Source: Perkinsela sp. CCAP 1560/9 (Eukaryota > Protista > Euglenozoa: Kinetoplastea). Taken from it: a stretch of DNA of 64,000 bases. The stretch is taken from the NCBI GenBank assembly GCA_965644495.1, contig CBFFSA010000002.1, positions 1,178,001-1,242,000 on the forward strand, in the 5' to 3' direction. Below are positions 1 to 64,000 of the stretch, piece after piece. Position 1 is the stretch's first letter, and each line of letters begins with the position of its first letter. The notes under the pieces are model-generated. The model saw only the letters and a program-made list of their open reading frames with translations. It was not told the DNA's origin and made no database searches. The position numbers and the translations under genes were made by a program.

Positions 1-528
1 GATAAATCCAACTCAGCTCACCACGCAGCATATTTGCAATCAAATTAATGGATATTGCCTCCTGGGCTTCGTTGCATTTAATACCATCCCATAGGCAAGC
101 CGTTATACTCGTATTCCATGAAGGAAAAGGATTTTCAATCCCTTGTAAAAAACGTGCAAGTGCGTATTCCAGTGGCAAGTCAGCCCTTGTCTTCCCTAAA
201 CGGGTACTACAATCAGCAGAGCGAAAAGCAGCAGAGTGAAAATTAACTATCATGATTGTTAAGTTACAATGATTATTATAAGATGTGATAGATAGTGTTA
301 CAAATGCTACTTTACATTGCTCGAGGAAGTAATCAACATTAACGGAAGGGCAAGTAGAAATTATTCGCTTTATCATTATCAGAGGTAAAAAAATAGAGAT
401 AGAAATTATGCGACACAATAGAAACATTCCTTCCCGAGAAACTTGAACAATATTTCCAATTAATAAGCGAATCGAATAGAAAACAAAAAAGTTATTATGT
501 CACCATGCACGATAAAAGGCAAAAAACG

Positions 529-1203
529 TTATTTCCTACTGTGCTTTCGCTTTTTGTTTGTAAATTTATTTTTTCTTTTGGACGTTTTAGTTTTATCCTT
601 TCGTTGCCTGCCTTTTTTCTTTGCATCATCAAAATATCGATCCATATTGAACTCACTCTCGTCTCCCCCCATTGCTTTCCATTTTTTTGCATCCTTTTTC
701 GCCGCATGAAGGGAAACAGTCAAATTTCGTTTGCCTTGCTGGGCCTGTTTAGCTTGAGTGTCTTTGGTTTGCTTGTGGAACTTCTTTTGCTTTCTTCGCT
801 CACGACGTTGGGCTCGCAGTAAAATCTCCTGTTTGTTTTTCTGAATACGGTCTTTGATTCTCGACATGTGTGCATCACCTTTCACCATTTCGGCGTAGAA
901 ATCCTTCGGGCGCTGCCATTTGATTCCCAAAGCATCGAGTTTGCGAATGCCCTCTTGAACACTTGCAGCAGCATGAGCTTGAAAAGCACGTTCACGAACC
1001 GGATCATCGTCTCTTGCGGTCAATGGTAAAGATAATGATTGAGAAGCAAATACTGTCATTCGTTCCAACCAAGCGGAAGGCTCCTTCGTTGCAATGCAGT
1101 GGGGTGTATGTGACGGGGATACATCCTTTGAGGGGGTGGACTCTGCGGCATCCACAGTTGTGTCTTTCGATTTCACAGACTCGTACCTGGATATCAAAGG
1201 CAT
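529..1203 (-). CDS. EBP2: rRNA-processing protein Ebp2
   Basis: Motifs DDDPVRERAFQAHA and GIKWQRPKDFYAEMVKGDAHMSRIK, plus a Lys/Arg-rich C-terminus. The ORF is open to 1323; the likely ATG is 1203 (MPLISR). Confidence 0.92.
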   Translation of the reverse strand: MPLISRYESVKSKDTTVDAAESTPSKDVSPSHTPHCIATKEPSAWLERMTVFASQSLSLPLTARDDDPVRERAFQAHAAASVQEGIRKLDALGIKWQRPKDFYAEMVKGDAHMSRIKDRIQKNKQEILLRAQRRERRKQKKFHKQTKDTQAKQAQQGKRNLTVSLHAAKKDAKKWKAMGGDESEFNMDRYFDDAKKKGRQRKDKTKTSKRKNKFTNKKRKHSRK

Positions 1204-1850
1204 TGAGAAAGATGTACAAAATTTTTCGTAGTATAGAAAATGATGGCTGCAACAAATGTCCCGCAATATCCATGTCAATACTTTGCATAATATCGAGACT
1301 ACAGGGAACAAATATTTCAACAACCCAGAAGACCACTTTTACAATAACAATTAAAGGATTTCTTTCACCGGTATTAGTGATCTAAATCTACTGTAGTGTC
1401 TTCGTTTGGCGATAAATGGGAGCAATTCAAGCTCATGTCAGGTGTGAATTTTTTTATAGTCTACGTCGAATTGGCGTGCCGTGAGAACAACAATATCGTT
1501 TTTGTAATTGGCCCGTTTACGGAAAGCAACATTCAATGTTGTTTTCCTCCGAAAAAGTGACAGTTTTTAGGAGTACTCGCTTATTTCATTTCGGTAACGC
1601 ATGGTACTACTACAACAGTTTCATGGCTGCACAACAAAGTACGTCATGCAAGATCATCGATCGATATATTTCCGCTTCGATAGGGCAACCTTTCGAGCCA
1701 ATAAAAACACTGACTCATAAGGATTACAAGATCCCGCATTCTTTCCTTCCCCATCTCACAAAAACTGTGCCTAGAACGGGCACCCCAGAAACGGACATCC
1801 TGACCCGATTCTCCGATCCCATCGCGGCTACCTCACTCCCCCGCACCCTC

Positions 1851-3242
1851 CTAGCACATCTCCTGCGTACTCGCGCCGTCCCCGAAATGGGCCGAGGACC
1901 GCGGAGGGCTCTCCCCCGGGGTGTTCCAGAACCGCTGCACCCCCGTCGCCTCCTTCATCTTCCGAAGCGTGAACGTGTCCCCGCCCCCTGCCTGGTACGC
2001 CAGATGGTGCAACGTGGACTCCCGCTCCGGGGTCTCCCCCTCATCATGAATATCACTCACCCGCATCTTGCCCCGTTTCGAGAGCACCGCAATCCCGCGC
2101 TCCGCTTGGGTCGTGTTCCGCTCCGGGGGGTACAGCCACTTCTCCAGTACCGTCGGGGCGCGTGATTTATGGGGCGGGGGGACATCAATATCCGAGCGTC
2201 TCGCAAAGTACTTGAACCCCTTCGGGAGCCACCCGCCGTAGAGTTTCATTTTACGCTCCTTGGAGAGGGTAGCGCCTTTGTCTTGAAACGTCCACGCGGT
2301 ACCGTTCTCCAGCGCGTCGAGGTAATCCACAGCGGCCCGGGCATGGAGACCGTGGGCGGTGGGATCGTTAAGGGGGTCGGAGAGCTCATGGTAGGCTTCC
2401 GTGACCCGGGCGCGTTGGGCAGAGGCCAGGGTAGAGGGCGTGGGGTGCACCACCTCATGACGGACGTCACAGGAACGCGCGTTAAACGGGTAAAGATGCA
2501 TCTTAATCTCATCGTAGTCCGCGGAGAGGGGCCCGGAGCGGTGTCCGGCGTTTTGGATACGGTCACACTCCCGGCGAAGGAAGCCGAGAAAGCGTGAAAA
2601 GACGGGGAAACCTTCGTCTGCCGTTCCAAATTTCGACATGGTGAGGAGTACGGGGCGTTTGCGAAAAAGAAGTCGCGCGGCTTGTTTGGCTTTGCATTGC
2701 ATGTGGAAGTCCAGGGTGCTTCCTTTGAAGGAAATGACAAACGCCTCGCGGAACGCGCGGGGACTCTCGTTGGTTTCTTCCTGATTTACCGCAATCAAGG
2801 CATCACTCACACCGTCCCGGATTTCACAAATGTGAGTGTGATCGGACACATTCTTGCCCATCGGCTTAGACATCTTACTTACGAGATCCATCCCAGCATC
2901 CCGAGCAAGCTGAATACCCTCTCGTAGAGAACACTCGATCGGGGGCAAGAGCGGCAACATGCCGCCTGTCTCATTCTTCTGCAGTCCCACTATTTGAACT
3001 TTGTTGGAACGAATGTGATGGTTGTGAGGTTGCAGCCCCGTGCATCTCATATACGACATAGTGTCCTTTGCGGTGCTATCACGGTGACGAGGGGGGCAAT
3101 AATCCAGCGGGTTAATGCGTAAGCACTCAACAGCATTTTTTTCTGCGGTTGAAAGCAGCGATTGAGATTCCGCCTCAACGGCATCTAACGCTTCAGCACC
3201 AAGAAAAGTGGAAGTGAGACAACGAGTAGAGTAGCGAATCAT
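1851..3242 (-). CDS. Kinetoplastid-type mitochondrial translation initiation factor 3-like protein
   Basis: IF3-N-like HIRSNKVQIV...SLREGIQLARDAGMDLV and IF3-C-like ISFKGSTLDFHMQCKAKQAARLL; presequence-like N-terminus (MIRYSTRCL); long C-terminal extension. Confidence 0.7.
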   Translation of the reverse strand: MIRYSTRCLTSTFLGAEALDAVEAESQSLLSTAEKNAVECLRINPLDYCPPRHRDSTAKDTMSYMRCTGLQPHNHHIRSNKVQIVGLQKNETGGMLPLLPPIECSLREGIQLARDAGMDLVSKMSKPMGKNVSDHTHICEIRDGVSDALIAVNQEETNESPRAFREAFVISFKGSTLDFHMQCKAKQAARLLFRKRPVLLTMSKFGTADEGFPVFSRFLGFLRRECDRIQNAGHRSGPLSADYDEIKMHLYPFNARSCDVRHEVVHPTPSTLASAQRARVTEAYHELSDPLNDPTAHGLHARAAVDYLDALENGTAWTFQDKGATLSKERKMKLYGGWLPKGFKYFARRSDIDVPPPHKSRAPTVLEKWLYPPERNTTQAERGIAVLSKRGKMRVSDIHDEGETPERESTLHHLAYQAGGGDTFTLRKMKEATGVQRFWNTPGESPPRSSAHFGDGASTQEMC

Positions 3243-3959
3243 CGACGACGAAAAATAAAGCTAATAAAAAAATATGCAGCGACTGTACCAAGATGAAATA
3301 CTAAGATGAATAAATTGGAACTGTTAGCAACAAAGAACAGATATCGGTTTTGTAACCATATTTCGTGCAAACAATTTTCAACTGTGTTTTTATACTGCAT
3401 CTTGGGTGTTTATCGTTTTACATAACTAAGAGGGTTGAAACCTATGAAAGGCAAAACCTGGCAAAACCCGCATATTCCTCATTGACGTGGCGAAGAAAAG
3501 TACCTTGTCAAAATTAGTGAAGAACATACTTGGTCTCCATCGTGCGCTGCAAAACATTTTTTGCGCCACAAAAAATGAAAATTGTGAAAAAATTATTTTT
3601 CGAAATAAATCCCCAGAGGGGGTAGCCGAGGTCTTGGCGCACATTTTCCACCCCCGTACTCGGGGACGACGCCCCCTGGTATCAACAGGACGGGGCCGCC
3701 GAGTTCGGTTTTTTCTGAAAAGAAAATTGAAAAAGTCAACTTGGCGAAAAATATGGCTTAAAAAATAGTTTTTCAAAATCGTTTCACCTATCATAGCTTG
3801 GACTAGTAAACTAGCAATTACTAAAAGTAGTAAACAGGATAGTAATTACTAAAGTTACTACTTTTTTGGTCACTTACTTTTGTTCAGATTTAGGTCACAT
3901 GTTAAGCTTTGGAAGAGCCCTACTTTTCAGAAACGGTATCCTTATCGTTGTGGAGACTG

Positions 3960-4570
3960 GATGTCACCATCCTCCATTTCCAATATTGCTTCTTCCTCTA
4001 CGAGGGCGAGGAGAATCCTGGTCAACGCATTTTCCGCGTTAACCGCTATTGGTGTCGGAGTGGTTTCCAGTCTCTCCATTACGGCGGCCGACTACTACTA
4101 CTACCGATATGCAGAACATGACTCTCCCTTTGACGGACGAAGGAATAATCCGATATATTTCCCAACTCAAGGCTTCCATCCAAACGAAACTGACGGGTAA
4201 CCCTATGCGAATCAATCACAATTCTTCTGTGTTGGAAGGCAGCGGCCAGATGGACAGAAACAGCTCAGCTCACCAAAGATCGCTTCGTAAAGGCCTCATC
4301 CGCCGCGGTGATAGTGTATTGGGGAAGGAATACAAAGTCCACGAGACTAAATCCGTACCGCTTGTCGACGTGCACGACAATAACAGGAACAGGAACGGAA
4401 GAGATAGCACAGTATATTCTAACGATGCGAAGTGGCCAAGTCTTGACAAATACAACCGTCAGGGAAATGGATCAGGTCATAGGGGAAATTTTGGGTCCGG
4501 GTTACGGAACTCACTCCCTCAAGAGGGGAGCGGTGACGTACCTGTTTCGACGTACCTATTTCTTTCGTAG
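3960..4570 (+). pseudogene. Frameshifted tyrosine recombinase remnant (YR-retroelement type)
   Basis: Box-II motif GYGTHSLKRGAVTYL (HxxR) near 4500-4545. Upstream pieces are spread over three frames and the catalytic Tyr region is missing. Confidence 0.6.
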
Positions 4571-4590
4571 CAAAAAAAGATATAATACTC

Positions 4591-4770
4591 ATATCCCTTA
4601 ATGGCGAAACAATCGAACAAGTAGAATCCCTCACATACTTGGGATCAATAATCAACGAGAATACCACCCTCCAAAGTGAAATATCAAACAGAATACGGTG
4701 CGCGATGGGGAAACTGACGTCTTTGCAACCTATATGGAAAAACGAATCTTTACCAAATCTGATATCCTGA
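4591..4770 (+). mobile_element. Non-LTR retrotransposon (RTE-like) RT C-terminal fragment
   Basis: Translates ISLNGETIEQVESLTYLGSIINENTTLQSEISNRIRCAMGKLTSLQPIWKN, matching the LINE pattern YLGS.I...EI..RI..A....L..IW. Confidence 0.75.
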
Positions 4771-4826
4771 AACTGAACACGACATACATGCAAATGATTA
4801 GGCGGGCACTCAAACTCCCTTGGATT

Positions 4827-4829
<3 letters not shown>

Positions 4830-4920
<91 letters not shown>

Positions 4921-4973
4921 GGATAGACAGATAGATAGATAGATAGATGGATAGACAGATAGATAGATAGATA
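4830..4973. repeat. (AGAT)n microsatellite
   Basis: About 35 near-perfect AGAT units. Confidence 0.98.
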
Positions 4974-5359
4974 CACCAAAAAAAAATTCAAATCATTCCG
5001 GATTGCTCCGGATGGTCACTGGCAAGCCAGACCCATCACAGACAGATTTGGAAGTTCCAAGGCCGACGTCCTCTACCAGTTTCCGCTTGTCCAAGGCGGC
5101 ACCAACGTGCTGTTGCCAACACGCTGCGCCGACGAACTGTACGTCACACGGCTTACCCAAGAGGTGTAAGCCGGGTAAGGGAGCTGGTTCCCTGAGGTGA
5201 GGGTCCGGTACGGTCCTCCGAGTACTGGGCCTAGTCGGTTATCAGCCCAGCCTCTTAGAGTGAGGCCGCCAGGAATATTGCGGTGAGCGAGTTTGAACTC
5301 GCCGTCTGAGCACCATGTGCTTCAAACTTTGGATTCTTGTCACTCCGCCACCTCCGCCC
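4835..5359 (-). mobile_element. tRNA-derived SINE-like element
   Basis: tRNA-like head at 5280-5359 (A-box TGGCGGAGTG, B-box GAGTTCAAAC, acceptor and T stems pair). 3' end shared with the LINE remnant at 16082-16141, followed by a T run and (CTAT)n. TAAAGATAG direct repeat at 4826-4834 and 5360-5368. Confidence 0.75.
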
Positions 5360-5385
5360 TAAAGATAGGGCCCTAAAGATAGATA

Positions 5386-6210
5386 CACCCTGTCCAGCTT
5401 CATTTACCTCCCCCCTACAGGTCTTGTATTTTGTTCGATTTTGGAAATATTTGGTATGGGACTGTTTTTCGACCCAATCGTCTCGAATCCGCTGTCCTTT
5501 TCACTCGAGCGACCTTTTTCTTCCGAGACCTTAAAAGTTTCGTCGAAAATCCCGTTTTTCTTTTGCCCACCCAAAAAAAATCCATTTTTTTTACATTTGT
5601 CCTTAATGATCAAGAGATATCGAACTTCCTCTCCCAAATCAGCGCATTCCACCGGAAAGGCGAACACTGATCATAGCACGGTACAAGGAACCAAAATCCT
5701 TACGTGCTGTAGCTAATGAGCTAAAAATCTCCAGGAATGGAGTAAGATATTGGGTGCGGCACTTTGAAAAGCACCAACACGTTACCACCCCACTTCGCGA
5801 AAAACGTCGTACGGTAGTTCCCAAGCGCTACCGTCGTACGTGTGTCAAGGTGTGCCGCCAATTAAAGAAGCAAAACCCCGAAGGAACGACCATTAGCCAC
5901 GTTGCACGCGTGGTTACTAGTTCTCATGGTGGTTCGCGCCAAAGCGTTACCCGAGCCTTAGATTTACAAGGCTACGGGAAAATTCGCAAAGAGCGTGATG
6001 TCGGGCTTACCCCTACGCACGTGAAGAAACGGCTTATTTTTGCGTGTAAACTTATTAAATGGAGTGATGCGAAGTTAGCGCGTATTGTATTCACGGACGA
6101 AAAGCTGTTTACTTGTTCCCTCGGTTCCCGCGAAAACCATTATGTTGATAAAAGGGGGGCGAAAAAATTAAGGCAGTCTCCCAGACAAAAAAGTTTTTTG
6201 GGGGGAAAGG
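5386..6210 (+). mobile_element. Truncated Tc1/mariner transposon (left end and 5' part of transposase)
   Basis: LTPTHVKKRLIFACKLIKWSDAKLARIVFTDEKLF is the Tc1 pattern up to the first catalytic Asp. 5406-5508 matches the TIR region of the MITE at 40982-41372. Confidence 0.8.
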
Positions 6211-6212
6211 TA

Positions 6213-6452
6213 TCATGGTATTCTTTCTCTCCAATTAATGTCCGTCACATGCTTTCCATCTTCACAAATAACACCATCCCACTTACATGCAGCGGTAGAT
6301 GTGTTCCATGACGGATGTGGATTCTTGATGCCTGAAATTAATCGTGCAAGTTCGTACTCTTGTGGCAGGCATGCTTCTCTAACTTTTGCAGCTCGTCGAA
6401 TTTGTGCATTCGAGTCTGTATCATCCATTATGTAAAATGTAAACGAAAACAT
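6213..6452 (-). pseudogene. LRR-family N-terminal remnant
   Basis: RAAKVREACLPQEYELARL...NPHPSW...ACKWDGVIC cap motif; ends where the Tc1 fragment ends. Confidence 0.75.
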
Positions 6453-6630
6453 CTTTCAATGTATGCATTATGTACTCTACACTGGACCTACCTACATGTT
6501 ATTTATACCTACGTTATATTTATAATTTAAAAAAAAGTCCTTGTAATCAAGGTGAACGCCTGGTTGCAGAATACGTTGGCACTTGAATTATTCACTTTCT
6601 TTTTCTTACTCAAGTTAAACCCAACATGCA

Positions 6631-7431
6631 CTACCTTGCGGGGTTCATCGTAATATTTGTATTCGTGAGTTCAAGTATCAGTCCTTCCGGCAGAAGCCTT
6701 CTGTCAAGCACACTACGCAACCCCACGTTGTTTTCCAAATCAAGCTGCACCAACGTTCGTGGGAGAACCTCCAACGCGACCTCACCTTCGAAACGGTTAT
6801 TCCCCAGCATCACCGTGCACATCCCCCTCGGGAGTTTCCCCAAATCCAACGCTCCACGAAAAAAATTATCACTCAGGTCCAGGAATTGCAAACTCTGCGG
6901 AAGCACCGTAAGATTCACTTCCCCCTCAAACCGATTCTGGCTGAGACGCAAGTACGTCATATTCATCGGCAGCGCGTTGAGTTCCGCGGTGCCGTTAAAT
7001 CGGTTCAGCGCGAGTTTGTACCGTTGCAACGGTGGTGGCAGTGCGGTGAGATCCACGCCCCCCTCCAGGGCGTTACTCTCCACACAGACGAAATGGAGGC
7101 TACAGGGGAGGTGGGCAAAGTGGAGCGCCCCGGAGAGCCCACGGAAGAACCACACGATCATTGTGAGCGCCCCGCTGGGGTCGCAGCGGACCCCGTCCCA
7201 GGCACAGGCGGGGGTCGCGGTGTGCCACGTGGGGTGGGGGTTGTGGAGGTCCGCGGTGAGACGGGCGAGGTGGTACTCCGGAGGGAGGGTACAGGGGGCG
7301 ATTTTACCGACCCGGGCCCCGAGGGTGGGGTGTGGGATCTCGGAGGGTGGGGGAGGGGGGTGGTGGATTTTCCGACGTTTGTAGGGGGGGGAGAGACAGG
7401 GGGAGGAGGAGGGGTTGAGGGAGGAGGACAT
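6631..7431 (-). CDS. Leucine-rich repeat protein (family member)
   Basis: Cap motif LPPEYHLARL...ACAWDGVRC and LxxLxLxxNxFxGxVxLxxLP repeats. The likely start is MSSSLNP (7431); the upstream in-frame extension includes a duplicated piece of the 12524-14200 gene. Confidence 0.85.
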   Translation of the reverse strand: MSSSLNPSSSPCLSPPYKRRKIHHPPPPPSEIPHPTLGARVGKIAPCTLPPEYHLARLTADLHNPHPTWHTATPACAWDGVRCDPSGALTMIVWFFRGLSGALHFAHLPCSLHFVCVESNALEGGVDLTALPPPLQRYKLALNRFNGTAELNALPMNMTYLRLSQNRFEGEVNLTVLPQSLQFLDLSDNFFRGALDLGKLPRGMCTVMLGNNRFEGEVALEVLPRTLVQLDLENNVGLRSVLDRRLLPEGLILELTNTNITMNPAR

Positions 7432-7499
7432 GTTGTGGGGGGACGAAAGGTGTGGGAAAGAAAAATAGATGGGAGGTGAGAACATGAAGAGGTGGGGAG

Positions 7500-7685
7500 A
7501 CGGAAAGCCGTTTCCTTCCACGTGAAATAGAGTAACAGTTGAGGAGCAACAGTTGAGAGTAACAGCCCTAGGAATATTTACCAAATCTAATTTACCGTTT
7601 TCTTTCATCTCACCTAAATAAAGATCCAACACAGCAATATCCCATCGAATTTGAGTTACCTCGCCCTTCGTATTGCATTTGCAAT
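7500..7685 (-). pseudogene. Duplicated fragment of the LRR gene at 12524-14200
   Basis: Near-identical to 13812-13962 (CNTKGEVTxIRWDIxVLxLYLGEMKENGKLDLVNIPR) with a small internal duplication. Confidence 0.85.
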
Positions 7686-8378
7686 ATTTGTACATGAACA
7701 AGCGAAATGGGAAAATAAAAGCAATAATGGCCTTAATTTCGGCCTCTGAAGATGAGCTGACGAAGTACAAGTGCGTGGTGTTATTACGGGACGGTTTAAT
7801 TACGGGACGGGTATTTAAGGGACGATATAGGGATGGGGTCATGCCTTTGTAGTGGGACAAAAGAACTACAACTGTTGCGCCCAAGTCACAGAGCGCCCAA
7901 GTTATCAGGCACATAAAAATGTACTTGTCAGATAGGTGAATCAAAAGGAGATAAAGAAGGGAAAATAACTAAAAGAAAAAGTACAGTAGAGCCTTGGAAA
8001 AAGGAGAATTAAGTGACGGTTTATTTCGGGACACTTTGGCCTTGATGGGGGGTGTCCCTTAATTAACCCGTTCCGGAATAAAGCCCCGCACTGTAAACAA
8101 TTTTAATATTCAGGCTGCTTTTCCAAACGATTAAAATTTCGGGGAAAAAAGGAGCGATTGGCCCACGACTGAACACGGGAACACCGTCTAAAATTGACAA
8201 GCACAAGCAAAGTTTGGCTCGCGGACAGTAAACCGTCTATCTGTGTCTAGTATATCTGCGTCTAGTATATAGCTATGTCTAGCTTCGCGTCCCCCATTTT
8301 TATCCTTTCACATTATTTTCCATGTACCCCCCCTTTAAAAGGGCATTTTGCCCAAAATCGGAGTCCTATTAAACTCTA

Positions 8379-9706
8379 TTACTCTCTCACGTGCCGCTGC
8401 ATCTACACTACGTTCACTGCCTCACGTGGAAGTACACTTATTCTCGCACGTGCCACTGCAGCTACAGTGCAGTCACTTACTCTCTCACGCGCCACTGTGT
8501 TCACTGCCTCACGTGGCAGTACACTTACTCTTTCACGCCACTGCATCTACACTGCGTTCACTGCCTCACGTGGCAGTACACTTACTCTCTCAAGTGCCAC
8601 TGCAGCCACATTGCATTACTGCAGTCAGTTCCTCACGTGGCAGTGCACTTACTCTCGCACGTGCCACTGCAGCTACACTGCAATCACTTACTCTCTCACG
8701 CGCCACTGTATCTACACTGCGTTCACTGCCTCGCGTGGCAGTACACTTACTCTTTCACGCGCCACTGCATCTACACTGCGTTCACTGCCTCACGTGGAAG
8801 TACACTTACTCTCGCACGTGCCACTGCAGCTACAGTGCAGTCACTTACTCTCTCACGCGCCACTGCGTTCACTGCCTCACGTGGCAGTACACTTACTCTT
8901 TCACGCCACTGCATCTACACTGCGTTCATTACCTCACGTGGCAGTACACTTACTCTCTCAAGTGCCACTGCAGCCACATTGCATTACTGCAGTCAGTTCC
9001 TCACGTGGCAGTGCACTTACTCTCGCACGTGCCACTGCAGCTACACTGCAGTCACTTACTCTCTCACGCGCCACTGCGTTCACTGCCTCACGTGGCAATA
9101 CACTTACTCTTTCACGCCACTGCATCTACACTGCGTTCATTACCTCACGTGGCAGTACACTTACTCTCTCAAGTGCCACTGCAGCCACATTGCATTACTG
9201 CAGTCAGTTCCTCACGTGGCAGTGCACTTACTCTCGCACGTGCCACTGCAGCTACACTGCAGTCACTTACTCTCTCACGCGCCACTGTATCTACACTGCG
9301 TTCACTGCCTCGCGTGGCAGTACACTTACTCTTTCACGCGCCACTGCATCTACACTGCGTTCACTGCCTCACGTGGAAGTACACTTACTCTCGCACGTGC
9401 CACTGCAGCTACAGTGCAGTCACTTACTCTCTCACGCGCCACTGCGTTCACTGCCTCACGTGGCAGTACACTTACTCTTTCACGCCACTGCATCTACACT
9501 GCGTTCATTACCTCACGTGGCAGTACACTTACTCTCTCAAGTGCCACTGCAGCCACTTTGCATTACTGCAGTCAGTTCCTCACGTGGCAGTGCACTTACT
9601 CTCGCACGTGCCACTGCAGCTACACTGCAGTCACTTACTCTCTCACGCCACTGCATCTACACTGCGTTCACTGCCTCGCGTGGCAGTACACTTACTCTTT
9701 CACGTA
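8379..9706. repeat. Modular satellite with 579-bp higher-order repeat
   Basis: Shuffled CACTTACTCT/CACGTGGCAG/GCCACTGCA monomers. The marker CAAGTGCC occurs at 8591, 8959, 9170 and 9538 (spacing 368, 211, 368). Confidence 0.95.
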
Positions 9707-9780
9707 CCAATTTTTTTCATAGAGACCCGCTGAGAAAAATTGAAATTTCCCAGGAGGGGGCAAGATCAACAACCGCCCCT

Positions 9781-10712
9781 GTATATACAAAATGCAAACC
9801 GTGTTTTTGGTGGCCAGCTGGCCACTTTTTTGAGAAAAAGTATCTGAAAAAAAAGTTTGTTCCGAATTTGATTTTTTGGCGATCTTGAGCAATTTTTTTT
9901 TTTTCGATTTTTTTAGTAAAATATCGATGTCGGGAATCGAACCGCGGACGTTCAGCGTCAAAATGGAGCCCCTTTTGCCAACTGGACTACTCAAGTGACG
10001 CTCCTTAGTCAACCAGTTTGTCGTATCGCAGACCTTTGCACACGCACTTTGTTTTACGAAAAATGTTCTAAAATTTGGGAAATAAGGTTGTTTTAGTTGA
10101 TTTTTAGAGTATTTAAGAGTTCATCTAATGACTTACTGCTACGTTTTGGAATTTTGAAAAATCCCGATCTTATGATTCTTTGGTGATTTTTTTCACTTTT
10201 TGGAATTAACCTTAGTAAGCGAGTTAGATACTCCGTATCTCCCTCAATGACTTTAGAACACAAGGTCTACAATACTGAGTATAAATCTGCTTTACCATTT
10301 TTATTTCTATCAAAAAAACCGAAAAACAAAAACCAAAAGTCACAAAGGAATAGCAAAAACTTTGAGTACCTGTAGGTTTCTGTGAATCGCTGTGAGTCAC
10401 TGTAAGTATTTTTTTTGCGACGAAAAAGTTTTTTTTCGTAAAAAAAAGTGCGTGTGCAAAGGTCTGTGATACGACAAACTGGTTGACTCAGGAGCGTCAT
10501 TTGAGTAGTCCAGTTGGTAAAGGGGTTCCGTTTTGACGCTGGACGTCCGCGGTTCGATTCCGGACATCGACATTTTACTAACAAAATCGAAAACAAAAAT
10601 ATTTGCTCAAGATCGCCAAAAAAACAAATTCGGAACAATTTTTTCAGATTTTTTCTCTCTCGAAAAAGTGGCCAGCTGGCCACCAAAAACACGGTTTGCA
10701 TTTTGTATATAC
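9781..10712. repeat. ~280-bp inverted repeat pair (9781-10062 and 10432-10712), each carrying a tRNA-like cassette
   Basis: The arms are reverse complements at high identity around a ~370-bp AT-rich spacer. Confidence 0.92.
10497..10571 (+). other. tRNA-derived pseudogene-like cassette (inverted second copy at ~9924-9998)
   Basis: A-box-like TAGTCCAGTTGGTA and B-box GGTTCGATTCC; the stems are broken, so this is not a functional tRNA. Confidence 0.65.
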
Positions 10713-10739
10713 ATAAAGAGAAAAATAATGAGCAGGTCC

Positions 10740-11101
10740 GAGTGGTAGTGTGCAGCTACAGTACCCGTGAGAGAGTAAGTGTACTTCCACGTGAGGCAGT
10801 GGTTGAACAGTGATGCAGTGCAGCTGCAGTGGCACGTTCGAGAGTAAGTGCACTGCGGCGTGAGGAAGTGACTGTAGTGATGCAGTGCAGCTGCATCACG
10901 TACGTGAAAGAGTAAATGTACTGCCACGTGAGGCAGTGAACGCAGTGTAGATACAGTGGCGCGTGAGAGTCAGTGACTGCACTGTAGCTGCAGTGGCACG
11001 TGCGAGAGTAGGTGCGGCGTGAGGAAGTGACTGCAGTAATGCAATGTAGCCGCAATGGCGCTTGAGAGAGTAAGTGTACTGCCACGTGAGACAGTGACTG
11101 T
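10740..11101. repeat. Inverted, diverged copy of the 8379-9706 satellite
   Basis: AGAGTAAGTG and CTGCCACGTG monomers are reverse complements of the left satellite. Confidence 0.9.
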
Positions 11102-11123
11102 ATTCCAAATCCAAAAAAATATC

Positions 11124-11326
11124 CATGTTGTGGATGTGAAATGCCATGTTGTGGAAAGGTGGTCAGCTGGCCATCTCGTGGAAGAGTGGCCAGCTGGCCA
11201 TGTTGTGGAAGGTTGACCAGCTGGCCATGTTGTGAAAGAGTGGCCAGCTGGCCATGTTGTGGAAGAGTGGCCAGCTGGCCATGTTGTTGAAGGGTGGCCA
11301 GCTGGCCATGTTGTGAAAGAGTGGCC
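11124..11326. repeat. 27-bp tandem repeat containing palindrome TGGCCAGCTGGCCA
   Basis: About 7 units of GGCCAGCTGGCCATGTTGTGGAAGAGT; the same palindrome occurs at ~9811 and ~10669. Confidence 0.9.
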
Positions 11327-11430
11327 GCCGGGCGGGCCCTCCAAAAAAAAGATTTCAGAAGCTTGCTTCCTTCAAAATTACCGCCCCCGCGACAGCGGGT
11401 CTGCACCGCCTCGAAGGGCCCGCCGTATAT

Positions 11431-11631
11431 CCCAGATTGAAAGGGGCGAGGGAGATATGAAGCAACAGGCGTGGCAAATTCCCACTGAAAAGAAATGGTA
11501 TCTCCCTGCACGAGTTTGTCTCCGAGGTAGCAAGCGCAAAGACGTTTCTCACGCGGGGAGATATCATTTCTTTTGAGTGGGAATCTGCCACGTCTGTTGC
11601 TTCGTATCTCCCTCGCCCCTTTCAATCTGGG
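11431..11631. repeat. Long imperfect hairpin or MITE-like element
   Basis: ~84-bp arms (CCCAGATTGAAAGGGGCGAG... / ...CTCGCCCCTTTCAATCTGGG) with about 8 mismatches. Confidence 0.9.
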
Positions 11632-12507
11632 TTATAACGAAAAAGAAAACTTGTATTAATATTTATAGAAATTAATGAAAATGTTTAGGCAAAAAGTCCT
11701 GATAAATAATCCTGCCTGATGGAAAAGCGTGATTTTTCTGCGATAAGCTATCGCGGAACGTGAGATCCAAGGTCCTCTATCCGAGCTTTTCCTGTTTTTT
11801 TCTTCAAAAACATAATTATTTGAAAAACTATAATTTTTTTCGAAAAAATTAGGAATGGCATTTATAGAAATTAATGAGAAGAGGAGTATTCATTTCAAAG
11901 AAAAACTATTTACAAGAGGTGAATTAGACCACGGTGGAGGCAGGATACTTGTTCGAAATAAATAAATAAAAATCCTCAGACATTCGTTTCCCTATACAAG
12001 CTATGTTCAGCGATTTCGTACGATTTGAGTTCCGTTAGTATCCAAGTTAATGCTTTCGGGAAGTAACTTTTCATTCACACATCCTCGGAGTCCGGGGTTG
12101 TTATTCAAAAACAAATCATTTATGGACTCTGGCAAAAAACCAAGTTGTACAACCCCTTCGAAAAAGTTGTTGTTCAAGGGTTATGATCATACGCTCGTGG
12201 CGCAGAGATACGTCTCTCTGTGTGACGGCCGATACCATCGGCGCATGACCCGCATACGACGGGTGTCACACAGAGAGTGGAGTGCGAAGTAGGAGACGAG
12301 ACGCCCATCGGTCATGCTACAGCACGTATAGCCATGGTTCATGCTGCAACACGGTCAAGCCGTGGGTTCATGCTGTCAGATGGTCTATCGTGGATCATGA
12401 TGCATCATGGGGAGGTCCGTTACCGCCGCACTCGCTACAGCATGTAGGGAGAGAGGGGTGCAAGTTCGCATCCCCTATACACGCATACAACGTGTCCTCC
12501 CGCTGTA

Positions 12508-12655
12508 GCACGCCCAGTGGTCCTCAAGGGAGGCCACCATGGCGCATAGCTCCCGGGAGAAGAAAGCACGAGAAGGAGAGAGCCGGGGAGGGAAGAAAGC
12601 TCACTCGAAGAGAGCGAGCCGGGGAGGGGTGAAGAGTGCGAAGTGCGTCCCCTAC
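12508..12655 (-). repeat. Dispersed GC-rich repeat (second copy at ~60243-60388, opposite orientation)
   Basis: Shared ...GCGCCATGGTGGCCTCCCTTGAGGACCACTGGGCGTG; this copy supplies the last ~42 codons of the LRR ORF. Confidence 0.85.
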
Positions 12656-14200
12656 TAGAAGAAACAGTAATCCATCGGGTAAGTTCGTTAGATCCAGGAT
12701 TCCGGTAAAAGAATTGTAACTTAGATCAAAATGTTCTATATCTTTTTGTGACAAATTTCGTAGATCTATCGGACCGGAAAAATTATTGTGACCGGCATCA
12801 AATTCCGCCAAACGGTCAGGGAGAGCATCGAGATCAAGAGTCCCGTGGAACTGATTGTGAGCAATTCGAAATTTGAATAGTTGTGTATCTGATATCAGAT
12901 CTAAGTCCAAAGAACAGGAAAAAGCATTACCACTGAGATCAAGCTCGTTCATTTCATCTGGAACGTCAAAGAGGTCTATGATCCCAGAAAGTTTATTGTG
13001 ATCCAACTCAAGCCTAAATAAAGTATCTGGCAAAGTAGAAAAATCAACGCTCCCAATAGAGTTGTGAGAGAGAGAAATATAGGTTAAGTTCTCTGGCAGA
13101 TGCCCCACATCTAATGCTCCGGTAAAATTATTTTGACGGAGTTCCAACTCGTCAAGCGCGACTGGTAACTGATCTAAATTGAGGACTCCAGTGAATGAAT
13201 TAATGTTTGCTTTTAATGAAGTCATTGAACCTGGAAGCTCGCTTAGATTGATTGCGCCCTCAAAACAATTGTTGGATAGATCAAACTCAAACAGTAGAGC
13301 AGGCAATGCACTAAAATCTATCTTTCCTGACAGTTTGTTGTCCGATACCTCGAGAGTACGTAGGCTGTCTGGCAAAGTACTAAGCTCCAATTTTCCTGAA
13401 AAGTAGTTACTTGATGCGTCAAAATATTTCAGAGTTTTTGGGAGCGAACGCAAGTCTAGATAGTTTTCGAATACATTTTCCGATAGCGACACGAGCTGTA
13501 ATACACTGGGCAGATGAGAGATATCTACGGTACCCGTAAAAGCATTATTTCCGATATTCAAAAATTTCAGAGACTTTGGCAGTTCGCATAAATTCACAGT
13601 CCCTTCGAAGTCATTTTCTTCCAAATTAAGATCGGCTAGATTGACGGGCAAGTCACTTAAATCTGTGCTGCCGGTAAATGAGTTTTTCATTAGATCGATG
13701 GTTGTTAACGTAGAAGGCAAACACGTGAAATCAATTATACCTATGAACCTGTTAAGAGTGAGGACTAGCTCAGTGAGATTGGGTGGCAGATATCGTAGAT
13801 CGGCGGGCGACGAAAAGCCGTTTCCTCTCACGTGAAATATAGTAACAGTCCTAGGAATATTTACCAAATCTAATTTACCGTTTTCTTTCATCTCACCTAA
13901 GTAAAGAACCAACACATCAATATCCCATCGAATTTCAGTTACCTCGCCCTTCGTATTGCATTGTATGCCTTTCCACTCGCATGCAGGTGTAGATATTTTC
14001 CATGACGAGTGAGGTTCGATTATTTCTGATACTAGTCGTTCAAGCGCATATTCTTGTGGTAGAATAGAGCCTTGAATCTTCCCGATCCGGGTATTACTGG
14101 TTTCGCCATGAAATGCCTCAGTACTTGTAGTGCCAGTGTACATCTTCCGACGCTTTGTGGGAGGTTGTCGATCATCACATAAATACGAAGCAAGTGTCAT
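12524..14200 (-). CDS. Long leucine-rich repeat protein
   Basis: Cap motif plus ~17 LRRs of the LPxxLxxLxLxxNxFxGxxDL type; PPTKRRK near the N-terminus; C-terminus derived from a repeat. Confidence 0.9.
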   Translation of the reverse strand: MTLASYLCDDRQPPTKRRKMYTGTTSTEAFHGETSNTRIGKIQGSILPQEYALERLVSEIIEPHSSWKISTPACEWKGIQCNTKGEVTEIRWDIDVLVLYLGEMKENGKLDLVNIPRTVTIFHVRGNGFSSPADLRYLPPNLTELVLTLNRFIGIIDFTCLPSTLTTIDLMKNSFTGSTDLSDLPVNLADLNLEENDFEGTVNLCELPKSLKFLNIGNNAFTGTVDISHLPSVLQLVSLSENVFENYLDLRSLPKTLKYFDASSNYFSGKLELSTLPDSLRTLEVSDNKLSGKIDFSALPALLFEFDLSNNCFEGAINLSELPGSMTSLKANINSFTGVLNLDQLPVALDELELRQNNFTGALDVGHLPENLTYISLSHNSIGSVDFSTLPDTLFRLELDHNKLSGIIDLFDVPDEMNELDLSGNAFSCSLDLDLISDTQLFKFRIAHNQFHGTLDLDALPDRLAEFDAGHNNFSGPIDLRNLSQKDIEHFDLSYNSFTGILDLTNLPDGLLFLLVGDALRTLHPSPARSLRVSFLPSPALSFSCFLLPGAMRHGGLP

Positions 14201-14402
14201 GTGTAGCTGAGTAACAAACTCCCTCTCTCTCTTTATGAAGATGAATCCAAAAACGCCGTCGGATCAACGATTAAGGAAATTGCGGTGGTTGTATAACTAC
14301 CGCTCTACCCTCGAGTATTAAAAACAAAGTGAACAAAAACAGTGAAAATACAAAGAGGAATACAGTAATTTATTATAAATTAATATATTTATTATATATT
14401 TA

Positions 14403-15283
14403 TTGCGGTGGTTGTAAAACTACCGCTCTACACTCGATTATTGAAAAAAAAGTGAACAAAAACAGTGAAAATATAAAGAGGAACACAGTAATATAATAGA
14501 AGAAAAAAATATAAAAGGGGGCTCCGGTGGACCAAAACTGAAAAAAAAATTGAAAAAAATGGGGGGTCCATGGGGGGGGTCCAGGGGGGGGGGCATGGTC
14601 GAGCAAATTTTTTCGAAAAAATTAGTTTTCGAAAAAAAACCGCAGAAAGGGTAGCCGGGGTCTTGGCGCGCATTTTACACCCCCCTACCCGGGGGTGACC
14701 CCCCGGCGTATCCGCAGGACGGGTCCACCAAGTTCGGATTTTTTCGGAAAAAAATTTTTGAAAAAAATTTCAACTTGGCGAAAAAAATTACAAAAAAAAT
14801 ATTTTTCCAAAATCGTTTCCCCTATTGTATTTTGATAGTTTGGGACCTACACTAGCTTTCTACGCAGTTGTTTTCGCAAGGTATCACTTCTTCGAACTGT
14901 GGTGCGCCCCCCAAAATGACCCATTTTTGACTAAAAAAGGTGAAAAAGTATTTTTCGGACCTAAAGGGGCATTTTTGTGTCGAAAGAATGGTATGGTTGG
15001 AGTCGCATTCTCTACCCAATACGTTCGGTAGGCTTTCATTCATGCCTGCGAGTGATTTCCCACGCGCAAATGTCGGATTTAGTGCTCTGAGAGCAAAAAT
15101 ATGCGAAAATGACCCCATTTTTACCCGAAATTCGGCTATTTTTGGCTATAATCTTTCCGTTTTCCAGGCTAAATTTTCTTTTTTAGGCTCTTCGTTAAAC
15201 GCGGCGGTAGTTTTCAACGCGAAGCGCGCAGCATGAGTGACTTCTAAGTTGAAAGCAACCACCGCTTTTAACGAAGAGCCTAA
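14403..15283 (+). mobile_element. Non-autonomous multicopy element with asymmetric hairpin ends (full copy)
   Basis: Starts TTGCGGTGGTTGTA(T/A)AACTACCGC and ends with a ~100-bp hairpin TTAGGCTCTTCGTTAAAC...TTTAACGAAGAGCCTAA; truncated copy at 14280-14370. Confidence 0.85.
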
Positions 15284-15859
15284 AAAAGAAATAATAGAAG
15301 AAAAAAATATAAAAGGGGGCTCCGGTGGACCAAAAACTGAAAAAAAATAAAATGTCCATGGTGGATTGTCAATGTGAGTGCACCAAATTGTCATACTCAG
15401 AGCACCACAATTTATAGGATTATCATACTCAGTGCACCGAGAGGTACATTTTATCATAATTGAAATGATGAATATAACAAAAACATCAATGTCAGGTACC
15501 ACCCCTGAATAAAAGGGGGATGTTTTCATAGGCTAGTGATCTTTTGGGTAGCGAGCTGACAGGAAGGCTAGCAAATGAGAACGGTTTCACTTATACCTAA
15601 TAGGTTCTACTTGATAGGTAGCTGCCCACTACAGTAACCTTCATTTGCGGGTAACGGGATGGTCTTCTTGATGGGAACTGTTGACAAAATGTTGTTACAA
15701 AGGAGATGAAGTACGTTTATTTAAAACTATGAGATTGAAGAAAAGGCACATAAACAAAATTCGCACGTTTAAATTAACGAATCGTTTTTTGTTTTTGTTT
15801 TGCGATAGATTAAGTTCGGAACTGCACGTGCAACTGTGCTTGTTTCATGACATTAACCA

Positions 15860-16146
15860 ATAACGCGTGATCCGTGCACAATCCTTTCTGTTGACGTGTA
15901 AGAGAATCTGCCGGATTGTGCAGCATCCTACCGAGAGTTGTGCCCAACGCTCACCGTTGGATACGCAATGTTTCCAATGCAATGTTTCCTCCACCCGCCA
16001 ATACGTGATCCCTAGGAACGTGCCGGAAGATTGAGGTGGTTCCAGGCATTTCCACACAACACATCCTTTAGGTGGGGGGTTAAATCTGTCTGTGAAGGGT
16101 CTGGCTTGCCAGTGACCGATCGGAGCAACCCGAAATGATTTAGATT
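15860..16146 (+). mobile_element. Decayed 3' end of an RTE-like LINE
   Basis: Broken frames VRESAGLCSIL...HRWIRNV and RAGRLRW resemble LINE C-termini; the last 60 nt match the SINE 3' end at 54/60. Confidence 0.55.
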
Positions 16147-17060
16147 CGTTGAATCATTTCAAATTCAGAACGATTTTCTTCCATGTCAGTTTCATCATCG
16201 CTTTGATCATAAAGTTGTGCCACAGCGTCTTGTAGTTCTAAAATTTAAATTGGTGTTCAATAGGTTCAATACTCTGCGACATCATTTAAATTTTACGATG
16301 TAAGAAGATTTCATGGGGTAAAGTTAAAAACGCATGGGACAACGTGGACAAGCTAAAAGTAACATAAAATATAGAATGTGCAACACGAGGTATTCCAAAA
16401 CTCAAGAAAAGGAAATTATGCTCAATGTCGATAGCATAGTGTACTTCAATAGTTTGAGGATTTCCGAGAGAACTACAAATTCGAATTTATAACTTTGAAT
16501 CACTTATTCACCCCCCTTACTTCACCACCCCCCTTACTTCACCACAAAGTACGAGTTTTGGACCGAAAAGTGGGGGCTAAGTAAGGGGGGGATAACGGTA
16601 TTATTAACACATTTATACTTTTAAGTATTCTTTTTTATACTTTTACACTCTCAGGTGTTATGCAGCAGTAGCACACACGTTCGTACGCTGTGACATGTCC
16701 ACTGCTTTTTCTTGGTGCACTGAGTATGACGAAATGTCGACATTTCAGAAGGGTGATTTTTTGGGTATGACTGGGTGCACTGAGTATGACAAAAAGGTGG
16801 TGCACTGAGTATGACAATCCAGGAGTCCACGGGGGAGGTCCCGGGGGGCATACGTCGCGATTTGTTTTTCAATTTTTTTGCTTTCCAAAATCGAGGACAG
16901 GAAAGTGCTAGAGTATGCCGCGGCGATGTTTTTCTACCCTCCCCCCCCACCTGGGGGTGACCCCCCTGGTACGCGCAGGAGGGGTCCGACAAGTTCGAAA
17001 ATTCCGAAATTTTTGGGATGACCCCAAAAAAAATATTTTTGACCAAAACAAAAGGATGTA

Positions 17061-19424
17061 CAGTGCTCGCAAAAATTAGTAAAACTTTTATTGTAAGATA
17101 GCAAAAAAGTTTTACTAATTAAAAATTCACTAATTTTTGCGCTGCCCCCAAAAAATTTGCCAACTTGATAAAATGTCTTAAATACAAGAGAGCGATGTTT
17201 CGCGTTCGAGGAGCGAAGAAAGCCTTTTAAAAATAGGAATATAACGAACAAGAAAGTCAGAGATTCAGAAAAAAATCAGGAGCGGGGAAAGTAATATGTG
17301 TCTGTAGCACAGAGTAAAAAACACCCAGAAAAAATAATATTAATAAAAATCTTGCTCATAGAAATATTGCTCACAGAAATCTTGCTCGCTTTCCGTTTCA
17401 CTTTCCCCTTCAAATTCCGAACTGTCTTCATAATCGCTGCTATAGTCAATGTGATTACTGTGCATGCATTTGTATTTATCTGACTGGACCTTTCGAGGAG
17501 TTAAACGAATAGGCGTGCATATAGACGTAGCTTCAGAGAAAAATGTATTTTCTGCACTGGCGGATGTCTCAATTTCAGAAGAAGTCTTCCCGAAACCCCA
17601 TAGATCTAGTTTTGCACACTTCTTTTGAGAAAAGAATAACTTCTTCTGAGCTCGACTCATGCCTTTTGTCTGTTCTTTCAGTTTGTATCCTTCCTCACGA
17701 GCTTAATTCTTTTTTTCCTTCTCAATTCTATTTGACTCAAGCCGTTCAGAAAGGCTGGGGTTGGGAGGACGACCTCGTTTCTTGCTTTGAAGAGAGACAA
17801 TATGCTGAATATTTTCCTGTCGAATATCTTGGTCTTCGGGGGGTTCGATTTCATCAACGTTAACATTTACGTGCATTTCTTGTAGCTCATCTCCATGTCT
17901 GCTGACTGTTTCACGTTCGCTGTCGGTGAGCAAGGATGCGTACGCGTCGGCTCGTGTCGGAGTACACCTCTCAGTTTCATCAAAAAGAGCGGCAGTTATA
18001 CCCGTAACTTTCCAAGAAGCAATGACTTGAGCACGAGTAATTTCTCGCATAGCTTTGGTAATTAGCGTGACTTTTTGCGTTCGGAGATGTGAAGCGGAAG
18101 ACATAACCATTTCATGGACGGCATCTTCGACATTTTGACGGGCAAAAATGCGAGCAACATAACCATTGAAAAGTGCTCGAGCCTTGACTTTCAACCCAGA
18201 TATCACAAACTGATCCGCCGGCTGAAAAACGTGAGTCATTTTAGGCGGAATTTCTACACACTGGCAGCTTTTGGAGGAAAGCGCCGTGGCAGAGTCTTTG
18301 TGTTGAGTTGCACCATCTATGATAAAGAGAGCCGGAGTGTTAACGTCTGAAAGTTTGCTCCTCTCCACACCAACAATATCAAGAAATCTTTCTAGAAATT
18401 CGGCCCAAGTGCTTGAATCCTGAAAGTGAGATCCTGTCCGAGCGCACTGTAGAACTCGATCACTGTGTTCAACGTCGACAAACATGCGGGAGGTACCCCG
18501 AAAAATGAATTGTAGAAGATTCAAATCACCAGCAGCATTCGCTAGCACCGTACAAGTGAAACCCCCTTTGCGATTCTGGATTGCAACACTTCTACTTTCT
18601 CCGACGTCAATCCACTTCATTTTCATTCAATCCACTTCATGTTTGAGCCTTCTGGAGAAAGACCAACGAAAAACTCGTCCGCGTTAAAAACAAGCTCTTT
18701 TCGAACACCGAAAGATTTTAGGCCACGTAGATGAGAAAAAAATACATTAGCTGCCTGTGCAACTTCAATAGGTGTCACAGTTCGAGTTGTAGTTGCCCGT
18801 CGCACCTTAATGCCATTGCGGTGCATCCAAGAGTTTGCCCAAGAAATCGAAAACTTCAACGTGCCACCGTTCAGCACTGTGGATCCCGTCTGTCGCTGCT
18901 CTCCGATACCTTTCGTAATGTTGGCTACGCGAGCTGCGTCGACGGCAACGCCAGTTCGTCGAATCAGCAAAAAAGCTTTTAACAACTGAGCTTCTTCGTC
19001 TTCCGTGAGAAGACTCTTTCGACCCCGAGAACCAACGTCATCCAAACGCGCAATGCGCTTGTACTTGGTGATAGCGGCTGAACTGAGACTTCGATGAAAT
19101 TTCAGCTCAAACTTTCGTCGAACATCTTCGCCCCGAAAAACACCACGAGTGTGTTCGAATAACCAATTCTTTTGCTCATCTGCTAAGGAAGTTCCGGAGG
19201 GCGTGTTGCTAGACGAAGCACTTATCAGATTGCTGAGAAATAACATTTCTCCGATGTCGTGCGACATAGTAGTCTGAAAACTTTTCGTAAAAAAAAATAA
19301 ATTCCGAAAAAAATAAAAAAACATTTAAGGTGTAAAACCTGAATTTTGCAAAATGTTTTACTAATTAAAAATTTACTAATTTTTGTTTTACGAATTATTA
19401 TTACACTAATAATTGTGTACACTG
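17061..19424 (-). mobile_element. pogo/Tigger-like DNA transposon with frameshifted transposase
   Basis: CENP-B-type HTH (FSISWANSWMHRNGI) and catalytic motifs VFNADE / FIIDGATQH / THVFQPADQ in ORFs 18623-19324 and 17703-18626. TA-flanked degenerate TIRs CAGTGCTCGCAAAAATTAGT vs CAGTGTACACAATTATTAGT (15/20). Confidence 0.88.
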
Positions 19425-19553
19425 TACTTATTAAAGGATTTACTTTATTTTACTATAAAACTTTAATAACCTTTATTTCTCTTTCCTTAAAAAATCGACA
19501 GAATACGGCCGCCTAGTAGAACAGACTGTCACCTTCGCAGTGTACCTGGTGGA

Positions 19554-20122
19554 TTGCGGTGGTTGTATAACTACCGCTCTACCCTCGATTATTGAAAAAC
19601 AGTGAAAAACAGTGAAAATATAAAGAGGAACACAGTATTATAGAAGAAAAAAATATAAAGGGGGGCCCCGGTGGTCCAAAATTGAAAAAAATGGGGGTCC
19701 AGGGGGGGGTCCAGGGGGCATACGTCGTTTTTTGAAAATTTCAAAATCTTGATTTTCGAAATCGAGCGCAGGGAAGTGGTAGAGTAGGCCGCGGCGATGA
19801 CTTTCCACCCCCCCACCTAGGGGTACCCCCCCTGGTACGCGCGGGAGGGGTCCGACAAGGTCAAAGATTGCGAAATTTTTGGGAGGACTAAAACCCAAAA
19901 AAAAGCAAAAATATTATTTTTCCAAAATCGACTCCTAAACCGTATTTCGAGAGTTTTGGACCTCAGCTACCATTCTACGACGTTTTTGTCGACAGATTCG
20001 ACTCCTGCCCCTACTGGTAAGGCATCCAAAACAGCCCAAATTCGGTGTAAAATTTCGCAATTTTTACCATAAAATCGAGCTTTTTCACCCAAAAGAACCA
20101 CCGCGTTTAACGAAGAGCCTAA
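19554..20122 (+). mobile_element. Asymmetric-end element, shorter subfamily
   Basis: Same left terminus; ends AACCACCGCGTTTAACGAAGAGCCTAA without the first arm of the long hairpin. Confidence 0.85.
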
Positions 20123-20399
20123 TTATTATGCTGAAAGAGTATCCACGCGACGCTTGAAAAACACACCTGTGCGCCCTCGGATGATCTCTGGGCCCGTGAA
20201 GCGCCACATCAAGCTCTTAGGGCAGCTTCACAGCCCAGAACAGGTTACCAATACCTTAGGGGGGGGACGCGTCTGTGGTGATATGGTATATGGCAGAATT
20301 CGAAGTGAACATTGATTCATTTCATGATTGAAGAGCATGAATTCATGAAACATGAAAAGCATGAAAAACATGATTGAAAAGCAAAAGTAAAATGCATTA

Positions 20400-20820
20400 C
20401 AACTCTCTGGCTAACGAAGGAAAGAGTGAATTTTAAGTTTTGTGTCAGAACATCAAAACATCAGCACAGCACATTAGCACGCTGTAACGTGTTGGAATTC
20501 AACTCACGAAAAAAACCATTGCTACAGCACTGCCTGGCGGATTTCGCAGGGAACGATCGGTAGCAAGCCTCGGGGCCAAGCTGGTATCCTTAAAGTTGAA
20601 GAGGAGAGAGACCTTCTGGATGCAATCAGATTCCAAAACAAAGCTTCTAGATGTGTAAACGAACCTTCCGTGGCAGCGATTTCTCGAGGATTAATTGCTC
20701 GAACACGCAAAGAGGTTTTAAGATATCCAAATCTGAGGTTCGAACTGTACGTGGGGGAGCCTGTGATCCTTCTGGACGTCCGTGTTTCTTCCTACGTTGC
20801 GAAACATTTTGTAATGGAAC
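20400..20820 (+). pseudogene. Second pogo-like transposase N-terminal remnant
   Basis: RGQAGILKVEEERDLLDAIRFQNKASRCVNEPSVAAISRGLI parallels RGRKSLLTEDEEAQLLKAFLLIRRTGVAVDAARVANITKGI in the 18623-19324 ORF. Confidence 0.6.
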
Positions 20821-20989
20821 GGTGGATTATCTTATCCAGTGCACCAAATTATCATATCCAGTGCACTTTTTTTTAGATTATCATATCCAGTGCACCAAAA
20901 GTCTATTTTTGGAAATTCGTTGCTAGTTCTATTCTACTATAACCCCAATATCTATACTGTATACTCTAATTGTTTTTTCTTCATTCCTC

Positions 20990-21460
20990 ATGTCAAAATA
21001 TCAGAGGCTCGGGCAAAGGGGCAGAGTCACCATTCAAGAGATGTTGAGGCAGGCGCAACACGGCGTGAGATCGGCACGGCCATCGGTAAATCCCTTAGCA
21101 CCGTTAGCCATGAGCTGACCCGTAACAAGAAACGGGGTCGTCGTTACGAAGCCAGCCGCGCACACAGAGTGTCAAAGCGCCGCCTGGCGATTAAGGCTGT
21201 GCGTCCCTGGCTATCCGTGGGCCTGTGGAACGGGACAGAAATTTCGAAAGATGAAAGAGTGAATAAAAACCTTCGTTGCAATTCATATTTCTGCGCTCCG
21301 TACCATTCATGGGAAAAGGAGGCGGTGGAAAATGTGAATGGTCTAATTCGACAATACCACAAGGCGACCAACTCATTCTCTCAGCCTCACGGAGGTCACC
21401 AAGACAGCAAGAAAGTTGAACAAGAGGCCGAGAAAGGTTTTATGGTGGGAATGTCTGAAG
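20990..21460 (+). pseudogene. IS30-family transposase remnant (internally deleted, frameshifted)
   Basis: HTH REIGTAIGKSLSTVSHELTRN...YEASRAH; catalytic tail NGTEI...YFCAPYHSWEKEAVENVNGLIRQY; and, in the next frame, LNKRPRKVLWW. Confidence 0.85.
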
Positions 21461-21513
21461 GCACTATACGTGAAATGCTTTGTGAACGAAAAAAGAATTT
21501 CGATACAGTTTTA

Positions 21514-23430
21514 CTAGACAACGCAGAGACCACAATTACATACGATGTTGTACCGTTCTAGAAAAGGGCGGCGCAGAACACCCTCGGGTACCCTTTCTTG
21601 GTTCCCGATGGACATCGGCAAGTATGAAATCGTAACCTCCTCGCCCGCTTGTATGTTCCTCAGTGCACGAAAACAAAGAACACGGGAACCCATCTGTTGT
21701 ATTCCTTTTTTGACGATCCTCGGATTTTGTGGTAAATTCTCCCAGCTGTAACACGCATTGGGATTGCAGTTGTGGTTTATAAAACTTGCTATACGAGGGA
21801 AAAAACCACAACCTTTACCGTTCCCAAGCTGAAAGAAGTTAGTAAGTAGGACACGGCAAATTTGAAGTAAGATAGAAGCGTCGAGGTGCTGTGCAGAGAA
21901 TCCGTAGTGCAAACCTATTTCATAGAGATACGCAAGGTCACTTAGAGGAAACTCCTCAGAGGATAGGACATAGTCCGAAGCCAAGCTACGCATATATTTT
22001 TCATAAAACGACTTTAATGAGGATTTAGTTTTTCGATTACGAGCACTTTGTCCGAGATTCCCAGCGAAAGATTTCCGACATTTCCCGCATTGAAGTTGCG
22101 CATAAAGTCTGTGAAGAAGAGGCGCAAGTATTCTAATGGTGTCTCGAGATTTTGCGTTAACCTGATACGCTCCTAATGGTCCAAATAAGTATCGCAGATT
22201 GTACTCGGCGCTACAATGACTTCTGTGGTATAGATTACAAGACGTTTTGCGACAGTTTTCACTGCACCATTTTTGCATGCAACCCGATGTGTTTGCTTTG
22301 GTACATACGTGGGGCTTAGAGATTGAAGTCGACTCGCTCAATTCGTTTTCAAAAGATTCGTCGTCAGAGGAATTCAATAAATCGGAAATAGTATTCCTTT
22401 CATCTCCAAAAATGGAAGAATTTCTAGTTTGTTCTGTCTGGACTTTTGTGACATTTTTTTGCGACGAGGCCATCCTATCGCGTCCTCCAGACTCTGAGCA
22501 CAATCGTTTGCCACATCCGTCACAAAGTTGATTAGCACTAGGATGTGCGCCGTAAGATGGACTAAAAATTAATGGGGCCTCGTAAAATATAATTTTCCCT
22601 GCAATAAAACCTTTTGCTGCTACTACACCACGGTAGTCACTTGCCGGTGAATCATTCAAGCGACGGTTGCGCGCAACCTTGGCATTTTTATGAATCTTAT
22701 TCAAGGAAAGAGAGGACGTGATAGAATTCCGTGGATATGCATACGTCTCAGGACAAGGCAAGTGCTGCACAGTCACATGAAAATCGGTATCTAATGTTGC
22801 CTTGTAAAAACGATCAACTGCTGGTTTCGCAAGCGATCTTGAAAAGAAGATATTTTTGTGTCCGCATATTTTTACATGATTATTTCCCGGTACTATGATC
22901 GATGGGCAATAAGATTCACAGCCCGGATCATTCACGGTGGCCGCATCCATCATGCGTTCTCTTATTCTAGAGATAACATTTATTATACACCCAATATGAC
23001 CGGTAGTTTTTTCCAGTGATGTCCCAATGACATCAAGTTTGCATGACTCCGCGCTACCCTTTGGCACATTTTCACTTTTTGCCGATTTGAGCTCTCGCTG
23101 AAGGAGTGACTCCACATACCCCAAAAATGTATCCCATTCCTGTGATACGTATTGCACATAGTCATTAAGTAGATAAAGACGCAGAACTCGGATGTCATTA
23201 ACAAGTGCTGCATTATCTGAAATCTTCAAGGTATCGATAGAGTTAATACCACAGGCGGGTATCTGAACACTTGTGACACAAGAAAGTATTTTTCGAATAA
23301 CATTAAAGTCAAGCGGCCCCCTAAATGCATTCCCATTTTCTACTTTCACTATCCTCTCACATTTATGGAGGGTTAAGAACAATTTGCGAATGTGTGAAAA
23401 AACCTCGCTCCGTAAGCGAAAGGGCCACAT
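21514..23430 (-). CDS. SET/MYND (SMYD-like) lysine methyltransferase
   Basis: RGVVAAKGFIAGKIIFYEAPL, split MYND (CDGC...WCSENC...H..HC), FINHNCNPNA, ALRNIQAGEEVTISYL, post-SET CNCGLC. Confidence 0.9.
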   Translation of the reverse strand: MWPFRLRSEVFSHIRKLFLTLHKCERIVKVENGNAFRGPLDFNVIRKILSCVTSVQIPACGINSIDTLKISDNAALVNDIRVLRLYLLNDYVQYVSQEWDTFLGYVESLLQRELKSAKSENVPKGSAESCKLDVIGTSLEKTTGHIGCIINVISRIRERMMDAATVNDPGCESYCPSIIVPGNNHVKICGHKNIFFSRSLAKPAVDRFYKATLDTDFHVTVQHLPCPETYAYPRNSITSSLSLNKIHKNAKVARNRRLNDSPASDYRGVVAAKGFIAGKIIFYEAPLIFSPSYGAHPSANQLCDGCGKRLCSESGGRDRMASSQKNVTKVQTEQTRNSSIFGDERNTISDLLNSSDDESFENELSESTSISKPHVCTKANTSGCMQKWCSENCRKTSCNLYHRSHCSAEYNLRYLFGPLGAYQVNAKSRDTIRILAPLLHRLYAQLQCGKCRKSFAGNLGQSARNRKTKSSLKSFYEKYMRSLASDYVLSSEEFPLSDLAYLYEIGLHYGFSAQHLDASILLQICRVLLTNFFQLGNGKGCGFFPRIASFINHNCNPNACYSWENLPQNPRIVKKGIQQMGSRVLCFRALRNIQAGEEVTISYLPMSIGNQERVPEGVLRRPFLERYNIVCNCGLCVV

Positions 23431-23833
23431 GTGTTTTACACTTTACCCCTTGAGTGCGCTGTCGCTGACCAGCTCTGAGTGTGTGCGAACAACATGAATT
23501 CGAAAAACATAACTTCACAAAAAAGCTATCATTGGAAGAAATATCGAGTGATGAAATACGTCGCAAAACTTCCAATATTACCAAAACATAGGAAAGAAAG
23601 ATTTCAAGAAACTGAACTTGTAAAATCGAAATTCCACGTCATCCAATTCCACGTCTCCGTTAAGAGGTACACAAACCCAAAAACTTAATTCACAATATTG
23701 TTCCTATCGACGGATTGATGCTTCATTAAAGCACACAATGTCAAACAACTTTGTTAAACTACAGATGGACAGTCAAGATCAATAGGAACTTAGAACTCAA
23801 CCCAGTCCACCTTTCACCTCATTTGCCCAGGAA

Positions 23834-25870
23834 TTATGCTAGAGGAAGAACCGCTCCACCGCTGTCGGCCACCGTAATAAAAGGATTGTTATAAAACCGT
23901 GACCCCAGCGCGACGGGGTTGAGCCGTAACAGCCCTATCACCATCACCAGATTCCCCTCCCGCAGCGTGGCCTGGGCCCGTTTCGACAGTGTGCTGCCGT
24001 AGACTCGGATTGTCACACACTCTGGAGGGACCCCAGCCTCGGCGACGTCCACCACCAAGGAGAACTGTGTCACCGGGGTCATCCCCTGGTACCCACTCGC
24101 GAGCTCACACACCACCCCGCTGAGTGTGATGTTCGTGTAGCTCCGGGCATGGACCACAACATCCTGCTCGAGTGACACGTTGGCGTTCTTGAGCTCCTCG
24201 GCTAACAACGCAGCCCGGGGGTCACCCTCCGAGGCCCCCTGGCCCGGGACTTTACTCATGTCCACCGGGGTAGGGACATAGGCCGGGATGTTCTCGAGGT
24301 TAATCCCAATCGTGGGACGAGGGGTATCGGCTTTCGACCCCGAGGCTGTGCTCCCCGCCGAGGCCACCGCGCTGGCCTGCCCGGGGTGCTTGGTCTCATA
24401 GTGTCCCGTGAGCCCAAGCTGGGTTTTGAACCCTTTCCCGCAGATGGTGCATTGAAACCGTTTCTCGCTGTCCAGCGAGGGGTCCATCCCCGGGACTACC
24501 CCGGCGGGGGAGGCGGCGGTACTCTCCACCGACCCCGGAGGGGCAGAGAAAGTCGGATCAAACACCCCAGGGGTCGTACCCTGGTCCCCGGCAAGTGGGG
24601 AGAACGGGTTGAACGGACCCGCAGGGGTAGCGCCTCGTGGGGGCTCCGCGGAACCCCCCACAGCCCCGGCACCGCTCGCCGAGGAAGCTCCTCCCCCGGA
24701 AGCGGGGGAGGAGGGGATCGTCACGCTCAACGGGACCGGATCCACCGCCACCCCGCTCTCCCCGGCACTGCGTATGACCGTCCCCCCACGTGCGCGCTCC
24801 GCGAACCCTTTGATTTCCTCCATCGTGTAGACCCGGACACGCTGGAACTTTCGCGTCCCCGCCCCCCACCGTGTGGTACCAAGCTCATCCCACAGCGAGA
24901 GCAGGGAGCTACGAAGCTCCTCACTAACCGCCGGGTCATACCCCACAACAGAAGCCGTACTACTACTCCCTGTCTTTGTACTCACAGAGGTAAGACTCAC
25001 CCGCGTCTTACTTCCAGAACTCGAGCTCATGTTTGTGGCACTACTGCTACTGCTACCACCACTGTTGTTATTGTTACTCCCCCCACTCCCTCCTGTGGGG
25101 GCTTGCTGTCGGTTCGTTGCCTCCACGGGGCGCGCCCCGTCGTGTTTGGTATTCAAATGGTGCTCCAGGGCCATGGAGAGACGGAAGCTTTTGCTGCACA
25201 GGTGGCAGGCAAACTTCTTGTCCTCCCCGAGGCTGGCGGCTTGCTGGATCTCCGCAGCCCGGGTGGGGTTGATGGCGGAGACGGGGGCGCGGGGGGACGG
25301 GGGGGCTGCGGGGGTGGGGGGCCGAGGGGCTGTCCCTGGAGTGGAAGGGGTCTCTGAAGCCAGCGGTTGTGAAGGGGTTGAGGCCATTGGGGGCGTTGCC
25401 CCTGTCGTGGACGGGGGGGTTGATGTGATGGGGTTGTCCTGGGCTGGGGATTTGGTGCAGAGTACCCGGGCGGAGTGCCGACGAGCGGCGTCGGCGGTGA
25501 GTTCCGTGCCGGAGGGTACGGGGAGGGAGGCGTGATCTTCCCCGATGGTCCAGCGTGGGACTTCGTCCGGGGCGGGGTTTAGGGGGTGTTTGCGGTGAGC
25601 CTCCTGTAACAGGAGCCGACCATAGTCGGTCTCGGCGAGCTCAAATTCGTTGTACAGAGTGTTGGAGACTACATAGGGGTCACCACGACGCAGCAGGAGA
25701 GGGGTGCTCCGGAGTAAACCGCAACGTGGTTGCTGACTGTGAGTGTGCTGAGGGATATCTTCTGAGGAAACCTCTTTTATAGAGGTTCTTGTAGTGAAAT
25801 AGATCCGGGGTAACACACAAGTAGGGAGTGTTGGGGAGGATATCCGAGAACGAAAATGGGGTTTCCACAT
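23834..25870 (-). CDS. RNA-editing complex KREPA-family protein (probably KREPA2/MP63)
   Basis: Two C2H2 fingers (CHLCSKSF...HLNTKH; CTICGKGF...HYETKH), C-terminal OB/SSB-like fold (TNITLSGVV...LREGNLVMVIGLLRLNP), mitochondrial-type N-terminus. The paralog identity is uncertain. Confidence 0.8.
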   Translation of the reverse strand: MWKPHFRSRISSPTLPTCVLPRIYFTTRTSIKEVSSEDIPQHTHSQQPRCGLLRSTPLLLRRGDPYVVSNTLYNEFELAETDYGRLLLQEAHRKHPLNPAPDEVPRWTIGEDHASLPVPSGTELTADAARRHSARVLCTKSPAQDNPITSTPPSTTGATPPMASTPSQPLASETPSTPGTAPRPPTPAAPPSPRAPVSAINPTRAAEIQQAASLGEDKKFACHLCSKSFRLSMALEHHLNTKHDGARPVEATNRQQAPTGGSGGSNNNNSGGSSSSSATNMSSSSGSKTRVSLTSVSTKTGSSSTASVVGYDPAVSEELRSSLLSLWDELGTTRWGAGTRKFQRVRVYTMEEIKGFAERARGGTVIRSAGESGVAVDPVPLSVTIPSSPASGGGASSASGAGAVGGSAEPPRGATPAGPFNPFSPLAGDQGTTPGVFDPTFSAPPGSVESTAASPAGVVPGMDPSLDSEKRFQCTICGKGFKTQLGLTGHYETKHPGQASAVASAGSTASGSKADTPRPTIGINLENIPAYVPTPVDMSKVPGQGASEGDPRAALLAEELKNANVSLEQDVVVHARSYTNITLSGVVCELASGYQGMTPVTQFSLVVDVAEAGVPPECVTIRVYGSTLSKRAQATLREGNLVMVIGLLRLNPVALGSRFYNNPFITVADSGGAVLPLA

Positions 25871-26226
25871 GAATAGACAATAGTTGCGACGCCTAACTTG
25901 AAAGTATTTTTGAACAAAAGTGCATAAAATAAAAGTCACCGATCGTTTTTAAAAGATTGACGAATACCCTGTAATTTTAGTTTCCCGCATTATATTGTTA
26001 CACTTGAGTTTCTTACTGTGGTTACTCTTTTAATAACCGAGGGAGAAGCGGTACTTTCCGCTTTACTGCAGCAAGATTTCACGTCGATGACTGAGAAGAA
26101 GACAAATCCATGTAAAGCTCCTTTATAAAGCACTGTTGTTACTATTAGCAGCATCCAAAAGAATGTAAATACGATACATTTTTTCTTTGATAAAGTATTC
26201 TTCGTAGGATTGTCTTGCAAGTAGAG

Positions 26227-26604
26227 CTACGGTGTTCGAAGTTTAAAATCTACAGCTGATACATTGTATTTGTAAATGTAGATGTCTGGTTGAAGGGTGG
26301 TGCGATGGGCCTCTATTGCTTGTTCGTTGTATGGTTCTACGTCGTATGAGAATACTTTTTTGTCTTCAAACTGAGGGAAATTTGATCGGGCGAGTTTTGC
26401 AAACACCCCTTGCTTCCTAGAGGTTGTGTGTGGAGACCAACTTACTCGTCGAGCGTGGCTGACAGCTTCGTCAGTAAAATAATGCTCCCATCTGATTTTA
26501 ATCCCCCGAGTTTTTACGGTGTACAAAGGACCGCGTGTATCCGTGCATTGCACCATCGTTGCGAAGTTTGATGTAAAGTGGAGAAGCCCAGTACGACTTT
26601 TCAT
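26227..26604 (-). CDS. Small basic hypothetical protein, possibly mitoribosomal
   Basis: Clean co-oriented ORF (WSPHTTSRKQGVFAKLARSNF); start and function uncertain. Confidence 0.5.
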   Translation of the reverse strand: MKSRTGLLHFTSNFATMVQCTDTRGPLYTVKTRGIKIRWEHYFTDEAVSHARRVSWSPHTTSRKQGVFAKLARSNFPQFEDKKVFSYDVEPYNEQAIEAHRTTLQPDIYIYKYNVSAVDFKLRTP

Positions 26605-26998
26605 GGTGATGTACTGCCTAATTTGAAGAATGGAAAGAAAACACAAATCCCTTAATAAAACCAATCCTGAATTGAAGGACTTTTATACTTACTAATACTC
26701 ACATTAATTTGACTGTTGAAGTGCATTATTACAATTAGCGAAAAGTCGGACCATAGATAGATACCTCGGTACCTAGAAGGGGGGCAACGCGTCTGCGATA
26801 ATTGGCAGAATATGGCGGAATTCGAAAGTGAACAGCAAAATGATTTCGGCGTCGAGAACCTAACGTCAGAAAAATAGAATAAAGGACAGCGATTTTAAAT
26901 TGAAATACAGGGGGTGGCAGGAAAATATGGGGGGGGGGGTCAAAATTCGTATAAACCACTGTCCGGGTTATTATACCTAGGAGGTATAATTTCCTTTT

Positions 26999-27774
26999 TT
27001 AGGCTCTTCGTTAAACGCGGTGGTCGTTTTCAACTTAGAAGTCACTCATGCTGCGCGCTTCGCGTTGAAAACTACCACCGCATTTAACGAAGACCCCAAA
27101 AAAAGGAAAATTGGCGGGGAAGCGGAAGAAAACGGAAGGATTTGAGCCAAAAATAGCCGATTTTTAGGTAAAAATGGGGTGATTTTTCTGTATTTTTGCT
27201 CTCAGAGCACTAAATTCGACATTAGCGTGTGGGAAATCACTCGTAGGCATGCATTCGAGGCTACAGAACGTATTGGGTAGAGAATGTGACTCCAACCACA
27301 CCATTCAAAGACCCCTTGGGGTCCGAAAATTACTTTTTCGCATTTTTTGGTCAAAAATGGGTAATTTTGGGAGGGGTACCACGGCTTCAAGAAGCGACAT
27401 CTCGCAAAATCAATGGCGTAGAAAGCTAGAATAGGTCCCAAGCTATGAAAATAAAATAGGGGAAACAATTTTGGAAAATTCCCTTTCCTCACCGTGGCCC
27501 AGTTAGCGCACGCCCCGCCGGTACCAATTTTGTACCGCGGCGTGCGCTATCTGGGCGTTTGGAAAAATATTTTTTTCAAAAAAAATTCGCGCGGTATGCC
27601 CCCCCTATGGACCCCCCAAGGGTTCGATTTTTTTTTAAAAATTTTGGACCACCGGAGCCCCTTTTATAAGTTTTTCTTCTATTATATTACTGTGTTCCTC
27701 TTTATATTTTCACTGTTTTTGTTCACTTTTTTTCAATAATCGAGGGTAGAGCGGTAGTTATACAACCACCGCAA
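26999..27774 (-). mobile_element. Asymmetric-end element, full copy in reverse orientation
   Basis: Both termini are present; it sits between remnants (TAAACCACTGTCCGGGTTATT... / CCTAGGTATAATAAC) of the MITE family seen at 49948. Confidence 0.85.
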
Positions 27775-27904
27775 TAAGTATCCCTAGGTATAATAACTTT
27801 ACTTTGCAAAAAAAAGGGTATGCTGCGAAGAATTCTTTCTTTCTTTCTTTCCCGTTTTTTGTTGCATAAATAAGTGTGTATTGGAAGCGCTGATCTTCTA
27901 CTTT

Positions 27905-28596
27905 TCACGTAGGATGTTGGACATTTAAAAGATCAGAAATTACCAAGATCCAAAAGAATAGTAGAAAATGAAGACACAAAATCAAGTAATATGCTTGTGC
28001 AACGCGTGACGTCAATACACTGTACCAGAATTTAGGATTTGACATCTGTTCATACAACCCACCAACAGAAAAACTAGGTAGCCATCCAAGCAAAACATTT
28101 GCATAATGCACATGACACCAAACAGAAAGTGTTAGAAGGCGGGATCTCATAGGACATACATGTACCGGATGCTCTGCCTCTTCCCCGTCACACGAATGAG
28201 ACAATTGCATTATGCTTTCCTGTGGATGAGTTACAATGTCAATACGCGTCGAAAACAGTTTTTTGCGTGGCGTCTCATACACTTTGCGGAACATACGCTC
28301 ACGTTGATGCTTTCTCAAAGTAGAAGTAAAGCTGCGAAGCCACCAACGTGGTCCTGGAAACCTACAAGGTGCCAAGCTTTGTGATTCAGCCTCGGTAAGA
28401 AAAATATTGGCCTCTGCTCGGGATATAGAACGTGATGGCGTGATTGCACTCTCACGAGGAAGATCCGGGATTTCGGCCAAATCCTCGGTTGTATGACTCG
28501 GTGCCAGCTGCCTATGGTAAAAACAACTTTCATCAAAAACAGGAAACACGCGAAGCGGACCCGGTCGGCGAAACGAGTCTTTGTGCATAGTTGGCA
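27905..28596 (-). CDS. Hypothetical protein with C-terminal hydrophobic segment(s)
   Basis: Co-oriented ORF open to 28708; TM-like YYLILCLHFLLFFWILVI; start uncertain. Confidence 0.5.
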
Positions 28597-29085
28597 TAGA
28601 CAATGTGTAAATTGCATACACAAGGTAAAAAACGATATATTTTCGCTGGTCAAAGCTGAAGAAAAGTGGTAGTTTCTTCTCTGCTTTTTTTAAAATACAA
28701 AGCAACATAATCCCCCTGCCAAAATGTAGTGTATTTCACCTTGCAAAAATAAGCGAAAGATACTTTTTGTATTAATTAATTGAGTATTGTATTAAATTAA
28801 TTGAGTGGCGAAAAATAAGATTAGCAAGTACAATTTACACATACACTTGTTCAGTTACGTATAATGTAGTTCCACTCTCCAGTTGTTTTATTTATTGGAC
28901 GATGTTTTTCAGCAGGGTTAACATCTCAGTTTTTACTACCCCGCCACACTGTGAGACATATTGATGTATCAAAAGCTTAATCTCTGTATAATGATTCATT
29001 TTGCGTTTCGACCTTAGCACAACCGCATAGCACACTGGTTTAACTTTAAAAATTAATCAACACATGATATTCATCCATGTATCAC

Positions 29086-29853
29086 TCACGTCCCATTTCT
29101 TCTATAACATTCGCTAGGGGAAACATGCCATCCGTGATCTGGGGCCAATACCTCGCATGTGTTACCTTTCACGTTGAAACGTTGCAGCGTATTCGGTACG
29201 TGACGAAAATCCAACACACCCGTAAAATGATTCTGGTACAAAAAAAGGGTTTGAATTCCCTCCCTCATTTTCGTAACGTCGACCAAACCTAAAAGAGAAT
29301 TTTGGTCCAGCACAAGAGCCCTTAAGGTAGAGGGCAATGAGGAGAGATCGATGTTTCCAGTAAAAAGGTTTCTACCCAGATCAAGTTCAACCAGACCCTC
29401 CGGTAACGCACTGAGGTCGAGTGTTCCGTTCATTCGGTTGGACCTTATGTCCAAGGACTCCAATTTTGGTGGAATATCGTCAAAATTAAGACTACCAGAT
29501 AGATGATTCCATTCAACACATATTTTCGTAGTCCCACGAGGGAACCAAGACAGATCGAAGGAGCACGATAGAGAACAGTCTGTTATGTGAACATCACGTA
29601 TTGTTTCGGGCAACTCGAACCACTCCACATTTAATAGATCTTCGTATTGATACTCTATAGTGCGGACTACGCCATCCTCATCGCAGCCTATTCCTTTCCA
29701 ATGACGCAATGGACGGGATTCAGAAATGTCCAGCGTTTTACAATTTTTAGTTCCCAGAAAACGAGAAAGCTGCACCTCAGGTGGTAAAATATGACGCTTT
29801 ACTTTTGCGGGAACTAATCTCGTCTGTTCAGGATCTTCGCAAAGTGTTTTCAT
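29086..29853 (-). CDS. Leucine-rich repeat protein (family member)
   Basis: AKVKRHILPPEVQLSRF...WKGIGC cap plus LRRs. Confidence 0.88.
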   Translation of the reverse strand: MKTLCEDPEQTRLVPAKVKRHILPPEVQLSRFLGTKNCKTLDISESRPLRHWKGIGCDEDGVVRTIEYQYEDLLNVEWFELPETIRDVHITDCSLSCSFDLSWFPRGTTKICVEWNHLSGSLNFDDIPPKLESLDIRSNRMNGTLDLSALPEGLVELDLGRNLFTGNIDLSSLPSTLRALVLDQNSLLGLVDVTKMREGIQTLFLYQNHFTGVLDFRHVPNTLQRFNVKGNTCEVLAPDHGWHVSPSECYRRNGT

Positions 29854-30502
29854 TATTTAATATGCAGTTCTAATGTATAGTTTTGTTCATGAAATCTTTG
29901 CTGCAAGCATCTGGTAGCTCACTAAATGCTAAAGATGGAAACGCGTAGACACTACTTATTCCCAAAGTCATATCCACAAAAGAAATAGGGGATACTGGTA
30001 TTACCTCATATTGTACGATACCTGATGCAAGAAACAAGGGATTCCTATTCACATTAGATTGCATTTATACATTCATTTTCCAATCGTATGCCACTGCACC
30101 TTATAATATAGCTAATAATAGTTCATAATACTAATAATAGCTTATAATATAGCTATAGCATACATGCACGGCCTTACATTTACATGAACGGTACATGTTA
30201 GTAGGAAAAATACGTTCTATGGTACACGCGTCTCACTGCGCATCATCAGTGCGAAAGGTACTAACTCCGAGTGTATGCACAAAAAAATGAAAGCAGCAAG
30301 GTTAGTTATTTGTTCTTTAACTCCTTTTTCGACTCAGAATCTCTCATCAGCAACAGTGTCACTTACTAGCAGTTTGTTAGTATTGTGAGAAGGATGTCCT
30401 TCAAGATTTAAACGAGCAAATAAAAGAACCTCCAATAATACCTTACGTATTAATAAACACATAAGAATAAAAGTCGTGTTTTTTCCATGTTCGCTCACCC
30501 GT

Positions 30503-31240
30503 TCATTGACCCCCTGCTCTTAGAACATCCCACTCATTTTCCTTTGAATAAAAGCTCACAAGACTGTTCGGACGGTTGCGCATGTCCGCAATCCCGGTAA
30601 ACCGGTTTGCATTCATCAACAACACCCGAATGCCCTCCTGAAGCGCCGTGAGGTCCACCTCCCCCTCCAGCTGGTTGTTCGAGAGATCGAGTTTCAGCAA
30701 GGATCCCGGAAGCGTGCGCAAATCCACGCCCCCGGAAAACGCATTCCCACTCAGCGATAGGATCTCTAAATGCTGCGGCAGCGCGGTGAGATCGAGGGTC
30801 CCGGAAAATGCGTTGTTTCGCACATCCCAGTGACGGATCTCTGCGGGAAGGTTTTCCAGTGCCAGCGGACCGCTGAGGTGGTTGTCCCGTCCCGAGACAT
30901 AACGCAGAGAATTGGGCAACACCTCGGTCGCGAGTGTTCCATGGAGAGCGTTATCCTTGAAATGGAGCCGGGTAAGCCCCATGGGGGTGTGTTCCCACAA
31001 CAACGACCCCTCGTAGCTCCCGTCCGGGATGTACTCCTGGCCACTCCACTTGAGTTCGGTGATGTGGCCGGAGTCGTCGCAGTGGACGCCGAACCACTCA
31101 CAGCCCGGGGTGGCCTCAGTCCACGTGGAGTCGGGATTGATAATTTGCGCAGTGAATCGCGCGAGTTGGTGTTCGAGGGGGAGGTTGTGGAAATCCACAC
31201 GGGCCCGACGGACGTTGGAGTGATCCGCGGCCCGTATCAT
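30503..31240 (-). CDS. Leucine-rich repeat protein (family member)
   Basis: RARVDFHNLPLEHQLARF...GCEWFGVHC cap plus LRRs; ORF open to 31354. Confidence 0.88.
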   Translation of the reverse strand: MIRAADHSNVRRARVDFHNLPLEHQLARFTAQIINPDSTWTEATPGCEWFGVHCDDSGHITELKWSGQEYIPDGSYEGSLLWEHTPMGLTRLHFKDNALHGTLATEVLPNSLRYVSGRDNHLSGPLALENLPAEIRHWDVRNNAFSGTLDLTALPQHLEILSLSGNAFSGGVDLRTLPGSLLKLDLSNNQLEGEVDLTALQEGIRVLLMNANRFTGIADMRNRPNSLVSFYSKENEWDVLRAGGQ

Positions 31241-31684
31241 TGTAGTTTTTGAACGAGGAAAATACAAAATTGATTCAGTGATGTTAGGTGAGCTGGGTAC
31301 ATCTACACTGTGTACTATGTGCTCTAATAGGGGTAATTTTGGACAAATAGTCATATAATGTATGAAGAGGGTGTATGCTTTTCAAAGGCATTCACAAAAG
31401 CAGCTTTGTACATGATAAAAAATCGACATCACCTTGCGGCTATACTCCCCCCTATCCTAGCGTTGCCCCGGTACGCCCCTATTAGCGTTGCTTTTGAAGA
31501 TGAATCCTGCCGCGAAGCAGCAGATGTTTTTTCCCAATCAATTTTTCCCGAAATTATTTTCATCGATTTATTAATCCCATGTTAATGTCCACATAGCTAT
31601 AAGTCTAGTAGCTATAAGTCTCATTAAATTAAGATCTTCGAATTAGTCACTGTTTTCTTGGCCGCGCTCCTTGAAGTATACCAA

Positions 31685-31865
31685 CACAAGGTTTATCCTC
31701 TTCCTCCGATTATCGTATTTTCCTCCCAGACTTCATCTCGTGAATCTTCAAGGATTCTAGAAGAAGTCAGCAGCACTGTGAATTCCATGGAAAATTTCTG
31801 TTACGTCACTATATCTGAATCGGGGTGGATGAATAAGCAGACTTTTTCTGAACCCTTTGCGACAA
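31685..31865 (+). pseudogene. pogo-type DDE domain fragment
   Basis: PLPPIIVF...ISESGWMNKQTF is typical of pogo-type transposases. Confidence 0.6.
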
Positions 31866-32170
31866 AGTCGTGGAACAATATAAAATTTTGTGATCAAAAA
31901 GGGGTCGAGATAGGCGGACTGCAACTTTTTAAACCTCCAAAAAGCTACAGCCTTCCTTTCTATTTGTTTTGTCAACATGATTTGACAAAAGAGCACGTTC
32001 TTTTGACCCAAAGGATGCGAAGAAATCTCTATAAAAATGCAATACTCTTCAGCAGGGGAACGAAATCTCTCGTTTGCAACAAAAATGAGCAAAAATTAAA
32101 TACAACAAAATACATAGAAAGGGCAGACTACTAAGAAGGAATGTTGAAACATACCACTGGCTTCCTCCGT

Positions 32171-33112
32171 TTACTTTTTTACAAACGAATTATTGGCTTG
32201 CACATGCAAATTTAGAATATCCAATTCCGGTTCCTCTAGAAACATTTCAAAGTCCGCGACGTACAAAATCTCATCGTGGTCGCCAATTTCACACTTTTTG
32301 CTGTAAACGTACGGCTTCTCGTCTTTGTCCTGCGTAACGCCATTAGCAGCCGGAGTAAGAGCTCCACGAATGGTACAATTCAGATTACCAGCGTGTGCTC
32401 CCTGAAGGATACGCTGAATAAGATCTAACCCTGAAACAGATGTTCGTTCGTCTGTTATGTAAGTGTGTTTTTGTGCTGGAAGTAAAAACAGATCATCTGT
32501 GTTTTGGGCCAAGCAAGCTGTATTATTTTCTAAAGCATTTTGTGGACAAAACTGGTAAGGCTGAATGCCACACTTCGTAGTAGACTGTGAAACCATTTCA
32601 TTGGGAATTGACCAGAATAAGAACCCGGGCGTAGAACACAGTCGATACGCCGATGCATGAATATTGGCTCCTTCTGCTTCTCCACTTGCGGAATATACGC
32701 CGATAATTCGTAGGCCACGTAAGAGAGAGGCAGATGTGTGATAACTTGCGCTCGGTTGAGAATTCGTCTTTATCTTGCTACTCACCTCCTCACGTATTCC
32801 ATGTCGTATATTTCGTAGATCGTCGTCCAAAGCCATGCGGAGTGCTTCGGTCACAACCTCAACCCCCGTGTCAGCAATATGAGTAAATTCAGGATGTGAA
32901 TGTGTCAAAGGAATCGCGTACGTAACCTCTGTGATAGCTTCGTTACCTTCAAAACCGAGTGGCTCTTCACATTTGTTGGGAGAATCTCGCGGGAGCAGAA
33001 CATTCGAATTCTTTTCTTTTCCCAGTAGCAGCCCAACTATGGTTTGAGAAGGATGCTGCATGGCATGTAGCAGTGCGGTCGCGTACGCCTCAGGGTGAAC
33101 TTCGAAACGCAT
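32171..33112 (-). CDS. EMC8: ER membrane protein complex subunit 8/9 (MPN-like)
   Basis: AYATALLHAMQHPSQTIVGLLLG, AIPLTH, C-terminal VADFEMFLEEPELDILN. Confidence 0.85.
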   Translation of the reverse strand: MRFEVHPEAYATALLHAMQHPSQTIVGLLLGKEKNSNVLLPRDSPNKCEEPLGFEGNEAITEVTYAIPLTHSHPEFTHIADTGVEVVTEALRMALDDDLRNIRHGIREEVSSKIKTNSQPSASYHTSASLLRGLRIIGVYSASGEAEGANIHASAYRLCSTPGFLFWSIPNEMVSQSTTKCGIQPYQFCPQNALENNTACLAQNTDDLFLLPAQKHTYITDERTSVSGLDLIQRILQGAHAGNLNCTIRGALTPAANGVTQDKDEKPYVYSKKCEIGDHDEILYVADFEMFLEEPELDILNLHVQANNSFVKK

Positions 33113-33399
33113 CAGCCAAAGAGTTCGATTTCAAAGCAGTTCCGAGAATTCATCTGCATATCAAATAATAACTAAGTTTCACCTAATTTTGGAAGGCGGA
33201 AAACGATCAACACTGATGCGGAGCAAGCGTATTTTTTAAAAAGTAAATTCTACTGACACTTATAACTTAATTAATTAAACACATCGTATATTTGAACATG
33301 AGGTAGACTTAGCATAGAAAAACCAAAGTCCAAAACATTCCCTACACAACGCGATTCCATACTGTCGAACAAGAAACGTCATCACATGGGCCCTTGGGA

Positions 33400-36300
33400 C
33401 TACTTCGCCCTCCTGAAACATTGAGACTCTACCTCGCGACCCATCTGGTTTTCCGACTCATCCCATATTAACACGTCGCGTATCCTATCTTCCAAGTCGC
33501 TGTCACATGAAATCACTTCGACTGCGCCATCTTTGTATACATCTCCTTGTTTCCGGTTCAGGTAATAAGATTTGAGTCGTAAGGGTAGCCTAGTGAAAGG
33601 TACCTCCACGCACATCATCAACTCATGCCGGGAAATGTTGATCAGTTTCTCAACCATTGGCAGTGTGATTTCATCACTCCGAAAAAATCCTGATCGAAGT
33701 AAGTCAAAAAGCAATCGCACAACTCTTTTGTCGTAAAAGAACTTGTAATCTCTTGAAAATAAAGTTCCGCGTGATCCAAGATGAGTGGTGACATTCTCAC
33801 AAAGTTCCTCAACATTTTTTCTAGACGGACCCATTGTTGCAAGAAGAGAATCTTGGTCTGATGATGCGCTCGAGGAGCCTGCAACGTACGTCATGCAGAA
33901 ATATAGCGGGTCTTGAATCGCTTCCAGATCTAAGGTTAATGCGTGACATAGAGTAAACAACCCATCCCCCGATTCATAAATGGAGTGACCTTCATGCGAA
34001 AAGCACTGACCTTGAACATGTTGGAGAACCTGGACAGCCGAAAATTGATTTTCAGGAGATACTTCTTGTGCCTTATTCGCTGTGGAATGGCCAGAGTCCT
34101 GGTTTTCATTCAGATGATCGAGAAATTCTTTAATAAGAGACTCATTCCGTTTTTCTTTAACACGTCTCCTGGCGACATTCTTTTTTCTGAATTTTAATGG
34201 AACATGCTCGTGTGCTATGGAAAACAAATCGGACCCCAAAGTGGACTTTGAGGAATCATCCACGACGCACGACGTGTTGTTTCTAGGGGAAGGACCATCT
34301 GTGGAAACAGAAGATCTACTTGGATCGACAAGGTTGACTTCCCGTATTAGCTGCTGTTTCCGGTATCCGTTCTTCAATTCATCCTTCTCAGCTTCCCCTC
34401 TTCGGGGGAGTGGGACTGGAAAAGAAATCGCAGCGCGGATGTCGCTCTCGTACTCAGATACACTCCAGAACAGGTGTAGTGGTAGCATTTCATGCATGAG
34501 GGATCGTCTACGTTGTCGGAGTCTAGGGAAAATGTTTGTAAGCCTTGACGCAGCTTTTTCAAGAAACTCTCGATGCAGAGCATCAATACAGTTGTAGACC
34601 ACATGGCGTGTGGTCCAGTAGTTTCGTCCCAAAAGAATGCGTAGTAGATTACGATACAATGTAGAAGTAATGCGTACAGCAGGATGGCCCAGTGTACAGT
34701 CAGCAAAAGCTGCTACGGAACGCAAGACAACAGGATTGCCCAAATGATGGTTAAGAAATGCACGGTCACAGCACGTGCCGCTTGACATTCTATTAGCACG
34801 ACATTCACTTGAAAGAGATGTCACGCAGCTGCATGTAGAGGAATGATATACTAAACTTCGCGTACTGTACACCTGGAGAAGTGAAGCTAGCGCAGCAACT
34901 CGTTTCCTCCATAGCGCAAAAGAAAAGATCCAAGTAAAATCATTACCTGGACTTTGGCACGAGAAACTCCTTTCAGTGTCTAGAATACATCTCAACAAAG
35001 GATTTGGCAATTTCTCAAAATGCCCACGAGTGACGCTGTCAGAAATGGCGCTTAAAAAATGGCGCTCATGCGAACGTTCATGTTCAAACATTGCGCTGTG
35101 CTCTACGGGGCTGTTTTCACATTGTAATTCTCGAGCCCTATCCTCCTCTAACGGGCAAATCCGAAACGTAAAATCAACATGCTCCCGTCGCCGCCCCAAT
35201 ACATGAACACTCCTATGATACTCCCTTCGATCCACCAAACTACACCTTCGATTCTCACCGACGGCATAATACCCCCGGAACACATACAAAATCTCCGGAC
35301 GTAATCTCTCCACCACCCTCTCCATCTCCCCCACCACACCTTCCTCACACCTCCACACCCCTTCCTTCTTCTTCTTCTTCTTCCTCCCCTCCTCCTCCAT
35401 CGTTACCCCCCCATCTCCCTCCCCGGTTCCCCCATCCACTACCGTACACACGGTAGTACCCTCACCATCCCCGTTACACCCCACAGGGGTACTCCCCCCC
35501 TTCTCCCCCCCCCTGCACCCTCGTTCTCCCCTCCCCCGCGCCCCAAACAGCCCCACGTAGTAGCGCACCACGTTCCGGGCGGGGGTACGGCCCCCGGCCG
35601 CGAGACGCCGCAGCTCCGGGTCCCCTCCCCCGACCCGCCGCCACAGCACGGCACACACCAGTGCCCGGCGCAGCGTGGAGGTACGGGGGAGACGCAGCCA
35701 GGGGAGGGCGGAGTACGGGGCCGGGAGCCACCGGGTAACGACAGCCCGTCGTGGAGCCCCGCGGGGAGTCGTAGTCGTAGTCCTACGCGTACTACGGCTA
35801 CTCCTACTACGGGTCGTATTCCGATGGTGTGGTTTACGACGTGTACTTGTGAGGGGCTGACGCTTTGTACTTGTTTTCGTACGTGGAGTACATGTACTTG
35901 TGTGGGGTTGAGTCTTTGTACTCGTTTTCGTACTTGGAGTACTTGTACTTGTACTTGTGAGAGGCTGACGCTTTGTACTCGTTTTCGTACTTGGAGTACT
36001 TGTACTTGTGTATTGGTTACTCGTGCGAGTACATGTGAGTGGGTTACTCGTACGCGTACGCGTGTGTGATTCGCGCGTAGGACTAGGATGTTGTTTTCTG
36101 CTCTTTGTACTCGTGAGTTGTTGCGTACGCGTACTTGTGAGTTCTTTACTAAATTTATTTGGTGGACTATTGTGGGGTTTACTACTACTTGTAGGCGTAT
36201 GGTGTGGTTTACTCGTAAGGAGGGGAGTAGTGGGAGTGGTAGTAGGAATGGATGAGGAGCCGTGTGATGGGGAGGGGGAGGGGGAGGGGGAGGGGGTAGG

Positions 36301-36873
36301 GGAGGAGGGAGGGGAGATGTGGGGGTTTGTTTCTTTTGGATGCGGAGATGTGTTTTGTGGTGTGGAGGCAGAGGAGGGGGGAGAAGAGAAACGTTTGTCC
36401 GAAGCTTTCGGTGATTCCGTACTATCTTCACATGCGATGTCCGTGGAAGAGCTGTCGTTGGAGAAGGAGGAGGCAAGAAAATCACGACTGGTGGCGTCGC
36501 TGAAGGTTTCGGGATTGGAATTGGTAAAATAGTCCAGTGTGAGTTCGTGGGATTTTCCGCTGATTAAACTGTCGGTATGGTGAGTGACGACCTCGTGATC
36601 ATGGGGATCGCTAGGATTTCGTTCGCGTTGGTATGTTGGTGAGGAAAGAGGGGAAGATAATTCCTCCGACGTTTGCACAGGATAATGATTAGAACGTAAG
36701 GCTTGAGATAACAGAGAGGTTATGTCATGAGACAGTGGTACGATAAACTCGGGAAATAGCGTACGCTCACAAACGTCTCGAACAAGTGACATGAATTCCA
36801 CTCGTAAGGACTCATCTTGTTGTGACGCCGTAGTCTTGGCGCTGAAGAGATGGGTCAATCGAGAGTTCTGCAT
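33400..36873 (-). CDS. Large hypothetical protein with Ser/Pro/Thr low-complexity region
   Basis: 1157-codon co-oriented ORF with internal TSTxTP repeats at ~35830-36140; no family recognised. Confidence 0.65.
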   Translation of the reverse strand: MQNSRLTHLFSAKTTASQQDESLRVEFMSLVRDVCERTLFPEFIVPLSHDITSLLSQALRSNHYPVQTSEELSSPLSSPTYQRERNPSDPHDHEVVTHHTDSLISGKSHELTLDYFTNSNPETFSDATSRDFLASSFSNDSSSTDIACEDSTESPKASDKRFSSPPSSASTPQNTSPHPKETNPHISPPSSPTPSPSPSPSPSHGSSSIPTTTPTTPLLTSKPHHTPTSSSKPHNSPPNKFSKELTSTRTQQLTSTKSRKQHPSPTRESHTRTRTSNPLTCTRTSNQYTSTSTPSTKTSTKRQPLTSTSTSTPSTKTSTKTQPHTSTCTPRTKTSTKRQPLTSTRRKPHHRNTTRSRSSRSTRRTTTTTPRGAPRRAVVTRWLPAPYSALPWLRLPRTSTLRRALVCAVLWRRVGGGDPELRRLAAGGRTPARNVVRYYVGLFGARGRGERGCRGGEKGGSTPVGCNGDGEGTTVCTVVDGGTGEGDGGVTMEEEGRKKKKKKEGVWRCEEGVVGEMERVVERLRPEILYVFRGYYAVGENRRCSLVDRREYHRSVHVLGRRREHVDFTFRICPLEEDRARELQCENSPVEHSAMFEHERSHERHFLSAISDSVTRGHFEKLPNPLLRCILDTERSFSCQSPGNDFTWIFSFALWRKRVAALASLLQVYSTRSLVYHSSTCSCVTSLSSECRANRMSSGTCCDRAFLNHHLGNPVVLRSVAAFADCTLGHPAVRITSTLYRNLLRILLGRNYWTTRHVVYNCIDALHREFLEKAASRLTNIFPRLRQRRRSLMHEMLPLHLFWSVSEYESDIRAAISFPVPLPRRGEAEKDELKNGYRKQQLIREVNLVDPSRSSVSTDGPSPRNNTSCVVDDSSKSTLGSDLFSIAHEHVPLKFRKKNVARRRVKEKRNESLIKEFLDHLNENQDSGHSTANKAQEVSPENQFSAVQVLQHVQGQCFSHEGHSIYESGDGLFTLCHALTLDLEAIQDPLYFCMTYVAGSSSASSDQDSLLATMGPSRKNVEELCENVTTHLGSRGTLFSRDYKFFYDKRVVRLLFDLLRSGFFRSDEITLPMVEKLINISRHELMMCVEVPFTRLPLRLKSYYLNRKQGDVYKDGAVEVISCDSDLEDRIRDVLIWDESENQMGREVESQCFRRAK

Positions 36874-37383
36874 TTACGGGTACTTGTACCGCGCGCAACC
36901 AAGTATGCTGCAAAATATTACAAAAAACTACACGCCAGAGCATGGAAACAACGCATATCTTGCACAAGCAGCAGACTGGTCAACATGTTAGGTATCGGAG
37001 TTACGAAAAATATGATTTTCGTATTTTAATATTACCAATCTTACATTGCAGAGCCCTTTTCAATTTAGCATAATCAATACCACTCGGTGGTTGTATAACT
37101 ACCGCTCTACCCTCGTTTATTGAAAAAAAAGTGAATAAAAAAAAGAGGAACATGTTATTGTGCCTCCACCCCGGGTTAAACAAATCCGGAAAAACAGCCC
37201 TATGAGTGGGGGGCATAGTACCCCACATAGTACCCCGCGGTACTATGTGAGGGTCACAATAATAATACTAAATGTTGTTTTGTTTATACTGCTGCAATCG
37301 ACTCTTATTGAATAGCAGGGAAGAAGGGAATAGTAGTAATTTTTGGCCATATTTTTGGCTTAAACTCTAGGTTTATAACCGTG

Positions 37384-37998
37384 TCATGTCATCTGAATGC
37401 GTGTCATTTGAAGGCTAATCGTTATCAATGAAGCAGGCAGATCGTCTGCACGGATCATTCCTGATATATCATTACCTTGTAAGTAAAGTCGCTCAATATT
37501 GGGAGGCAATACGCCAAATTCCACTTCACCTTGAAATGCGTTGTATGCGACCGTAAGGTACAACAAAGATTGTGGCAAGTGCCCCAGATCAAGAGAACCA
37601 GAAAACTTATTATGGTCAAGATAGGCATATTCTAATACAGATGGAAAATAGTTAAATTCAAGCTCCCCAGAAAGCTCGTTGTCCAAGCGAACGTATCTTC
37701 CCAAATCAATTATAGTAAGAGATGGCGGAAGAAATCGCCATAAAAGGTTCCCTTTCAATCTGAGTCCCGCCCACTGAAGTCTTTCTACTCGATTTTGAAA
37801 GCACACTACGCCAAACCACGAACATCCCGGGGTTTGCGTGCTCCAAGAATATGGGGGATTTGAAATGTTGTCTATAAACTGAGAGAATTCGTATTCTACT
37901 GGTAATATGGATCCACGAATTCGCCCTGCCGAAACGGAGCTCAAACTTCCCACCTCTGAACAATGACACTCATACATTTTATTGTAGATAAAACCCAT
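37384..37998 (-). CDS. Leucine-rich repeat protein (family member)
   Basis: GRIRGSILPVEYEFSQF...GCSWFGVVC cap plus LRRs. Confidence 0.88.
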   Translation of the reverse strand: MGFIYNKMYECHCSEVGSLSSVSAGRIRGSILPVEYEFSQFIDNISNPPYSWSTQTPGCSWFGVVCFQNRVERLQWAGLRLKGNLLWRFLPPSLTIIDLGRYVRLDNELSGELEFNYFPSVLEYAYLDHNKFSGSLDLGHLPQSLLYLTVAYNAFQGEVEFGVLPPNIERLYLQGNDISGMIRADDLPASLITISLQMTRIQMT

Positions 37999-38013
37999 CT
38001 TACAAATGAAATA

Positions 38014-39850
38014 CCGTTAGTATCCCCTGACTTTGCATTCCCCCTGACTTTGCATATTTTTCTGTTTTTGAAAATTTCTTGATGTGCAAAGTCACGGGGG
38101 TATCAAAATTTCGAAAAATGCTGAAAACTTAAATTTCTTTTTTTTGTAAAGGACATGTAAAAATTTAACCAGTCGTACAAATGTAAATTGCATTGTTTAG
38201 TTTCTGTCATTTTCAACAATGTTATGAATGTCTACAATAGTATGGAAGCGTATGCCCCGATCGCAACTTCTACTATTTTAAATCAACTGAAAGATTGTCT
38301 AAGCCGAGTTAACTTTGTTGGTACTGGATACAGCATTGCCCACATTCATTGTCCACAACAACGAATTGGTGATAATGGGTCTGCACTTCATGTCGTCAAC
38401 AACATGTATCGTACGCTTTTTAAGCGTACCAGTGATATTATTTCTCGTAAGGACGTATCAGAAACTTGGACGCCACTGTTATAATAATTTTGCGGTGGTT
38501 GTAAAACTACCGCTCTACACTCGATTATTGAAAAAAAAGTGAACAAAAACAGTGAAAATATAAAGGGGAACACAGTAATATAATAGAAGAAAAAAATATA
38601 AAAGGGGGCTCCGGTGGACCAAAACTGAAAAAAAAATTTGAAAAAAATGGGGGGTCCATGGGGGGGGGTCCATGGGGGGGTCCAGGGGTGGGTCCAGGGG
38701 GGGGCATGGTCGAGCAAATTTTTTCGAAAAAATTAGTTTTCGAAAAAAAACCGCGGAAAGGGTAGCCGGGGTCTTGGCGCGCATTTTCCACCCCCCTACC
38801 CGGGGGTGACCCCCCCGCGTATCCGCAGGACCGGTCCGCCAAGTTCGGATTTTTTCGGAAAAAAGTTTTGAAAAAAATTTCAACTTGGCGAAAAAAATGA
38901 CAAAAAAAATATTTTTCCAAAATCGTTTCCCCTATTGTATTGTGATAGTTTGGGACCTACACTAGCTTTCCCCGCAGTTGTTTTCGCAAGGTATCACTTC
39001 TTCGAACCGTGGTGCGCCCCTCAAAATGACCCATTTTTGACTAAAAAAGGTGAAAAAGTATTTTTCGGACCTAAAGGGACATTTTTGTGTCGAAAGAATG
39101 GTATGGTTGGAGTCGCATTCTCTACCCAATACGTTCGGTAGGCTTTCATTCATGCCTACGAGTGATTTCCCACGCGCAAATGTCGGATTTAGTGCTCTGA
39201 GAGCAAAAATACGCGAAAATCACCCCATTTTTACCCGAAATTCGGCTATTTTTGGCTATAATCTTTCCGTTTTCCAGGCCAAATTTTCTTTTTTAGGCTC
39301 TTCGTTAAACGCGGCGGTAGTTTTCAACGCGAAGCGCGCAGCACGAGTGACTTCTAAGTTGAAAACAATAAATATTGAATGTTTATTTTTTGTAATATTG
39401 TTTAATTCTGTAATACTATTTTGATTAACCTTCGATTTTTGTTCGTTAATATTTTTTTGTTTGTTAATATTCGTACGTCCAGAGCTCCGTCTTGTAGTTT
39501 TTCTTTGTATCTGAGATATTTTCCTCTGGTTTTTTTCTTAGTGTAGAACAATAACAGTTTCTTTTTGAGTCCACAGCAACGGTTTACTTCATTATTGCGC
39601 ATTATGCATTTGTATTTATTCGTATACACGTTCCGTATTTTCGTATTTTCTTTCCTACTACATCAATGACCGACGAAGAATATGCGAGGAAACATTTATG
39701 CGCGGAAGATCTCACCCCTTTTCACCCCTTCCTTTTTACCCCCTCAACCCACCTTCATGACTTTGCACACCCCCTGACTTTGCACAAAAACCTGATTTTT
39801 CCTGTTTTCGTCGTGCAAAGTCGTTTGCGCAAAGTCGGGGGTACTAACGG
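38014..39850. mobile_element. TA-flanked non-autonomous pogo/Tc1-type element with nested insertion
   Basis: TIRs CCGTTAGTATCCCCTGACTTTGC / GCAAAGTCGGGGGTACTAACGG, subterminal TGACTTTGCA repeats, TA on both sides. Confidence 0.85.
38490..39367 (+). mobile_element. Asymmetric-end element nested in the 38014-39850 element
   Basis: Near-identical to 14403-15283 but lacking the last ~30 bp. Confidence 0.9.
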
Positions 39851-40294
39851 TACCTTAATTCGATTCTCATATCCACCCTTCTCATATCCACCCTTCTCAT
39901 ATCCACCCTTCTCATGTCAAGAAAAGTAAACTAACAAGAGAAAGTGTTCGTTGATCCTATTAAATTTATGATGACACATATGAAACGTTATAAAAGAACG
40001 CATGAGGAAATTCAGAAGGCCACCGTATTGTATACGAAAGAGCTTTGACATTTGTTTTAATGTTTTATATGCACACAGATACATGTATTTTCAGGTAGAT
40101 GAGTACTCACGAGAAGACTAAAATGACATTTTACTTTAAAACGTTTTCTAACTGTGATATAGAAAACTTTATAGTAAAGAAAGCTCAGGAAAATGATAGT
40201 AAAAACAGTATTAGATAATATCTACATCATTGTAACATGGAATAATGTGTCTTGCGGCGAAATAGCCATATTTGCGAATGATTATTTTAGACTT

Positions 40295-40954
40295 TCAACC
40301 TAATGTAATGATTTGAGTATCACTCCAGTCCCAGTTTCTGGGAGTCACTGAGTACGAAATCGGAAGGTAACATGGGCGTACTGTCCCACCAAGGTTAAAA
40401 TTCTGAGTTACGTAAAATTGCAACATACCAGGGGGCATGAACGTAAAGTCTATATTTCCAGTAAAATTATTCTTCGATAAGGATACAAACTTGAGAGTTT
40501 GAGGAAAGTGGTGTAGCTCTATTGGCCCAGTAAACAAGTTTTCAGAAAGACGTAACACTTCAAGATTCCGAGGTAAGTGTTGCCATTCCACTGAGCCAGA
40601 AAATTCATTGGTCCATAGAATTAGTGTTCTTAATGTTCGTGGAAGAAATTCCCACTGTAATACGCCGCGAAGTTGAAAACCACTCCAATAAATTTCTACA
40701 ACATTTTCACTGGTAAAATTTGCGCACCTCACTCCATTCCATTTATGCGCAATCGTATCGGAACTCCATGAGTTGTGAGGGTTTTCTACATGTCGTACCA
40801 GCTGAACTAAATAATATTCCGGGGGTAAGGATGCTCCACGGACTTTTGCTGCTCGGGATCGTGGTAATGCCTCGTCGCACATAGTGGTGATGCGAGTTGT
40901 AAGGTTGATATGAAGAAAAATAGCACTTCTTATTGATTTACTGGTAAATTTCAT
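40295..40954 (-). CDS. Leucine-rich repeat protein (family member)
   Basis: RAAKVRGASLPPEYYL...NPHNSW...WNGVRC cap plus LRRs; the real start may be MCDEAL. Confidence 0.88.
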   Translation of the reverse strand: MKFTSKSIRSAIFLHINLTTRITTMCDEALPRSRAAKVRGASLPPEYYLVQLVRHVENPHNSWSSDTIAHKWNGVRCANFTSENVVEIYWSGFQLRGVLQWEFLPRTLRTLILWTNEFSGSVEWQHLPRNLEVLRLSENLFTGPIELHHFPQTLKFVSLSKNNFTGNIDFTFMPPGMLQFYVTQNFNLGGTVRPCYLPISYSVTPRNWDWSDTQIITLG

Positions 40955-40981
40955 TCGTCAAAAACATTCTATTGGATCATA

Positions 40982-41372
40982 CAGTGGTGGGCAACGATAT
41001 GTACCCCCCCTACAGGTCTTGTATTTTGATTGATTTTGGAAATATTTATCGATAATGATAGCGCTTCTAATAGGTGACAAAAGCTGTACACATCTCACAA
41101 CGTACGTGTTGTGCAGTAAGACATGCGGGACGAGATAGGTCCGTCGTGTAAAAGCGAAGAAGCGCGAAAAATGACGCAAGATAGGGGTGTTCTGCAAAAA
41201 TCATGGTTTTTCGCACATTTTTTTGAGGTTTTAATGTGAACCAGCTTTCAACGAGTGAAAAGGACCTCGGATTCGGAACGATTGGGTCGAAAAACGGTGG
41301 TATGCAAAATATTTCCAAAATCGGCCAAAATACAAGACCTGTAGGGGGGGTACATATCGTTGCCCACCACTG
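40982..41372. mobile_element. Tc1-type MITE
   Basis: TA-flanked, ~65-bp TIRs starting CAGTGGTGGGCAACGATATGTACCCCCCCTACAGG; related ends at 5406 and 57520-57644. Confidence 0.92.
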
Positions 41373-41469
41373 TAGATAACTAAAAGGGGTAACCAAATTA
41401 GCGTAATAAAAGCTGTGACCGTACGTAGAGTACGACTTTTACGAATTGAGCGTCACGTCAACATAGGAT

Positions 41470-42228
41470 CTATGTCGAAACATTACAATCCTGAATAAAA
41501 ATATCATAATCCCGTGGCCTTTGCTTGTGATCCAGAGCGTACACTTTCTCCAGCCGTTGTAACACCTCCAACCCCTCCACCACCCTGCCAAAACACACAC
41601 AGGAGCCATACAGGTGGGCATAGTCCACCTGCTCCCCGGTGGTAATAAAAAACTGACTCCCCACTCTTGTGGGGGCGCTGTTCGCGGAGAGCAGCTGTCC
41701 GGGACCCTTTCCCCAGACACTCTCCCGAATCTCCTGCTCCCCATCAAACGTCTCCCCATAGAGCGTACGCTCCCCGGTGCCATCATAGTGCACCACGTCC
41801 CCGGTTTGTACGCCAAACCCGGGCACGATGCGATGGAGTACACAACCCCTATAGTGGAGCTGGGGCCCCAGGGACTCGGCGAATCGATGAATCGTCTCGA
41901 CCCGATTCAGATCCGTGTGGGGCTCAATCCCCGGAAGGGCTTCAGAGCCCGTACACATGCGTTGAAAGTTTTCAACGGTCCGGGGGCAGCGAGTGCCGTA
42001 CATTTCAAATTTAATATGGCCTAAAACAGTTGAGGGGGCGTCGACCGTGCTTTGATGCCGGGAGTGGACGTAGCCAACTCGGGGTCGCGCGGCAAGGGTG
42101 AGACCGGCGTGCTTGTAACTGGGGAAGAGAGGGCCGGGGGTAGCAAAGGGAGATGCTCCGGAAGAAGACGTTTTGGGGGTTTGACGACCAAGACTTCGGA
42201 TTCGGGAGGTGATGCCGGACCAGGACAT
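41470..42228 (-). CDS. Cyclophilin-type peptidyl-prolyl isomerase
   Basis: CPRTVENFQRMCTG, LHYRGCVLHRIVPGFGVQTGD, GSQFFITT, FGRVVEGLEVL. Confidence 0.93.
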   Translation of the reverse strand: MSWSGITSRIRSLGRQTPKTSSSGASPFATPGPLFPSYKHAGLTLAARPRVGYVHSRHQSTVDAPSTVLGHIKFEMYGTRCPRTVENFQRMCTGSEALPGIEPHTDLNRVETIHRFAESLGPQLHYRGCVLHRIVPGFGVQTGDVVHYDGTGERTLYGETFDGEQEIRESVWGKGPGQLLSANSAPTRVGSQFFITTGEQVDYAHLYGSCVCFGRVVEGLEVLQRLEKVYALDHKQRPRDYDIFIQDCNVST

Positions 42229-42442
42229 GGGTGTGTGGAGGGTGCAAAGGTAGAAAGCAAGGTGTTGGTGATGAAAGAGTCGAGAGATTGTATTTGATGA
42301 CTTAAGAATAGTGTGAAAGAATGCTCTAATGTTGATAGAAAAGATTCCTTACACACCATGTACACGAATTTCCCCAATTTTGTACATTAAATTTATAAAC
42401 ATGTTCATACCAATAAGTATGAAGTATTTTCTATATATTGGA

Positions 42443-43003
42443 CTACGGCCGTAGTTTCCTACACTGCTCCCTGCGACACACCGTCTCGGCCTGTTTCGGT
42501 TCCCCACACAAGGGACAGACATACCACGGCGCGAGGCGCAGGTGGAGCCACTTAAAGTGCCACCCCCAGGTCGGGCGCCCCTTACGTTCCGGGGAGCGCT
42601 TCCCGTGAGGGGTGCCCCCTTTGTTGCCCCACAGAAACGGGTCTTCCGGGGTCAGGGCTCGGCCCTCTGTGTCCATCCCATCCTCTATACCTGCAGCACT
42701 GGTCACAAGACAAGGCGTCTCGTGCAGGGAGGAAGCAACAGGGGGAGAGGGGGGAAAGGGGAAGGGGTGGAGCAGGGAGAAGGGAGAGGGGAGACGGGGG
42801 AGGAGGGAAGGGGAGGGGGTGGGTCGAGGGGGTTGGGGCACTCGACGGTGTTTGTAGAGGGGAGGTTGTGCTGAGGGTTCGGTATTTGGAAGAGGGGTGT
42901 GAGGGTGGGGGGAGGTAGGGAGCGGAGGAAGGAGCTTTTGAACCAGTCTGCGGAGGGTGAGACGTGTGTGGTTCAAAAGAGCGTGTGGGCTACGGCAGGA
43001 CAT
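42443..43003 (-). CDS. Probable mitochondrial ribosomal protein bL32m-like
   Basis: C-terminal zinc ribbon CPLCGEPK...VCRREQC after a long presequence-like, Pro-rich N-terminus. Confidence 0.6.
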   Translation of the reverse strand: MSCRSPHALLNHTRLTLRRLVQKLLPPLPTSPHPHTPLPNTEPSAQPPLYKHRRVPQPPRPTPSPSLLPRLPSPFSLLHPFPFPPSPPVASSLHETPCLVTSAAGIEDGMDTEGRALTPEDPFLWGNKGGTPHGKRSPERKGRPTWGWHFKWLHLRLAPWYVCPLCGEPKQAETVCRREQCRKLRP

Positions 43004-43446
43004 GGGAATGGGTTTTGTATTAGGTATGAAAAAAAAACTGTTTTTTATCGAAAAAGATATACTCCCCAGTACCCTACTTATTGCTTTTCGGACGTTGACT
43101 CTTGTCGTGAGTGCCGTGAAGTGTACATAAAAGTAATATTGAATGGCTAAAAATGCAGGGTTCGCGGAAACATTAATAAGGTAAACATAAGGGGAACACA
43201 AAGTAAATTTTGGTGCAATCTGACGTTCATACCAATTGAATAAAAATTGAATAAATATTTTTGCAAAACAAGCGCACAAAGGGCGTTAGCATACGAGAAC
43301 TCGTATGCAACAAATAACATTACTACTCATAAGCGTTCAGAAAACGTTTCGTTGTACGAATCTCTCCTCCCTATACGAGCGTCCCGGTTTCAGTTAATAG
43401 CAACGCTAATATTATAACAAGAGTCAATTCCTCACCAGAAACAACG

Positions 43447-44136
43447 CTAATAAGGAGGGGTAGGCGCCCAAAGTCTTATTCGTGTCCCTGCTACAGATCT
43501 GTAACGCAGTCTTCCCCACTGCGCTACATCAATTACGCCTTCAAGCTCGCGATTATCGGTAAAGAGAATAGAATCCATTGTCAAGGGAAGTAGTCCAAAC
43601 AGAAGTCGGGTAAAATTATTAGCTTCTACATCGACGCAACTCATTTGAGGGGGAAGTACCGTCATGTCTAACGTACCTGAAAATTTGTTGTGGGCAAGTT
43701 GTAGGTGAGTAAAAGTCTGTGGCAAGTCTGGGAGATTTACTTCACCAGTCATCTTATTGGCTCGTACAGTCAACCATTCCATTGAGCAAGGAAGGTCTCG
43801 AAGATTGACGCCCCCAATAATGTCATTGTTCGTCAGATAAACAACCACCATACTGCTAGGAATAAATTCCCATAACAAAGTTCCTCGTAAAGATCTACTA
43901 CCCCAATTAAGTTTTATTGCCTTCCCCTCGGAATTGATTTTCACTTCGATCCATTCATGAATAGGTTTACTGGCGTCCCATGAAGGATCCGGGTTTTCAA
44001 TATTTCTTATAAATCGAGACAGTTCAATTTCTTGGGACAGAGCAACTCCCCGAAGCTTTCCTAATCGGGATGGAGCATCACGATCATGGCACAGAGCGGA
44101 TAAAGAAATAAAGACGCCCTTGTACAGCGCAACCAT
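43447..44136 (-). CDS. Leucine-rich repeat protein (family member)
   Basis: RLGKLRGVALSQEIELSRF...NPDPSW cap plus LRRs. Confidence 0.88.
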   Translation of the reverse strand: MVALYKGVFISLSALCHDRDAPSRLGKLRGVALSQEIELSRFIRNIENPDPSWDASKPIHEWIEVKINSEGKAIKLNWGSRSLRGTLLWEFIPSSMVVVYLTNNDIIGGVNLRDLPCSMEWLTVRANKMTGEVNLPDLPQTFTHLQLAHNKFSGTLDMTVLPPQMSCVDVEANNFTRLLFGLLPLTMDSILFTDNRELEGVIDVAQWGRLRYRSVAGTRIRLWAPTPPY

Positions 44137-44577
44137 GAAACTTATGCTTCAAACGAAAACAATATGCGTACCCCATCTTTAAAATACTCTGAATATTCAC
44201 ATTACTTTACATACCGTAGAAACGGAAATTCAAGAATAGTTAAATTAAGGAAAATTTCTTTGTGACACAAAATTATTTCCTTAATTAAAGTTTTCTTAAT
44301 TTTCGTCTTCCTTTCCAAACAGGCAGTTTGAGGACTGCTAGTGCAATCCAGGGCCAACCTGTGCCAACCAGTGCAAGACAGGAAGTGGCTGAGTGTTGAA
44401 AGATACCGTAGAAGAATACTTATGAAAATGTTGTGTGGAACCGAGAAAAACATTTTTTCTTCTTTGATCAAATCAAAAAAAACTTAGTGTCAGTAAAAAT
44501 ACTATCCTGCAGGTAGCGGGGGTAGAATGAATTTTTTTCATGCTCGTAATGTACGCGTAGAAAAAAATTGCAACTCC

Positions 44578-45566
44578 CTAGTTTTTCTCCTCTTTGCGTA
44601 ACTTCTCGTACGTCCGCTTGGAGATTCGAGGAACGGAGGACTCAATCCATTTGACTGGCAGAACAGGCTTGGGATACACCACTGAAGTAAAATCGTTCTC
44701 TTTCAGGTATAACTTAAACTGCCGTGGACCGCCAGGTAGGTGACATAGATCTACGATTCCACTTAATGTGCTGTTCGTGAGGTCAAGGACTTTCAACCCG
44801 GTTGGAAGATGAGTAAGATTTATCTCGCCTTCAAGCCCACGCAACTTGTTGTTTCTGAGATAAAGAACTTTCAGGGCGGTTGGAAGACGAGTCAGACTTA
44901 TCTCGCTTTCAAATAGATTATGATTGAGCGCCAAGTCTTCCAAAGTTTCTGGAAGCTCTGTAAGACAGAGAGGACCTTGAAACAAGTTGTATGCCAAATC
45001 GAGTTTTTGTAGAGGAGGGAGGTGACATAAATCAACTTCTCCGATAAAGCGATTCTGCGCAGTATTAAGTTCTCGCAATGTGTTTGGAAGTTTAGAAAGA
45101 TCTGCGATTCCTTCAAACCAATTTTTACCAATGACCAAACGTTCTAAGTTGGGAGGAAGTACAGTAAAATCGAAAGTTTCTGTGTGCATATGACCCCAAA
45201 TGGAGAAGTTTTGGAGAGGATCGACCAATTCCTCTGAGGGAATATGCCCGATACAACGATATTGATCCATATTGACATCGGCTTCAAAAATCACCGTGTG
45301 TGAGGGCATAACCCGATAATTTCAAAGTCTTTGTTGCAACGTACCCCATTCCAAGAACACACGCGAATAGACTCATTTTTCCATATCAAAGCTAGACAAG
45401 TGTGTGTATGAGTATGCTCCACAAAACGTTTCAATTGATCCTCATCAGAGCTTTCAGAGGCTGTATGAGTCGTGAATTGGTCCAACCGTTTCCGTTTTAG
45501 AGGAGGGCTAGTGGTATCAGGTGCGCGTACTCCAAGAAAGCGGACGACAAAGAGGAAAAAGATCAT
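44578..45566 (-). pseudogene. LRR-family gene split by a frameshift near 45300
   Basis: Cap (PPLKRKR...VCSWNGVRC) in ORF 45291-45566 and LRRs in ORF 44578-45309. Confidence 0.75.
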
Positions 45567-45834
45567 CCAAAAAACGTTGAATTCACCCTTTCATGAATAA
45601 CTATAATTATGAAATATAAACGTTATGAATTTACACTGTACTGTACGATTACATACATGTAATGCCGCGGGTTTCGACAAAATGGCACTAATAGCGCCCT
45701 GAGAGGAAGGGGTTCCATCAGATAAACCATAAAAAGAAATCACAAAACGTAGAATACAAACAAGATGCCAGTTCAATGCCTACAACTAATATGAATGCGT
45801 TCCACGATTCCCTATACCCCACTCACCCCTTCCC

Positions 45835-47613
45835 CTACACTACATCCGCGCACGTTATACTGGACACCACAACAATCACCTTAGATATCTTTCCCGGCGC
45901 CGCACTCTGCTCCCTTTGGTACGCTTGCGCTGCACCGTACAACCCTTCCCGTCTCCCTTGAGGTCTTGTTTTCCCTGCCCCTGCAACAGCCTCCCACATC
46001 CCCCTCCGGTTCCCCGGCCTCTCCCCTCCCTCCGTCGGTGCGTCCCGTTGGCTCGCGTCCCTGGGCAAGGGCTCGAGGAACGGCAACGAGAGCACCAGGG
46101 ACTGGACATTTAACTCCAGCACCACGGCCGTACAGAGTACGGTGCCATAGAGTGCATCACTCGCGGTAGCCCCCCGCATGAGGTACACAACCGTGTGTTG
46201 TAAATCCCGAGGCAGCGGGGCGTGAGGGAGAGGGGAAGCCTCGACAGCCGAAGCCATCTCCCCCCTCTCCATCTCGTTTATGTTTTTTACCCCCCCGAAT
46301 ACCTTTTCAGAGGTTAGGGGTTTACTCCTTTCCCCTTTCTTCGAGTGTAAACGAAAGAACTCCACCCGTTCTAACGGAATGGTGTGGGTCGCGGGACTCA
46401 CCCGCACCGACGCGGCTCCGTAGAACCACCGTTGCAGGTTCTCCCTCACCCGGAAACCGGAGGGAAGTGCCACCACCCCGGTCGACACAGGAAGACACTC
46501 CACACCTACCTTTAAAAAGGCAGCGGTTCTCCCCTCCCTATTGTTGTCACCCTTTTCTTCACCCCCTGGTTGACCGCGATGGGGTTGATCGCGATTTTGT
46601 TGACCGCGATTTTGTTGACCGCGATTTTGTTGACCGCGATTTTGTTGCTCGCGATTTTGTTGCTCGCGATTTTGTTGACCGCTCCCCACCCGGCTCGCGA
46701 TTTCATGCGCCAACCTGTCGTCGCCCAACACGACGACGTGGGTGACACGAAGCCGATCCACCACCCCCCCCACAGTCTCCAGCGCCATCCCGGGGGGGGT
46801 GTCAATGACCACCCCACCGGAGGCCACCGTGTCGTTGCTGTGATGCGTGAGGCGCTGCTCGGTGAGGTGACAGAGACGCTCGAGGGCGTGGGCATAAACC
46901 GCGGGGTCCTCGAACGGGCGAGCGGTCCCGACCGGGAGATGCAGCCCGTTGGTCCCCGCCACCGCGACCTCATCGATCGCGTTGGGGTGGTCCCAGGTGC
47001 AGGCGGTGAGGACCCCGGGGGGACCGGAGAGGGGGGCGTGGGGGTCGAGCTCGAGAAAGGTGGGGGTGTGACCGCAGCGGGCGGCGTAGTTCAGGAGGAT
47101 ACGACACAGGGTGGTTTTGCCGGAGCAGGGCGGGCCGAGGACGAGGGTGCGGGGCGAGGCCAGAGGGGGTGGGGAGGGGGGAGATGCGGCCTCGGTGGGG
47201 AGGCCACGCAGGCGGGCCTCGTGAAGCAGGCTGTGAAGTTCAGCGTAGAAACGCATGGGGGTGAAGCGTGAAATATACGCAGAGTGGAGTATTTTCGAAT
47301 TTGTGCATTGAAATTTTACGGTGCATCCTGTCCAGGAGAAGATGGCGAGGGAGCAGCCCCAAGGCAGGGTGTAGGCCACCCCAGGAAGAAGGGGAGCGCC
47401 AAAGATCTCGGCATGTGCTCTATGCTCCTCAAGTAAAGTGACTTCAGCAAGATGACTCGGTATTGAGGAATCCCCATCATCGCGAGAAAACGGAATGGGT
47501 AGGAAGATGCGGAGTTCGGACTCCGGACACAATACAAAGTTCTGAGTATCTGTGGGCACGTCAAGTTTTCCCTGTAAGTTGAAAGTTTCATGCCCTCTAG
47601 CGAGATAGTGCAT
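45835..47613 (-). CDS. CLP1: Clp1 polynucleotide kinase / cleavage-polyadenylation factor
   Basis: ESELR, AEIFGAPL, AIFSWTGC, P-loop GPPCSGKTTLCRILLNYAAR, GVVIDTP. Confidence 0.93.
   Translation of the reverse strand: MHYLARGHETFNLQGKLDVPTDTQNFVLCPESELRIFLPIPFSRDDGDSSIPSHLAEVTLLEEHRAHAEIFGAPLLPGVAYTLPWGCSLAIFSWTGCTVKFQCTNSKILHSAYISRFTPMRFYAELHSLLHEARLRGLPTEAASPPSPPPLASPRTLVLGPPCSGKTTLCRILLNYAARCGHTPTFLELDPHAPLSGPPGVLTACTWDHPNAIDEVAVAGTNGLHLPVGTARPFEDPAVYAHALERLCHLTEQRLTHHSNDTVASGGVVIDTPPGMALETVGGVVDRLRVTHVVVLGDDRLAHEIASRVGSGQQNREQQNREQQNRGQQNRGQQNRGQQNRDQPHRGQPGGEEKGDNNREGRTAAFLKVGVECLPVSTGVVALPSGFRVRENLQRWFYGAASVRVSPATHTIPLERVEFFRLHSKKGERSKPLTSEKVFGGVKNINEMERGEMASAVEASPLPHAPLPRDLQHTVVYLMRGATASDALYGTVLCTAVVLELNVQSLVLSLPFLEPLPRDASQRDAPTEGGERPGNRRGMWEAVAGAGKTRPQGRREGLYGAAQAYQREQSAAPGKISKVIVVVSSITCADVV
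46570..46681. repeat. 15-bp coding minisatellite in CLP1 (QQNRG/E repeats)
   Basis: About 7 units of GCGATTTTGTTG(AC/CT)C. Confidence 0.95.
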
Positions 47614-47869
47614 AAACTCCTGTAGGATATTTCTATGGATAGAATAACGAAAATCTAATCACTCTTCCGAGTTATGAAAACAAAGAAAACGACTAATGAG
47701 CTGTATTGTAGAATTCCTATAGACCATATGAACCTTCTCTTTAATGTTTTTAAGTAAGAAGTAGGTATTTCTTAAAAAGTGCGCTCGGTCTGATCCATTC
47801 AATGAATTTCATACAAGTTCTACAAAGGAGATTGTTTATATTTTCTATGAAAACATCGCACATTTCAAT

Positions 47870-49081
47870 CTACGTATCTCCATCAAATCCTTTAGGGTGA
47901 AGTCGATTGTTGTTTACACCCACACTCAGTACCTGTTTGTCCCAAGTTCTCCGATCCTCACGACTTTGATAGTGTCGCATGCGGTTCTGTCGCGCACGTT
48001 CCTCTTGAGCGTGATTAGCGGTCAACTTTTGTCCACCCGAGTAACACCGCAAAGCTGAAAAACGATCTCGAAACGATGTCATTGACGAGTGCGGCGTATT
48101 TACAGCATACAGACTTGTCTTCTGTCCTCGAGCATTTATCGTCAAATGATTTCCACTGATTCCTCGTCCAGTCGTATGCCCCCGATCAAGTATTTGTCGC
48201 AGCTTGCCATCCGCAGTGGATTGCAAGGCAAGTTGCCCCGATTCTCTCTGGGGGCCACTATTACCCACGGAACGATCCAAATAGGATTTCACAGGACCGC
48301 AGTAACTTTTCCCTCGTTTTGCAAACGGCCCGGTACGTGTTTTTTGGTCCACATTGAGGTCACTGGCTATTGTCTCAAGCCACTCTGTTTCATAGTACGG
48401 GTCATATTCCCCCGTAGACAGAGCAGACAGGGGAATAGCGGTGTGGCGCTGATCCCTCATATGCATTTGGACCGCAGTCAGGGAGTCAAACTCCTTGGAG
48501 GACCTCTCGGAGGACTCACACGTGATGCACAGCCCGGCAGAAATCTTTCGTGCAAGATAACAAAGCAGTCCCTGAAGGTCGTGAAGATGGTTTTCAAAAG
48601 GTATTTCGAAATTGTGGACCGTCTTCATATGGGATAGAGTGGTCGTGATGTTTGGAAAGAGAGGGGATCGTAGGCAGAACAGACAGTGCAGTTCCGTGAT
48701 GGAACTATCGGAATTGGAAACTGATTCAGCGTACTCGAGAGAGGCTTCTTCTTTACAATCGGATAGCGTTTCATTTTTTCGGGTGGCGTTTTGTAACTTA
48801 TTGTAACGATGTGTCCGGGAGCGTACGTGGTCTTGTAAGGTCAATGCAGTGTTAAATGTCTTCTGACACAACTTGCAAAAGTATTGAGCTGAAGAAACGC
48901 GTTGGACGTCAGTGTTGGAAGGTTGCAAAAGCGAAAGCTGAGCCGACCCTGAGGCTCGTGTACGTACACGAAGATTATGAATGTGTGTCTCACTGGAATA
49001 ATGTTGTCGCAAGCTGAACAAATCGCCTGAAATAGAGATCGTGCATGTGCTGCAGTAGTGAGGGGCACTCTCGGTGTTCAT
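47870..49081 (-). CDS. Rei1/ZNF622-family pre-60S zinc-finger protein
   Basis: CSTC...HYSSETHIHNL, CKLCQKTF...HVRSRTH, CLFC...HMKTVHNFEIP, AVQMHMRDQRH. Confidence 0.88.
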   Translation of the reverse strand: MNTESAPHYCSTCTISISGDLFSLRQHYSSETHIHNLRVRTRASGSAQLSLLQPSNTDVQRVSSAQYFCKLCQKTFNTALTLQDHVRSRTHRYNKLQNATRKNETLSDCKEEASLEYAESVSNSDSSITELHCLFCLRSPLFPNITTTLSHMKTVHNFEIPFENHLHDLQGLLCYLARKISAGLCITCESSERSSKEFDSLTAVQMHMRDQRHTAIPLSALSTGEYDPYYETEWLETIASDLNVDQKTRTGPFAKRGKSYCGPVKSYLDRSVGNSGPQRESGQLALQSTADGKLRQILDRGHTTGRGISGNHLTINARGQKTSLYAVNTPHSSMTSFRDRFSALRCYSGGQKLTANHAQEERARQNRMRHYQSREDRRTWDKQVLSVGVNNNRLHPKGFDGDT

Positions 49082-49736
49082 TTATAGTAGAGAAAAAAGA
49101 AAGAAATAGAGAAACGAATGTACGTACACCCCCGCTAAATAATTTTTATAAACATAAATTATAAAAATTTTGCATTCGTATTTATAATTTAGACAAATTA
49201 TTTTGTGAAGGTACCGGTTGACGTCACCAATATCACGTACTTTTCCCGACGATAGTGAAAGCATCAGCATTCCCAATACTTTCGGAATGCCGTTTCGACC
49301 ACTTTGATGAAAAAAGCCATACAAGTTTGAAAAAACGTTTTATAAATTACACAACGAAGATTTATTATAAATTAAGAAAAGTATAAAGGTCGAAAAATCA
49401 CCCGTTCATAAAAATATATTAGCAGGGGTGTAATTTAGAACCCGACAAAAGACGTTACCCGGTGTCAACAGAACTCTCTACATAACTATGGTGTCATTGA
49501 TTAAGAGAGAGATATTCTAAGAAATTCTGAGTAAGGTACTCGCCTATTGCATTTTATTGTCATCACAAAACAACGTTTTTTGAGAGTTTTGTGGTCGATA
49601 TCGGAAGTTTTGTGACCTGTAAGTTCCTCTTGCACTGTACCTCTTCCACGTTCACAAGTCGGAGAGACGTGATCACTTCATGAATCCAGGTGCAGGAGTA
49701 CTCTCCCTCTCCTTAATTTTTATAAATTATAAATTA

Positions 49737-49914
49737 CTGTCCCCCCCGTTTAAGCGCACCTCGTTTTCCGCGAAAAGTGCGCTTAAACGGGGGAGTCTGA
49801 ATCACTACATAAAAAAGAATTGGCGCCGCTTCGCGGCGCCGGGCTCTTTCCTTCAACTCTATGTGCGCTTAAACGGGGGGGTCTGACCGGGTGCGCTTAA
49901 AGGGGGGGGGGCAG
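49737..49914. mobile_element. TA-flanked MITE
   Basis: CTGTCCCCCCCGTTTAAGCGCAC / GTGCGCTTAAAGGGGGGGGGGCAG with internal GTGCGCTTAAA repeats. Confidence 0.8.
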
Positions 49915-49947
49915 TATAACAAAAAGTGAGTTATAATTATAATTATA

Positions 49948-50180
49948 AACCCTGTTCCGGGTTATTGTGCCTAGAGCTACTTATTGTGCAGGGGGGGCAC
50001 AATAAGTGGAAACAACCACTATCATTGTGCCCCCCCTCCAAAATATGGCGGCGCCAGGCGGCGCCAATTTTTTTTTACCCTTTTTTTGGTTTTCCAATAT
50101 TTAGTTATTGTGCCTAGAGCCAGGTATTGTGCCTAGAGCCAGTTATTGTGTAGGGGGGCACAATAACCCGGAAGGGGGTT
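49948..50180. mobile_element. TA-flanked MITE
   Basis: AACCCTGTTCCGGGTTATTGTGCC / GGCACAATAACCCGGAAGGGGGTT with internal TATTGTGC repeats. Confidence 0.82.
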
Positions 50181-50698
50181 TAATTATAAAAATTAATGAT
50201 CCCGTATAAATGTCCGCTATTCCAAAAACAGGGCGGCTTTTCACTCGTGGACACCTGTATCATACCTAAACCGAAAAAAAACTGCCAAAAAGTCGTTTTT
50301 TTTCACAGAGTACATTTTTTAATTAAAATTGGTACATTTGTTGGTGATTCGTGACAAAGAAGCACTGCCCCCTCTGCTTACCTTCCTCCCACGCGTGCCC
50401 CGAGATGGGCACGGCACTCGTGATCGATTAAGAGCGACTTAACTCCTATAAGACACTCGCAAAACTTCATAAGCTTAACCCCAGGTCCATCATTGAAACT
50501 TTTCGCTTTTTTTCCTGAAGATTAACCGGAAACGTTTAAGAATACCTTCCGGGACTATAGTAAACGTTTACTTTTGGTCAAGGAGGCTAAAAGGCATATG
50601 ACTTAATACTAGAGATTACTTTGCACTCCTTTTCCACGTCTTCTGACCTATTTTACTATTGTTCTTCATCCGAAACATTCGAAAAAATACACCCAAAA

Positions 50699-50812
50699 AA
50701 GTTATGCTTCACTAGCACCTGCTCAGGGCAGTGAAGCGCACTTCCTGCAACGGGCGGAGGTCGGACGCCTACCCCAGAACTGCAGCGCACGGACGAATGT
50801 TCGAGTAAATTT
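50699..50812. repeat. Inverted terminal repeat (3' end of element)
   Basis: Reverse complement of 57146-57259 with one mismatch. Confidence 0.97.
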
Positions 50813-51393
50813 GTTGAGTAAGTTTGTTTGTTTGTTTGGTACAAGAGCGCCTGCCATCCCCACAAGCAAGCGCCGCAAGTACCAACTCCGGCTCCCGGCT
50901 CAATCCGGGTACGGGGACGCAAAGCTCTCCTGGGGCGCTTCACTGGTGGCAAAGAACACTCTGTAGTATAATATACCTACTATGTGCCAGTCCCACTAGG
51001 AGGGTTCCCATTCAAGCACGTGCACCGCATTTATCATTCACTGCGTCAGAGCTTAAATGGACATTGATGACGTACTGCTTCTCGTACTTTATAAGCCTAA
51101 AATGTATACTTTTATAATTCTATGTAAATTGTATAATAGATTACTATTACGCAGTATCGTGATATCGATCGTAAGTATAGCACACTTAGGAAGAAGGTGG
51201 ACGTAAGAAATGTATACATCTTGAGGTGATGTGTATACACGCATTAGAGTGTATGTCATAAGTGTTTATGAACTGTTTATCACTAATGTAATAATAATAC
51301 ATGTGGATATGAGATAAAGCTTCATATAATAATACATGCGGATATGAGATAAAGCTTCCACTTATGCTTATAATGAGGAGGTATGGATAATTT

Positions 51394-53130
51394 CTACTTG
51401 TTTCTGCTTAGAAATGTTGTTCCATACGATTTATAAATTTGCCACGCCGTTTGAAGCTGTTCCCATGTTCTTGTACGACGAAAATCATACTCGGCGCGGC
51501 TGTACTCTTTTTGTGGGCGGGTCCCAATATCTGCGAGATTCATTTCGCTTGCGATGTCAGCTAAGACAATTCGCCCGTGAAAATATTGATGAACTCGTAT
51601 TATAGAATCCAATGCTTCAATTTTTGAAAATCCTTTGGCGAACGCACGAGACGCGGCCGTGTTATCGCTCGCAATTATTATGTTCGCGAATCCGCTGCGC
51701 ACTGCGATGCTTATCGCTTTGGATATTGCCGTCGCCTCGGCCAATACAATATCTAACTGACACTCTTGCTCTAAGACGTTTTCTTTTATGGGGAATCCGC
51801 CCTTCATAGGCCAAACGGCCCAGCGCGCTGTGGTCGCGTCTACAACGGCGAAGAAGGTTCGCTTATGTTCACACCTGCGATACATGGTGCAGTCTCGGGG
51901 AGTCGAGTTTGCGCGGATGATACGTAGGGCAGTTTTTAATAGGACCTCTCGTTCGCCCTGTTCGAAGATTATCCCATCCCAATTTTCCACTTCGCCTAAA
52001 ACACTTTGACATTTGCTCAATCTTCCTAGTCCTCGTGGTGATATTCCTAGTATAGTAGCTAAATGGCGCAAGTAGCCACAAAGTTGGAATAATATACGGG
52101 GTGTGATGCTTGACAGGTTTCTCGCTACCTTCAACCACTTTTGAGCTGTGGTCTCGTTTGCTGCCCAGGAAACACGGCCACCATTTTGAATAATTTGAAT
52201 ACCACAATAAGAAAATTTGCATGAACTTTTTTCTATCGTCAGATATTTTTCTAAGATATTGAACTTCCGGAAATTGTGCACCAGGTGTTCTCCCCACCGT
52301 TTTACCGTCGTCTCCGAAGCAACAATCATAAATGAGTCGTACATCAGCGCGATAAATCCTCCCTCACGAAGAGGTACGATCCCCGGAGCTTCAGTCATAT
52401 CAAGCATAGATTCAACGCCATTTAGGTCCGTGCTAGCGTGATCTCCGTAAATCAAAACATTCCACATGATGCTTTGCGCTATCCCGCAAGCTAACTTATA
52501 TCCCATTGGGAGAACAGTGGGACGAAGGTGTGTCGATCCCTGTCGAATGCAGCAGGCGTTCCCTAGTTCCGTTGAAATAGGGATCTGGTAGTACCAGTTC
52601 TTAATATCCCCGTGAAGGAAACGGAACCACCTTTCAGCGCAATCCCCAAGATGCAATAAGGATTGAATGAGCTGTTCCGTACTAGGAATAATAAAGGGGA
52701 TTCCTTCAATACATGTATGAAGGTTAGTGTAACGCAAATCAAATATAGCCCGTGCATGCACATCATCTTTCAGAACCGCCATGTACTTTCCAACTCCCGT
52801 AACTTGCTCCCGAGTCACGGGGACCAATACGTTGCAGTCCTTGAGCGCCTGCAGATGAGACCTGTAGTGTTGGGAGTCCGGATCATCTTTTTCTATGATC
52901 ATTTCTTGGGATGGGAAGGGGGACATTCCCAAGAGCGTTTTGGCATTATGTCCAAATTTAGTTTGGAACATATCGTCTGTCATAATCATGCCACCAATAT
53001 TTTTCAGGGGGCAGAGGGGGTCGCTGTCCTTAGCGTACGCTCCACGTATGGGAGCGTAGTTTTGCTGTAGGCTGAAATATCCGTTGTCCGATTCATGCTC
53101 AAGGTTTTTGAAACTCATCATAATATACAA
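51394..53130 (-). CDS. Reverse transcriptase-RNase H of the YR retroelement
   Basis: RAIFDLRYTN, HGDIKNWYYQIPI, VLPMG, MYDS at the YxDD position; RNase H VDAT / LAEA / SDN / NLADIGTR. Confidence 0.92.
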   Translation of the reverse strand: MYIMMSFKNLEHESDNGYFSLQQNYAPIRGAYAKDSDPLCPLKNIGGMIMTDDMFQTKFGHNAKTLLGMSPFPSQEMIIEKDDPDSQHYRSHLQALKDCNVLVPVTREQVTGVGKYMAVLKDDVHARAIFDLRYTNLHTCIEGIPFIIPSTEQLIQSLLHLGDCAERWFRFLHGDIKNWYYQIPISTELGNACCIRQGSTHLRPTVLPMGYKLACGIAQSIMWNVLIYGDHASTDLNGVESMLDMTEAPGIVPLREGGFIALMYDSFMIVASETTVKRWGEHLVHNFRKFNILEKYLTIEKSSCKFSYCGIQIIQNGGRVSWAANETTAQKWLKVARNLSSITPRILFQLCGYLRHLATILGISPRGLGRLSKCQSVLGEVENWDGIIFEQGEREVLLKTALRIIRANSTPRDCTMYRRCEHKRTFFAVVDATTARWAVWPMKGGFPIKENVLEQECQLDIVLAEATAISKAISIAVRSGFANIIIASDNTAASRAFAKGFSKIEALDSIIRVHQYFHGRIVLADIASEMNLADIGTRPQKEYSRAEYDFRRTRTWEQLQTAWQIYKSYGTTFLSRNK

Positions 53131-53395
53131 AACAGAAGAATATAAGAAACCGTTTTACGAGGAACAAATGTGGCATATTATTATGTTCCTGACATTACTG
53201 AATGACGAAACGGTACACTGTACATACATCGCAATGGTATGATAGTACACGCCTGTATATAGTGTGAAAGGAAATTGACATTGGATGAATAGTGTGTATG
53301 TGAAATGACACAAGGTTATATATTAGGCACAACGACCTGACTCACCTGTACACTACGGATAGCCATTGTTTCTCGTACAGAACAGATGGATAAGG

Positions 53396-54262
53396 CTATA
53401 TCATAGAATAAGCTTCTGCACTGAAGGATGGCATCCATCGGCCACGTAAAAGTCGCGTGGGGAGATCAACACCTTGGCGAGTCAGATGGCCAGCACCGCC
53501 ATGACGAAGACAGTGGAATGACCAGTTCTGTTGCCTATTCCACTCAAAGTGCACGGCTGATGCACGAATCAACGCGTTGGCCTTTACTTTGTTCCAGAAG
53601 GGTAGCAGAAGAACGGTGTTCCCGTCTTTTTTGAGGCAGGTCACTAGTTCCTGAACTTCCGGTACCTGGACGATGTCCACCTCATAGTGGAGACGACCTT
53701 TCCCACCGCGAATGTGAAGTGTCGCAGTTTCTCCTTCAACGTCGTTTCTGCGGAGCAACTCCAGTTCACTATGCCGTAGGAGGCAATAATAAGTTATGGC
53801 AAAGCCTCGAGCATATTCTGTTTCCCCGGCTTCCTGGCAGTATTCGGTCAGCTGCTTTAATTGATTAAAGGTGATTGAACCCCTGGGTTGTGGATCCAGG
53901 CACAAACGGGTGGCTCCTTTGAACCGCCGGCGAAAACGGATCGTTTGAGACCAGCATCGCTCTACGGGTTCATCTTCAAGCTGCCGCCACACTAGGGCGG
54001 AGCGTAGAGCCTCGAGCTTTGAGGCCCGATAAAACCTTGAGAGGCATGCGCAAAGAGCCAAGAACGCTTCTTCGGTTATGTTACACACACCGTGCACCCC
54101 CAAGAGATGCTCAATTCTTGAAAAGTCAAGAGAACGTCTTCGAGCAGTTTCTGGGGCGACAGCAAATTGAGAGAGCTGTGAATGCATATTAGCTTGAATC
54201 AGTCTTTGTGTATCAGCCTGTATAGCTTCATCACTTATACGGCGTCGTCTGGACCAGGCCAT
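53396..54262 (-). CDS. Tyrosine recombinase
   Basis: Full catalytic set: LLRHSEL (R), GGKG (K), FHCLRHGGA (HxxR), GRW (W), EAY (Y). Confidence 0.95.
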   Translation of the reverse strand: MAWSRRRRISDEAIQADTQRLIQANMHSQLSQFAVAPETARRRSLDFSRIEHLLGVHGVCNITEEAFLALCACLSRFYRASKLEALRSALVWRQLEDEPVERCWSQTIRFRRRFKGATRLCLDPQPRGSITFNQLKQLTEYCQEAGETEYARGFAITYYCLLRHSELELLRRNDVEGETATLHIRGGKGRLHYEVDIVQVPEVQELVTCLKKDGNTVLLLPFWNKVKANALIRASAVHFEWNRQQNWSFHCLRHGGAGHLTRQGVDLPTRLLRGRWMPSFSAEAYSMI

Positions 54263-54860
54263 AGTAATTATATTGTATATTCAAGAGAATGCATTAAAGT
54301 TTCTGCAACTGTTCTTTTATTTTGAACTAATTTTGGAGCCACACTAGGTCGATATTACTTTCGCGCCTTCGCGTTTTACCTATCCAAGTGGTGATGATTG
54401 GCTATTTTATGTAAGAGACTTTGCAGCTTTGCAAAGCTGTACGTGAACGAAAATATCATATCTACTGTATATAAATGAGAACCTATATTGAGAACTTCTC
54501 GCGTTATATTTGAGTCAAAGGAATTCTAATCAACAATTTTGGTAAAAGGTATTCGTTTTTAATCGTTAAAAACGCCGATATTGTAAAAAACGGATGGTGA
54601 GCCCACGTACTACGTGCGTTTTCTGTATTGTTAAAAACAATTTAAGGCAGGATACTACGCATTAAATAATTCTTTTTAAGAACAGATTTGTTTTTTCTCA
54701 AGCCCAATTATTCTGATCTGGATTTTTACCGTTTCGCAAAATTTTCGAAAGCACATTTTGAAGAGATAAGCAACATAACTATACGTGCCTGTAAACAATG
54801 GCCCCTACGTGTCTGTATCGATCGGTTAAAATGATTATATTAACTTTTTGCAACTCTGGG

Positions 54861-55996
54861 CTACTGCTTCCGAAACTTGTTGTTCTGAACCACTGGGCCA
54901 GAACGACTACGCTTGTAGGCGCTGTCTTGCCCGTGCAAGAAGTCGCTTGGTACGATCTTTACCGTGCAATCGCGGATTTCATGGCCTCTTTTTCCGCAGT
55001 GACGGCACGTACCGCGTGGAGCGCGTGGATAGTTCCACGCTTTGACGACTGAGGGGGGTTTACCGGGGTTGGTTCGCTTGTAGGCGTTTCGCACCACTGG
55101 GGTTTGAGGGGCCGAAGGGAATGTCCCAGCCGAAACCTTGCACACGGTGGTCACATTGCGGTTTACCATTGCTAACGCACGTTCGTGCCCCGCAAGAATG
55201 GCCACAATGGATTTATTGGTGGTTTCAGTATGGTTGTCGAGCATGAGGTGCTCGAGTGTCTCTACAGACACCGCAGCACCCTCATGCCGTAGGCGGTGCA
55301 TGAGCAACCAGCCCCCATCTTACACAGGAGGGACCAAATGCCGAGTCGCACGCCCTCAGAATTGATGCTTTCTATCGGGGCATCAGGAGGGGAGTCTGCC
55401 AAAAGCTTGGCGTAGTACACCATGTCAGGCCGGTTGTCTACCGACTCCTTCACTGCCTTCTGTACGTGTGGCGAGAGCCACGTTTCTGTACTGAAACCGG
55501 TGTCCGTTAGGCACTGGTGCAGTTGGACACGGCAGCGAGGGTCTTTGCGCGTCCCAATAAGACTACAAAAGGCTTTTCGTAGGTCCTTATTGCTTTGGTC
55601 TCCGCGAGTGGGAGTTTCTGTTTCTGCGACCGGGACAGCTTCAGAGTGTTCCAACTCTGCCTCAAGCGCGCAAAGCGCATCTCGCAAGTTGACGACAACA
55701 GCTTGGGAGACGTTGCCGGATGAAAAATCGCCGCGCACCATCGCAGCAAGAGTCCGTCGAACTATACGTGCTCCATTCACAGTATTTCCCTTTGCCGCCG
55801 TGGCAGCAGCACTCTCAAGGATGGGAGTCATCGACTTCTTTCCTTTCACATACTGAATTGCTTTGGGTAGAATCCCAACTAATTCTTCGCGAACCGTTAC
55901 TCCCAAACGTTTTAGGGAGCAGAGCTCTAGAAAAGCACACTTTGGGCTGTGTGCGGCGTAATTTTCTGGGAGAAGGGAAGGTAAAGCCTCTGGCAT
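54861..55996 (-). CDS. Gag-like protein with CCHC zinc knuckle, split by one frameshift
   Basis: CRHCGKRGHEIRDC in ORF 54861-55307; it joins ORF 55262-56011 if one G is added to the G5 run (C5 at 55312-55316). Confidence 0.8.
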
Positions 55997-56239
55997 GAAA
56001 TGAGTCAGCAAGTAAGAAAGTATTGTGTATACAGAGAGACATCGTTCTCAATATTTTTCCAGTCGAGCACGTCTCCTACTTTCGTTTCAATAACGTGATG
56101 TAACTAGTTGCACTTATTGTGCGCAGATCGATCCCGAAAATTACTGTAAATTCGACAGTCTAAGGCCATTACATAAACTAAAGTATGCTTTCTTTCATAT
56201 CTGTGAACATCTCTAGTTCTATAAGGGCCCACAGGCCTT

Positions 56240-56958
56240 CGCCCCGTGGCGAACTAAATTACTCCTGATTGAGTATTTTCTGTAGTCACGGACTCAACAA
56301 GCCCTGTGGCGAAACTAAATTACTTCTGAATGAGTGTTCTCTATGGAGTCAAGGACTCAACACGCCCTGCGGCGAAAAAGTCAATTTACTCCTGAATGAG
56401 TATTCTCTGTGGGAGAGTCAAGGACTCAACACACCCTGTGGCAAAAAACTAAATTTACTCCTGAATGAGTATTCTCTATAGAGTCAAGGACTCAACACGC
56501 CCTGTGGCGGAACTAAATTTACTCCTGAATGAGTATTCTCTATAGAGTCAAGGACCCAACACGCCCTGTGGCGAAACCAAATTTACTCCTGAATGAGTAT
56601 TCTCTATAGAGTCAAGGACTCAGCACGCCCTGTGGCGGACCTAAATTTACTCCGGATTTAGTATCCTCTATGGGAGAGTCAAGGACTCAACACGCCCTGT
56701 GGCAGAACTAAATTACTCCTGAATGAGTATTCTCTGTGGGAGAGTCAAGGACTCAACACGCCCTGTGGCGAAACTAAATTTACTCCTGAAAGAGTATTCT
56801 CTATAGAGTCAAGGACTCAACACGCCCTGTGGCGGAACTAAATTACTCCTGAATGAGTATTCTCTATAGAGTCAAGGACTCAGCACGCCCTGCGGCGAAA
56901 CTAAATTACTCCTGAATGAGTATTCTCTGTGGGAGAGTCAAGGACTGAACACGCCCTA
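56240..56958. repeat. Tandem array of ~11 multi-hairpin units of ~64 bp
   Basis: Consensus CGCCCTGTGGCGAAACTAAATTTACTCCTGAATGAGTATTCTCTATAGAGTCAAGGACTCAACA. Confidence 0.97.
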
Positions 56959-57145
56959 CGACAAAAAAAACTGAACTGATCTTTGCTCGTTGGTGCTTGT
57001 GGGTGTTGTGAGCGCGTTCCTTCGGTTGGTTGTATGGCACGCTTCATGTATGGTAATAGTGTCTTTACGAAGAAGGAAAAAAATAGAAAAACTGAAGTGT
57101 AAAGGTTATGTAGTGTTAACTCGACCTTTTCGTAGAATAAAAATA

Positions 57146-57259
57146 AAATTTACTCGAACATTCGTCCGTGCGCTGCAGTTCTGGGGTAGGCGTGCGACCT
57201 CCGCCCGTTGCAGGAAGTGCGCTTCACTGCCCTGAGCAGGTGCTAGTGAAGCATAACTT
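57146..57259. repeat. Inverted terminal repeat (5' end of element)
   Basis: Reverse complement of 50699-50812. Confidence 0.97.
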
Positions 57260-57469
57260 CCTATTACATGGCGCGGTCTCCTTTAACCCTGCTGGGACAA
57301 AGCCGATAGTCGGACGCCGACCCCCCCCCCCTCTTCTTTTCCTGCGCTGCAATACTTGGAAACTTCCTTCCATCACCATTTTCACTACTGCGCAACAATC
57401 AGTTAGTGACCCCGGGATTTGGACCGGTACAGCAGGGTTAAAGGAGACCGCGCCATGTAATAGGAAGTT
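57255..57469. mobile_element. MITE-like element with perfect 40-bp inverted repeats
   Basis: AACTTCCTATTACATGGCGCGGTCTCCTTTAACCCTGCTG at 57255-57294 and its reverse complement at 57430-57469. Confidence 0.85.
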
Positions 57470-57519
57470 GTAATTAGCTTTTTTGACCCCTACCTGGCTA
57501 GAGGGGGTAGGGGGTCGCC

Positions 57520-57644
57520 CGAGTGAAAAGGACCTCGGATTCGGAACGATTGGGTCGAAAAACGGTGGTGTACCAAATATTTCCAAAATCGGACAAAATA
57601 CAAGACCTGTAGGGGGGGGGGGTAAAAGACGCTGAACACCACTG
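57520..57644. mobile_element. Solo end of the Tc1-type MITE family
   Basis: Matches 41253-41372 and ends CCACTG-TA. Confidence 0.8.
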
Positions 57645-58499
57645 TAGAGGTAATGTACTATAAACAAAATAAAGTTTGTATTTTCTCACCATCTGCCTCC
57701 AGCATAGAAATCAACCATTTGCGCTTTTCTGTAAGAAATTTCTTCGAAGGGCGTCTATCCACGTTCACAAAATAATCCATCTTAAGTAGAATAAAAGAAA
57801 AAATTCTTTGGTTTAGAAAAAAATTAAGAAATAGCGTTCGATTAATTTCTGATTTATAAAAATAAATGATCCCGCATAAACTAAATTTTTATAACTCGAA
57901 ATCCATTTATATAAATTAATGAGAGAGGGAGTATTATAGTAGCTGTCTACTTGAGAACTCTTTCGCTTCTCGAGACAGTCGAAGCCAAACCCTCCAGGCG
58001 AAAAGGACCGAAACCAGCTCATCTATTGGCCGCAAAATATATAAAAAAAGTTACAAGGTTACAAGATTACAACAAGGGGGTGACGTATTCAATTGAAATG
58101 ATTTTCCTCCCCGATTCCATATTCTGATACTTTATGACCCATGGACTCAACGGGACATTAGTACAAGCTTGAAGCGCAGTACTGTGTAAAATGGGAGCCG
58201 CTGTGTTAAGTTTCCATCTTCTGCAAGAAAGAGCTGCTCTATCAACAGAGTTCTTCGGAGCATTGCACCACCGATCATAAATAATAATAATTCTCTGCAC
58301 CCTTGTTGATGCTGAGAGAGACACCATTCGGGTGACCGGGATTTAAATGGGTACATAAGACGGTGGACAAGGTACTTTATAGTTTATATCTGAACACCGT
58401 AAGACGGATGGGGTACGTCATTAAGTCTTAATGAACATCTTAAGATGATGTCGCCGTGACTTTTGTGCTCATGACTCCAAAATCATTTTTGAAACTCTT

Positions 58500-58680
58500 T
58501 TAGTCGCTTCGGTAAACGAGGTGGTTGTTTTCAATTTCGAAGGCACCAATGCTGCGCGCTTCGCGTTGAAAACTACCTCCGCGTTTAACGAAGTGACTAA
58601 AAAAGAAATAATTGCCAGGAAAAGGGAAGAAACCAGAGAGAATACAAACGAAAATGACCGACTTTTGGGTAAAAATATTA
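58500..58680 (-). mobile_element. Diverged hairpin terminus of the asymmetric-end element
   Basis: TTAGTCGCTTCGGTAAACG...CGTTTAACGAAGTGACTAA with the same GCTGCGCGCTTCGCG loop. Confidence 0.75.
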
Positions 58681-59099
58681 GTAATATTTTTTAAAAAGTC
58701 TTAAAAAGTCTTTTTCAGTGGATGAAAGTTACTTTAAAGTACTTTTTTTAGTTTTTTTTACTATAAAACTTTCAATTTTTTTTTCCGTTTATCCAAAAAT
58801 TCGGTAGAGTAGAACTTCCATGACCTTTTCTTTGCATTCGAACTTCAGGTTACCTGTTATTTTGGAAATTGAAAGGGGTGAAAGGAATTGAAAGGGGTGA
58901 AGAGGGTGAAAGGGAGTGAAGGATCTCGCATTACGCGAATAGGTACTTTTCCATTGAGTGAGTTGAGAGAGAAAAAAAAGTGCGTAAAGAAAGATAGTAA
59001 AAATGCTACTAAAGTGCAACTGATTCGCAAAGTGCAGTAAAAAGCAAAAAAAGTACGTTATCAGCCCAAATGCAAAATTGAATACAAAACATTTGAACA

Positions 59100-59620
59100 C
59101 CGAGAAAAGAATCGCGCCTCAACTGCCGATGTGACATCGATTGGTGTTGACATTTTCAATCAATTTTCAATAACTACAACACTGTAGACAACTGGAGAGA
59201 TCAGAAAGTTCGAACTCTTAATCACAGTGTCCAAAGTCGACCACCAACGTGTTTCTTTCTTCATGTTCCCGCATCTGACACGACGTGAACAGCAAAGATG
59301 CGCTCAGATTGAAGTTCATCCAATGTTTCCTCAAGCAGAAGCTTGAATGCGGTGGCATCATTTGATGACATAGGCTTGATAGCCCAACACATCGAGATTC
59401 CTTTACGTACGAGTGTCACGGCACATGTCGTGCGGCGGTGAATAGTGGAGGTATCCATACATACACTTACCATACATTGTTGTTCTGAGAACAAGAACAC
59501 GTTCTGGTTCTCATAACCAAAGAACACTGTTCTCAGAACGTCGATAACACGTGGATTTAACTCAGCGGTCGTCATCTCCTCGTGAGAAAGTGTGGTGATT
59601 TTTAGCAACCCTTGTCCTCA
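59100..59620 (-). pseudogene. hAT transposase remnant
   Basis: SVCMDTST (first Asp), VVSDAG (second Asp), then ETRWWST in another frame. Confidence 0.65.
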
Positions 59621-60415
59621 TAAACTATGTAAACCCCCCCGACGGTTATTGTTCACATTTTTTATTGTTCACATTCTTTATTGTTCACAATTTTTTGAAA
59701 TAACCTTGGCGGATCACCGTCTTGATTTGTAAAATCTTTTTGAATTGCAGAAGGAATTTCATCGGGAACCTTCAAAGGAAATAACATATTGTGTTGTTCC
59801 GAGCGACGGTGAAGCAAGCTCTGTTTCAGCGGACGCGTTGTCAGATGATGATTCTTCCAATATTAGCACAAGTGATGCGACACTCAACGAAGCAAGATCT
59901 GAGGAAAATTCTTCTAAAACAGAAGCAAACAAATCTTCTGGAACAGATGACTCCAATGAAACTGAGACAGAAGATAGTTCTGCAGGATCCTCGGAATGCT
60001 ATGGAGTCCTCCTTATCTCGTTCGGATGTTGTTCTTTCTGCATTTAACAGATTAGGTTACCTTCATCCTTGCAAAGCTTCCATTAGAAACATTGATTATC
60101 AAGATACAGTTTCTGTATCTTGTTGGTACATTTTCCTTTAGTTCATCTTTTCTTTCCCCGGCAACGGGCATAATCTTACTGTTTTATATGCCCGTTGCCG
60201 GACGGCACTAAGGCCGAAACTATCCCTCTTTCTCGGCGAAGCAGGGGACGCGCTTCCACCCCTTCACCCCTCCCCGGATCACTCTTTGAGTGAGTTTACT
60301 TCCCTCCCCGGCTTTCTTACCTTCGCGCCTTTCCTTCCCCGGGAGCCATGCGCCATGGTGGCCTCCCTTGAGGACCACTGGGCGTGGCTCTGCCTCTTCT
60401 TATCGCGAGGCAGCG

Positions 60416-60560
60416 GTCGGTTGCAGTGCGCCCCTCCGGCTGCGTAAAGAGGTGGTGAGTTGCCTGGACCGCCTCTACCGACTGGGACCGAGTCGGTTGC
60501 AGTGCGCCCCTCCGGCTGCGTAAAGAGAGGGCGAGTTGCCTGGACCCCCTCTACCGACAG
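60416..60560. repeat. Two-copy direct repeat, period 76 bp
   Basis: GTCGGTTGCAGTGCGCCCCTCCGGCTGCGTAAAGAG...CCTCTACCGAC twice. Confidence 0.9.
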
Positions 60561-61583
60561 AGTCCGTGCACCCTTGGTGCGACATCCGTCATCGCGGAGT
60601 GCGCCGATGATACCTGCCGTCGTATCAAGAACTGTATCTCTGCGCCAACGAGCGCATGGACATCAAACTTGAGGAGCCAGACGATGTGGTACCCCCAGAC
60701 GATGTGGCACAAAGTACGCGAAATGCACGGGAACGCGATAACATCGATCGGGCATCGCATACGTTATTACAAAACAGAATTCCCGCTAAGCAACGCAAGA
60801 TTACAGAGTTTGTAAATGTTCAACAGGACGAAGACAGTGTTGAAGAACCTCCCCCGTAGAAGGGAGGTAGATTGTCCTCTAGGGGCCGAGATAGATGGGG
60901 CTGTCCCATGACTGGAACTCCAATGCTACACGTTTGTAAGATGAAACTACAGGCGCGTTGCCCCCCTCTTAGCCCGGAAGGTATGCAACAACCAGAGCGA
61001 ACTGTCTGTGAAGTAAATACATACATCGCAGTACGGTACTTCGTACTAAGCGTAGTACGGACCCCGTATTTCGTACTAGTACGTACTAAGTACCGTACTA
61101 TCCGTACTTAGTACGAAAGTCCGTACTTCATGCAGTTTGTCTAACAATTTCAAATAAAGAAACCACACTGAAGTAGTGTACCATGTGACGCTGAAGGGCT
61201 GCAACCTCTGTCATGAAGGGCATACATGCTAACACTCACTAAATAAAAGCAAATATAGAAGTAATTTAAAAGGAATATAGAAGAAGCATATGGTGAACGC
61301 ATAAAAATTTGAATCAAAAGACACTCTATATTTATCACTATTTTCTCACTTGCTATGAACTAACGAATAGGTGATCGCCGACACCCGCCCAAAAAATGTA
61401 TAAGAGAACGGAAAGGAAAAGTGAAAGTGATCTAAGAACTTTTAGAAGCTATTTTCATTGAATATATAGAATGCTGTATTTTTTTTACAAAGGTATGCAA
61501 TCAACATCATACATTACAAGATTCCATTAATTTTAGTTTGATACTACGAAAAATCACCCTAAATTAGTCCAATGAGAGGGTGG

Positions 61584-62400
61584 TTACTCTGTAAAATCTT
61601 TGTCTTCGCCTTCGACTGTATCGCTACTTTCGAGAAGATCAAACTCACCTTCCTCGGATGATTTATATTGCGTTTTCGGGCTATGAGTCACTCTTTTAAT
61701 CTTATTTAGGTTTCCACGCAAAAAAATCCGGTCAGCAATCACACGTGGAGGAAGTCTGGATTGTCGAGGACTGTACATATACGACAATATCGATAGCCAT
61801 GAGTCACACTTTGTCACGAGAGGTGGCGTCCAAACGTAATGACGCGCGGCGAAAGCAATAGATGGGAAAAGTCTATCACCCGTAGTGCACCAGTAATCAT
61901 ACTCATTACTGTGCACAGAGGGATCCCACTCAAAGTCAGTACAAGTGACGTACGCTTGCCATTCTATGTCAGTAATAGAAAATAAAGCGTTTCGCTCTGT
62001 TAGTGCTCCTAAACCTCAATCAAAAAGGTTGTTCGCCCGCTGCACACTGATACTCTTCATGTTATATGGGCGCCCGAATTCAGAAATGAATATTGGATCG
62101 AACCAAACAACGTCTTTCCAAAATTCCATGTTATGGTTTTTAGAAAGCCGGGCCATATGATGCTTCAGCGCTTCTTTTAAACCTTCAGGCCCGACTCCTT
62201 CCCCTGAATCCTCGAATAACTGTTCCAAAGTTTCGGTAACGTGCGTCGCTGTAAGTTTCCCATTGAGTTCAGAAAATTTATTCAATGCAACGAAGAGAAT
62301 ATCGCATTCCTTTAAGAAGGTTAAGCACGAATTGCGAATATTTTCAACTCCGTAACGAACTAGAAGCCTTGAACAGTTCACAATAGACATATTATATAGG
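61584..62400 (-). pseudogene. hAT transposase C-terminal remnant (dimerisation domain)
   Basis: DYW...FPSIAFAARHYVWTPP...SPRQSRL...IFLRGN fits the hAT C-terminal pattern; frameshifted upstream. Confidence 0.75.
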
Positions 62401-62468
62401 TCATATTTAAAATATGACCTTCACTGTGTTAGCTTTCTAATAAAACCAGCGATTTAAATTGAAACTTG

Positions 62469-63560
62469 AGGATGACCATCCAAGTGGGTCCGGGGGGTCC
62501 CGGACCAGTACGGACATGGGTCCATGGACTCACATGGGTCCGGACCTGTCGGACCCGCAAAGGTATGACATATGGGATCCGTCCCCACACGCGAACGAAT
62601 ATGAGTGATGGTGTGATGTGGGTCGTCATTATTTCCCGAATGTTTTTACTGCTGCACGACATTACTTATGGACGCCGCCGCTGGTCACCAAATGTGATTG
62701 TGTCTTCCCTGACAGACACTGCCACATCACTCATAGTACTCTGTGTATCGCTGATAATTGGGCACTTGCAGCCAAACGTGTTGATATTGTCTCTGTAAAA
62801 CAGTATCAATTCGCCGGTTACTTGCGACATGAATACGCCATATTGGGACCAACAACAAGTCACATTTCGAAGCAACAAAGTCTTCTCGGTGAAATTAATG
62901 ATGACTCGGATGAAGCTGTCGCATGTCGGTCGTTCATACAGGATGGCATGCGTCGCCTACTTTCTGGTAGTAAAAATCCGCGGGACTGGATCATGTTCTC
63001 CATGATCCGCCCATAAGAAGCGTATTTTCTACGCTGCAGTCGATGCAACAACGGCTCGCTGAATGATTCTATTTTTTTTCAAAAGCTCATCGAAACCTTT
63101 CAAGTAAAGTGGGTTCATAGAATGGTGTTCTCGGTGTTCTGAGAACAAAGAACAGTTCTCAGAACAACATAGTATGACTTACGTCCGAAAATTTAAAGCC
63201 AAAGTCAATGCACGTTTTGGTACGGATTTGCTTGGCGTACTCAATGGTAAGTTCATTCAGCTTTTCTCTTCGAGGTGGGGTGTGGCACATTCCACGGAGA
63301 ATTTTGTGACGAAATATTGGGTGCTTTCTCCCTTTGTTCCGTGCACCACGCATCATAGCTTTTATCGTGCTTTCGAAGATGCCTTTCTGCCGATATATAA
63401 TCGGTCTGCAGACCTCTTGCCGTCAAAAAATGTTTTTTGCTATTCTCAGGGCGCAAATTGCATTCCAACATCTGCTTGTCGCCCTCTGCATTAAGTACTT
63501 GAGCAAAGAATTCTTTACAAAAACTGCCCCGGGTGAGCTTTTCCATCGGAAAAAAGAGTG
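62469..63560. mobile_element. Scrambled hAT-like remnants
   Basis: AGGATGACCA terminus-like motif with GGTCC/GGACC subrepeats; a second FPNVFTAARHYLWTPPLVTKCD copy on the + strand; broken minus-strand ORFs. Confidence 0.5.
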
Positions 63561-64000
63561 TCGTGTATTGTATAGAGGCCTAATAATAAACTGTAATGAA
63601 TACAGACGAATCAAAATCATGATGAAAGAAAATTCTGCGATTCTAAAGTATACGAAGAAAAAAAGTTTTTGAAAGTTTTTAGAAAAAAATTAAAGTAACT
63701 TTAAACATAGCTATTGGTTCAGCGAACCCACTGAACCACCAGCGAACCACGAGCGAACCAAGCGAACCAGTTTTTGTGCTAAGCAGTACCACACAGGAGA
63801 AATGTTTTACTCGATGTTACAAAGCAATATTGAACTTTTCTCTTTTTCCTTATGTATTTAGGGTAATTCATCATGGAATAATCGTCTTTAAAATGTAGAC
63901 AGTTTCATCTTTCTACCAAAACTTTAAATTTCGTATGGGTCGAAGACGTGTTATATCACAGGAAGAGGTTCCAGAACTGCCGCTTACATCTTCCTCTCCG

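Follow-up and report, generated by a model that had tools for sequence, protein, structure and literature searches.

Tyrosine recombinase (YR) retrotransposons fall into four groups, mainly on the basis of their terminal repeats: inverted terminal repeats (ITRs) together with an internal complementary region (ICR) characterise the DIRS-like group, and split direct repeats the PAT-, Ngaro- and VIPER-like groups. Terminal repeats are the only clue to how YR retrotransposons rebuild their ends and integrate. In DIRS1-like elements the ICR repeats the circle junction in inverted orientation (Piednoel et al. 2011, PMC3266345; Malicki et al. 2020, PMC7192593) and is found at the 3' end (PMC3266345); the DIRS-1 model and the NTT junction rule are given in the same sources (PMC7192593, PMC3266345). 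The published VIPER and TATE elements of kinetoplastids carry split direct repeats of the form A1 ... B1-A2-B2, in which A1 is 5'-terminal and B1-A2-B2 is 3'-terminal (Ribeiro et al. 2019, PMC6681497), and VIPER-like elements of kinetoplastids are also described in PMC12278014.

The window (the whole 64,000-nt stretch of DNA that was analysed) contains a recent insertion of one YR retrotransposon (50699-57469, minus strand). Its design is known from DIRS elements, but is here differently placed and combined, and differs from the split direct repeats published for VIPER and TATE. The extent of this single insertion is defined by eight empty paralogous sites. It interrupts a host repeat present in at least 40 copies, and in at least eight paralogous copies the two flanks adjoin with exactly 5 nt between them. 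The eight empty sites read cccaaaa[5-mer]gtaattagc, where the 5-mer is AAGTT in five, AAATT in two and AAGCT in one. While the empty sites have the 5-mer once, the filled site has AAGTT on both sides (two copies), and on the sense strand AACTT opens and closes the element. The initial annotation had placed the end at 57259 and reported no target-site duplication. The empty sites correct this end to 57469, making the element 210 bases longer, and a 5-bp target-site-like direct repeat, AAGTT, does flank it. Coordinates are collected in Table 1.

Table 1. Features of the YR retrotransposon and its insertion site (positions counted from the first base of the window).
Feature	Position	Strand	Details
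Whole element	50699..57469	-	6771 nt counting AAGTT at each end; insertion = 6766 bp + one 5-mer
Target host repeat, left half	50470..50698	.	comparison with paralogous copies
B', right (3') terminus, 114 nt	50699..50812	-	sense end ...GTGAAGCATAACTT
(CAAA)4 run, 3' UTR end	50823..50838	-	immediately before B'; kept in other copies
RT/RNase H, 578 aa	51394..53130	-	motif A D175; motif C Y264-D265-S266
Tyrosine recombinase, 288 aa	53396..54262	-	Pfam Phage_integrase 5e-9
gag, C-terminal part, other frame	54861..55307	-	CCHC knuckle CX2CX4HX4C at 54966-55007
gag, N-terminal part, frame 1	55262..56011	-	ORF; no Pfam match
Tandem array, ~11 units of 63-69 nt	56250..56977	-	between junction copy and gag; repeat analysis
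B, right half of junction copy (rICR equivalent)	57146..57259	-	113/114 complementary to 50699-50812
A', left half of junction copy (lICR equivalent)	57255..57294	-	40/40 complementary to terminus A
Loop between A and A', 135 nt	57295..57429	-	5' part ACCGGTCCAAAxCCCGGGG common to different subfamilies
A, left (5') terminus, 40 nt	57430..57469	-	sense start AACTTCCTATTAC...; perfect complement of 57255-57294
Target host repeat, right half	57470..57646	.	comparison with paralogous copies

Read in the sense direction, the element consists of A (40 nt), a 135-nt loop, A' overlapping B (114 nt), a tandem array, the genes for gag (CCHC), YR and RT/RNase H, a 3' UTR with terminal (CAAA)n, and B'. 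A' and B overlap by the 5-mer AAGTT (sense; 57255-57259), and together A'B (57146-57294, 149 nt) corresponds, in reverse complement, to the right end B' joined to the left end A, with one mismatch and a shared AACTT. An ICR-type complement of the joined ends, previously reported as missing, is therefore present. The inverted repeat of 114 bp with one mismatch (50699-50812 / 57146-57259), originally taken for a pair of ITRs, is real, but the copy at 57146-57259 is internal, because the empty sites show that the insertion extends through 57469; being sub-terminal, it is not an ITR. A and A' are the perfect 40-nt arms of a hairpin (57255-57294 / 57430-57469; 215 nt in total, 57255-57469), and the 5' 330 nt fold with a 40-bp stem (z = -8.6). 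The termini A and B' are not mutually complementary; their only common sequences are the core and the 7-nt motif ACTTCCT/AGGAAGT. An Rfam search of the whole window gave no match.

The gene content is largely as first annotated, with gag(CCHC), tyrosine recombinase and RT/RNase H as three successive genes in the same orientation on the minus strand, a complete R-K-H-R-W-Y set in the recombinase (R163, K188, H250, R253, W276, Y285), and no methyltransferase, either as an ORF or as a Pfam domain, in the element. It is near-intact rather than intact, since gag is split into two frames that meet at ~55308, where other copies carry one more base; in the L041 copy, gag is a single 378-aa ORF with CCHC. 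The YR family profile matches XerC-like, XerA, XerD, Cre and IntI4 chains. For the 578-aa ORF there was no Pfam RVT_1 match, and Pfam and PDB sequence searches with the RT ORF alone gave nothing usable, so that its identification rested on a family profile and a fold search. The AlphaFold2 model (pLDDT 86) has its best Foldseek matches to the RTs of MMLV, XMRV, CaMV, foamy virus, HIV-1 and Ty3 (E 1e-14 to 1e-12); on this predicted structure, the ORF is an RT/RNase H with a confirmed RT fold. The RNase H residues D431, E465, D489 and D534 are present. Motif C of the RT is YDS or YDT family-wide, lacking the second Asp, and polymerase activity with such a motif is assumed.

The A-loop-A'-B layout is also found in five other copies of about four subfamilies, with RT identities down to 48% (C29, C1b, C1a, L041 and C1:237551), a range that stops short of the C82, C15 and C11 lineages (33-35% identity); L041 is the locus G000:C2:787738 in another assembly, not an independent copy. 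Termini homologous to A of the window start five other copies, and the A/A' arms co-vary, being 94-100% complementary within a copy and only ~70-84% alike between subfamilies. All copies have (N)ACTT as the core at their termini. A hairpin ~7 nt inside B is kept, with differing sequences, in four subfamilies, and tandem arrays occur at the equivalent position in the C29/C1b and L041 copies. At the right end, the C29, C7, C3, C82 and C6 copies have a complete B' terminus, beyond which the flanks are unrelated. Copies without the repeats, which the initial annotation had named as evidence against its reading, give a mixed picture: the right repeat is present in six copies, three stop at (CAAA)n just before it, and one has only its first ~47 nt. 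Of the distant relatives, L054 carries, upstream of gag, an inverted repeat of 245 nt whose loop measures 176 nt, and L040 has a 55-nt B/B' pair. A 54-nt terminal overlap, considered as a sign that L054 is a physical circle, is explained by its own inverted repeats. Matches 6.5 kb apart on G000:C9, considered as head-to-tail elements, are really a tandem repeat of 6531 bp that contains no long ORF and, of the element, only a degenerate A-like 45-mer.

Like DIRS1-like elements, this retrotransposon encodes gag, RT/RNase H and YR, has an internal segment of two abutting parts that are each complementary to one terminus and overlap on a short circular-junction motif, and begins and ends with an NTT-type motif (here CTT within AACTT) that occurs once in the empty target, probably without true duplication. 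Its structurally nearest named RT clusters, of DIRS/PAT type, also consist of proteins with RVT_1, RT_RNaseH and Dam. It differs in that its termini are not inverted repeats but, in DIRS terms, only 'extensions' (lE 40 nt, rE 114 nt), its ICR lies 135 nt from the 5' end rather than near the 3' end, and the overlap is 4-5 nt rather than 3. The order is gag-YR-RT/RH in separate, non-overlapping ORFs and there is no methyltransferase, whereas in DIRS1-like elements the YR is downstream of or overlaps pol and a methyltransferase follows RT/RH; the YDS/T form of motif C is a further difference. With VIPER/TATE the element shares the order gag-like (CCHC in some), YR, RT/RH, the lack of a methyltransferase, a probable euglenozoan host, and an RT that domain models barely recognise because of its divergence. 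In contrast to VIPER/TATE, it has an inverted junction copy in place of split direct repeats, and shorter, non-overlapping ORFs (by published descriptions, an RT/RH of about 850-950 aa, compared with 578 aa here). Ngaro- and PAT-like elements are likewise YR retrotransposons that keep an internal copy of the circle junction, but theirs is direct (split direct repeats at the 3' end) and their YR comes after RT/RH, neither of which is seen here; PAT additionally carries a methyltransferase. Cryptons are DNA transposons with a YR only, and have neither the RT/RNase H nor the CCHC gag that are part of this single insertion.

The most probable explanation is the insertion of one YR retrotransposon with an internal junction copy, using DIRS-1-like circle-junction templating and integration at the core motif. 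For its mechanistic part, we infer that A'B, in line with the DIRS-1 model, would be the internal template or splint for the circle junction. After reverse transcription, A'B would restore the termini and set them side by side, and the recombinase would swap strands of the junction core, (N)ACTT, with those of a matching target of 4-5 nt, so that one core copy remains on each side and there is no true target-site duplication. The near-perfect identity of A with A' and of B with B' may reflect termini that are templated on A'B in each cycle. A double-stranded circle would hold the junction and the ICR as one site in opposite orientations. In the six copies for which both are known, however, A-loop-A' is always upstream of the RT gene, an orientation that the simple double-stranded-circle model does not explain. 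Also counted against this explanation are three copies entirely without B', the two-frame gag of the window copy, and the RT motif C without its second Asp.

More speculative, and on balance doubtful, is the view that the element represents a fifth structural class of YR retroelements, with VIPER-type gene order, a 5'-proximal inverted junction copy and no ITRs, which integrates as folded single-stranded cDNA and is widespread in uncultured protists. Both termini would then anneal next to each other on A'B, forming the sole duplex recombination site. If true, this would account for copies without a right terminus, the (CAAA)n stop being the end of the RNA template, and for the fact that just one integration isomer is seen, where a double-stranded circle should give two. 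The latter point draws on an analogy with CTX phage attP(+) and integron attC, which are folded single-strand substrates of bacterial tyrosine recombinases, and in which intramolecular pairing of one DNA strand similarly forms a duplex recombination site. The likeness is mechanistic only, with no claim of common descent.

Other explanations of the termini appear weaker. If the anatomy is as described, the AAGTT pair might still be an ordinary 5-bp target-site duplication, and the inverted repeats a promoter, a packaging signal or a Tf1-like self-priming hairpin. AAGTT twice in the filled site and once in the empty sites is also expected from a staggered cut, and A/A' does look like a 5' self-priming stem. 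No circle was observed either: contigs from the sequencing runs contained no joints and no molecule ends, which is evidence neither for nor against circles, and over 149 nt the junction and the ICR are reverse complements of each other, so that short reads and de Bruijn contigs cannot separate them. We nevertheless consider this explanation unlikely, because the 5-mer flanking the window copy is the centre of its internal junction copy, and the flanking 5-mers of other copies agree with their own ICR centres at 4-5 of 5 positions, as arbitrary duplications would not. Tyrosine recombinases are not known to make staggered-cut duplications.

It is very improbable that the 215-nt hairpin is an independent foldback element or MITE beside a separate, ITR-bounded retroelement. 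The genome is indeed rich in small palindromic repeats, and A-loop-A' units without a nearby RT match occur at G000:C10:492997-493194 and C19:38028-38258, but hairpin and retroelement interrupt the host repeat as one 6766-bp insertion, the hairpin overlaps B by the core 5-mer, and it has the same position, with subfamily-specific sequence, in five other copies of several subfamilies. The model of the initial annotation, in which 114-nt ITRs bound the element (50699-57259) and the supposed lack of an ICR and of a duplication points to a novel circularisation route, is almost certainly incorrect. Its 114-nt inverted repeat exists, and its combination of VIPER/TATE-like gene order with DIRS-like inverted-repeat logic and no methyltransferase is retained. 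However, the empty sites put the end at 57469, the sequence common to the C29 and C1b copies begins exactly at A and not at B, and the ICR relation is exact, so that the left "ITR" plus the 40-nt arm is an inverted circle-junction copy, the DIRS1 device. Equally hard to sustain is the view that this is a normal VIPER/TATE member, with split direct repeats, and that errors of reading or assembly affected its ends. The gene order and probable euglenozoan host would suit it, but no direct repeats besides the internal tandem array were found in the element or its flanks, the inverted layout recurs on several contigs, including one from another assembly (L041), and the ORFs do not overlap and are far shorter than the published ones (852-948 aa for the RT/RH).

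The element belongs to a large unnamed family (1949 representative RTs at E <= 0.001), and most of the few relatives with a taxon label are Euglenozoa. Euglenozoa is also the label of the nearest Atlas clusters, long intronless ORFs are co-oriented along one strand, and a spliced-leader-like motif has five matches versus none in the control; the host is probably a euglenozoan. Four DNA-like sequencing runs of one study contain the element, and its absence from one possible RNA run is evidence neither for nor against expression.

Because this large family has no annotation in public protein collections, it is probably overlooked by current classifications. The precise empty sites provide an unusually clean case in which a YR retroelement has inserted at its own junction motif. 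In this element a gene order of the VIPER type is combined with an inverted junction copy of the DIRS type, placed at the opposite end, and ITRs are lacking. This indicates that these traits are separable and that the ICR device does not need ITRs, while the one-sided integration isomer and the copies without B' offer handles on the question of the recombinase's DNA substrate.

Homology between the tyrosine-recombinase (YR) retrotransposon and its copies elsewhere in this 21-Mb genome (G000) extends past the outer end of a 114-nt inverted repeat (50699-50812 / 57146-57259, 99% complementary), already recognized in the initial annotation, and continues as far as 57469. The flanks at 50470-50698 and 57470-57646, which have at least 40 genome matches each, are the two parts of an interrupted host repeat that is dispersed in at least 40 copies of 86-97% identity. 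Where matches to both flanks occur exactly 5 nt apart in the same copy of the host repeat, they represent empty sites. Eight of these read ...cccaaaa[NNNNN]gtaattagc..., with a 5-mer that is AAGTT at five sites, AAATT at two others and AAGCT at the eighth, while the filled site in the window reads ...cccaaaa AAGTT ATGCTTC ... TAATAGG AAGTT gtaattagc.... The adjacency of the flanks and the comparison of filled and empty sites show a single insertion of 6766 bp together with a second AAGTT, giving an element that spans 50699-57469. The extent proposed earlier, 50699-57259, falls short on the right, and where target-site duplication was reported as absent a target-site-like direct repeat of 5 bp is present, with AAGTT on both sides compared to a single 5-mer in empty sites.

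The right-hand end carries a further, perfect inverted repeat of 40 nt (57255-57294 / 57430-57469), overlapping the 114-nt repeat copy at 57146-57259 by five bases. Read in the sense direction (minus strand), the element is arranged A (40 nt) - loop (135 nt) - A' - B (114 nt) - array - gag - YR - RT/RH - 3' UTR - (CAAA)4 - B', where A and B' are the left (5') and right (3') termini, and A' and B their internal complements. A' and B have AAGTT in common, and the reverse complement of the 149-nt A'B equals, with one mismatch, B' joined to A via the shared AACTT. The termini A and B' show no mutual complementarity. Judged from sequence, the relation of A'B to the termini is the one that defines DIRS1's internal complementary region (ICR), so that the initial annotation was mistaken in finding no ICR. 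The arms of the window copy agree at 40/40 (A/A') and 113/114 (B/B') positions, which would fit either a recent insertion, as originally suggested from the near-identical repeats, or homogenization of the arm pairs.

In DIRS-1, the ICR is 88 nt long, complements the left end over 33 nt and the right end over 55 nt, and is required for retrotransposition; the cDNA, a single strand, is mostly linear (PMC7192593). DIRS1-like elements have an NTT trinucleotide at their start and at their end that complements a circular junction of 3 bp, and they insert where the genome carries an identical motif, with no true duplication (PMC3266345). The first and last bases of the present element are (AA)CTT. 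VIPER and TATE are described as having split direct repeats and no target duplications (PMC6681497, PMC12278014); they share the gene order of the element but differ in their larger, overlapping ORFs. Neither inverted repeats nor an ICR are mentioned for them in PMC6681497, its supplement, or PMC12278014. The feature is real, and the idea of a hybrid, with VIPER/TATE-like gene order and DIRS-like inverted repeats, is right in outline; no description of this layout was found in the literature searched.

Features of the element, and matches to a spliced-leader-like motif elsewhere in genome G000
Feature	Position	Strand	Details
gag, first frame	55262-56011	-	249-aa ORF
gag, second frame, overlapping the first	54861-55307	-	148-aa ORF; carries CRHCGKRGHEIRDC
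Tyrosine recombinase	53396-54262	-	288-aa ORF; Pfam Phage_integrase match, 5e-9
RT/RNase H	51394-53130	-	578-aa ORF; weak RVT_3 match (Pfam)
Tandem array	56250-56977		~11 units, 63-69 nt each
Spliced-leader-like motif matches	G000:C3:214246, C5:790775, C9:532533, C12:255060, C21:14576		CAGTTTCTGTACTTTGTTG; CAGTTTCTGTACCTTATTG at C9

The coding capacity lies entirely on the minus strand, and the annotated order of three co-oriented genes, gag(CCHC) - YR - RT/RNase H, holds. The gag frame changes near 55308, where the C7 copy and most contigs of two other runs differ in length by one base. As stated previously, the element has neither an ORF nor a domain for a methyltransferase, and the recombinase has a complete R-K-H-R-W-Y set (R163, K188, H250, R253, W276, Y285). 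A recombinase profile, built from an alignment with eight relatives, matches XerC-like, XerA, IntI4, Cre and XerD chains (E 4e-6 to 1e-4).

The 578-aa protein gives no Pfam RVT_1 match. Its relatives show 25-49% identity and, in an alignment of eight, have in motif A an Asp that never varies (D175, LHGDIKNWYYQI) and VLPMGY as motif B. Motif C (residues 263-267; Y264, D265) is YDS or YDT, never YxDD, in 8/8 aligned members, including those at 25% identity; from this alignment, the missing second Asp is evidently a lineage trait and not decay of the window copy. RNase H is represented by D431, E465, D489 and the Asp of an [AG]D motif, which in the protein of the window is D534. Motifs A and B of the family profile align with HIV-1 RT (E 0.0096). 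An AlphaFold2 model (mean pLDDT 86.1, pTM 0.81) has as its best Foldseek matches the RTs of MMLV, XMRV, CaMV, foamy virus, HERV-K, HIV-1 and Ty3 (E 8e-15 to 1e-12). Among ESM Atlas structures, the nearest are the family's own Euglenozoa-labelled clusters, followed by RVT_1 + RT_RNaseH (+ Dam) clusters from nematodes, arthropods and cnidarians, which look like DIRS/PAT-type polymerases.

Against 1.84 billion representatives, a profile search yielded 1949 proteins at E <= 0.001 and 267 at E <= 1e-30, the majority unnamed, about 600 aa long and from short metagenomic contigs; neighbours in the Atlas carry the label Eukaryota, with Euglenozoa the most frequent. Distant metagenomic relatives have repeats of the kind found in the element, and their gene orders vary. 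In one (L054), a 245-nt inverted repeat enclosing a 176-nt loop lies upstream of gag, and another (L040) has a 55-nt pair, one upstream of gag and one downstream of RT. A further distant relative (L057; 5879-nt contig, GCA_013565675.1) is arranged YR - RT (736 aa) - 530-aa ORF, and the perfect 127-nt overlap of its contig ends (1-127 / 5753-5879) indicates a circular or tandem unit; no inverted repeats were found in this contig.

The genome has at least 74 RT matches, with five near-full-length RT frames free of stops. Within its subfamily, only the copy in the window is near-complete, C7 being interrupted and C3 a fragment; both of these (G000:C7:782489-785328 and G000:C3:1262912-1265640) contain a ~2.8-kb insertion within the 3' UTR, though not in the same place. 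Long ORFs that lack introns lie in a common orientation on one strand of the window, and a kinetoplastid-type spliced-leader 3' motif has five dispersed genome matches compared to zero for the reversed control. The window also holds a 307-aa ORF (17703-18626, minus strand) that matches the pogo-like transposase domain DDE_1 (E 5e-7).

Five further copies share the layout of the element (C29, C1b, C1a, C1:237551 and C2:787738, the last also seen as L041 in another assembly), with RT identity down to 48-60%. Within a copy, A is 94-100% identical to the reverse complement of A', versus only about 70-84% for A between subfamilies, and the variable centre of the arms co-varies between subfamilies. 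B falls to 62-85% between subfamilies, and B/B' agree at 112-113/114 within the two copies having both. The 40-bp stem forms part of the predicted fold of the 5' 330 nt (z = -8.6). A hairpin that begins about 7 nt into B from the crossover core (57205-57252; also C29, C1a, L041) is found in four subfamilies with differing stem sequences. ACTTCCT, at the start of A, is repeated about 40 nt into B. The 5-mers on either side of the other copies agree with the ICR centre of the copy concerned at 4-5 of 5 positions and the usual mismatch is the first base, so the shared core is (N)ACTT.

Three copies stop exactly at the (CAAA)n of the 3' UTR, without the 114-nt B', and a fourth retains no more than ~47 nt from the start of B' (these are L051/C1b, G000:C1 ~2550387; L041 ~8130, G000:C2:787738; L018, G000:C13; and L008, G000:C1:1869195). 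On G000:C2, the copy lacking B' lies between the two units of a 69-nt direct repeat (96%; L041 1538-1606 / 8157-8225), which may represent a long duplication or else a favoured landing site; it is part of a palindromic host repeat that also flanks the C1a copy. Hairpin units of A-loop-A' at G000:C10:492997-493194 and G000:C19:38028-38258, with no RT match nearby, may be non-autonomous derivatives, like SIRE for VIPER. A degenerate 45-nt relic of the 5' terminus lies in a 6531-bp tandem repeat (99.9% identity) at G000:C9:231500-247500 (L066, L067), which has no ORF above 173 aa.

From anatomy only, we infer a mechanism analogous to that of DIRS-1, in which A'B would serve the termini as a template or splint once reverse transcription is done, and strand exchange by the recombinase would take place between the junction core and a target that matches it. 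The different circularization route proposed initially is not needed. If the circle were double-stranded, the junction B'A and the ICR A'B would be one and the same site, oppositely oriented. A single isomer, with A-loop-A' on the gag side, upstream of the RT gene, is seen in 6/6 copies where both are known, which goes beyond a simple double-stranded-circle model; a site formed only when single-strand termini anneal on A'B would account for it. B' may be added after copying of an RNA ending at (CAAA)n, and B'-less copies would then be expected.

Follow-up and report, generated by a model that had tools for sequence, protein, structure and literature searches.

A tandem-repeat module in the leader of a predicted tyrosine-recombinase retroelement and its counterparts in related families

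Does an array of short tandem repeats that is found between the 5′ ITR and the gag gene of a retroelement serve this element, and, if it does, are the small hairpins within each unit what matters? The question is raised by the window analysed here (the whole stretch of 64,000 nucleotides), in which the initial annotation had described about 11 units of ~64 bp with four hairpins each and had seen in them a structured array of RNA or single-stranded DNA. The repeat itself is confirmed by Tandem Repeats Finder, which reports 11.1 copies with a period of 64 and 87% matches and in addition a higher-order period of 261 bp corresponding to four units. We consider in turn the element, the conservation of the unit, the leaders of related elements and the possible functions.

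The array and the element that carries it

The excised 11 units, aligned on the sense (minus) strand, have a mean column identity of 89%. A typical unit reads on the plus strand CGCC-ctgt-GGCG, TACTC-ctgaat-GAGTA, CTCT-at-AGAG and GAGTC-aag-GACTC, and the loop variants listed in the initial annotation (ctgc, ccgt, ctgaaa, ctgatt and gtggg) all occur in the units. The decay of the units toward gag was also described correctly: the edge of the array that faces the ITR is sharp and is closed by a truncated twelfth unit, and the units facing gag are degenerate, most of all the two at 56240–56362. The array has expanded by block duplication, the block consisting here of four units. A protein-coding array was rejected, as the period of 64 is no multiple of 3 and only one antisense ORF of 70 aa crosses the repeat.

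We take the array to be a module of tandem repeats that belongs to the 5′ leader of a tyrosine-recombinase retroelement of ~6.8 kb in a kinetoplastid-type host. The element lies on the minus strand (span ~50699–57469) and its genes follow each other in the order gag, tyrosine recombinase and RT/RNase H, an order that its relatives share. On the sense strand the 5′ end with a twister-like motif is followed by the ITR/splint, a spacer of 188 nt, the 11 units of 64 nt and, about 229 nt further downstream, the gag ORF (Table 1). Four public contig sets, all from one study, support parts of the locus and both edges of the array. In the one public run that may contain RNA, no sequence of the locus was found. 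Near the frame change of gag (55262–55307) contigs from three public runs show a length difference of one letter, and the length of gag there differs between copies or samples.

Table 1. Features of the element in the window and of related loci. Positions without a locus name are those of the window.
Feature	Position	Strand	Remarks
Outer arm of the 40-nt inverted repeat	57430–57469	−	Probable 5′ terminus of the element
Twister-P1-like ribozyme motif, weak	57366–57444	−	20.2 bits, E 0.43; gathering score 67.2
Inner arm of the perfect 40-nt inverted repeat	57255–57294	−	Putative ICR-like splint together with the ITR end
Left ITR	57146–57259	−	114 nt, 99% complementary to 50699–50812
Non-repeated spacer, ITR/splint to array	56958–57145	−	Starts with the truncated twelfth unit and an A-run (plus strand)
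Leader tandem array	56240–56957	−	11 units of 60–69 bp, consensus 64 bp, head-to-tail
Leader remainder, array to gag ORF	56012–56239	−	Unalignable with the leader of the contig-9 relative
gag	54861–56011	−	Two overlapping frames, 55262–56011 and 54861–55307; CCHC zinc knuckle in the second
Tyrosine recombinase ORF	53396–54262	−	PF00589, 36.5 bits
RT/RNase H ORF	51394–53130	−	578 aa; weak Pfam matches only
Right ITR	50699–50812	−	Inverted-repeat partner of 57146–57259
Twister-P1-like motif, other loci	L067:2138–2205, L073:2235–2305, L074:43–113, L068:65–136		
Leader of L040 and L042			68 bp × 2–3, hairpin of 9–10 bp; adjoins the ITR, upstream of gag
Leader of L050 and L071			127 bp × 4.4 and × 8.4
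Leader of L052			71–75 bp × 5, then ~600 bp of (TTAG)n-type microsatellite
Leader of L068 and L069			63 bp × 9.4 and × 2.4
Leader of L073 and L074	L073 ~1219–1889 (locus plus strand; 463–1133 on the sense strand), L074:458–972		78 bp (two halves of 39 nt) × 8.6 and × 6.6; one cUUCGg hairpin per half
Leader of L067			Arrays of 28 bp and 31 bp
Leader of L070			57 bp × 1.9
Leader of L048			372 bp × 2
Leader of L049 and L072			Plain microsatellites
Leader of L044			Without array; ITR to gag ~250 nt
(TTAG)n/(TCAG)n/(TTAC)n, terminal structure to gag	L052:3200–3830, L049:3186–3800		Several hundred bases
(TTAG)n/(TCAG)n/(TTAC)n-type leader microsatellite of L072	~1179–1697 (locus plus strand; 655–1173 on the sense strand)		

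Matches to the ITRs are also present at other genomic copies, and inverted pairs homologous to the 40-nt pair are found in L040, L044 and L052 with a spacing of 135–540 nt. On the plus strand the sequence at ~57248–57294, which comprises the ITR end and the inner arm, can be read as the 3′ end of the element (50699–50718) followed by its 5′ end (57430–57469), with AACTT as the stretch common to both. We read the ITR end together with the inner arm as an ICR-like splint, which would thus be placed on the 5′ side. Of a DIRS1-like element one would expect ITRs and an internal region complementary to the joined ends. ITRs are present, and the stretch at ~57248–57294 may be such a region; it is, however, situated towards the 5′ end, and the genes are not arranged as in DIRS1. 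With regard to the order gag, recombinase and RT/RNase H as well as to the host group, the element resembles VIPER/TATE of kinetoplastids (PMC6681497). VIPER/TATE have split direct repeats of the form A1 ... B1 A2 B2, and their description contains no leader arrays (PMC6681497). The element of the window, on the contrary, has no split direct repeats but 114-nt ITRs and the 40-nt inverted pair with the splint at the 5′ side.

The RT/RNase H ORF has 74 relatives in the genome. The RT motif which is normally YxDD is YDS in this ORF (52333–52344). An alignment with nine relatives, the most distant of them 25% identical, shows no change at Y264 or D265, so that YDS is a trait of the family and not a lesion.

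The twister-P1-like motif is located between the two 40-nt arms on the sense strand. No part of the window matches Rfam at the gathering thresholds, and the array has no match even at E ≤ 5 (55900–57900 searched). Genome-wide there are 54 twister-P1-like matches, all of them under the Rfam gathering score and the best at ~39 bits; in other families the copies at the corresponding position reach 25.7–39.1 bits, and in many families the motif is situated 4–6.5 kb upstream of an RT match and on the strand of this match. Both helices, P1 and P2, are retained across families despite differing sequences. Where the copy in the window deviates from the consensus of the model is the loop in the stem after P2 (CCAAAUCCC) and the GAGGG segment. 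With all scores below gathering we regard it as a lead that a twister-like ribozyme may head these retroelements. Because the motif is upstream on the same strand, we propose that the array would be part of the processed leader RNA.

The host has a eukaryote genome of 21 Mb with long intronless ORFs, and the ORFs of the window are mostly on one strand. A short pattern for the kinetoplastid spliced-leader core matches the genome at five dispersed places with one mismatch each (C3:214246, C5:790775, C9:532533, C12:255060 and C21:14576; CAGTTTCTGTACTTTGTTG in four of the five), and a control pattern gave 0 matches. We take this as a sign of a host of the kinetoplastid type, whose spliced-leader genes are dispersed. 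The assembly also holds two unlike SSU rRNA genes of eukaryote type with a length of 2.0–2.1 kb (C11:510796–512820, 2025 nt, 1417 bits; C58:32767–34872, 2106 nt, 1650 bits), which could be divergent paralogues or could come from a second organism in the assembly. Two further repeats of the window may be mentioned here. A GC-rich repeat of 76 bp × 1.9 (60416–60558) recurs reverse-complemented at L019:4483–4623 and L031:2819–2961, both near RT matches of retroelements, and is thus dispersed and not a unique island. A 15-bp tandem repeat of the GTTGACCGCGATTTT type with seven registers is found at 46554–46697 within the region of a CLP1-like ORF.

Conservation of the unit and the case for hairpins

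The initial annotation had named absence from other element copies, or occurrence elsewhere as an unlinked minisatellite, as an argument against a role in the element. We searched the 21-Mb genome by BLAST with four units and with a pattern uniting two of the palindromes and found the 64-bp unit only here and in a relative on contig 9 (L041), at both loci between ITR and gag. L041 is diverged and truncated at its 5′ side, and its sense order is ITR, homologous units and gag. Its array has about 4–5 homologous units of 62–94 nt, which again decay toward gag; the comparison of copy number between element copies proposed earlier thus gives 11 against about 4–5. L041 lacks the spacer of the window element. 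A diverged lineage has a homologous array in the corresponding position, and the array belongs to the element. The only near-identical second copy, on contig 7 (98%), was dropped from this comparison, being truncated inside gag and carrying an inserted stretch. Among the JGI metagenome contigs the pattern of the unit junction had 0 matches; a protein-guided search of JGI yielded 13 remote RT relatives on contigs that are too short to include the leader.

The gag proteins of the two lineages are 69% identical, the third codon positions of gag 47% and the four-fold degenerate sites 45% (31/69). No alignment was possible for the leader stretch that separates the array from gag, where the local score was 23 compared with 19.6 ± 2.4 for shuffled sequences. 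Unit by unit, in contrast, the arrays are 73–90% identical, with counts of 52/62 to 57/63, and the two consensus sequences agree at 54/64 or 84%. Neutral drift of the 64-nt unit is therefore unlikely, since 84% were kept while synonymous sites came near saturation. Two explanations are left, purifying selection on the unit, or an exchange of the segment of ITR and array between the lineages after their gag genes had split. An exchange could have produced the 84%, because the ITRs are 86–88% identical as well. We consider selection more likely, as constraint on the ITRs is expected anyway.

What would be selected is a different matter. The four palindromes proposed for each unit are all present, but they do not make four hairpins: CTCT/AGAG and GAGTC/GACTC have three bases in common, so that all four cannot coexist, and the predicted fold of one unit shows three hairpins. 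A unit contains 5 stems of 4 bp or more, where dinucleotide shuffles lead one to expect 1.3 (P = 0.02), and 2 stems of 5 bp or more, where 0.32 are expected (P = 0.06). The palindrome content is only marginally above chance, and the excess counts as a single observation and not as eleven since all 11 units are copies of one.

The initial annotation had also described several variants that change loops and keep stems, besides some that hit stems, and had proposed to examine covariation across units and copies. Over 18 pairs in 11 units 0 compensatory changes were found, and there is none between the units of the window and those of contig 9, a test of low power as the 64-bp unit exists in two lineages only. 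Between the lineages the stems are identical at 29/33 positions (88%), the linkers at 14/16 (88%) and the loops at 11/15 (73%), which is uniform across the unit (Fisher P = 0.5); the linker A(A/G)TTTAGTT is conserved like any stem. Within the array, variant alleles occur in 10 of the 33 stem columns and in 14 of the 31 others, a weak trend that is not significant. In the contig-9 relative the TACTC/GAGTA stem is broken, and CGCC/GGCG, GAGTC/GACTC and a palindrome of the CTCT/AGAG type persist with changed loops.

Folding adds little to this. The z-scores for RNA are −1.15 and −0.07 for single units and −2.04 for a stretch of four units, and local folds of the tandem give −1.8 for the sense and −2.1 for the antisense strand. 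When compared with random genomic 64-mers, the tandem fold of the unit is at the 17th percentile. The two strands do not differ in how well they fold, which leaves no way to distinguish between RNA, single-stranded DNA and palindromes in double-stranded DNA. Also a strand test based on G-U wobbles, made by eye, had too few changes, with ~4 compatible with the sense and 2–3 with the antisense strand. Taken together, the missing covariation, the equal conservation of stems and linkers, the broken stem in the relative and the weak z-scores do not bear out a structured array. The hairpins are not well supported as the functional part and form the weakest part of the reading; the constraint appears to act on the sequence of the whole unit and not specifically on four small hairpins.

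Leader repeats across the superfamily

The leaders of other families were located via RT relatives, ITR matches and twister-like matches. Arrays are found in most of these leaders at the same place (Table 1), yet their sequences are unrelated and their periods range from 28 to 127 bp. In all arrays examined the 5′ edge is sharp and the final unit at the gag side is decayed. The copy number varies between element copies also in the other families, as seen for the 127-bp, 63-bp and 78-bp units. The 64-bp unit has no similarity to the 71-bp and 127-bp units. With the 68-bp unit its homology is confined to a motif of 19 nt, CGCCAC[AG]G[GA]GCG[TC]GT[TG]GAG (15/19, P ~0.01–0.02).

The self-complementarity of the units compared with shuffles gave sense z-scores of −1.8, −2.6, −2.3, −2.3, −1.4, −1.9 and −6.1, and of −0.1 and +0.8 in two families. 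The shift is thus an overall one and not universal, and it could equally reflect the origin of the duplications, for example, slippage at hairpins. In the 78-bp arrays the two halves of the unit differ by a compensatory change of C-G to U-A (GGTCC-TTCG-GGACT versus GGTTC-TTCG-GAACT). Across the families the leader repeat module is typical of the superfamily, is replaced from family to family and varies in copy number, and in the family of the window element it has been kept above the neutral level.

Possible functions and known systems

We suggest that the array is a cis-acting multimerised recognition platform in the 5′ leader of the element, a tentative reading to which we assign a probability of about 0.4. 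A function in cis with the element's own machinery is plausible. The units would be recognized on the full-length leader RNA or on its cDNA by a protein of the element, most likely the CCHC Gag, whose binding we purely infer. In this way the array would label the genomic RNA as the one to be assembled into particles, and the number of units would tune the strength of the signal. One may speculate that gag mRNAs are trans-spliced downstream of the array, which would then be present on the genomic RNA only, like the packaging signals of retroviruses. An array is not indispensable, as L044 goes without one and the leader of other families is filled with (TTAG)n.

The same two facts are expected if the array were a nearly neutral minisatellite in a leader that tolerates insertions, where slippage, unequal exchange or template switching of the RT would duplicate palindromic stretches and these would turn over without function. 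The free variation of unit sequence, period and copy number among the families would follow as well, and so would the missing covariation, the lack of a significant difference between stem and other columns in variant alleles and the unexceptional fold of the unit among genomic 64-mers. A neutral repeat would not be expected to remain 84% identical between lineages which retain 45% at the four-fold sites of gag and whose remaining leader is unalignable. Nor does it account for the recurrence of arrays in this position in nearly all families or for the enrichment of self-complementarity over independent families. We regard a nearly neutral minisatellite as rather unlikely.

The sequence-level conservation, which includes the linkers, would suit sites that are recognized in double-stranded DNA. 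The interrupted palindromes with the spacing 5-3-5 and 4-4-4 might be accessory (arm-type) sites that aid the assembly of the recombinase on the adjacent ITR/splint, or the units might act as promoter or enhancer elements like the monomers of L1. Symmetric palindromes, the equal folding of both strands and the position of the array next to the ITR/splint are in agreement with such sites, family-specific palindromes with short loops recur in other families, and for promoter units a precedent is documented in the monomer arrays of L1 (PMC9022269). Nevertheless, a promoter of its own is less necessary for an element that is co-oriented with the flanking ORFs of the same strand and has a ribozyme-like motif for 5′ processing. 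Compared with the core sites known for recombinases, the palindrome arms of the array are far shorter, which counts against this possibility too. In addition, the sister family represented by L073 and L074 has UUCG loops together with the compensatory change in the stem, and the UUCG loop is a motif typical of RNA and not of DNA. Sites at the DNA level thus seem doubtful to us.

In RNAi-competent kinetoplastids transcripts of retroelements and satellites dominate the small interfering RNAs, and this is the sole point for the idea that transcripts of the array feed or decoy the silencing of retroelements by the host. Inverted copies of the array that could give long double-stranded RNA are not present, and the constraint on the sequence of the 64-nt unit would be left unexplained. 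That small RNAs arise from the array or are directed against it is very improbable.

The recognition platform may also be conceived more broadly, namely that a whole ribozyme-headed superfamily of this kinetoplastid lineage, and perhaps its LINEs too, depends in cis on family-specific stem–loop arrays as an obligatory module, which on the uncapped, ribozyme-cut RNA would recruit Gag or ribosomes and would co-evolve with the recruited protein. If arrays co-evolve with Gag, as we propose here, it would be explained that each family has its own unit which is conserved within the family. In this obligatory form we consider the proposal unlikely.

The closest parallel is provided by the 5′ UTR monomers of mouse L1, which like the array are head-to-tail units between the 5′ end and the first ORF (PMC9022269). 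The mouse L1 subfamilies have repeatedly replaced their 5′ monomers, and as in the families described here the units are unrelated between subfamilies, vary in copy number and are followed by a non-repeated stretch before the ORF (PMC9022269). The L1 monomers are units of ~200 bp in a LINE and were shown to be promoter units (PMC9022269), whereas the array has units of 64 bp, and belongs to a tyrosine-recombinase retroelement in a host with spliced-leader cores. Retrotransposons are known to carry tandem repeats in their untranslated regions (PMC9659126, PMC7004042). Those of LTR-retrotransposons, for example, in the 3′ UTR of Ogre, are like the array variable non-coding internal minisatellites that have grown by duplication, and the Ogre repeats seed satellites (PMC9659126, PMC7004042). 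The plant UTR arrays are hypervariable and often occur as free satellites (PMC9659126, PMC7004042). On the contrary, the 64-bp unit is found inside elements only, with two loci genome-wide, and has been conserved across lineages.

In its position the array can be compared to two leader signals of other retroelements. The psi signal of retroviruses and LTR-retrotransposons is located in the leader between the 5′ repeat and gag and consists of short stem–loops, present as a single copy and with an experimentally supported structure. The array shares with psi the position in the leader, the short stem–loops and the zinc-knuckle Gag encoded just downstream; it differs in having 11 repeated units and a predicted structure without support from covariation. 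In Drosophila, the 5′ UTR of gypsy has a cluster of Su(Hw) sites, which is bound on the DNA by a zinc-finger protein of the host and acts as an insulator. This cluster is a multimerised short motif for protein binding between the 5′ repeat and gag, to which the array is comparable by position.

A description of leader arrays in tyrosine-recombinase retroelements was not found in the literature that we searched. To our knowledge these elements are the least understood retrotransposons, and we know of no cis signals in their RNA. If the array were merely tolerated junk, it would be an ordinary minisatellite within a transposon. A repeat module is found in nearly every family of the superfamily and always between the end-joining structure and gag. 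After mouse L1 this is a second independent case of retroelement subfamilies which repeatedly replace their leader repeats, and the leader repeat module offers a concrete handle for experiments on binding, packaging or expression.
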